Notes: a model not told the origin generated them from the sequence alone. Numbered from the stretch's first letter, positions 1 to 32,000 are shown. The stretch is DNA of 32,000 nt from Coprobacillaceae bacterium (GCA_963675515.1 OY776328.1:1050001-1082000), one strand, 5' to 3'. Made by a program: numbers and translations.

Positions 1-309
1 CAGTCAAACTATAATTTGGCTGGGGCGAGAAAAGAAAAAATCAGGTGCACTCAGGTTATTGAAGATTTTTATGAACTTGGAGTAATGACTGTTAATTCGC
101 CAGGTGGCAATAAGATAAGGGTTTATAACAAAGAACGAACGCTGTGTGATATTTTGCGACCCAGAAGTCAAATGGACATTCAGATAGTAACGGATGCCTT
201 TAAACGTTACGCCAAACAAAATGACAAGAATATTCCGCTTTTATTACAATACGCCAAGCTGTTTAAAGTGGAAGAAAAAATCAGATCATACCTGGAGGTG
301 CTCCTATGA
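1..309 (+). CDS. abiEi: AbiEi-family type IV toxin-antitoxin antitoxin, C-terminal part (5' end lies outside the window)
   Basis: Frame 1 is open from base 1 to TGA at 307-309. The C-terminal sequence GNKIRVYNKERTLCDILR...DIQIVTDAFKRY...IRSYLEVLL matches remembered AbiEi antitoxin C-termini. Its stop overlaps the ATG of the downstream AbiEii frame (ATGA at 306-309), the coupling typical of AbiE pairs. Confidence 0.8.
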   Translation, partial: QSNYNLAGARKEKIRCTQVIEDFYELGVMTVNSPGGNKIRVYNKERTLCDILRPRSQMDIQIVTDAFKRYAKQNDKNIPLLLQYAKLFKVEEKIRSYLEVLL

Positions 310-1142
310 AAAACGCTATGCAATTAAAAGCGAAAATAAAGAATATTGCCAAAGAGTAAAATATTTCAGCACAGTTGGTGATGCAAAATTACATGCTTGA
401 ACGTTTGCTTGAAAGAATCTCGGTTTCAAATTACAATGAAAATTTCATTCTAAAAGGTGGGTTCTTGATTGCGGCAATGGTAGGACTTGACAGTAGGGCG
501 ACCATGGACATGGATGCAACGCTTAAAGGTATGGCAGTAGATGAACAATCCATAATGGATATGTTCGAAGCTCTATGTAATATTGATCTAAACGATAATG
601 TTCAGTCTTCTTTTTGTTACATCAATGAAATAAGAGAGACTGATGAATATACTGGATACAGGGTGGCACTTTTAGCTAACTATCCACCCATGTCTGTTCC
701 ACTTAAATTAGATATCACAACAGGTGACAAGATAACACCAAGAGAAATCAAATTCAAGTATCACTTATTGATTGAGGACAGAGAGATTGCAATTTTTGCG
801 TATAATTTAGAGACAGTACTCGCTGAAAAAATAGAAACTGTTATTTCCAGAGGGGACCTCTCCACCCGTCCAAGGGATTATTACGACATATTTGTATTGT
901 TTAAATTGCAATCCGCAAATATCAAATACGAGCAATTAAAAGATGCATTGAAAGCCACTGCTTTGAAGCGTGGTTCCATGGGGGTAATTGGGCAATACGA
1001 AAAGATTATGGAAATTGTGGAAAATAGCGCCGTTATGCAAAAGCGATGGAAGACATATCAGAAAGATTTTGACTATGCCGCTAACATTGAATTTCGCGAT
1101 TGCGCCATGGCGGTACTCGAACTAATGGAGTACATCAAGTAA
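306..1142 (+). pseudogene. abiEii: AbiEii/AbiGii-family nucleotidyltransferase toxin with an in-frame TAA at codon 18 (357-359); the remaining ORF 375-1142 is intact
   Basis: ATG 306 reads MKNAMQLKAKIKNIAKE-stop-NISAQLVMQNYMLERLLERISVS in one frame (306 and 375 are in the same phase). This is the canonical AbiEii N-terminus, interrupted where homologs have Lys as far as I recall. The NTase motifs are retained downstream: ILKGGF, TMDMDAT (DxD) and RPRDYYDI. Confidence 0.75.
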
Positions 1143-1255
1143 AATTGGCCTTAACCGCCCGTCGCATGGAATAAACATATTCCCTGTTGCGATATAATCT
1201 GAATTAACTGGAGTTTGAAATTATCGAAAGTCAATCAAAAAAAACAGTCGATTTG

Positions 1256-2125
1256 TCAGCTGACCGTAATCAGTTCGATGAATTTCAGGGCCGCCATCGG
1301 CAGAGTTCTTCTTTTGAGGTAGCCATAGCCGATATAGCGGCTCGGGATTGCTTGCTTGAAGGGAATCTCGTAGAGGCTGTCATTCAGGTATGCTTTCGAG
1401 AATTCCCTTATGACACATGATATTCCAAGATCAGCCTTGGCGAATTCGAGCAGGACCTCATGGGCGCCCAGCTCCATGGTCGGTTTGACCAGGATCGATT
1501 TCGATGCCAGGAAGTTGTCGACATACACACGGGAATTCGATATCGGTTCGAGCATAAGCACCTTGTTTCCAAGCAGATAGTCATAGTCGACGGGCCCTTT
1601 TATCTTATGGGTAGTTACAAAGATGTCATGGATTTTCAGACAGTTGACAATGGTGAGCGATTCCTCTTCGATGGGCAGGTTCAAGAAGCCCAGGTCGATC
1701 TGGCCGCTTTTAAGCAATTCGATCAGTTCGGTTGTGGTCCGGTTGACGACATTGACCTTGATGTTCGGGTATAGTTCCTTGAATCTGACGATATAGTCCT
1801 TGACGAAGTGGATGCAGATTGTATCGCCGGCACCGATGGTAAGGACACCTTCCTTGAGATCCTTGAAGTTGGTGATCTGGGTTTCGACATCGGTTATTAT
1901 GGTCAGCGCCTGGGCAATCTGGTCGTAGAGGATCTGACCCTCGTTGGTGAGCACCACTCCGCGGGATAGCCGGATGAAAAGCTGGGTGTCAAGTTCCCTT
2001 TCCAAGGCGGTTATTGTCTGGGATACGGCCGATTGGGAAATATAGAGATTCTTGGCCGCAGTCGAGAAGGATAAAGTGGCGGCGCACTCGTTGAATATCC
2101 GGTATTGTTCCAGTTTGATTGCCAT
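1256..2125 (-). CDS. LysR-family transcriptional regulator
   Basis: The N-terminal HTH (LEQYRIFNECAATLSFSTAAKNLYISQSAVSQTITALERELDTQLFIR) and the 289-aa length are typical of LysR-type regulators. An AAGGAGAG RBS precedes the ATG. The gene is divergent from purA. Confidence 0.9.
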   Translation of the reverse strand: MAIKLEQYRIFNECAATLSFSTAAKNLYISQSAVSQTITALERELDTQLFIRLSRGVVLTNEGQILYDQIAQALTIITDVETQITNFKDLKEGVLTIGAGDTICIHFVKDYIVRFKELYPNIKVNVVNRTTTELIELLKSGQIDLGFLNLPIEEESLTIVNCLKIHDIFVTTHKIKGPVDYDYLLGNKVLMLEPISNSRVYVDNFLASKSILVKPTMELGAHEVLLEFAKADLGISCVIREFSKAYLNDSLYEIPFKQAIPSRYIGYGYLKRRTLPMAALKFIELITVS

Positions 2126-2202
2126 AAGCTCTCCTTATATCTATTCATCAAAATAATAATTTTACTTATATTTAATTGTAATATATAATATAAAGGTATT
2201 AA

Positions 2203-3513
<1,311 letters not shown>

Positions 3514-3522
3514 GGAGAAACT

Positions 3523-5067
3523 ATGGAAAATGAAATTATAGTAGTTCTCGATTTCGGTAGTCAGTACAACCAGCTGATTGCCCGAAGAATCCGGGAATTT
3601 GGGGTTTATTCGGAACTCCACCATCACGATATCACAATTGACAAATTGAAATCATTGGGAACCTTGAAAGGGATTGTCCTTTCAGGTGGACCTAACAGCG
3701 TCTATGACAAGGATGCATTGCACTGCGACCCTGAAATCTTCAACCTGGGTGTGCCGGTGCTTGGGATCTGTTATGGGATGCAATACACCCACTATAATCT
3801 GGGTGGCGATGTAAAAGCCTGCGAACATAAGGAATACGGTGCGGCCGACATCACTGTCGAAGTTGCCAGCCCATTGCTTAAAGGGTTGCCTGAAACTCAG
3901 ACAGTCTGGATGTCGCATGGTGACCAGGTAAGCAAACTGGCTCCTGGATTCGAAAAAGTGGCTTATTCTAAGACATGTGAATTCGCTGTGGCTCAAAATC
4001 TTGAAAGACAGATTTTCACGGTCCAATTCCATCCGGAAGTGCGTCACTCGGTATATGGAAATGATATCCTTAAAAACTTCGTTTTCGAAATCTGCCAATG
4101 TAAAGGGAACTGGTCGATGCATAATTTCATCGAACAGAAAATCTCGGAAATCAAAGCCAAAGTCGGAGATGACAATGTCCTGCTTGCCCTTTCAGGTGGG
4201 GTTGACTCTTCAGTAGTTGCGGCCCTGTTGCACGAAGCAATCGGAGACCAGTTGTACTGCATGTTCATCGACCATGGACTTTTAAGAAAAGGTGAAGCTG
4301 AATCGGTAATGGAAATGTTCAGTGAAAACATGAGCATCAACGTTACCAAAATCGATGCCAAGGAACGTTTCATGGCCAAGTTAAAAGGCGTCAGCGATCC
4401 TGAAAAGAAACGCAAAATCATCGGAAACGAATTCGTCTACACATTCGACGAGGAAGTTAAGAAACTGACTCAAGGGCACAATATCAAATGGCTCGCTCAA
4501 GGGACACTTTATACCGATGTCATCGAATCGGGAACCAAAACTGCCCAAACGATCAAATCGCATCACAATGTCGGAGGACTTCCTGAAGACATGCAGTTCG
4601 AATTGATCGAACCATTGAACACCCTGTTCAAGGATGAAGTCCGTGCTTTGGGAATCGAACTTGGATTGCCTGAATCGATGGTATGGCGTCAGCCTTTCCC
4701 AGGACCAGGACTTGGTATCAGGGTATTGGGTGAAATCACTGAAGAAAAGCTGAAGATCGTCCGCGATTCAGATCTGATCCTGCGTGAGGAAATCGCCGCT
4801 GCCGGACTGGAACGCGACATCTGGCAATACTTCACTTGCTTGCCTGACATCCGTTCAGTCGGAGTAATGGGTGATCAAAGAACATACGATTACACTATCG
4901 CCATCCGTGCGGTAACTTCAATCGATGGGATGACCAGCGACTGGGCTAAAATCCCGTTTGAAGTACTCAACAAAATTTCAGTAAGAATCGTCAATGAAGT
5001 GGCGCATATCAACCGCGTAGTCTATGACATCACTTCTAAACCACCTGCAACAATCGAGTGGGAATAA
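3523..5067 (+). CDS. guaA: GMP synthase (glutamine-hydrolysing)
   Basis: It has an N-terminal class I GATase domain ([14 protein letters not shown]), an ATP-PPase motif (SGGVDSSV) and the C-terminal PPATIEWE. An AAGGAG RBS is present. The gene starts 10 nt after the purA stop. Confidence 0.97.
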
Positions 5068-5075
5068 TATATTCT

Positions 5076-5107
5076 AAAGTCTCTGCACATGTGCAAAGAC
5101 TTTTTTG
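5076..5107 (+). terminator. intrinsic terminator after guaA
   Basis: AAAGTCTcTGCACATGTGCAaAGACTTT stem-loop followed by a T-run (5101-5106). Confidence 0.8.
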
Positions 5108-5241
5108 TTGGGTAATCAAGCTGAAGTGGAAGTCTATGTTCTTTTCATCACATAATCGTATCATCCAAATATTGCCATATCAATTTCAAAATCGTGAATA
5201 AGGGTATATAATTGTGGTATATGAAAGGAGATGTTCAAGTC

Positions 5242-5544
5242 ATGAGCGCAACATCCAATTACCAGGACCAAGCAAACGAGTTGCTGGTACTTCTACGGGA
5301 AAAATATAATTTTTCAGAAGGTGACACTTTTCTAGGCATCAAGACGGCTGAGGATTTCAGTGAGGATCCATATGCGGAATTGGTGAATATTCTCGCTCAC
5401 AAGGAAACCGCAAAAAGCGACCAAGTAAATCATTTCATTGAAGATTTTCATCGACTTTCCGGAAAATCGCTGGCAGAGATTGATGAAGAAGAACCGGCCG
5501 CCTATGAGGCAATGTTAAATGCTTTCAAGAAACTGATTGAATGA
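5242..5544 (+). CDS. small acidic hypothetical protein (about 100 aa)
   Basis: An AAAGGAG RBS (5224-5230) sits upstream of ATG 5242, and a strong terminator follows the ORF. I do not recognise a family with confidence; it has a vague resemblance to DUF1128/UPF0435-type small proteins. Confidence 0.6.
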   Translation: MSATSNYQDQANELLVLLREKYNFSEGDTFLGIKTAEDFSEDPYAELVNILAHKETAKSDQVNHFIEDFHRLSGKSLAEIDEEEPAAYEAMLNAFKKLIE

Positions 5545-5612
5545 TACAGTTTGCCATCCCGATATGGCTTGGATTTGATAATCATTGTAAACTTTTGAGT
5601 GGGAATTGGTGA

Positions 5613-5654
5613 AACTCCAGAACATTGAACCTTGGTGTTCTGGAGTTTTTATTT
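5613..5654 (+). terminator. intrinsic terminator
   Basis: AACTCCAGAACA...TGTTCTGGAGTT stem followed by TTTTATTTT. Confidence 0.85.
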
Positions 5655-5767
5655 TAAAACTATTCATTGGCGTAGGGTGAATTGGCAACAATCCTCCGAA
5701 TAATCAAACTGTTGTTGATCCGTATATATAATGTTGAATAACGTATTTTTATATGGGGTTTAACAAT

Positions 5768-5937
5768 ATGATATGTCGAGATTGTGGAGCAAATGTTAAC
5801 AAAGATGAAATTCAAGGGAACGCCCTGAATGTGGTTTTTACAAACTCAAATCGTATTACCCTGTCTTGAAGAAGGGAATGTGGCCTTTCTTGTTTGCCTT
5901 CAAAGCACAGCTGCGGGTTCATGCTGTCAACTTATAG
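5768..5937 (+). pseudogene. possible remnant of a zinc-ribbon membrane protein gene (frameshifted)
   Basis: ATG 5768 reads MICRDCGANVNKDEIQG... and stops at 5867. The -1 frame from about 5815 reads ERPECGFYKLKSYYPVLKKGMWPFLFAFKAQL... and stops at TAG 5935-5937. The CxxC...(R)PECG pattern looks like a degraded double-Cys zinc ribbon. Confidence 0.3.
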
Positions 5938-5947
5938 TCCAGTATGA

Positions 5948-5972
5948 ACTTCTAGTCCACTGGACCAGAAGT
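5948..5972. repeat. 25-nt imperfect palindrome, copy 1 (ACTTCTAGTCCA-C-TGGACCAGAAGT)
   Basis: Read directly from the sequence. The arms pair 11/12 with a conserved A/C mismatch. It lies 21 nt outside the 3' end of the TetR gene. No T-tract is present on either side. Confidence 0.9.
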
Positions 5973-5993
5973 GATAGCAATCACATAAAATAA

Positions 5994-6563
5994 TTAGAAT
6001 ATAAATCCAGAATTTTCTACAATAAGAAACTGCTTGGTAAGAATTGAAATAAGTTCTTCGGCAGTTTCTTTTTTACCGCCTTTAAACCACGCTTGGAACA
6101 TTCCAACAAACACCCCAATTCGACTTGATAGAAAGTAATTATATTCAAGTGTTGGAAGCTCGATTTTAGAATTAATATAATCCATAACGATGTCCGCATG
6201 ATTGATAAAGGAATTGAATATAATGTCTATTCGCCCCTGTGCGATTAGGATTTCTAAAATATCTGTATGTTCCATCCAAAAGGAGAAGACGTAGGTAATC
6301 AAGCTGTTTTGATCTTCAAGCGATGGCTTGGATTCTACATAGCTTGATAAAACCTGACCAAATAACTGGTCGCATTTCCAGTATAAAATATCAATCACAA
6401 TATCAAAATTTCTATAGAAGGTGGCTCTGCTTACTGTGGATTCTTTTGTAATATCAACAATTCTTATTTTATCGAATTCTTTTTCTTCCATACATTTATT
6501 TAGACCCTCGTATAATAACTCCGCAGACTTTTCTGCGCGTAAATCCTCTTTTATATGATACAT
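5994..6563 (-). CDS. TetR/AcrR-family transcriptional regulator
   Basis: The N-terminal HTH (ITKESTVSRATFYRNF) and the 189-aa length fit the family. An AAAGGAGG RBS is present. The gene is divergent from the 6685 gene. Confidence 0.9.
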   Translation of the reverse strand: MYHIKEDLRAEKSAELLYEGLNKCMEEKEFDKIRIVDITKESTVSRATFYRNFDIVIDILYWKCDQLFGQVLSSYVESKPSLEDQNSLITYVFSFWMEHTDILEILIAQGRIDIIFNSFINHADIVMDYINSKIELPTLEYNYFLSSRIGVFVGMFQAWFKGGKKETAEELISILTKQFLIVENSGFIF

Positions 6564-6597
6564 AATGCCTCCTTTTGTCTTGTATTATGTGAGAATA

Positions 6598-6626
6598 TTG
6601 ACTTGTAAAAATAATTATGATACATT
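6598..6626 (+). promoter_or_regulatory. candidate sigma-A promoter for the 6685 gene with a flanking inverted repeat (possible TetR operator)
   Basis: TTGACT (6598-6603), a 17-nt spacer, then TACATT (6621-6626) preceded by TG. TGTATTAT (6581-6588) and ATGATACA (6617-6624) form a 7/8 inverted repeat whose right arm overlaps the -10. Confidence 0.4.
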
Positions 6627-6684
6627 TTTCGCATAACAAGAACACAAAACACAATAACATATTTTTTTATAGGAGGCAAGAACC

Positions 6685-7431
6685 ATGTCAAAAACAAAAG
6701 AAACCTACGTAAAGAATTTAGAAAGATTAAGAAAGCAGAGACTCATTGCAAGAGATGCTTTATTTGCAGCAGGAAAGCCAGAGTTTAAAAGAGAGAGCTC
6801 TGCAAAGTGGGCTGACTTTACCTGCGATGAGAAGGGGAGATTAATTGCAAGTGTACAGCATGATGATGTAGCAGACTGCACACCAGAAATGATTCAATGG
6901 TTTTTTGAGCATTTAGGATGTTGCACAACTTGGAATGGTGTTGATTTCTCAGGACCTGAGGTATCGATTTATCATTTATGGCATCATAGAGATCATGTTG
7001 CAGTTACTCCACTAACAGGGACAGGCAAGAAAGAAAATTTAGGATTTGTCCAAGGTGGCAAATCTAGAATTCATGAGTTAACCAATGAAATGAATGATGT
7101 TATTTATTATGAGATGGAAACGGTATGCTTAGATACATATGAATTTACGTTCAATGTTATGAAGAATGGAAAAGCAACTGGTCATGTAAAACATGTATAT
7201 GAATCTAATGGTAAAGGTGGAAGTACATTTTATGCTGAAACAAGAGTTGGCGTAGAGGAAGGCGGATTTATCAATAAAGTGTTAGTCCCAAGACTGTATT
7301 CTAAGCAAGCTGGAATGGAGTGGATTCACCATAATATTCAAGAGACAGGAAGAATGCAGGATATACTTCCAGTTCTCTATGCTAATCAGGATAAGGTATT
7401 TTTTGATAAGGATTTCATTATGTTTGATTAG
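6685..7431 (+). CDS. hypothetical protein, possibly DAPG/phloretin hydrolase (PhlG-like) family
   Basis: A strong AGGAGG RBS supports the CDS. The function call rests on motifs PEMIQWFFEHL and YHLWHHRDH, which resemble the W-W-F and WHP-DH region I remember from the PhlG/Phy C-C hydrolase family. That call is tentative. Confidence 0.5.
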   Translation: MSKTKETYVKNLERLRKQRLIARDALFAAGKPEFKRESSAKWADFTCDEKGRLIASVQHDDVADCTPEMIQWFFEHLGCCTTWNGVDFSGPEVSIYHLWHHRDHVAVTPLTGTGKKENLGFVQGGKSRIHELTNEMNDVIYYEMETVCLDTYEFTFNVMKNGKATGHVKHVYESNGKGGSTFYAETRVGVEEGGFINKVLVPRLYSKQAGMEWIHHNIQETGRMQDILPVLYANQDKVFFDKDFIMFD

Positions 7432-7463
7432 ATGAATTCAAATAGAAAATGAAGGTGATTCTT

Positions 7464-8124
7464 ATGGAGAAAATAATCAAGGGATGGCTTAGCTGCTGGC
7501 TATATGTTATTACACTGGTAGCAGGAATTATTATTGGAATAACAATTGTAAACTGGAATGATTGGAGCATGCTGACAAAATTATTTGCATTTGCAACAGC
7601 GCTGCTTCCTATTCATGTATTAGAAGAATGGCATTTTCCAGGTGGATTTCATGTAATGTACAATTATCTTGAAAAATCAGATGCATTAGACCGATATCCT
7701 ATGAATCAATTTACTGATATGATTACGAATTTTATTGGTGTAATATTTGGATGTGCGGTGTTAATAGTAGGTGTTACGCCTATTACGGCAATTATGCAGT
7801 GCCTGATGTGTTTTGGAGAAATTATAGCGCATACAAAATCAGGATATACAATGAAAAAGCTCTTAGTTAATGGAGGAAAAAAAAACCATATATAATCCTG
7901 GGCTTGCAACATCGCTATGTGGATATTTACCTATATTGATTGGATTATTATATAGCTTAGTGAAAGAGAATCAGACGACAGCAATGGATATTATCCTGGC
8001 TATTGTTTGTGGAGCGGTATTAATGGCTCTTGCACTCCCTGTTCCAGAAAAATTATTTAAGAGTAAGAAAACACCATATGAATATGGTTGGGGAAATGGA
8101 TATTTTTCCAAGTATCTATCATAG
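7464..8124 (+). pseudogene. HXXEE-domain membrane protein split by a frameshift in an A9 tract (7877-7885)
   Basis: The IHVLEEW (HXXEE) motif lies within a multi-TM protein. ORF 7449-7895 (frame 0) and ORF 7870-8124 (frame 1) overlap at GGAGG-AAAAAAAAA-CC. Removing one A gives a continuous ...NGGKKTIYNPGLATSL... product of about 219 aa. An AAGGTGA RBS precedes ATG 7464. Confidence 0.7.
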
Positions 8125-8133
8125 GGTAATATA

Positions 8134-8158
8134 ACTTCTAGTCCAGTGGACCAGAAGT
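8134..8158. repeat. 25-nt imperfect palindrome, copy 2 (ACTTCTAGTCCA-G-TGGACCAGAAGT)
   Basis: It is 24/25 identical to copy 1 in direct orientation; only the central base differs. With the flanking A and G the match extends to 27 nt (5947-5973 vs 8133-8159). It starts 9 nt after the HXXEE stop codon. Confidence 0.9.
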
Positions 8159-8343
8159 GGACTTAATTATCAGTGAAGTAACAATTGGGCCATAGGGTGC
8201 TAGACATCCAGTGGATGTCTGTTTAGCACGGACTGAAGCGGAGCGAAGAGGATACCCTAACGCGGACGACATAGGAGTACGGAATTATTTGCGTAAATTG
8301 CTATGCAACTTTAGGCGTATCCTAGTCATATCTTTGTATAGTA

Positions 8344-8820
8344 TTGATAACACGTGGAGTTGCAATTGAAATCAACTCCGTCAGTTCTATTCTTTACAAT
8401 TTTGCTTTCCCGAAAGAGCGAATCATATATGATAATATCAGACAGATTTTTGTGGTCTTGTACATATCGTTTTCAGGTGCATATTTCATTCCTTTGATTT
8501 TTGACCTGGTTTATGAGAAAATCGGTTATTATCCACTAATGTTGAACGATATCCTCAAGGTGAATGAGGGTCCAAAATCCTGTGCTTTCATAGATGAAGT
8601 TAAAACCGGAAAGTGGATCGGAATTTTCGAAAGAGTGATGATTATGATTTTTCTGTTTTCCAATCAGCTTTCCTCAATCGGTTTTGTGATTGCAGCGAAA
8701 TCACTTGCCCGATTCAAATTATTGGAAAATAAAATATTTGCTGAATACTATTTGTTAGGAACATTGTTCAGTGTTGTATATAGTTTTGTCTGGTATGGCA
8801 TATTTCAAAAAATATTGTAA
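8344..8820 (+). CDS. membrane protein resembling the C-terminal half of DUF3307 proteins; probably 5'-truncated
   Basis: KWIGIFERVMIMIFLF...IGFVIAAKSLARFKLLENKIFAEYYLLGTLFS resembles the remembered DUF3307 core. The ORF starts at a TTG with no RBS, is preceded by in-frame stops, and lacks the N-terminal HxxxDF-type motif I remember for this family. Confidence 0.45.
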   Translation: MITRGVAIEINSVSSILYNFAFPKERIIYDNIRQIFVVLYISFSGAYFIPLIFDLVYEKIGYYPLMLNDILKVNEGPKSCAFIDEVKTGKWIGIFERVMIMIFLFSNQLSSIGFVIAAKSLARFKLLENKIFAEYYLLGTLFSVVYSFVWYGIFQKIL

Positions 8821-8852
8821 ATGACTCAAATATAATTTGGCATTAACTTAAG

Positions 8853-8878
8853 CCGACTTATAATATGTCGGTATTTGT
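8853..8878 (+). terminator. hairpin terminator after the 8344-8820 ORF
   Basis: CCGAC-ttataatat-GTCGG followed by TATTTGT. The stem is short. Confidence 0.45.
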
Positions 8879-8935
8879 CAATATAGTTGACGCATTTTTT
8901 TGATTTCAATTATGCAAATTATTGAGTTGTGCTTG

Positions 8936-10012
8936 TTAAACTTCGTTGATCAATAATTCGCTTTCTTTTGTCGGATTCAAGGCAACTGCTTCAATCCGAG
9001 ACCAGTCTCTGGTTGATCCACTCCATCTTTCCGGGCTCCTCATTTTCGCTTCCTCATACACTTCTTTCCTTTTTTGCAGTATCGCAACATCTTCGCCCCG
9101 ATGACGACTGGCTGGTGTCACATATTTGATTCCGCTGTGTAAGTGAATTTCGTTGTACCAATTGACAAATTCATTGACCCAGCTTCTCGCGTGTGTGATC
9201 GATTCAAAACCGCTTGTAGGGTACTTTGGCATATATTTGAATGTCCTAAACAACGATTCAGAATATGGATTATCGTTGCTTACCCGGGGCCTAGAAAATG
9301 AGCTTTGCACACCAAGATTCTCGAGCATCCCCAGAAATGTGGCTGCCTTCATCGGACCACCGTTATCGGAGTGCAAGACCAGCGGTTCACCATTGACTCG
9401 TTCACTTAAAAGTGCGCGTTGCATCAGTGTCGCGGAATATTCAGCGTTTTCCGTCTCCCATACTTCGTATCCGACAATTTTGCGACTGAAGATGTCCATT
9501 ATCATGTATAGCTTGTAATAGATTCCTCGGATATCCTTGCGGTGCAACCAAGTGATGTCCCAACTCCAAACTTGGTTCGGTTTGATTGCAACATGGGTGG
9601 TGGCTTGTCTGTGGTGCTTCGGGGCTGTACGGCCACGATGTTTCAATTGTTTTAATTCTCTTAATAGACGGTAGATGGTTGATTCTGAAGCAATATAGAT
9701 TCCTTTGTCCGCCAGTAACGGAACAATCTCAGATGGCGTCAATTGCCTATAATCAGGACTGTTAACTATTCTCATAATAGCTTCGCGTTCTTCATTGCTG
9801 AGCTTATTCTTTGGCGGATTTAGCCGTGGTTCTTTACGCCTATCAGTGGAAATATTGTCTTCTTGAGTCCATCTTTCATACGTCCGTTTCGAAATCCCTG
9901 CCACCTTGCATGCCGGGATCAAGCGGGCACCATTGGCGTTCGCTTCTTTGATTAACGTAACGATTTCTTTGCGCAATTTGAGAGTAGTTAATCTTCCTCG
10001 TTGTCGTCCCAA
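8936..10012 (-). CDS. IS3-family transposase OrfB (DDE/rve integrase core), expressed as an OrfAB fusion by -1 frameshifting
   Basis: OrfB is in the -1 phase relative to OrfA ((10464-10012) mod 3 = 2) and is open from the slippery site. Motifs WSWDITW, HSDNGGPM and DNPYSESLFRTFKY are typical of an IS3 DDE domain. Confidence 0.9.
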   Translation of the reverse strand: MGRQRGRLTTLKLRKEIVTLIKEANANGARLIPACKVAGISKRTYERWTQEDNISTDRRKEPRLNPPKNKLSNEEREAIMRIVNSPDYRQLTPSEIVPLLADKGIYIASESTIYRLLRELKQLKHRGRTAPKHHRQATTHVAIKPNQVWSWDITWLHRKDIRGIYYKLYMIMDIFSRKIVGYEVWETENAEYSATLMQRALLSERVNGEPLVLHSDNGGPMKAATFLGMLENLGVQSSFSRPRVSNDNPYSESLFRTFKYMPKYPTSGFESITHARSWVNEFVNWYNEIHLHSGIKYVTPASRHRGEDVAILQKRKEVYEEAKMRSPERWSGSTRDWSRIEAVALNPTKESELLINEV

Positions 10013-10464
10013 ATTGCCTGGAGCTTTTTTTCAAGAACCAGTAATGCAGCTGCCTCGGCTAATGCCTTTTCCTTGCGGCGCAGTTGTTTTTCCAGCTCTT
10101 TGCGCTTTTGCCGTTCGGCTTGCAAGTCATCGTTTAGAGAATCGGACTTGGTTTCAGGGCTTAAGAATTCCTTCTTCCACTTAACCAACTCATCAGGATG
10201 AATCCCTTTTTTGCGGCAATATTCACCGAGCTCATGTTCACTGAGGGGAGCAGATTCAACGATGAAATGGAAACGTTGTTCCTTGTTGTAGCGTTCTTTG
10301 ATTTTAGAAACTGAATGATTTTTGAGGTATCTTCTTTTCCAAGAATATAGTGTAGTCGTCTTGATGCCGGTTTCTTCAGCAATCTGGACAACGGTCTTGT
10401 TAATCGGTGGTTCAACCTCACTGATGATCTTGATTTTCTCTTCTGTCGTATATGTTTTGGTCAT
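9988..10464 (-). CDS. IS3-family transposase OrfA (HTH, leucine-zipper region)
   Basis: It has an HTH-type N-terminus and a K/E-rich coiled-coil C-terminus, with an AAGGAGA RBS. The frame ends shortly after the slippery A AAA AAG (7 T on the + strand at 10025-10031). Confidence 0.9.
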   Translation of the reverse strand: MTKTYTTEEKIKIISEVEPPINKTVVQIAEETGIKTTTLYSWKRRYLKNHSVSKIKERYNKEQRFHFIVESAPLSEHELGEYCRKKGIHPDELVKWKKEFLSPETKSDSLNDDLQAERQKRKELEKQLRRKEKALAEAAALLVLEKKLQAIWDDNEED

Positions 10465-10705
10465 GGCTAGTTCTCCTTGGTATACTTTTACTAAGTATAA
10501 TCTAAAACGTTCTATACGACAACTATCCTAACACAGGGGGATGTCGTATCTTGAAATCGCATTTCATTTTCATTTGATGGATTGCTAGCGTACATCTGGC
10601 AATGATAAAAGTTTACGTCTGATCTCAATGTATAATAGGAGTTTTTTACTTGATTCAACTCACAATTTATTATCTAATTCATATCAGCATGGAGATCATG
10701 TGATT

Positions 10706-10735
10706 TTGACAAAATGCATTGCCTTGTGATAGACT
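10706..10735 (+). promoter_or_regulatory. candidate sigma-A promoter of the pab operon
   Basis: TTGACA (10706-10711), an 18-nt spacer with TG at 10727-10728, then TAGACT (10730-10735). It lies about 70 nt upstream of the pabA ATG. Confidence 0.5.
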
Positions 10736-10806
10736 GAATTGACCAAGTTACGGACCTTCTCATCAGGATAACGACTCTGGTAAAATTGAGAATATGGAGT
10801 AGGTCT

Positions 10807-11412
10807 ATGATTTTTTTACTTGATAATTACGATTCGTTTGTCTATAACCTGGCAGCTTATGTCAGGGAGTTAGGCGAAGAGATAATAGTCAAACGAGCGG
10901 ACGAAGTTGATCTTAAACAGATCAAAGTCATGAATCCCGAAGGAATAATAATTTCACCGGGTCCCAAGCGGCCTGGTGATGCCAAGCTTTCTATCGAGCT
11001 GGTTAGAGAATTCCAGGGCAAGATTCCCTTGCTGGGGGTGTGCCTGGGCCATCAGGTCATTGCTCATTTCTATGGGGCAGACGTCATAAAAGGAAAAGGT
11101 CCGGTTCATGGCAAGGTGACGCCAATCATAAACAATGGCCAGGGTATCTTTTTGGGACTGCCACAAAGGTATGAGGTTACCCGTTATCATTCCCTGGTCG
11201 TCGCCAAGGAATCAATTCCGGAATTTATGAAGATAGATGCCACAACCGAGGATGGCGTGGTGATGGGGATTTCCCATAAGGAGTATCCGGTTTACGGGGT
11301 CCAGTTCCACCCGGAAGCCGTGTTGAGCGAATACGGCCATGAGCTGTTGAACAATTTCATTTATATATGCAAGGATTGGAGGAATGAACATGGCGACCAT
11401 CAGGACCTATAG
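10807..11412 (+). CDS. pabA: aminodeoxychorismate/anthranilate synthase component II (glutamine amidotransferase)
   Basis: MIFLLDNYDSFVYNL, GVCLGHQ and the FHPE triad motifs identify it. A GGAGTAGG RBS precedes ATG 10807. The pab assignment comes from the PabB/PabC context. Confidence 0.9.
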   Translation: MIFLLDNYDSFVYNLAAYVRELGEEIIVKRADEVDLKQIKVMNPEGIIISPGPKRPGDAKLSIELVREFQGKIPLLGVCLGHQVIAHFYGADVIKGKGPVHGKVTPIINNGQGIFLGLPQRYEVTRYHSLVVAKESIPEFMKIDATTEDGVVMGISHKEYPVYGVQFHPEAVLSEYGHELLNNFIYICKDWRNEHGDHQDL

Positions 11413-12763
11413 CGAATATCCGCCAATCAACAGGATCTTCGAGCTCTACAAAGATCAAAGCAATGCGGTCTTTCTCAACTCTTCCCTGCATAATTCCTTG
11501 GGACGCTATTCGATCATCGGGATCCATCCCTACCTGACTCTGGTAAAAGGGGAACGGTTCACTCTCAATGGGGAGATTATGGATTGCAATTTTGAAGATT
11601 TCCTGAAAGATTACCTGGCGGAAAATTTTGAAGAGAACAAGACCCAATTGCCGATCGTATCCGGGGCCATCGGATATTTTTCCTATGACTACGGATTGGA
11701 AAAGGAAGGCATAACATCGAGGCATGCCAGGGAAGTGGACATTCCCGATTGCATCTTCAACTTTTATGATGTGTTCATCATCGAGGACCATCAAGAAAGA
11801 CAATTGCACCTGGTCGCAAATGCCCAGGGCATGGCAAGCGAAGAGCGGCTCAACCTTATCGAGTCGCAGATATTCAATATCGACAAATATGTGCTGCAGC
11901 CTGTTTATGACGATGTCGCGATTGAAGTGGAACCCAATTTTTCCAAGAAGGACTATCTTGACGCACTGGATAAAATGATCAACTACATCATCGAGGGCGA
12001 CATCTATATCGCCAACATGACCCGGCAGCTAAGGATAAAGAGCCCATGTCAGCCATACGAACTGTTCAACAGGCTGGCAACAGTCAACCCGTCACCATTT
12101 GGTAGCTATTGCAATTATGATGGTTTCCAGGTCGTCTGCGCATCCCCGGAACGGTTTTTGAAGATGACCGACCGCCATGTTGTGACCCGGCCGATCAAGG
12201 GAACAAGAAAAAGAGGGGCGAACCAACAGGAAGATTCGAAAATGAGACAGGAACTGGCCGATTCGACCAAAGACAAAAGCGAATTGCTGATGATCGTCGA
12301 CCTGGAAAGAAACGACCTCAACAAGGTATGCGTACCCGGCAGCGTGAAGGTCAGCGAGCTTTGCACGGTGGAGCAGTACGCAACCGTCTTCCATCTTGTT
12401 GCCAATATCGAAGGCGATCTAGAGTCCGGTCTTAGTGCCATGGACCTGATCGAGGCCACATTCCCGGGCGGATCGATCACCGGTGCTCCAAAATACCGGG
12501 CGATGGAAGTGATCGACGAGCTCGAGCACGGTCGTCGTAACCTGTATACCGGATCGATGGGTTACATCTCATTGGATGGCAACTGCGATTTCAATATCGT
12601 CATCCGCACCGCCCTGTATCAGGGGGGCGCCTATCATCTGGGAGTAGGCGGGGGCATAACCTGCGAATCAGTACTTGAGGACGAGCATGAAGAAACGATG
12701 CAAAAAGCTAAAGCGATCTTGGATAGCCTGAAAGTCAAAGAAGCAGCGAGGGATGAGTTATGA
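11390..12763 (+). CDS. pabB: aminodeoxychorismate synthase component I
   Basis: The C-terminal chorismate-binding domain motifs are present (SPERFL, RPIKGT, FPGGSITGAPK, IVIRTA). A GGAGG RBS lies 7 nt before ATG 11390; the ATG at 11384 is too close to it. The gene overlaps the pabA 3' end. Confidence 0.9.
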   Translation: MATIRTYSEYPPINRIFELYKDQSNAVFLNSSLHNSLGRYSIIGIHPYLTLVKGERFTLNGEIMDCNFEDFLKDYLAENFEENKTQLPIVSGAIGYFSYDYGLEKEGITSRHAREVDIPDCIFNFYDVFIIEDHQERQLHLVANAQGMASEERLNLIESQIFNIDKYVLQPVYDDVAIEVEPNFSKKDYLDALDKMINYIIEGDIYIANMTRQLRIKSPCQPYELFNRLATVNPSPFGSYCNYDGFQVVCASPERFLKMTDRHVVTRPIKGTRKRGANQQEDSKMRQELADSTKDKSELLMIVDLERNDLNKVCVPGSVKVSELCTVEQYATVFHLVANIEGDLESGLSAMDLIEATFPGGSITGAPKYRAMEVIDELEHGRRNLYTGSMGYISLDGNCDFNIVIRTALYQGGAYHLGVGGGITCESVLEDEHEETMQKAKAILDSLKVKEAARDEL

Positions 12764-13488
12764 TCTTGGATGATGGATATCAGTTTGGCCTGGGCGCATT
12801 TGAAACGGTAGCGGTATGCGTTGGTGTCCCGATATTTTTGAAGGAACATCTCGACCGGATGGCAAATACCCTGGCGTTTTTGAACATTGAAAACCGGGTC
12901 AGCGAAAACGACGTTTTTGAATATCTGGAGAAAAACCATATCGACAATGGCGGCTTGAAAATCATGGTTTCTAAAAGCAATATAATCTTCACCAGGAGGG
13001 AAAATCCCTACCAGGCGAAGATGTATGAAAAGGGTGCGACCATGGAATTCAGCGATTTCAGGAGAAATGAAACATCTCCTCTGATCTGCCATAAGACCCT
13101 CAACTACGGAGAATGCATCCTGGAAAACCGTAAGGCAAAAGCAATGGGAATTGACGAAATCATTTTCCTGAATACAAAAGGTGAAATATGCGAGGGGACA
13201 GTGTCGAACATCTTCTTTGTCAGGGATGGGGCAATCTACACCCCGGAAAAGTCATGCGGCCTGCTTCCGGGGGTTATCCGGGATTTCGTCCTGGAAAGCG
13301 GACCGGCAACTCAAAGTGTGATAAGACCAGGGGACGAGGAATCGTTTGAGGAATGCTTCATCACCAATTCCCTGATGGGAATAATGCCGGTAAGTAAGCT
13401 TGGCAGCCATGTCTTTTCAAAAAGAGATGTGACAAACAGGATAATGGATCAATACCGGAAAGAACTTGCCAGACAGATATCAAAATAA
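12760..13488 (+). CDS. pabC: aminodeoxychorismate lyase (class IV aminotransferase fold)
   Basis: The start overlaps the pabB stop (ATGA). Class IV motifs are present (FGLGAFET, K in MVSKS, EGTVSNIFF, LPGVIR). The 242-aa size fits PabC. Confidence 0.8.
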   Translation: MILDDGYQFGLGAFETVAVCVGVPIFLKEHLDRMANTLAFLNIENRVSENDVFEYLEKNHIDNGGLKIMVSKSNIIFTRRENPYQAKMYEKGATMEFSDFRRNETSPLICHKTLNYGECILENRKAKAMGIDEIIFLNTKGEICEGTVSNIFFVRDGAIYTPEKSCGLLPGVIRDFVLESGPATQSVIRPGDEESFEECFITNSLMGIMPVSKLGSHVFSKRDVTNRIMDQYRKELARQISK

Positions 13489-13555
13489 CCGTCATGATAT
13501 CGTTTGGTCTGCAAGAAGTGGTATCGGGACCGAAAAAAAGATGACGGATAAGCTA

Positions 13556-13596
13556 AGGCCTATGTCCGCTCACATCATGTGAGTTGGCATAGGCCT
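13556..13596. terminator. bidirectional hairpin between the convergent pabC and ygbA-like genes
   Basis: AGGCCTATG...CATAGGCCT outer stem with an inner CTCACATCATGTGAG palindrome. Confidence 0.7.
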
Positions 13597-13647
13597 GGCT
13601 GTTATTTCGGGATGGAACCACGTTTTCATTACCGGGAAGAACCCAAT

Positions 13648-14037
13648 TCATTTGGATCTGTTGAACAGATGCCATATCGTCAGAAGTCCGTGTCTGATCA
13701 CTTTTAGGGGCATGTGGAATATCATCCTCGGACCGGAGTAGCGCATCACTTTTTTGATCTGTTCCCGCCGGTCATTGGGGTAGCAAGGCGTTTTGCAGGC
13801 GGAGCAGAATGTCTTGGTGGCCATACGGGGACAAGTTGCAGTCCTGGCCAGGGCGAAGGCTGCAAGTTCCTGACAATCGGGGCAAAGCGTGCTTGAATCA
13901 GGATGCCCGTATTTATCAAAATTGCCATCGGTTCTGTGATGGTTTCCTTTGCAGTAGATTTCTATCATGAACCGCAATGTTTCCATCTCCCGGGCCCGTT
14001 TCTTCGCTGTTTTTGGGGATTCCTTACCTTTGTCCAT
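13648..14037 (-). CDS. nitrous oxide-stimulated promoter family protein (YgbA_NO-like, Cys-rich)
   Basis: IEIYCKGNHH...LCPDCQEL...CP...FCSACKTPCY...VMRYSGPRMIFHMP matches the remembered YgbA_NO family pattern. A GAGGTG RBS precedes the MDKGKES start at 14037. The ORF-track start at 14073 is possible but lacks an RBS. Confidence 0.85.
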   Translation of the reverse strand: MDKGKESPKTAKKRAREMETLRFMIEIYCKGNHHRTDGNFDKYGHPDSSTLCPDCQELAAFALARTATCPRMATKTFCSACKTPCYPNDRREQIKKVMRYSGPRMIFHMPLKVIRHGLLTIWHLFNRSK

Positions 14038-14292
14038 GTTGCACCTCGCTTTGTCTGTAGGGATAGTCATCAATCAAACCGGCCGATCCTAAAACAAACG
14101 ACCTCATATAGAAATATCATAATCTTTGGATGCGTTCATGTCAACAGCCACTACCAATCAAATACCATGAGCCGTCCGCTAATGCTTAAAATCCCAGAAA
14201 TGGGCCAACTTTTCATTTTCCCTGGCAGCCAGCATAAATCGTGATACAATATACCTATAATCATTCAAACAATCAATTTAGGAGAACCACAG

Positions 14293-14739
14293 ATGGAAAT
14301 AAGAGAAATAATGCCCCGGGACCGGGATGAGCTGTTTTTGATGATGCGCGAGTTTTACGATTCGCCGGCCGTTATTGAAAATGTCCCGGATGAAATATTG
14401 ATGCAAGACATCGATGACTGCCTTAGCGAGTTGCCTTTTGTCGAGGGCTTTGTCTTCGAAGAAGGCGGGGAGACCATAGGTTATGCCATGATCGCCCTAA
14501 GCTATTCGACCGAGTTTGGCTGCATCTGTGTCTGGGTCGAAGATCTCTATCTGCGCCCGGATGTTCGTGGCCGGGGGTTAAGTGGCGAGTTCTTCACCTT
14601 CTTGGAAAACCGCTACGAAGGACAGCCGGTGCGCTTCCGGCTTGAGGTGGAGCCAGGCAACAAGGATGCCATCGCTGTCTACGAAAAAAACGGCTTTCGC
14701 ACTCTAGGCTATGTCCTGATGACCAAGGAGAAAAAATGA
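14293..14739 (+). CDS. GNAT-family N-acetyltransferase
   Basis: It has the acetyl-CoA motif RGRGLSGEFF and NKDAIAVYEKNGF, is 148 aa long, and has an AGGAGA RBS. Confidence 0.9.
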   Translation: MEIREIMPRDRDELFLMMREFYDSPAVIENVPDEILMQDIDDCLSELPFVEGFVFEEGGETIGYAMIALSYSTEFGCICVWVEDLYLRPDVRGRGLSGEFFTFLENRYEGQPVRFRLEVEPGNKDAIAVYEKNGFRTLGYVLMTKEKK

Positions 14740-14755
14740 CAGATATCAGGCGATT

Positions 14756-14771
14756 ATGATAATATTATCAT
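14756..14771. promoter_or_regulatory. perfect 16-bp palindrome ATGATAATATTATCAT just upstream of the ric promoter (candidate operator)
   Basis: Read directly from the sequence. It lies 5 nt upstream of a TTGATT (14777-14782)-16 nt-TATAAT (14799-14804) promoter. The overlapping 10-mer GATTATGATA (14752-14761) recurs on the sense strand upstream of the ygbA-like gene (reverse complement of 14115-14124). Confidence 0.5.
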
Positions 14772-14846
14772 ATCGATTGATTTCAATCTGAAATGGATTA
14801 TAATCTAGCCATAGATACAAATTGATGACTAGACAAGAGGTGGATT

Positions 14847-15494
14847 ATGATCACTAAAGAAATGAAAATAGAAGAAATAGTCAAGCTAAATCCTGATGCG
14901 ATCGACATCCTGAGCGAATTCAATATCGATTTTTGCTGCGGCGGCTGGCAGGTACTTGAGTATGCGGCTAAAAAGGCGGGGCAGGACCCTGATGAGCTTG
15001 TATCCAGACTCGCAAGCTACAAGCGGACTGACAAGGCTGACGACTGGAGAAAGGTATTGGATTTCAACCGGGAAGAGCTGATCGATTACATCGTGGTAAC
15101 CCATCATCGCAATGAAGAATTGCTTATCGGGGAAGTGGAAAGACTCCTTGCCAAGATTCTCTATGTCCATTACCGCACCCATAATGATACATTGGCACCG
15201 TTATATCGGACTTTCCTGGAACTCAAAGGGGAAATCATGCCCCATTTCGCCCAGGAGGAGAAGATTGACTTTCCTGCTGCAATGGACGAAGAAAATCCCG
15301 ATTGGTCAAGCCTTCGCAATGATCATGAACAGGTTGGAATTATTTTGAAAAAGCTTCAGGAGCTATCCAACGACTTCACGCCGCCTGATGATGCCTGCAA
15401 GACTTACCGTCTGGCCTTTGAGAAGCTCCATGAACTTATCGACGATGTCCATCTTCATGTGTTCCTGGAAAATTCGGTCCTGTTTGAAAAATAA
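14847..15494 (+). CDS. ric: iron-sulfur cluster repair di-iron protein (RIC / ScdA / YtfE family)
   Basis: The N-terminal ScdA_N motif (FNIDFCCGG) is followed by a hemerythrin-like domain with His/Glu ligand motifs (HHRNEE, HFAQEE, HLHVFLEN). A GAGGTGG RBS is present. Confidence 0.9.
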   Translation: MITKEMKIEEIVKLNPDAIDILSEFNIDFCCGGWQVLEYAAKKAGQDPDELVSRLASYKRTDKADDWRKVLDFNREELIDYIVVTHHRNEELLIGEVERLLAKILYVHYRTHNDTLAPLYRTFLELKGEIMPHFAQEEKIDFPAAMDEENPDWSSLRNDHEQVGIILKKLQELSNDFTPPDDACKTYRLAFEKLHELIDDVHLHVFLENSVLFEK

Positions 15495-15506
15495 TTATTA
15501 TCGCTT

Positions 15507-15532
15507 AGGAAGGATTACGTCCTTCCTTTTTT
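15507..15532 (+). terminator. intrinsic terminator after ric
   Basis: AGGAAGGA-ttacg-TCCTTCCT stem-loop followed by a T-run. Confidence 0.85.
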
Positions 15533-15613
15533 GGTTTCAATTTCAGGAAAATCCAGGTTATGGTTATGAAATATTGGCTGATTTGATATAATGGAAACAA
15601 GGGGGATAAATGC

Positions 15614-16267
15614 ATGAAAATCAAAAAAATTACAGCGGGAATCTTTCTGGTGGGCTGCCTGGGAATCGGCGCCTTTGTAGCGGCTGACCGGCTGAATCTG
15701 TTGCCAAAAAAGGCCTATACAAACGAGGATTTCCAGATAGAAACTTATCAAAGTGAAAACGACCAGGACCATGACGGGATCGACGACCAGACTGACCTGC
15801 TCGAGGGCGTTCATGATTATATCGCCACCAAGCCCAAATACAAATCCAAATACTACGCCACCGGTTATCCCGATGATGGCTATGGCGTCTGCACCGACGT
15901 CGTGGCCTTTGGCCTGTTGAGTGCGGGATATGACCTGCAACAGCTCGTCGACCAGGACATCAAAGCCAATCCCGGACTGTACGATGTCGATGCGCCCGAT
16001 GCCAAGATCGACTTCCGCCGGGTCCGCAATCTCCAGGTCTACTTTGGCCATGAAGCCTTGTCCCTGACGTGCGACCTGAGCGAGATTGACCAGTTCCAGG
16101 GAGGCGACATCGTCGTCTTCAAAAACCATATCGGCATCGTTTCCAGCCTGCGCAACGGCGATGGAACTCCTTATCTGATCCACCACGCCGGGGTGTGGCA
16201 GCTTAGATACGAGGAGGATGCGATGGAAAGACAAGGGGAAATCATCGGTCACTATCGCATCAGCTAA
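15614..16267 (+). CDS. DUF1287-domain protein with an N-terminal signal/anchor
   Basis: GVCTDVVAFGLLSAGYDLQQLV...IDFRRVRNLQVYF...GDIVVF..HIGIV...IHH matches the remembered DUF1287 (NlpC/P60-like) pattern. The N-terminus is hydrophobic. A GGGGGA RBS is present. Confidence 0.85.
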   Translation: MKIKKITAGIFLVGCLGIGAFVAADRLNLLPKKAYTNEDFQIETYQSENDQDHDGIDDQTDLLEGVHDYIATKPKYKSKYYATGYPDDGYGVCTDVVAFGLLSAGYDLQQLVDQDIKANPGLYDVDAPDAKIDFRRVRNLQVYFGHEALSLTCDLSEIDQFQGGDIVVFKNHIGIVSSLRNGDGTPYLIHHAGVWQLRYEEDAMERQGEIIGHYRIS

Positions 16268-16300
16268 ATAATAAATATCATTTGGAAACAAGGAGAAGCC

Positions 16301-17119
16301 ATGAACCTGACTCTAAAAGACATATGCCTGGAAATTGAAGATATCATCTATCTGATATCGGGCCACGATCTTGCCAACCTTCAGGATGAAAGACTTATGG
16401 ATGATATGCCGGTGAATCTTATCGTTGGAGTCGACGGCCAGGAAGAATTGGACAGTGCAACAGAATTGACAAGGGGCCATGATCTTAACCTTGTCAGTTG
16501 CAACGGGGAACGCAACCTGGATGACATACCGAATTCGATCCAGGATTTGCTTATGGCCAAACAGGCGCTGCTGTCCCGGCCGGCGGCCCTGTTCGACACG
16601 ATAATCAAGGGTCGGGGCATTCCCTATATCCTGGAAATAGCCGGGGAGCTTCTGGAAAATCCGGTTCTTTTAGGCGATGGCAATCATCGCCTGATCGGGT
16701 CATAGACCTTCGCACCGCTAGATGATGTCCCATGGATGGAATAACGCAATACCGGTTTTTGCACCTACGAGTACACGAAGAAATACCGGTTCGAGTCCTT
16801 CATCGAGGCGTCGGTCAGACAGAACAAGGCCATCATCGGCGATGTCAGTGAACATTTCAAATACCGGCGCATTTTTTCTACTGTGGTCGCTTCCTCCAGG
16901 GAGGTGGGCCATCTGGCAGTGCTGGAATACAACCGCCCCTTCACAACCAAGGACATGGAGATAGCTGAATACATCTGCGAGATTATCGCCAGCGAGATGC
17001 AGGCGACCCAAAACGGGGCGGCCCAGTCAAACCTTATGGCCAACCAGCTGTTCGCCGATTTTCTTGAAGGAAATATCCAGAATGAAAACCTCCTGGAAAA
17101 ACGGCCCGCAAGGCGGTAA
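16301..17119 (+). pseudogene. PucR-like transcriptional regulator, decayed: two in-frame stops and loss of the 3' end (HTH)
   Basis: A single frame reads through TAG 16703-16705 and TAA 16742-16744. The segment ...YRRIFSTVVASSREVGHLAVLEYNRPFTTKDMEIAEYICEIIASEMQ... is typical of the sensor region of clostridial PucR-type regulators. The frame ends abruptly at 17119 with no C-terminal HTH. Confidence 0.65.
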
Positions 17120-17121
17120 GC

Positions 17122-17753
17122 ATTCCATTGTTCAATGCCGGTAACCATACCCCGGAAACAGCAGTTGAGATGATCGAATCGAACCAGGCTGATTTCGTCC
17201 TTTCCGGTCGGCCCTTGATCGCCGAACCGGAAATGGCCAAGAAGCTTTTTGGTGACCGCCGTGATGAGGTAAGACCATGCATCCGTTGCAACGATGACTG
17301 CATCGGATAGATCCTGACCCGCCTGACCAAGATCAGCTGTTCGGTTAATCCTGGCACCGGCTTCGAACGCCGCTTCAAACTTGAAAAGACAACGACTCCT
17401 AAAAAAGTTGTCGTGATCGAAATGCTTGGCGAAGTAGCGATACAGGATCATTTCATCAACAAGGCATCATTGATCCCGATGATGCTAAACAATGGCGTAA
17501 AACTTCATACCAGCCATAAGGTGACTGAAATCCTCGATGACGGTGTCAAGGCCATCAACGCCCAAGGCGAAGAGGTTTTCATTGAGGGGACGACTGTTGT
17601 TTCAGCCTTCGGGATGAAAGCCAACACTGCGATCGCCCAGGCAATCGATGAAAAATTCCATGATAAGGTCAAGCTGATTGGCGACTGCGACAAGGTCGGC
17701 AAAGTCGGGGTGCCGTGCGTGGTGGAATGTATGCGGCCATGAGCCTCGAATAA
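17122..17753 (+). pseudogene. remnant of an Old Yellow Enzyme / 2-enoate reductase-type NADH:flavin oxidoreductase
   Basis: The fragment starts inside the TIM-barrel end (ADFVLSGRPLIAEPEMAKKLFGDRRDEVRPCIRCNDDC) and has an in-frame TAG at 17308-17310. KKVVVI is followed directly by distal sequence, so most of the FAD/NAD domain is missing. A frameshift near the G-run at 17707-17710 puts the expected C-terminus AVRGGMYAAMSLE in frame 0, ending at TAA 17751-17753. Confidence 0.65.
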
Positions 17754-17763
17754 TCTGCAAGGT

Positions 17764-17800
17764 CATCGGATTCCAGTCTTGGAATCCGATGGCTTTTTTT
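17764..17800 (+). terminator. intrinsic terminator
   Basis: CATCGGATTCCA-gtct-TGGAATCCGATG stem-loop followed by GCTTTTTTT. Confidence 0.9.
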
Positions 17801-17897
17801 CTTCCAAGGAAGGTAGAAGAAAAACCCTATTGTTTTAGATACCCCAAGAGGAAGATATTTGATATAATTTGATCAGTAAAGAAGCGAGGTGAACACT

Positions 17898-18419
17898 ATG
17901 TTGGAACTTAAAAGCATCAATCAAAAAGACAATGATCTAGACAAGATCAGGAACCTCTACCAGGCGTCGTTTCCCAGCGCCCAGCGAATTGAGTTTGAAT
18001 ACCTGATGATATCGGATGGACACCGCGAGATCCTGGGAATCTACCTGGATGACCGCTTGGTCGGGTTCATGTCCGTGCTCACTTTTGGGGATCTAAGCTA
18101 CATCGCCTATTTCGCGATTGAAAGTGGATTAAGGGGGCAGGGACTTGGGACCCGGGCAATCGGTCTGATTGGCAACCGCAAACCAGCCAACCGGTTAATC
18201 CTGGATATCGAAGCAACCGATGAAATGGCCCCGGACAATCAGTTGCGACAACGCAGGAAGCAATTCTACCTGGACAACGGCTTCAAGGAAGCGGGAATTT
18301 CCTACACCTGGAACAATGTGGCCTATGAAACGCTTGTTAAAAACGGCGATATAACCGAGAATGAGTTCGATGAGTTCTGGCAAAATATCACCAGCGTCGC
18401 AACAAAAAGTCAAAAATAA
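17898..18419 (+). CDS. GNAT-family N-acetyltransferase
   Basis: It carries the RGQGLGTRAI acetyl-CoA motif and YLDNGF. A GAGGTGA RBS precedes ATG 17898; the GTG at 17889 in the ORF track lies inside that RBS. Confidence 0.85.
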   Translation: MLELKSINQKDNDLDKIRNLYQASFPSAQRIEFEYLMISDGHREILGIYLDDRLVGFMSVLTFGDLSYIAYFAIESGLRGQGLGTRAIGLIGNRKPANRLILDIEATDEMAPDNQLRQRRKQFYLDNGFKEAGISYTWNNVAYETLVKNGDITENEFDEFWQNITSVATKSQK

Positions 18420-18422
18420 CAC

Positions 18423-18451
18423 AAAAAAAGGATGTGTCTGGCATCCTTTTT
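18423..18451. terminator. bidirectional intrinsic terminator between the GNAT and TetR genes
   Basis: AAAAAGGATG-tgtctgg-CATCCTTTTT, flanked by an A-run and a T-run. Confidence 0.85.
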
Positions 18452-19039
18452 CTACTGTTTGACATATTCTGATTGGATATAGCCATCGAAGCCGCCAAAT
18501 ATCAGGGTGATGGCATGCGGAGTGATTTCTTCGATGGGAAGCACCTTGTCTTCCTTGACCCACTGGCGGTAAAGCTCCAGGGTCGCACCGATAAGGTACG
18601 AGGTGACGATGCCCTTGAACTGTTCGGGAATCCGGGCAATGGATTTTTTGTAGCTTGGGTTATGGTCGATTGAATTGGCGAACATTGTGGCGCAGTAGTC
18701 GCGGTAGGAGCTGTCGCAGATGATCTTCTCGACATAAGGTTCCTGGACCGCGAAATATTCGAAGAATATCCTGGTCTGGTGGCGCAGATCCACCAGGGCG
18801 AGCTGTTCGTCAATCTGGGCGACAAAGCCCTTGATTATCTCACTAAGGGTGTGGTCATACAGATCCTCAATCGAGGCGTAGTGGGAATAGAACGTCTTGC
18901 GGTGGATTCCGGCCTTATGGGTCAGATCCTTGACGGAAATGGCACTGGCACTCGTAGAGGCGATCATCTCCTTGAAAGCCTTGTCGATTGCCGCCCGGGT
19001 ATTCTGGATTCTCTTGTTTGTCTTGATGTTGTTTTCCAT
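18452..19039 (-). CDS. TetR/AcrR-family transcriptional regulator
   Basis: The HTH reads ISVKDLTHKAGIHRKTFYSHY. I prefer the start at MENNIKTNK (19039) because of an upstream GGAAGG RBS. A small 5-1-5 palindrome, GCATAATATGC, at 19109-19119 upstream may be an operator. Confidence 0.85.
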   Translation of the reverse strand: MENNIKTNKRIQNTRAAIDKAFKEMIASTSASAISVKDLTHKAGIHRKTFYSHYASIEDLYDHTLSEIIKGFVAQIDEQLALVDLRHQTRIFFEYFAVQEPYVEKIICDSSYRDYCATMFANSIDHNPSYKKSIARIPEQFKGIVTSYLIGATLELYRQWVKEDKVLPIEEITPHAITLIFGGFDGYIQSEYVKQ

Positions 19040-19351
19040 AAATTCCGCCTTCCCTTGCAAACGCATCCACACAATTCGATGTAATCGTTTAATATTATAA
19101 TATAAATACGCATAATATGCAACAAATGTAACTAGAATTTTGCAAAAATTTAATTGACCTGTTCAGACCGGGATTACGGTTTCAAATATTAAGTGAAAAC
19201 CGCTTCCTTGACTGATATTGAATGCCGGGTCATTCTTTTAAAAAGAATTATCCCGGTCCATTCACCGGTGATTCATAGCGGCCGCAACAGTCAGATTCAA
19301 GTATCGCTCGATAATCACAAATCGGATTGGGTGAAATACAAAAAAAGGACC

Positions 19352-20179
19352 TCAGTCCTTTATTTTGTGGAAAATTGGTGTCATCGACTCGAAGGTGCAG
19401 TATGACTTGAAGCCCATGGCTTTGAGTTGTTCGAGCGCCTGTTCGATGCCAGAACCGAGATGGCTTCTTTTATGGGAATCCGAACCGACGGTGATGATTT
19501 TCCCACCCAGTTGCTTGTACAGTCTTAATATGTCGCGCGAGGGGGTCAGATCGTCAACGCCATAACGCGAGCTGGAAGTGTTGATCTCGATCCCCTTGCC
19601 CCGGGCGATCACGATTTTCAGGATCTTGGTGATGATGCCTTCGATCTTTTCAAAAGGAAGCTTGCCTTCGCTGTAGCGGACGATCATGTCAAGATGACCT
19701 AAAACCGAGTAGTTGTTGAATTGGCTTACAACGCTAAGCATCTCCTGGTAGTAGGCGATGGTGTATTCCTCGAGGTTCTTGCCTTTCTGGAAGGCATAAT
19801 CCCAGAATTCCAGATCATCGACCTGGTGGATCGACAGGATGACAAAATCCATTTCGTAGCTTTCATAAAGCTTTTCAAAATCCCCGATAGTATGGCTTTG
19901 GATGCCAAATTCCAGCCCGCTTTTGATTGTGATCTGATTATTGTACTTGGCCTTGAGTTTGGCTATTTCCTGAAAATAGCGGGGGTAGTCGACGTTGAGG
20001 ATTGGATTTTCCTTTTGCGACAGTTCGATCTGGTCGTGGTCGATCTTGATCCCGTAATCGACATGGTCGGTAAAGCAGATCTCCTCAAGACCTAGATCAA
20101 TTGCGTCCTTGATGACATCTTCCATCTTATGGGTCGAGTCATCGGAATAGTTGGTGTGGATATGGTAGTCGCAGCGCAT
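19352..20179 (-). CDS. PHP-domain phosphoesterase, histidinol-phosphatase HisJ family
   Basis: It has MRCDYHIHTNYSDD, the FTDHVDY metal-binding motifs, GHLD and GSDSH. An AAGGAGGA RBS is present. The gene starts 10 nt after the stop of the upstream 463-aa gene, so the two probably form an operon. Confidence 0.85.
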   Translation of the reverse strand: MRCDYHIHTNYSDDSTHKMEDVIKDAIDLGLEEICFTDHVDYGIKIDHDQIELSQKENPILNVDYPRYFQEIAKLKAKYNNQITIKSGLEFGIQSHTIGDFEKLYESYEMDFVILSIHQVDDLEFWDYAFQKGKNLEEYTIAYYQEMLSVVSQFNNYSVLGHLDMIVRYSEGKLPFEKIEGIITKILKIVIARGKGIEINTSSSRYGVDDLTPSRDILRLYKQLGGKIITVGSDSHKRSHLGSGIEQALEQLKAMGFKSYCTFESMTPIFHKIKD

Positions 20180-20189
20180 GTTTTCCTCC

Positions 20190-21581
20190 TTAACATGATA
20201 AGATCAGCTGCCCGAGCAGGGTGTAGTCGAGCATATTGGTGACTTTGACGATTTTAGGCAGGTATGATTTTTGCAGGTGCCGGCCCAGTTCGTCATAAAG
20301 GCGGTCCTCGTTGGTGATCAGGTCGCAGTAGATTACGACAATCTCGGGGGCGAGCAGGGCCATGATCGACAGGATTGTCTTGGAGACAAGTTCAAGCGAA
20401 CCTTCGATGGTCCGGTTGAGAATCAGCGGGCTGTCAGAAAGGGCCATGGGCAAATACTGGATCTCTCCGGCAAGATTGTGGCTGCCGTTTATGAGCCGGC
20501 CGTTGATGACGAATCCGGCTCCGGAAAGATGCTGGCTTGGCTGAAACAGGAAGGCCAGCGAATCGCAGCCATCCTGGCAGGCATAGAAGCCCACCGCCGC
20601 ACTGTTCACATCGTTGGATATTATGATTTCCATATCGTAGCGCTCCTTGAGCATCCTTTCGAGGTAGACATTCTCGAAGCCCCGGACACTCGTCGAATAA
20701 AGCATGCCGTCATCATTGATGATTCCCGGGGTGGAAACTCCGATTGTTTTGACATCCGGATGGTTTGCCAGGATTGTGTCGATCACATGGAAGATGTCCT
20801 CAGCCTTGACATGGGGCTTGATTATCTCATCATCGATTACCATATCCATGTCTTTCAAATAGAGCCGGTAAGCCAGGTGGACCCGTTGGCTGTTGCGAAA
20901 CAGCGAGAAGACCAGCACCGGACTTTCATTTGCGACTTTCTGGTGAATAACCGGACTGCCTCTTTTTAATGGTTGAACAATCTTCTTTTCGAATGCTGAA
21001 GTTATCAGGTCGATGGTCGCCTTGACATCATATGTTGCGAATATTTCCCCGGGAATGACCTTGACCGCCTGATTTTTAAGAATGGCCTTGACTTTGTGGT
21101 AGACATGGCTGACCTGGGGAGCGAGCAGGATGACATCGAACTTGGTGCCCTGGTAAAAGACATTCTGGTAGCCGGTCGCCTCGATGGTGAAGTTGAGGTC
21201 GAGCAGTTTTGCGCCCTGGAGAAGCTTGCTGGCAAAAAATGAGGTGGTAAGACCGCCCGAGCAACAAAGCAGGACCCTGATCGCCGGACGGGTGGCAATC
21301 TTGTGGATGCAGATAACCATCTCTTCAAAGAGCTTGACTGCCTGGGACAGGCTGTTCATCTGGAAATGGAGGTAGAACTCGGTCTGCCCCGTCGCCTTGT
21401 TTACTGTGGTGAGTTCGATGATATTGTCATGGTAGAAGGATATGTTGCTTGTGGACGACTGGTTTTCGATGGTGATAAGGTCGCTTTTTGCCATCCATAT
21501 TTCCATATCGGCATGTTTGTGGCTGAGGATCCATTTTTGAAAGAATAAGATATTGAGATTGCTGAAAAATTCATCCATCAT
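20190..21581 (-). CDS. multidomain protein: unknown N-domain (about 97 aa) + PTS EIIB (lactose/cellobiose type) + degenerate ROK-fold domain
   Basis: Residues from about 98 to 200 read IRVLLCCSGGLTTSFFASKL...DVILLAPQVSHVYHKVK, the PTS_IIB type-3 pattern with the active-site Cys. Residues from about 215 to 463 carry ROK-like GVSTPGIINDDG, ISNDVNSAAVG and GAGFVINGRLINGSHNLAGEIQYLP. The DxGGT phosphate-1 motif, the GH and the CxCGxxGCxE zinc motif are all absent, and no HTH is visible. An AAAGGAGG RBS is present. Confidence 0.8.
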   Translation of the reverse strand: MMDEFFSNLNILFFQKWILSHKHADMEIWMAKSDLITIENQSSTSNISFYHDNIIELTTVNKATGQTEFYLHFQMNSLSQAVKLFEEMVICIHKIATRPAIRVLLCCSGGLTTSFFASKLLQGAKLLDLNFTIEATGYQNVFYQGTKFDVILLAPQVSHVYHKVKAILKNQAVKVIPGEIFATYDVKATIDLITSAFEKKIVQPLKRGSPVIHQKVANESPVLVFSLFRNSQRVHLAYRLYLKDMDMVIDDEIIKPHVKAEDIFHVIDTILANHPDVKTIGVSTPGIINDDGMLYSTSVRGFENVYLERMLKERYDMEIIISNDVNSAAVGFYACQDGCDSLAFLFQPSQHLSGAGFVINGRLINGSHNLAGEIQYLPMALSDSPLILNRTIEGSLELVSKTILSIMALLAPEIVVIYCDLITNEDRLYDELGRHLQKSYLPKIVKVTNMLDYTLLGQLILSC

Positions 21582-21722
21582 ATAACCTCCTTTTTGGTGA
21601 ATCCTTGTTTTCTAAACCAATTCTATCATCATTCATGATGGAAAAAACCTTTTTGCGGAATTATGAAATGAAAATGGCATGAATAAGGGTCCGTTTCAAT
21701 TGATAAACGACATTTTGGAATC

Positions 21723-21746
21723 AAAAAAGACCCGCAGATGCGAGTC
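21723..21746 (-). terminator. intrinsic terminator of gdhA
   Basis: On the minus strand: GACTCGC-atct-GCGGGTC followed by TTTTTT. Confidence 0.8.
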
Positions 21747-21754
21747 ATATAAAT

Positions 21755-23110
<1,356 letters not shown>

Positions 23111-23594
23111 TTATTATACTCCTTGTAGTGGCATAATGGTATCAAATTGGTACGTGAAAATCATTTTCAATGTATTTTCACTATACATATTCCTGCTTTA
23201 GCCAAAAAATTTATCAATGTCTTATTAAATGCATTCGTAACTGATTTAAATTAATGTGTAATATAATCCGCAAATATCATTTACAAGAGTCTCTTGTGGT
23301 GGTAAAATAAGTTCATAAAGCAACGAAATTGTGAGTTTAATCCCACGAGAGCTATTTGTGAGAAAGTTGATAAATGGTAGCCAATTCGGGTCAATGATAC
23401 CATCTCAACTCGAAAATCGGTCAAGTTCCCGGTCAATCCGGATGGCTCTGGAGAATGCCCGAATATTATTTTCATAATACTCTAAGACGGATTTTTCAGA
23501 TTCCGTCATAATGAATGATCCAAGTTCATTGCCCGCTTTGGAATGACATTTTTATTTATTGAGGGTTTAATCCTATTTTGAGGAGAAAGGAAAA

Positions 23595-25601
23595 ATGAAA
23601 AGAACAGCGCGATTTAAAAAAACGTTAAAGACGTTTTTGGTTTTTATCATTGCCGTAACGATGATGGTGCCCACAGCGGTCAATGCAAGTGGGGCCGGCA
23701 GAGGCGACGACGGGATGGTTACAATCAATGTTCCCTCGAACATTGAAACTACAATTACAGTCGTAAAGGAAATTGATGGGGTGGACGTTACTTTTAACGG
23801 CGACATCTTGCCTTCGGGTGGCTACTATGTCACCTCCTTCAGGGTTCCTATCGGCGGTTCCTGCTTGGTTGTTCCCGGAACAGCTGCAGGTTATGTTACT
23901 CCGGATAATGTGACTGTCAAGCTGACCGGTCTTCAGGGTTCGTTTGACATAACTATAAGTGAGCTGATATACGAACTTTCAGGGGAATCAGTAAATTCTG
24001 TGACGGTAAATCCGGCGACATCTGGTCTGATTGTCGGACAATCAGCAACTTTGGATGCAACCATCGATCCAAGTACAGCCAACCAGGCTGTAACCTGGTC
24101 AATCGAACCGGCTGCTTCGACTGTTGCCACAGTTTCAGCCTCAGGCGTTGTCACCGCGATGGATTCCGGTACGGTCACAATCAGGGCGACATCGGTTGAA
24201 GATGGTTCAAAGAGCGGTACCTGTGTTGTGACTGTAGGTGTGGTTTCAGCGATCGATACACCTTCAACATCGGGAATCGTAGGCATTCCGGTGCCTTTGC
24301 CAACTACAGCTTCACCATCAATCTCATATGCAGGAGGGGACGGGGCACCTCAGGTAATGCCTGTGAGTTGGGAAGGTGCAAGCCCTGGCAATACCATCAC
24401 GTTCAGTGCCCCAGGTTCGTATACCGTCAACGGTTATATCCCGGGGACATCAATCCTGATCGCTGAGTTGACTGTGAATGTCGTTCCTGGCGATGAGCCT
24501 GCAATTGACGTGACATTTACTGTAAATGAATTGGATTTATACATTGGTGAAACCGGGGACGTTGACTTTGCGATTACTCCAGCCGGTGCGAACGTAGCTC
24601 AAGTTGGTTGGCGCAGTACCGATACGACAGTGGCCAATGTTGAATTATTGGATGCCAATACAGTGCGAGTTACAGCCAGCAGTGACCCTGATAACGGAGT
24701 CGGTTCAGCTGAAATAATCGCCTATCTTGGAGATGAGACAAATGTCCTCGACAGTTTCTATGTCTACGTATCAATCGACCCTAACGTGGTTGAAATCCCA
24801 TCAATTGTGGCAACCACTTTTGATTCGGACGTTTCAAGAGATGTGAATGTCGCAGTCGACATATTCGCATCACCTAGCGATGTCTATATCAACTACTACG
24901 GCCTGTCTAGTGGCAAGTATTATGTCAAGATCGAAGACAAAGGCAGCAAGGCTCCATTAGGAGAAGGAGAAATCAACATCAGTACGGAAGATGGAAAATT
25001 CTGGCTGTCGGAAACACTGGGCGGTTTCGCATCTACCCTCAAATATTCGGCGTCTTACTTCGTATCGATGAGCAAAGATCCTGATTATCCTAGCGGCGAT
25101 TATGAAGATGGCACTCCAAAAACCTTGATGGATAACTTCAAAATAACATCGCCGGTACCGACAACACCGCTCGACAATATCGATGTGGTTGTCAGTGAGG
25201 CAACCGGAAACAATGGTGTTTTGGCCGATATAATGACTGAACTTGGAGTGGATTCGCTTGAAGTCATCTTGGGCCGGATAATCGATGAGTCGGATATCCT
25301 TGGCACCCAATACGAAGATTATCTCCTTCCTGGATCGTCAGTTGCCAACCCACAGTATTCCGATGAAGTAAAGCTGATTGGAGATGTCGGAGCTGATGGA
25401 GTAGTGGTATGGCGGACACCTAAGGAAAAACTGAAAATTGGCGGTTACATCCTGCTTATCCAGATTCCGAATATCGGCGAAGCAGGTGCGAATTACGACA
25501 CCAATCTTGATAGTAGAAATATAGATGGCACTTACCTCAAAGAGGTTCATATCACTCGAAACGGCATAGTTTATAGAGATATTATCGTGTCATACGATTG
25601 A
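23595..25601 (+). CDS. secreted protein with Big_2 (bacterial Ig-like) repeats and an uncharacterised C-terminal half
   Basis: A signal peptide is present (MKRTARFKK...VPTAVNA/SG). Two Big_2-like repeats are visible (VTVNPATSGLIVGQSATLDATIDP...VTWSI...VTIRATS and FTVNELDLYIGETGDVDFAITP...WRSTDTTVANV). I see no LPXTG motif and no S-layer or choline-binding repeats. A GAGGAGAAAGG RBS is present. Confidence 0.8.
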   Translation: MKRTARFKKTLKTFLVFIIAVTMMVPTAVNASGAGRGDDGMVTINVPSNIETTITVVKEIDGVDVTFNGDILPSGGYYVTSFRVPIGGSCLVVPGTAAGYVTPDNVTVKLTGLQGSFDITISELIYELSGESVNSVTVNPATSGLIVGQSATLDATIDPSTANQAVTWSIEPAASTVATVSASGVVTAMDSGTVTIRATSVEDGSKSGTCVVTVGVVSAIDTPSTSGIVGIPVPLPTTASPSISYAGGDGAPQVMPVSWEGASPGNTITFSAPGSYTVNGYIPGTSILIAELTVNVVPGDEPAIDVTFTVNELDLYIGETGDVDFAITPAGANVAQVGWRSTDTTVANVELLDANTVRVTASSDPDNGVGSAEIIAYLGDETNVLDSFYVYVSIDPNVVEIPSIVATTFDSDVSRDVNVAVDIFASPSDVYINYYGLSSGKYYVKIEDKGSKAPLGEGEINISTEDGKFWLSETLGGFASTLKYSASYFVSMSKDPDYPSGDYEDGTPKTLMDNFKITSPVPTTPLDNIDVVVSEATGNNGVLADIMTELGVDSLEVILGRIIDESDILGTQYEDYLLPGSSVANPQYSDEVKLIGDVGADGVVVWRTPKEKLKIGGYILLIQIPNIGEAGANYDTNLDSRNIDGTYLKEVHITRNGIVYRDIIVSYD

Positions 25602-25614
25602 CAATATTTGTACA

Positions 25615-25654
25615 ACAAGTCCTACAAAATAACCTTTGCAGGACTTGTTTTTTA
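25615..25654 (+). terminator. intrinsic terminator
   Basis: ACAAGTCCT...AGGACTTGT stem followed by TTTTTT. Confidence 0.85.
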
Positions 25655-25715
25655 ATTATTCGATTGCCAAATGAAAGCAAGCAAACGGGCCGATTAACTT
25701 CCCATATATGCGTGG

Positions 25716-25744
25716 TTGTCTAATGGGACTAATTTTGGTATAAT
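25716..25744 (+). promoter_or_regulatory. sigma-A promoter of the GH3-like gene
   Basis: TTGTCT (25716-25721), a 17-nt spacer, then TATAAT (25739-25744) with TG at the extended -10 position. Confidence 0.6.
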
Positions 25745-25782
25745 TTCGTTACAGCAGTAAATATTATTCGAGGGGGAAATTT

Positions 25783-26976
25783 ATGTCTTACAATAGAAAA
25801 TCAAGCCAGATCAAGCAGGCGGCAATCCTGGCTTTGCTTGTTTTGATCTGGGGAGTCCTTTACTTCCTGCCAATTGGCAACAATGGCTACAGTGAAAGCG
25901 AAAACCAGAGTGGCAATGTCACTGACAATGGTGATGTCTTTGATACAAGTGGTAACACCGATCAGGGCGACAATGAGGTTACAAACCTGATGGCTGGGAT
26001 GACCATCGAGCAGAAGGTGGCCCAGATGTTCATCATCACCCCGGAACAGCTTACCGGCGTCAAACAGGTCACAGCGGCTGGGTCGATGACCCAGGCGGCC
26101 CTTAGCCAATATCCGGTTGGGGGACTCGTGTATTCAAAGGGGAACATAGTCACTCCTGAACAGATCATTACACTTATTTCCAATACCAAGGCATATGCCA
26201 AGCAAATCAGTGGCTTGAGTCTTTTTGCCTGCATCGATGAACAGGGTGGCACCGCATCGCAGTTCGCCGATAACGGAAGCTTCACAACCGACCTGCCAGG
26301 TGAATACAGCACAGTGACCACCCGTGAAGAAGCCTATGAATTGGGAAGCAGCATCGGGGAATACTTGTTGACCTATGGTTTCAATGTGGACTTCGCTCCG
26401 GTGGCGAATTCTTCAAGTGATGATTCGGACATCCAGACTTTCGGGGATGATTACCAGGTGATCAGTGAAATGGCCAGCGGTATGGCCGAAGGTCTTAGTG
26501 ACAAGAATATCCTGGCGACAATGAAATATTTCCCGGGAATCGAAGGGACAACATTGAACTCCATGACATCAGACCAGCTTCTTTCAGGAGATGTGCTGCC
26601 TTTTGCGACCGGAATCGAACAGGGAGTGCCCCTGATCATGGTTGGCAACATCACCTTGCCTCAAATCATTGGCGACAACACGCCGGCTTCGCTGTCAAAA
26701 GAGATTGTCAGTGATTTGCTTATTGGGGAAATGGGCTATAAGGGAATTGTCGTGAGTGATGCCCTGAATTCTTCTGTCATCACTGAAACTTACGACAGCG
26801 CCCAGGCGGCCATCAAGGCGATCCAGGCAGGCAACGACATGTTGCTCACACCTGAAGACTTCGCTGTTGCCTACCAAGGTGTCCTTGGTGCAATTGAAAG
26901 CGGGGACATCACAGTCGAACAGATCGACGGGTCGGTTTCCAAAATCATCAAGGCCAAACTGCAGCTGGGAAGCTAG
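25783..26976 (+). CDS. membrane-anchored glycoside hydrolase family 3 N-terminal-domain protein (NagZ/beta-hexosaminidase-like, divergent active site)
   Basis: An N-terminal TM anchor is followed by QKVAQMFI, DEQGG, FAPV, KYFPG and GIVVSDALN, the GH3 nucleophile context. The usual KHFPGHG....DSH segment reads KYFPGIEGTTLNSM here. Confidence 0.8.
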   Translation: MSYNRKSSQIKQAAILALLVLIWGVLYFLPIGNNGYSESENQSGNVTDNGDVFDTSGNTDQGDNEVTNLMAGMTIEQKVAQMFIITPEQLTGVKQVTAAGSMTQAALSQYPVGGLVYSKGNIVTPEQIITLISNTKAYAKQISGLSLFACIDEQGGTASQFADNGSFTTDLPGEYSTVTTREEAYELGSSIGEYLLTYGFNVDFAPVANSSSDDSDIQTFGDDYQVISEMASGMAEGLSDKNILATMKYFPGIEGTTLNSMTSDQLLSGDVLPFATGIEQGVPLIMVGNITLPQIIGDNTPASLSKEIVSDLLIGEMGYKGIVVSDALNSSVITETYDSAQAAIKAIQAGNDMLLTPEDFAVAYQGVLGAIESGDITVEQIDGSVSKIIKAKLQLGS

Positions 26977-27089
26977 ACAAGATAATCAAATTGGTTTCGG
27001 TTGCCAACCTGGAATCAATCCATATCCATTTCCAACCTATCATCCTCCTGCAATTAAGAGGGCTTTTGGAGATTGCGGAGCAAATCATT

Positions 27090-27117
27090 TTGCCCACCAA
27101 TCAAATGATGGTAGAAT
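27090..27117 (+). promoter_or_regulatory. candidate sigma-A promoter
   Basis: TTGCCC (27090-27095), a 16-nt spacer, then TAGAAT (27112-27117) preceded by TGg. Confidence 0.45.
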
Positions 27118-27145
27118 GTTTGAAATAGATTAGGAGGTATGGGTT

Positions 27146-27385
27146 ATGAGATATGAATTGGAAGGTGTATGTTCCCGCTTGGTTTCCTTCGATCTTGAAG
27201 GCAAGACTGTAAGCAATGTCCGCTTCGTCGGGGGATGCCCGGGCAACCTGCAGGCAATATCAAAGATTGTCGAAGGTATGGACGCAGATTTTGTGATCGA
27301 GAAGTTCAAAGGCAACCGGTGCGGGGCCAAGAGCACTTCATGCGTCGACCAATTTGCCAAAGCGCTGGAAAAAGCGCAGGGCTGA
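27146..27385 (+). CDS. TIGR03905-type TSCPD-domain 4-Cys protein
   Basis: GVCSRLVSFDLEGKTVSNVRFVGGCPGNLQAISKIVEGM...KGNRCGAKSTSCVDQFAKAL matches the remembered family sequence closely. An AGGAGG RBS is present. Confidence 0.85.
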   Translation: MRYELEGVCSRLVSFDLEGKTVSNVRFVGGCPGNLQAISKIVEGMDADFVIEKFKGNRCGAKSTSCVDQFAKALEKAQG

Positions 27386-27499
27386 TTGCAGGTTCAACTT
27401 ATATAAATTATGACATCTGCCTTATGGCAGCAGGCATTTGAACGATACCGTGCATCAGGTTATCGTTTGGGTGCCTTTGTTTTTTGGAGGAGGAAGAAT

Positions 27500-27994
27500 A
27501 TGGAATATCAAATGCGTCGTGGCAAGCAACAGCTAAGCTGCGAAGAATGTATTGCAATCCTGAAAAACAACACTTCAGGGGTGTTGAGTCTTATCGATAC
27601 CAATGGCTATCCCTATGGTGTGCCACTTTCCTATGTCTTTCATGAAGGGAAACTGATCTTCCATGGAACTAATGCCGGTCAGAAGATGGATGCGATCGCC
27701 ACCTGTGATAAGGCCTCATTTTGTGTCATCGACCGTGATGATGTTGTACCGGAAAAGTTCACAACCCATTACCGTTCGGTCATCGCCTTTGGCAACGTTA
27801 GGGTGCTAATCGACCCGGAGGAGATCGTCGCAAAAGTATCAATCCTTGCACAAAAGTACGCCCCTGGGCACATGGACAGGGCAGAGGGTGCGATTAAAGG
27901 CGCCATGAAGGCGATGGCCGTATTCGAGCTGGATATCGAAAACCTTACCGGCAAGTCCTCGCTGGCATTGATTGACAGACGTCCTGAAAAATAA
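27500..27994 (+). CDS. pyridoxamine 5'-phosphate oxidase-family protein (Nim-like)
   Basis: MRRGKQQLSCEECIAILKNNTSGVLSLIDTNGYPYGVPLSYVFHEGKLIFHG shows the PNPOx/Nim pattern. A GGAGGAGG RBS precedes ATG 27500. The ORF-track start at 27410 lacks an RBS. Confidence 0.85.
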   Translation: MEYQMRRGKQQLSCEECIAILKNNTSGVLSLIDTNGYPYGVPLSYVFHEGKLIFHGTNAGQKMDAIATCDKASFCVIDRDDVVPEKFTTHYRSVIAFGNVRVLIDPEEIVAKVSILAQKYAPGHMDRAEGAIKGAMKAMAVFELDIENLTGKSSLALIDRRPEK

Positions 27995-28130
27995 TGGATA
28001 TGGAAAAACTTTAATGAACATTTTCCATGAAATCATCAGGCTTCGAATCTTCAGGGATCGGGGCTTTTTTTCGTGTATGGGACATCCGCTTGATTTTTGG
28101 TATAATGGAGACAAGAAAGCGGGTGTTATC

Positions 28131-29666
28131 ATGATCAAAGTGCTGCTTACCGGTGCAAGTGGAACAATGGGACAGGAATGTCTCAGACAGATTGCGGGTT
28201 CTTCTCCGGATATCGAACTGATTCTTTTTCTGCGCCCTAGTCAAAAAAACCGCAATATAATGGAACACTATGAACATATTCAAGGCCTTAAAGCAATCTG
28301 GGGCGACCTTGAGGATTATCAGGCCATCTTACAGGCCATCAGGGATGTTGATGTCATCATCCATGCGGGGGCGCTGGTTTCACCGGAGGCTGACAGTTTT
28401 CCCAAGAGGGCGATGAGGGTCAACTATGGTTCGACCCTTAATTTTTTGAAGGCCATTGACGAGCTTGGGTACAACGGCAAGCTGAAATTCGTCTACATCT
28501 CCTCGGTGGCGGTCATGGGTGATAGGATGCCCCCTAACCATTGGGGCCGGGTCGGTGATCCGGCCATGCCCAGCGTCTTTGATTATTATGCCCTTTCGAA
28601 GGCTGCCAGCGAGCGGGAAGTAATCGAATCTAAGTTAGTCGACTGGGTCATCCTGCGCATGAGCGGCATCCTCTCTGGCAAGATGGCCAGAACCAAGGAA
28701 CCGATAATCTTCCACAATCCCCTCAATAACGTCCTGGAATACATCGCTTTGCCTGATGCCGGTGAGATGATAAGCAATCTGGTCGCCAGGGAAGTGAAAA
28801 GGGACATGCCTGCTGACTTCTACGGCCATATCTACAATGTGGGTGGCGGAGCTTCATGCCGGATATCGACGTGGCAGCTGTACGAGAAGGTGTATCGGGA
28901 AATCCTGGGATTTGAAAACCTCGACAAGCTGATCGAACCACAGCTTTACGCCACCCGCAATTTCCATGGCCACTTCTATCTCGACAGCTCCCGGCTAAAT
29001 GAATTCCTTGATTTCCAGCACACGGGGATGGAATATTTCTACCAGGAATTCAAAAAGGGCCTGGGAATAGGATATCATCTGATTAGATTGATGAACCAGG
29101 TGCCATTCCTGTCGAATGTGATGGCTTGGCTGTTCAAGGAAAACTTCCGGAAAACAGCCCGCAAGCCAGGCGGCCCGTTGAACAGTGAGTTCCACGATAG
29201 CCAAAGATACAAGATCCATTATGGCACCAAGCAGGTACCTGAAATCTATTCCCGGTTTCCGTTTTACCAGGACTACACCAAAGTGAAAGCCTTGGAATAT
29301 GGTTATGATAAGGATAAACCTGAAGATACGCTTTGTCTTGAAGATGTCAAAGAGGCAGCCAGATTCCGGGGCGGTATGTGTCTAAGCAAAAGCATGGTTA
29401 CAGGCGACTGGAGAAGCCCTTTGCGGTTCAAATGCGCTATGGGACATGAATTTATGGCAAGTCCCAGGCTGATTCTTGAAGGGGGCTACTGGTGTCACGA
29501 GTGCGAAAAGGACAGTTGGAACTACGATATCCAGCATGAAACGAATCAGTTCATGGCCCAGGTAGCCAACAGCCAAGATCAATCAACAATCACGACTTGT
29601 CCCAAATCGGTCACCCCCGAACAGGTGAAAAAGGAGTTCGAAAGCGGAATCCAAGATAAGCTATAA
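28131..29666 (+). CDS. NAD-dependent epimerase/dehydratase (extended SDR) with a long C-terminal extension of about 200 aa
   Basis: MIKVLLTGASGTMG is a Rossmann motif and YALSK is the YxxxK catalytic motif. A TGgTATAAT extended -10 lies at 28098-28106. The ORF-track start at 27972 overlaps the upstream gene and the promoter. The C-terminal region contains CAMGHEF...WCHEC. Confidence 0.85.
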   Translation: MIKVLLTGASGTMGQECLRQIAGSSPDIELILFLRPSQKNRNIMEHYEHIQGLKAIWGDLEDYQAILQAIRDVDVIIHAGALVSPEADSFPKRAMRVNYGSTLNFLKAIDELGYNGKLKFVYISSVAVMGDRMPPNHWGRVGDPAMPSVFDYYALSKAASEREVIESKLVDWVILRMSGILSGKMARTKEPIIFHNPLNNVLEYIALPDAGEMISNLVAREVKRDMPADFYGHIYNVGGGASCRISTWQLYEKVYREILGFENLDKLIEPQLYATRNFHGHFYLDSSRLNEFLDFQHTGMEYFYQEFKKGLGIGYHLIRLMNQVPFLSNVMAWLFKENFRKTARKPGGPLNSEFHDSQRYKIHYGTKQVPEIYSRFPFYQDYTKVKALEYGYDKDKPEDTLCLEDVKEAARFRGGMCLSKSMVTGDWRSPLRFKCAMGHEFMASPRLILEGGYWCHECEKDSWNYDIQHETNQFMAQVANSQDQSTITTCPKSVTPEQVKKEFESGIQDKL

Positions 29667-29696
29667 ACTGAAATTACAAGTCAATAATTCAAATTT

Positions 29697-29720
29697 AATC
29701 GGGCTTCGGTCCGATTTTTT
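29697..29720 (+). terminator. intrinsic terminator
   Basis: AATCGG-gcttcggt-CCGATT followed by TTTT. Confidence 0.75.
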
Positions 29721-29820
29721 ACCTGAAAGGTTAAATATTGAGATAGTTTTACAATATTTCGATAATGCTTCCAGATACGATTCAGGCTTGATATAATAAG
29801 ACAATATCCGGAGGTATCTT

Positions 29821-30663
29821 ATGGCGCTGATCCAGATCAATATCGCAGTATTGCTGTTTTCCCTGGCGGGAATCCTCGCCAAGTTCATCGCTTTGCCGGC
29901 ATTGGCCATCACCTTTGGGCGGGTGTTCTTTTCGGCGATCACATTGTTTGTCTACAACAAATCCAAGGGGCAGTCACTGAAAATAAATCCGTCAAGCTAT
30001 GGCTTGATGCTTGGGGGTGGAATCCTGCTGGCAATCCACTGGTGGCTGTTTCTTGAATCAATCAAGCTGTCGAGCGTTGCCATTGGAACGATCACCTTCG
30101 CTACCTTTCCCTTGTATCTGACGTTTATGGAACCTTGGCTTTTCAAGGAAAAGATCAAAGTCAAAAATGTCCTGCTTTCATTGGCCATTATCCTGGGGGT
30201 TGTTGTCATGGTCGACGATTTTTCCCTGGCCAGCAGGACGACTTTCGCCATTTTGATTGGCCTGGTGAGCGCGTTTTTCTACAGCTGCCTGACCCTGCTC
30301 AACCGCAAGCTGGTAAAATCGCATGAGGGTGTCCTGATAAGCTTCTGTGAGCAGCTGTTCGCAATGATCGTGCTGTTGCCCTTTGTCGTTGCCATGGGCA
30401 TATTACCGGATCTCAATTCGCTGCTGCTTTTGGTGTTTCTAGGAGTGATTACAACAGCGTTGGGTCATACGCTTTTCGTGTCGAGTCTAAGGACGATAAA
30501 CGGACAAAGTGCCGGAATCATTTCATCGATGGAATCGGTATATGGGATTTTCTTGGCAGTGTTGATCTTGAACGAGTGGCCCACTCTTTCACAGGTGGCT
30601 GGCGGGTTGGTCATCCTGGGTGCGGCAGTCTTCAACCAGCTGGAAATCTCCAAAAAACAGTGA
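29821..30663 (+). CDS. DMT-superfamily (EamA-like) transporter
   Basis: It is a 280-aa protein with about 10 TM segments and two EamA-like halves. A GGAGGT RBS is present. Confidence 0.85.
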   Translation: MALIQINIAVLLFSLAGILAKFIALPALAITFGRVFFSAITLFVYNKSKGQSLKINPSSYGLMLGGGILLAIHWWLFLESIKLSSVAIGTITFATFPLYLTFMEPWLFKEKIKVKNVLLSLAIILGVVVMVDDFSLASRTTFAILIGLVSAFFYSCLTLLNRKLVKSHEGVLISFCEQLFAMIVLLPFVVAMGILPDLNSLLLLVFLGVITTALGHTLFVSSLRTINGQSAGIISSMESVYGIFLAVLILNEWPTLSQVAGGLVILGAAVFNQLEISKKQ

Positions 30664-30778
30664 TGAAAACATTATATTTTTTATAAATTTGAACGCTTAC
30701 ACCACACTTTTTTAATTTTTGTGATATAATTGAGTTGAAGAAATCAACCAAAAATGAAATTTGAAAGGTGGAGTGATC

Positions 30779-31450
30779 ATGAAGTTGAATAAGTTGTCTA
30801 TGGTTTATCTGATTGCGGGTGTAATGACCGTGGTGGCCACGCTTACGGTGTTCCTGGTCAATTCCAACCGCGAATTTGCCTTGCACATATGGCTGGGATT
30901 TTTCTCGATGCTTTATGGTGAAGTGGCTTTCTTTGGGGGCCTGATGCTTATTGAAAAATATGCAAAGGAACGCAACCTGCTTATCCTGAGAACCGGCGGG
31001 GGGATCGTGGTGGGTGTCTATGCCCTTTTCACTTTCATTCTTTCATTCGTTTACATGAATATCGAATACGCTTCAACCCTCACATTCCTGAGTTTTCTAG
31101 GAATCCTGCTTGTCTACACCCTGATTGTCGAATTCATCTTCATCATGGTTTCACGCAGGGTGTTCAAAAAGGAAAACAAACCGCAGGTTAAACAATCTGT
31201 GAAGGATGGCTTCATTGAAGAGCTTGATCTTATTGAAGTCAAAGAACCTTATCTGACCCGGATAAACAGTCTAAAGGACAGCGTGAGAAGTCTTGATGGG
31301 TCCAGGGCTGATGAAATCGCTGAAAGATTCTACCGGACTGTCGGAGAACTTCAAGAACAGGTTCGGACATTTTCGCCTGAAAATGAGATGAAGGTAAATG
31401 AGCTGCTTTCAATACTTGAGGACCTTGCAGTTGTAGAGGTTGTTGCATAA
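30779..31450 (+). CDS. membrane protein (about 4 TM) with a charged helical C-terminal tail; family unknown
   Basis: An AAAGGTGGAG RBS precedes ATG 30779 and a TGtGATATAAT extended -10 lies at 30721-30730. Four hydrophobic segments are followed by an acidic, helical tail of about 90 aa. Confidence 0.7.
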   Translation: MKLNKLSMVYLIAGVMTVVATLTVFLVNSNREFALHIWLGFFSMLYGEVAFFGGLMLIEKYAKERNLLILRTGGGIVVGVYALFTFILSFVYMNIEYASTLTFLSFLGILLVYTLIVEFIFIMVSRRVFKKENKPQVKQSVKDGFIEELDLIEVKEPYLTRINSLKDSVRSLDGSRADEIAERFYRTVGELQEQVRTFSPENEMKVNELLSILEDLAVVEVVA

Positions 31451-31500
31451 TCCCAGGATATTTCCGATTAAATGAATCTTATCGAGAGAAGGTGGGATAA

Positions 31501-32000
31501 TGAAAAGAAAATTACTTTTGCCATGGATTGTCATAATTGTCGCCTTGTTTGTCTTCTGGCCGATTGGCGCTTATCTTATCTATCGCAAGGTTACCCGGGA
31601 TAAGATGGAGCTGCTTAAAAACAGCGGTTCGCTCAACAAGGCCGGACTGATCTTCATAATTGTCGGCTTTGTGATCTTCGCGGGATTCTCATTGTCGGGC
31701 AATTCAACCCTGCGTTCCTTTGCCAACGGCGGGATATTCATCACCAGCGGCGGGGTGGTCATGATATATTTCGGGGTTTCAATCAACCGTCTGGCCAAGC
31801 GCTATCGCAACTACATCCAGATAATAATCAATGACTCCAAGACCAACCTTAGCGAAATCGCCAATCAAATGCATCTAGGTCCAATCAAGGTCGACCGCGA
31901 CCTTCAAAGCATGATCGAACTTGGTTACTTTGGCGAGGCCTATATCGACTATGTCAATGACATTATCGTCATCAAACAAAATGAACCGGATGCAAGCGAG
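31501..32000 (+). CDS. membrane protein with a C-terminal winged-helix-like soluble segment (3' end lies outside the window)
   Basis: This ORF is absent from the ORF track because it has no stop within the window. ATG 31501 follows a GAAGGTGGG RBS and the frame stays open to base 32000. It reads MKRKLLLPWIVIIVALFVFWPIGAYLIY..., with further TM segments, then LSEIANQMHLGPIKVDRDLQSMIELGYF. Confidence 0.7.

What the first reader, a model, noticed from the sequence alone, without database searches (positions are those of the whole stretch)
5947..8159. AT-rich three-gene cassette tightly bracketed by two near-identical 25-nt imperfect palindromes
**Repeat.** ACTTCTAGTCCA-C-TGGACCAGAAGT (5948-5972) and ACTTCTAGTCCA-G-TGGACCAGAAGT (8134-8158) are 24/25 identical in direct orientation. 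The match extends to 27 nt with the flanking A and G. Only the central base differs.

**Conserved mismatch.** Both copies keep the same arm asymmetry (TAG vs CAG, an A/C mismatch when folded), so a strand-specific hairpin is conserved rather than a generic stem.

**Position.** The copies sit 21 nt and 9 nt outside the stop codons of the outward-facing TetR gene and HXXEE gene. Together they enclose exactly TetR + PhlG-like hydrolase + HXXEE membrane protein. Neither has a T-tract, so they do not look like ordinary intrinsic terminators.

**Composition.** The enclosed DNA is visibly AT-richer than the housekeeping genes. Spot counts give 17/60 G+C at 6001-6060 and at 7501-7560, against 33/60 at 4801-4860 and 30/60 at 12001-12060.

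**Flanks.** Both flanks look damaged: a zinc-ribbon remnant on the left and a 5'-truncated DUF3307-like gene on the right.

**Interpretation.** Conserved imperfect hairpins at both ends of a cargo segment recall elements recognised as ssDNA hairpins: IS200/IS605 ends and their transposase-less derivatives, REP/RAYT systems, and integron attC sites. No transposase or integrase lies inside the segment.
Basis: partly seen in the sequence, partly recalled or inferred. Interest (0 to 1): 0.7.

Follow-up and report, generated by a model that had tools for sequence, protein, structure and literature searches.

The report
Conserved palindrome marking mobile gene modules
The two repeats are copies of a 25-base hairpin that sits at gene-module borders in chromosomal mobile elements of gut and rumen Firmicutes, where modules are swapped, gained and lost, so the three-gene cassette is one such module inside a decayed mobile-element remnant.

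Summary
AACTTCTAGTCCA[C/G]TGGACCAGAAGTG occurs at 5947-5973 and 8133-8159, with none expected by chance. The repeats bracket TetR, a DAPG-hydrolase-like gene and a frameshifted HXXEE gene.

The repeat ("P") is not private to this window. Collection scans found 173 copies in 125 distinct flank contexts. They come from Lachnospiraceae genomes and rumen and human-gut metagenomes; the window itself is Erysipelotrichaceae.

P occurs 1-4 times per genome. It lies beside mobile-element genes: Tn916-type integrase, RepA_N, ArdC, AbiE and a relaxase.

- **Junctions.** Sequence similarity between loci breaks exactly at P. 23 flank families are joined through P to 2-9 different partners.
- **Empty sites.** Three locus pairs show P-X-P against a single hybrid P.
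- **Hairpin.** The arms covary. G·U-tolerant variants (31 vs 9) and T-tracts (20 vs 6) favour the sense strand, so P acts as an RNA hairpin or terminator.

About a third of P copies, including the right one here, are followed by a conserved structured element of about 80 nt that is absent from Rfam.

IS200/IS605, REP/RAYT and integron attC membership all fail their tests. The recombination mechanism at P is unresolved. The cassette lies in a low-GC junkyard (truncated DUF3307, IS3) within a guaA-pabA hotspot.

The parts
5068..10700 (.). Variable island between guaA (stop at 5067) and the pabA-like GATase gene (10786). It is low in GC except for the IS.
   Evidence: Relatives that are 90-92% identical across guaA carry entirely different content here, and similarity resumes at about 10694-10724. 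GC profile.
5769..5870 (+). Short CxxC ORF, MICRDCGANVNKDEIQGN..., a possible zinc-ribbon remnant.
   Evidence: Frame translation. No significant similarity was found, so this is read from sequence only.
5930..5942 (+). Orphan half-palindrome ACTTATAGTCCAG. It resembles the left arm plus centre of P and lies 5 nt before the left copy.
   Evidence: Read from the sequence. A comparable hybrid or half hairpin occurs in L003.
5947..5973 (+). Left copy of palindrome P, AACTTCTAGTCCACTGGACCAGAAGTG.
   Evidence: The minus-strand RNA folds into a perfect 11-bp stem with a G·U pair at -15.4 kcal/mol. That is the sense strand of TetR.
5994..6563 (-). TetR-family regulator.
   Evidence: Pfam TetR_C_8 at 1.8e-5 and weak TetR_N. 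It is 60-70% identical to the TetR genes paired with hydrolase homologs in L024 and L025.
6685..7431 (+). DAPG-hydrolase (PhlG)-like protein.
   Evidence: Weak Pfam PF18089 hit. 121 homologs, many carrying PF18089.
7449..8124 (+). HXXEE-family membrane protein gene, split by a frameshift in an A-run at about 7876-7884.
   Evidence: Two ORFs, 7449-7895 and 7870-8124. Residues 1-142 and 140-219 of the L024 HXXEE protein (PF13787) match in two different frames.
8133..8159 (+). Right copy of palindrome P, AACTTCTAGTCCAGTGGACCAGAAGTG. It is the first part of a P + element composite.
   Evidence: In about 48 other loci a P lies 57-187 nt upstream of the same conserved element.
8202..8220 (+). Second hairpin AGACATCCAGTGGATGTCT, sharing the TCCAGTGGA centre with P.
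   Evidence: Read from the sequence and folded. Clusters of 2-4 related hairpins occur in L014, L018 and L071.
8250..8322 (+). Core of a conserved structured element, GGATACCCTAACGCGGACGACATAGGAGTACGG...GCGTATCCT. The BLAST extent is 8237-8330.
   Evidence: Aligned to 35 distinct copies. A 5-bp helix with loop GACAURGGA covaries. No Rfam match, even at E<=5.
8332..8820 (+). 5'-truncated DUF3307 gene. About 107 codons are missing.
   Evidence: Homologs are about 269 aa with PF11750. Similarity starts at residue 108, which is window 8332.
8876..10533 (-). IS3-family insertion sequence, orfA 9988-10464 and orfB 8936-10012.
   Evidence: Pfam HTH_Tnp_1 and rve/rve_3. Terminal inverted repeats at 8876-8895 and 10514-10533.

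Best explanation
The two repeats are copies of a widespread 25-nt palindrome, called P here, with consensus A-CTTnTGGTCCA-N-TGGACCAnAAG-T. P punctuates gene modules in chromosomal mobile elements (ICE/IME-type) of gut and rumen Firmicutes.

**Shown**
- P lies between genes, within a few tens of nt of stop or start codons.
- P is a hairpin under selection: its arms covary.
- The selection acts on the sense strand, so P is transcribed. It behaves as an RNA 3'-end or intercistronic hairpin, and it has a U-tract (a classical terminator) in about a third of contexts.
- P is the exact junction at which unrelated modules are joined.
- Modules bounded by two P copies are present in some loci and replaced by one hybrid P in close relatives.

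**Inferred**
- The same 25-mer sits at many borders and is a perfect palindrome prone to hairpin or cruciform breakage. I therefore infer that recombination within or at P, by short homology or break-induced joining using host functions, swaps, inserts and deletes modules as P-bounded units.
- That recombination would in turn keep the P sequence homogeneous.
- A dedicated enzyme is not required by the data, but it is not excluded.

**In this window**
TetR, the hydrolase and HXXEE form one such P-bounded module. It lies inside a decayed mobile-element fragment: half-P, P, module, P, hairpin, cut leader element. That fragment is fused to a truncated DUF3307 gene and an IS3 element, within a guaA-pabA integration hotspot.
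For: **Family and context**
Together they give 173 copies in 125 flank contexts.
- The flanking A and T were not constrained by the search pattern, yet A is conserved in 110/125 and T in 106/125 contexts.
- Neighbouring genes are mobile-element genes: Tn916-type integrase, RepA_N/DUF6017, IstB-like, ArdC, AbiEii/AbiEi and a MobA/VirD2 relaxase.

**Junction role**
- BLAST end-points pile up at the palindrome edges: 184 of 2070 fall within +-15 nt.
- There are 84 distinct flank combinations. 23 flank families are joined through P to 2-9 different partners.

**Occupied against empty sites**
- L056/L057/L009 carry P-1.6 kb-P-0.45 kb-P. L144 carries one hybrid P, with flanks 95-98% identical.
- L117 against L091, and L113 against L043, show the same pattern.

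**Hairpin selection**
- At pair 4/20, G-C occurs 8 times against 1.25 expected, and A-T 4 times against 0.3 expected.

**Sense-strand RNA**
- The wobble-capable strand equals the gene strand in 31 contexts against 9 (p=7e-4).
- The T-tract lies on the gene strand in 20 contexts against 6 (p=0.009).

**Palindrome-edge deletion**
- A 2.7-kb deletion in L143 starts at the P edge with AGAAG microhomology.

**The window itself**
- Hydrolase homologs at 81-83% identity, with their TetR partners, have no P.
- The locus is variable among relatives.
- DUF3307 is truncated at the end of the element.
Against: - No empty-site allele of this particular cassette was found, so its own mobility is inferred by analogy with other loci.
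- Neither window copy has a U-tract.
- The right copy has its A·C mismatch on the sense strand of both neighbouring genes, which is the unfavoured orientation. Its RNA role here is therefore doubtful.
- The search pattern selects conserved copies, so the degree of sequence conservation is partly due to ascertainment.
- The counts come from related loci and are not fully independent, even after collapsing to distinct flank combinations.
- A 25-bp homology is short for efficient RecA recombination. The creation of more than 80 new P-flank combinations is not explained by homologous exchange alone.
- Indels that abut only one P also occur (L153, L101).
Confidence: 0.6

Rival explanations
1. P is the recombination site of a dedicated, so far unrecognised cassette system that works like integrons or Xer/pdif modules. 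A recombinase encoded elsewhere in the element or genome would integrate and excise circular P-carrying cassettes at P. This would produce co-oriented arrays of gene + P units.
For: - Arrays of single small genes each followed by P: L113 has four P copies 464-1651 nt apart, and L009/L056 have three.
- Empty sites retain exactly one hybrid P.
- P is joined to many partners.
- The sequence, not just the structure, is conserved, including the unconstrained flanking A/T.
- Cassette genes elsewhere lack P.
Against: - No recombinase recurs next to P. The Tn916-type integrase appears in only 13 of 143 loci, and its element's other end has no P.
- No inversions between P pairs were seen, although a symmetric site should allow them.
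- The odd-length centre of 1 nt fits neither a tyrosine-recombinase spacer (6-8 bp) nor a serine-recombinase spacer (2 bp).
- The sense-strand bias points to RNA.
- Some indels abut only one P.
Confidence: 0.2
2. The two copies are just transcription-terminator hairpins inherited with neighbouring DNA. Their bracketing of the cassette would have no bearing on its mobility, and P-bounded deletions elsewhere would be ordinary slippage between any direct repeats.
For: - The T-tract lies on the sense strand in about a third of contexts, and wobble variants show a sense-strand bias.
- Perfect bidirectional-terminator versions exist, for example L014 6910-6956 with A6/T6 flanks.
- A deletion starting from a P edge uses microhomology.
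Against: - Ordinary terminators are not conserved at 22-25 of 25 nt across 125 contexts and several bacterial families.
- Mosaic breakpoints are about 8-fold enriched at P.
- More than half of the copies, including both window copies, lack a T-tract.
- Many copies sit 10-36 nt upstream of a start codon inside operons.
- The two window copies share the same rare G->A variant, so they are copies of one another.
Confidence: 0.12
3. P is an oriT-type hairpin recognised by a relaxase. Two direct copies would allow initiation at one and termination at the other, transferring or excising the segment between them by relaxase-mediated site-specific recombination. This is the way RSA/Pre works in staphylococcal plasmids (RSA/Pre is recalled from established knowledge).
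For: - P lies 28-33 nt upstream of a 560-590-aa gene with an HxDExxPHxH motif in small Rep + Mob-like units in 10 loci, and again after its stop in L015.
- P arrays lie 3-5 kb upstream of a MobA/VirD2 relaxase in L056 and L144.
Against: - The Mob-like protein had no Pfam hit, so its relaxase identity rests on a motif seen by eye.
- P occurs with different relaxase types or with none.
- Three or four copies per array is not oriT-like.
- No conserved nick-site sequence follows P.
- The wobble bias is on the sense strand. Under the usual leading-region gene orientation, which I assume here rather than show, the sense strand is not the transferred strand.
Confidence: 0.05
4. The cassette is a transposase-less IS200/IS605 derivative (PATE) or a REP/RAYT-type unit, mobilised in trans by a Y1 HUH transposase that recognises the imperfect hairpins as ssDNA.
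For: - Two near-identical hairpins lie in direct orientation near the ends of a cargo segment.
- Both copies share the same mismatch.
Against: - Empty sites keep one P, whereas peel-and-paste excision would remove both hairpins.
- The consensus P is a perfect palindrome, and the mismatch is one transition variant among several.
- The Y1 probe hit 1 of 143 loci, 8.6 kb from P.
- Only 1-4 copies per genome were found.
- No conserved tetranucleotide lies beside the hairpin.
Confidence: 0.03

Closest known systems
Integron gene cassettes with attC sites
   Same: - Co-oriented arrays of single genes, each followed by a hairpin-forming site.
- Occupied against empty comparisons leave one hybrid site.
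- The site is the junction between unrelated cargo genes.
- Cargo homologs elsewhere lack the site.
   Different: - P is 25 nt and usually a perfect palindrome with a conserved sequence. attC sites are 55-140 nt, imperfect, conserved in structure only, with R/L boxes and extrahelical bases.
- No IntI, attI or Pc was seen.
- P arrays sit inside ICE/IME-type elements.
- The window cassette carries its own divergent promoter region.
- The strand bias suggests an RNA role for P.
pdif modules (XerC/XerD-site-bounded modules on Acinetobacter plasmids)
   Same: - Discrete accessory modules, including regulator + enzyme and toxin-antitoxin pairs, are bounded by short conserved sites with dyad symmetry.
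- The modules are found in many different contexts.
   Different: - pdif sites are 28 bp, with 11-bp arms around a 6-bp spacer, a conserved XerD arm, and alternating orientation.
- P has 12-bp arms around a single base and no resemblance to dif.
- P was absent from 72,556 PLSDB plasmids.
REP/BIME-type extragenic palindromes, and uptake-sequence pairs that double as terminators
   Same: - Short sequence-conserved palindromes lie just after stop codons.
- They sometimes occur in clusters of variants.
- They act as RNA 3' hairpins.
- They are known hot spots for rearrangement and IS insertion.
   Different: - REPs occur in hundreds of copies per genome, are species-specific and are spread by RAYTs.
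- P is low-copy (1-4 per genome), shared across genera and families, and tied to mobile-element DNA.
Short conserved boundary sequences at module junctions of lambdoid phages, and RSB in the palA/ssoA of staphylococcal plasmids
   Same: Short conserved sequences between functional modules serve as crossover points. These crossovers generate mosaics among otherwise unrelated elements.
   Different: - Those sequences are not a single dispersed perfect palindrome.
- P was not found in viral contigs.
- These precedents are recalled from established knowledge and were not tested here.
EGeRS1/EGeRS2 regulatory sequences of pLS20-family conjugative plasmids (PMC8708921)
   Same: Repeated, conserved, structured non-coding sequences lie upstream of several establishment or anti-defence operons of Gram-positive conjugative elements. 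This is comparable to the P + 80-nt element composite found upstream of ArdC-type and replication modules.
   Different: - EGeRS are several hundred nt long and occur in Bacillus plasmids.
- No sequence relation was tested.
- They are not described as recombination junctions.

Membership tests
IS200/IS605 elements and transposase-less derivatives (PATEs) | A Y1 (HUH) transposase, TnpA, encoded in the element or available in trans. | tested here: not met
   The cassette holds only TetR, the hydrolase and HXXEE. A phmmer search used a TnpA-like probe written from memory against six-frame ORFs of all 158 loci and the window. It hit only L043, 8.6 kb from its P. The rest of the 2.88-Mb genome could not be searched.
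IS200/IS605 elements and transposase-less derivatives (PATEs) | The subterminal hairpins belong to the element, so excision leaves a seamless site without any hairpin. | tested here: not met
   In three occupied against empty pairs the empty allele keeps one hybrid P. No empty allele of the window cassette itself was available.
IS200/IS605 elements and transposase-less derivatives (PATEs) | Imperfect hairpins with conserved guide and cleavage tetra- or pentanucleotides next to them. | tested here: not met
   The consensus P is a perfect palindrome. The flanks show only a weak symmetric T.A extension.
REP elements mobilised by RAYT | High copy number, tens to hundreds of extragenic copies per genome, and species-specific. 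| tested here: not met
   The genome-contig scan found 1-4 exact-pattern copies per genome, in at least 10 genera. Degenerate variants add a few more per locus. The window's own genome could not be counted.
REP elements mobilised by RAYT | A RAYT gene flanked by REP copies. | tested here: not met
   No Y1-type ORF lies next to any P.
Integron cassette / attC | IntI-type integrase with an adjacent attI and Pc at the head of the array. | tested here: inconclusive
   The only recurrent integrase is Tn916-type (PF02920 + PF00589), seen in 13 of 143 loci and not adjacent to the arrays. The loci are fragments of 8 kb or less to about 14 kb, so a distant IntI cannot be excluded.
Integron cassette / attC | An attC site of 55-140 nt forming an imperfect hairpin with R''/L''-L'/R' boxes (R' = GTTRRRY) and extrahelical bases. 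| tested here: not met
   P is 25-29 nt, mostly perfect, with 12-bp arms around one base. The downstream flank consensus is T-n-A, not GTTRRRY.
Integron cassette / attC | Arrays of gene + site units, and loss of a cassette leaves one site. | tested here: met
   Arrays in L113, L009 and L056. P-X-P against P pairs.
Xer/dif-type sites (pdif modules, IMEX) | Two 11-bp recombinase-binding arms around a 6-8-bp central region, with a conserved XerD arm. | tested here: not met
   The centre of P is a single variable base. There is no dif-like arm (comparison by eye with dif consensus sequences recalled from memory).
Rho-independent (intrinsic) terminator | A stable stem-loop in the transcript, followed by a U-tract on the sense strand. 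| tested here: inconclusive
   The stem is met: -11.6 to -15.4 kcal/mol, z from -2.2 to -4.2. A T-rich tail is present in 44 of 125 contexts and biased to the sense strand, 20 against 6. It is absent at both window copies.
Known RNA families (Rfam 15), tested for the ~80-nt element | A match to a curated covariance model. | tested here: not met
   No hit at gathering thresholds over the whole window. No hit in 8200-8340 at E<=5.

The most novel reading that the evidence does not exclude
P is the recombination site of an undescribed cassette system in the accessory (establishment or anti-defence) regions of Firmicutes integrative and conjugative elements. Single genes or small operons, each tagged with a 25-nt palindrome, would be captured, shuffled and excised at P by a dedicated enzyme that has not yet been identified. 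Together with the conserved leader element downstream of P, this would be a Gram-positive, integron-like gene-capture platform carried on mobile elements.
Probability: 0.2. Interest if true: 0.85.

Novelty: new variant of a known kind. Interest (0 to 1): 0.6.

Why it matters
How accessory and anti-defence islands of Gram-positive conjugative elements acquire and shuffle their genes is unknown.

A single, easily searchable 25-mer that marks module borders gives a handle on that process:
- It occurs in at least 125 contexts across Lachnospiraceae and Erysipelotrichaceae.
- Clean P-X-P against P polymorphisms exist.
- It delimits exchangeable units.
- It predicts where new cargo will appear, including resistance genes, toxin-antitoxin pairs and anti-restriction genes.
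- It can be tested directly with Term-seq, excision PCR and conjugation assays.

The linked structured element of about 80 nt is a candidate new regulatory RNA of these mobile elements.

For annotation, P explains spurious C-terminal '...TSGPMDQKL' extensions on ORFs.

Tried and rejected
- **Plasmids and phages.** Megablast of 5600-8900 against PLSDB and the phage collection gave no match. The P 33-mer and the P + element composite also gave no true match in PLSDB. The viral-contig scan found 0 P copies.
- **Window's own contig.** Exact-protein look-ups for the window GuaA and hydrolase found nothing on record. The complete genome could therefore not be read.
- **Empty site at this locus.** Relatives were reached through GuaA cluster members. 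They share guaA and pabA but none shares the island, so there is no direct empty allele.
- **P as the att site of the Tn916-type integrase.** Rejected. The integrase-proximal end of the recurrent IME ends at ...AAAGTATTCCC with no P.
- **Inversions.** I looked for inversion of segments between P pairs, expected for a symmetric recombinase site. None was found.
- **Group II intron.** The 2.7-kb indel beside P in L048 is a deletion inside a 1197-aa helicase gene, not an inserted element.
- **Literature.** Searching for the sequence returned only unrelated primer hits. Searching for palindromes at ICE module boundaries returned only CRISPR noise. The leading-region paper PMC11541004 does not mention hairpins or palindromes.
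- **Pfam batch scan.** A scan of 140 neighbour-gene representatives showed no recurrent recombinase apart from two IS66 transposases. Its top-25 listing cannot exclude rare families.
- **RNAalifold on the element.** It proposed a UAGGA:UCCUG pairing made of invariant columns. I did not rely on this and tested the covarying 5-bp helix instead.


Full report
**1. Observation**

The 27-mer AACTTCTAGTCCA[C/G]TGGACCAGAAGTG occurs at 5947-5973 and 8133-8159. The copies are in direct orientation and differ only at the central base. No match is expected by chance (0 in 100 shuffles).

Between the two copies lie three genes:
- a TetR gene (5994-6563, minus strand);
- a DAPG-hydrolase-like gene (6685-7431);
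- an HXXEE membrane-protein gene (7449-8124), split by a frameshift in an A-run.

The repeats lie 21 nt and 9 nt outside the outward-facing stop codons. Neither copy has a T-tract. As RNA, the minus strand forms a perfect 11-bp stem because the A/C mismatch becomes G·U: -15.4 kcal/mol against -11.6 to -12.3 on the plus strand.

The low-GC tract (0.32-0.38) is real. It extends from about 5250 to 8950, so it is not delimited by the repeats.

**2. Setting in the window**

The GuaA protein clusters with proteins named Erysipelotrichaceae, and the source contig is 2.88 Mb.

Relatives that are 90-92% identical through guaA carry completely different DNA between guaA and the pabA-like genes:
- three small ORFs in L030;
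- Fic, hexapeptide, PNPOx, ACT and MatE genes in L031 and L032;
- a ParA/ParB/giant-helicase element in L029.

The cassette therefore sits in an integration hotspot. No allele with the same island minus the cassette was found.

To the right of the cassette the order is:
- a second hairpin (8202-8220);
- a conserved element (core 8250-8322);
- a DUF3307 gene that lacks its first ~107 codons, with similarity starting at 8332;
- an IS3-family element (8876-10533).

To the left are an orphan half-palindrome (5930-5942) and a short CxxC ORF. The region reads as a pile of mobile-element fragments.

**3. The palindrome is a family**

I scanned one genome per species with CTTCTRGTCCANTGGACYAGAAG. This gave 23 loci in at least 10 genera, mostly rumen and gut Lachnospiraceae, with 1-4 copies per genome.

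Together there are 173 copies in 125 different flank contexts.
- The consensus is a perfect palindrome. The window's G->A variant is one of several transition variants.
- The flanking A and T were not part of the search pattern, yet they are conserved in 110/125 and 106/125 contexts.
- Related hairpins with compensatory arm changes occur next to P in clusters, for example ACTTGTGCTCCACTGGAGCACAAGT (L014, L018).
- P was absent from viral contigs and from 72,556 plasmids.

**4. What lies around P**

Clustering of neighbouring ORFs plus Pfam shows mobile-element genes.
- A recurrent module: P, ~80-nt element, unknown gene, (P), RepA_N/DUF6017, IstB-like ATPase, Tn916-type integrase.
- ArdC-like anti-restriction genes, and a MobA/VirD2 relaxase a few kb downstream.
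- AbiEii/AbiEi pairs.
- HNH and GIY-YIG proteins.
- Macro-domain proteins.
- A tet(M)-like gene in L144.

Some loci are arrays of small genes each separated by P. L113 has four P copies 464-1651 nt apart. L009 and L056 have three. P often lies within 10-36 nt of the next start codon, or within a few nt of a stop codon.

**5. P is a mosaic junction**

In all-against-all BLAST of the loci, alignment end-points pile up at the outer edges of P. 184 of 2070 lie within +-15 nt, about 8 times the local background.

I clustered the 150-nt sequences on each side of P. This gave 123 side families and 84 different side-side combinations. 23 families are joined through P to 2-9 different partners.

Three locus pairs show an occupied against an empty site:
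- L056/L057/L009 have P-1.6 kb-P-0.45 kb-P. L144 has one P that combines the left-arm variant and left flank of the first copy with the right flank of the third. The flanks are 95-98% identical.
- L117 has P-1.66 kb-P where L091 has one P.
- L113 has P-464 bp-P where L043 has one P.

Indels that abut only one P also exist (L153, L101). One 2.7-kb deletion starts at the P edge and uses AGAAG microhomology to end inside a helicase gene. No inversion between P pairs was found.

**6. Hairpin, and on which strand**

At arm pair 4/20, double changes that keep pairing are strongly enriched: G-C occurs 8 times against 1.25 expected, and A-T 4 times against 0.3 expected. So palindromy, meaning a hairpin, is selected.

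I collapsed the data to 75 distinct flank combinations that have an unambiguous gene direction.
- Copies with one transition mismatch have the G·U-capable strand on the sense strand in 31 cases against 9 (p=7e-4).
- A T-rich tail, present in about a third of copies, lies on the sense strand in 20 cases against 6 (p=0.009).

This points to a role in the transcript as a terminator, 3'-end hairpin or intercistronic hairpin, rather than in a transferred DNA strand.

The window's left copy fits this pattern, being perfect on the TetR sense strand. The right copy does not. This suggests the right copy arose as a DNA-level copy rather than evolving in place (inference).

**7. Cassette origin**

Hydrolase homologs at 81-83% identity sit next to TetR homologs in L024 and L025. 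L024 also has an HXXEE gene. No P-type hairpin is present there, only ordinary idiosyncratic hairpins after the stop codons. No other P-carrying locus holds these genes. So P is a property of the recipient mobile-element context, not of the cargo.

**8. Mechanism**

*Shown:* P is a selected, transcribed hairpin at gene borders of mobile elements. It is also the point at which modules are joined, lost and gained.

*Inferred:* an identical 25-mer sits at many borders, and perfect palindromes are fragile. Exchange therefore happens within or at P by host recombination or break repair, producing P-bounded modules and keeping P homogeneous.

A dedicated recombinase remains possible. I put this at about 0.2. 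Against it:
- no candidate gene recurs next to P;
- the integrase-proximal end of the recurrent IME has no P;
- the single-base centre of P fits no known recombinase site.

**9. Comparison with known systems**

*IS200/IS605 and REP/RAYT are rejected.*
- Empty sites keep one P.
- Copy number is low.
- A Y1 probe found one gene in 143 loci, 8.6 kb from P.

*Integron attC is rejected on site anatomy and on the absence of IntI.* The array architecture and the empty-site behaviour are nonetheless alike.

*Xer/pdif sites are rejected on anatomy.*

The closest functional analogies are:
- short boundary sequences of mosaic phages, and RSB of staphylococcal plasmids (established knowledge, not tested here);
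- REP-like terminator palindromes;
- for the P + element composite, the EGeRS sequences upstream of establishment genes in pLS20-family plasmids (PMC8708921).

**10. Verdict**

The cassette is one instance of a palindrome-punctuated modular architecture in Firmicutes chromosomal mobile elements.

I rate it a new variant of a known kind: dispersed palindromic boundary or terminator repeats that mediate module exchange. Interest is 0.6, with a 0.2 chance that it is a true new cassette-recombination system.

Noticed in passing
window 8237-8330 (core 8250-8322); also L001 6186-6285, L018 7516-7612 (-), L071 1485-1559, and about 45 further loci: A conserved structured element of about 80 nt, with 35 distinct copies. 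It nearly always lies 57-187 nt downstream, in its own orientation, of a P palindrome and upstream of an operon. It contains a covarying 5-bp helix with an invariant 9-nt loop GACAURGGA, a GCRTAAAG...CTTTAYGC hairpin, and a GGATAC(G)C...G(C)GTATCC outer pairing. It has no Rfam match and is a candidate leader or regulatory RNA of these mobile elements.
   Followed up: partly
window 5068-10700; L029-L038: The guaA to pabA interval is an integration hotspot with different cargo in every relative. L031-L038 carry a 56-nt duplicate of guaA codons (window 4800-4855) about 250 nt downstream of guaA, next to a Fic gene. This looks like an att-site duplication.
   Followed up: partly
window 5076-5103: A 28-nt palindrome with no loop, AAAGTCTCTGCACATGTGCAAAGACTTT, lies 9 nt after the guaA stop. 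Similarity to relatives ends at 5067-5082.
   Followed up: no
window 7870-7895: The HXXEE gene is interrupted by a +/-1 frameshift in a run of about 9 A. This could be a pseudogene, a sequencing error or slippage.
   Followed up: partly
L117 781-1923 (-), L081 504-1643 (-), L135 4083-5138 (-): A 380-aa RNase III-like protein (PF14622, PF00636, dsrm) is encoded inside a P-bounded module next to the P + element composite. It is a possible processing enzyme for the hairpins.
   Followed up: partly
L044, L053, L071, L082, L083, L106, L119, L155, L157: A recurrent module of about 4-5 kb resembling an integrative element. Its order is P, 80-nt element, unknown 227-384-aa gene, (P), RepA_N/DUF6017, IstB-like ATPase, Tn916-type integrase. 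Its right end is conserved at ...AAAGTATTCCC.
   Followed up: partly
L009 1853-3190 and 3183-3521; L135 1704-2858; L147 4212-4604: Mechanical ORFs run through P and end with '...TSGPMDQKL'-type peptides, because one frame of P is open. These are likely annotation artefacts that extend C-termini and create apparent gene overlaps.
   Followed up: no
L017 (Thermoguttaceae bacterium LCP21S3_D1) against L022 (Bariatricus sp. HCP28S3_D3): These contigs are 99.6% identical over 5.5 kb and carry ParA/ParB, RepA_N and a type I R-M system. They are assigned to a planctomycete and to a Lachnospiraceae isolate from the same series. This indicates contamination or very recent transfer.
   Followed up: no
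L143 5523-5527 against L048 6588-9290: A 2.7-kb deletion starts exactly at the edge of P and ends inside a 1197-aa helicase gene, with 5-nt AGAAG microhomology. It is an example of palindrome-edge illegitimate deletion.
   Followed up: yes
L015 1606-3327 and homologs in L005, L016, L019, L020, L145: A protein of about 570 aa with an HxDExxPHxH motif, next to a Rep-like gene, had no Pfam hit at 1e-3. It may be an unclassified relaxase family. P sits in its 5' leader.
   Followed up: partly
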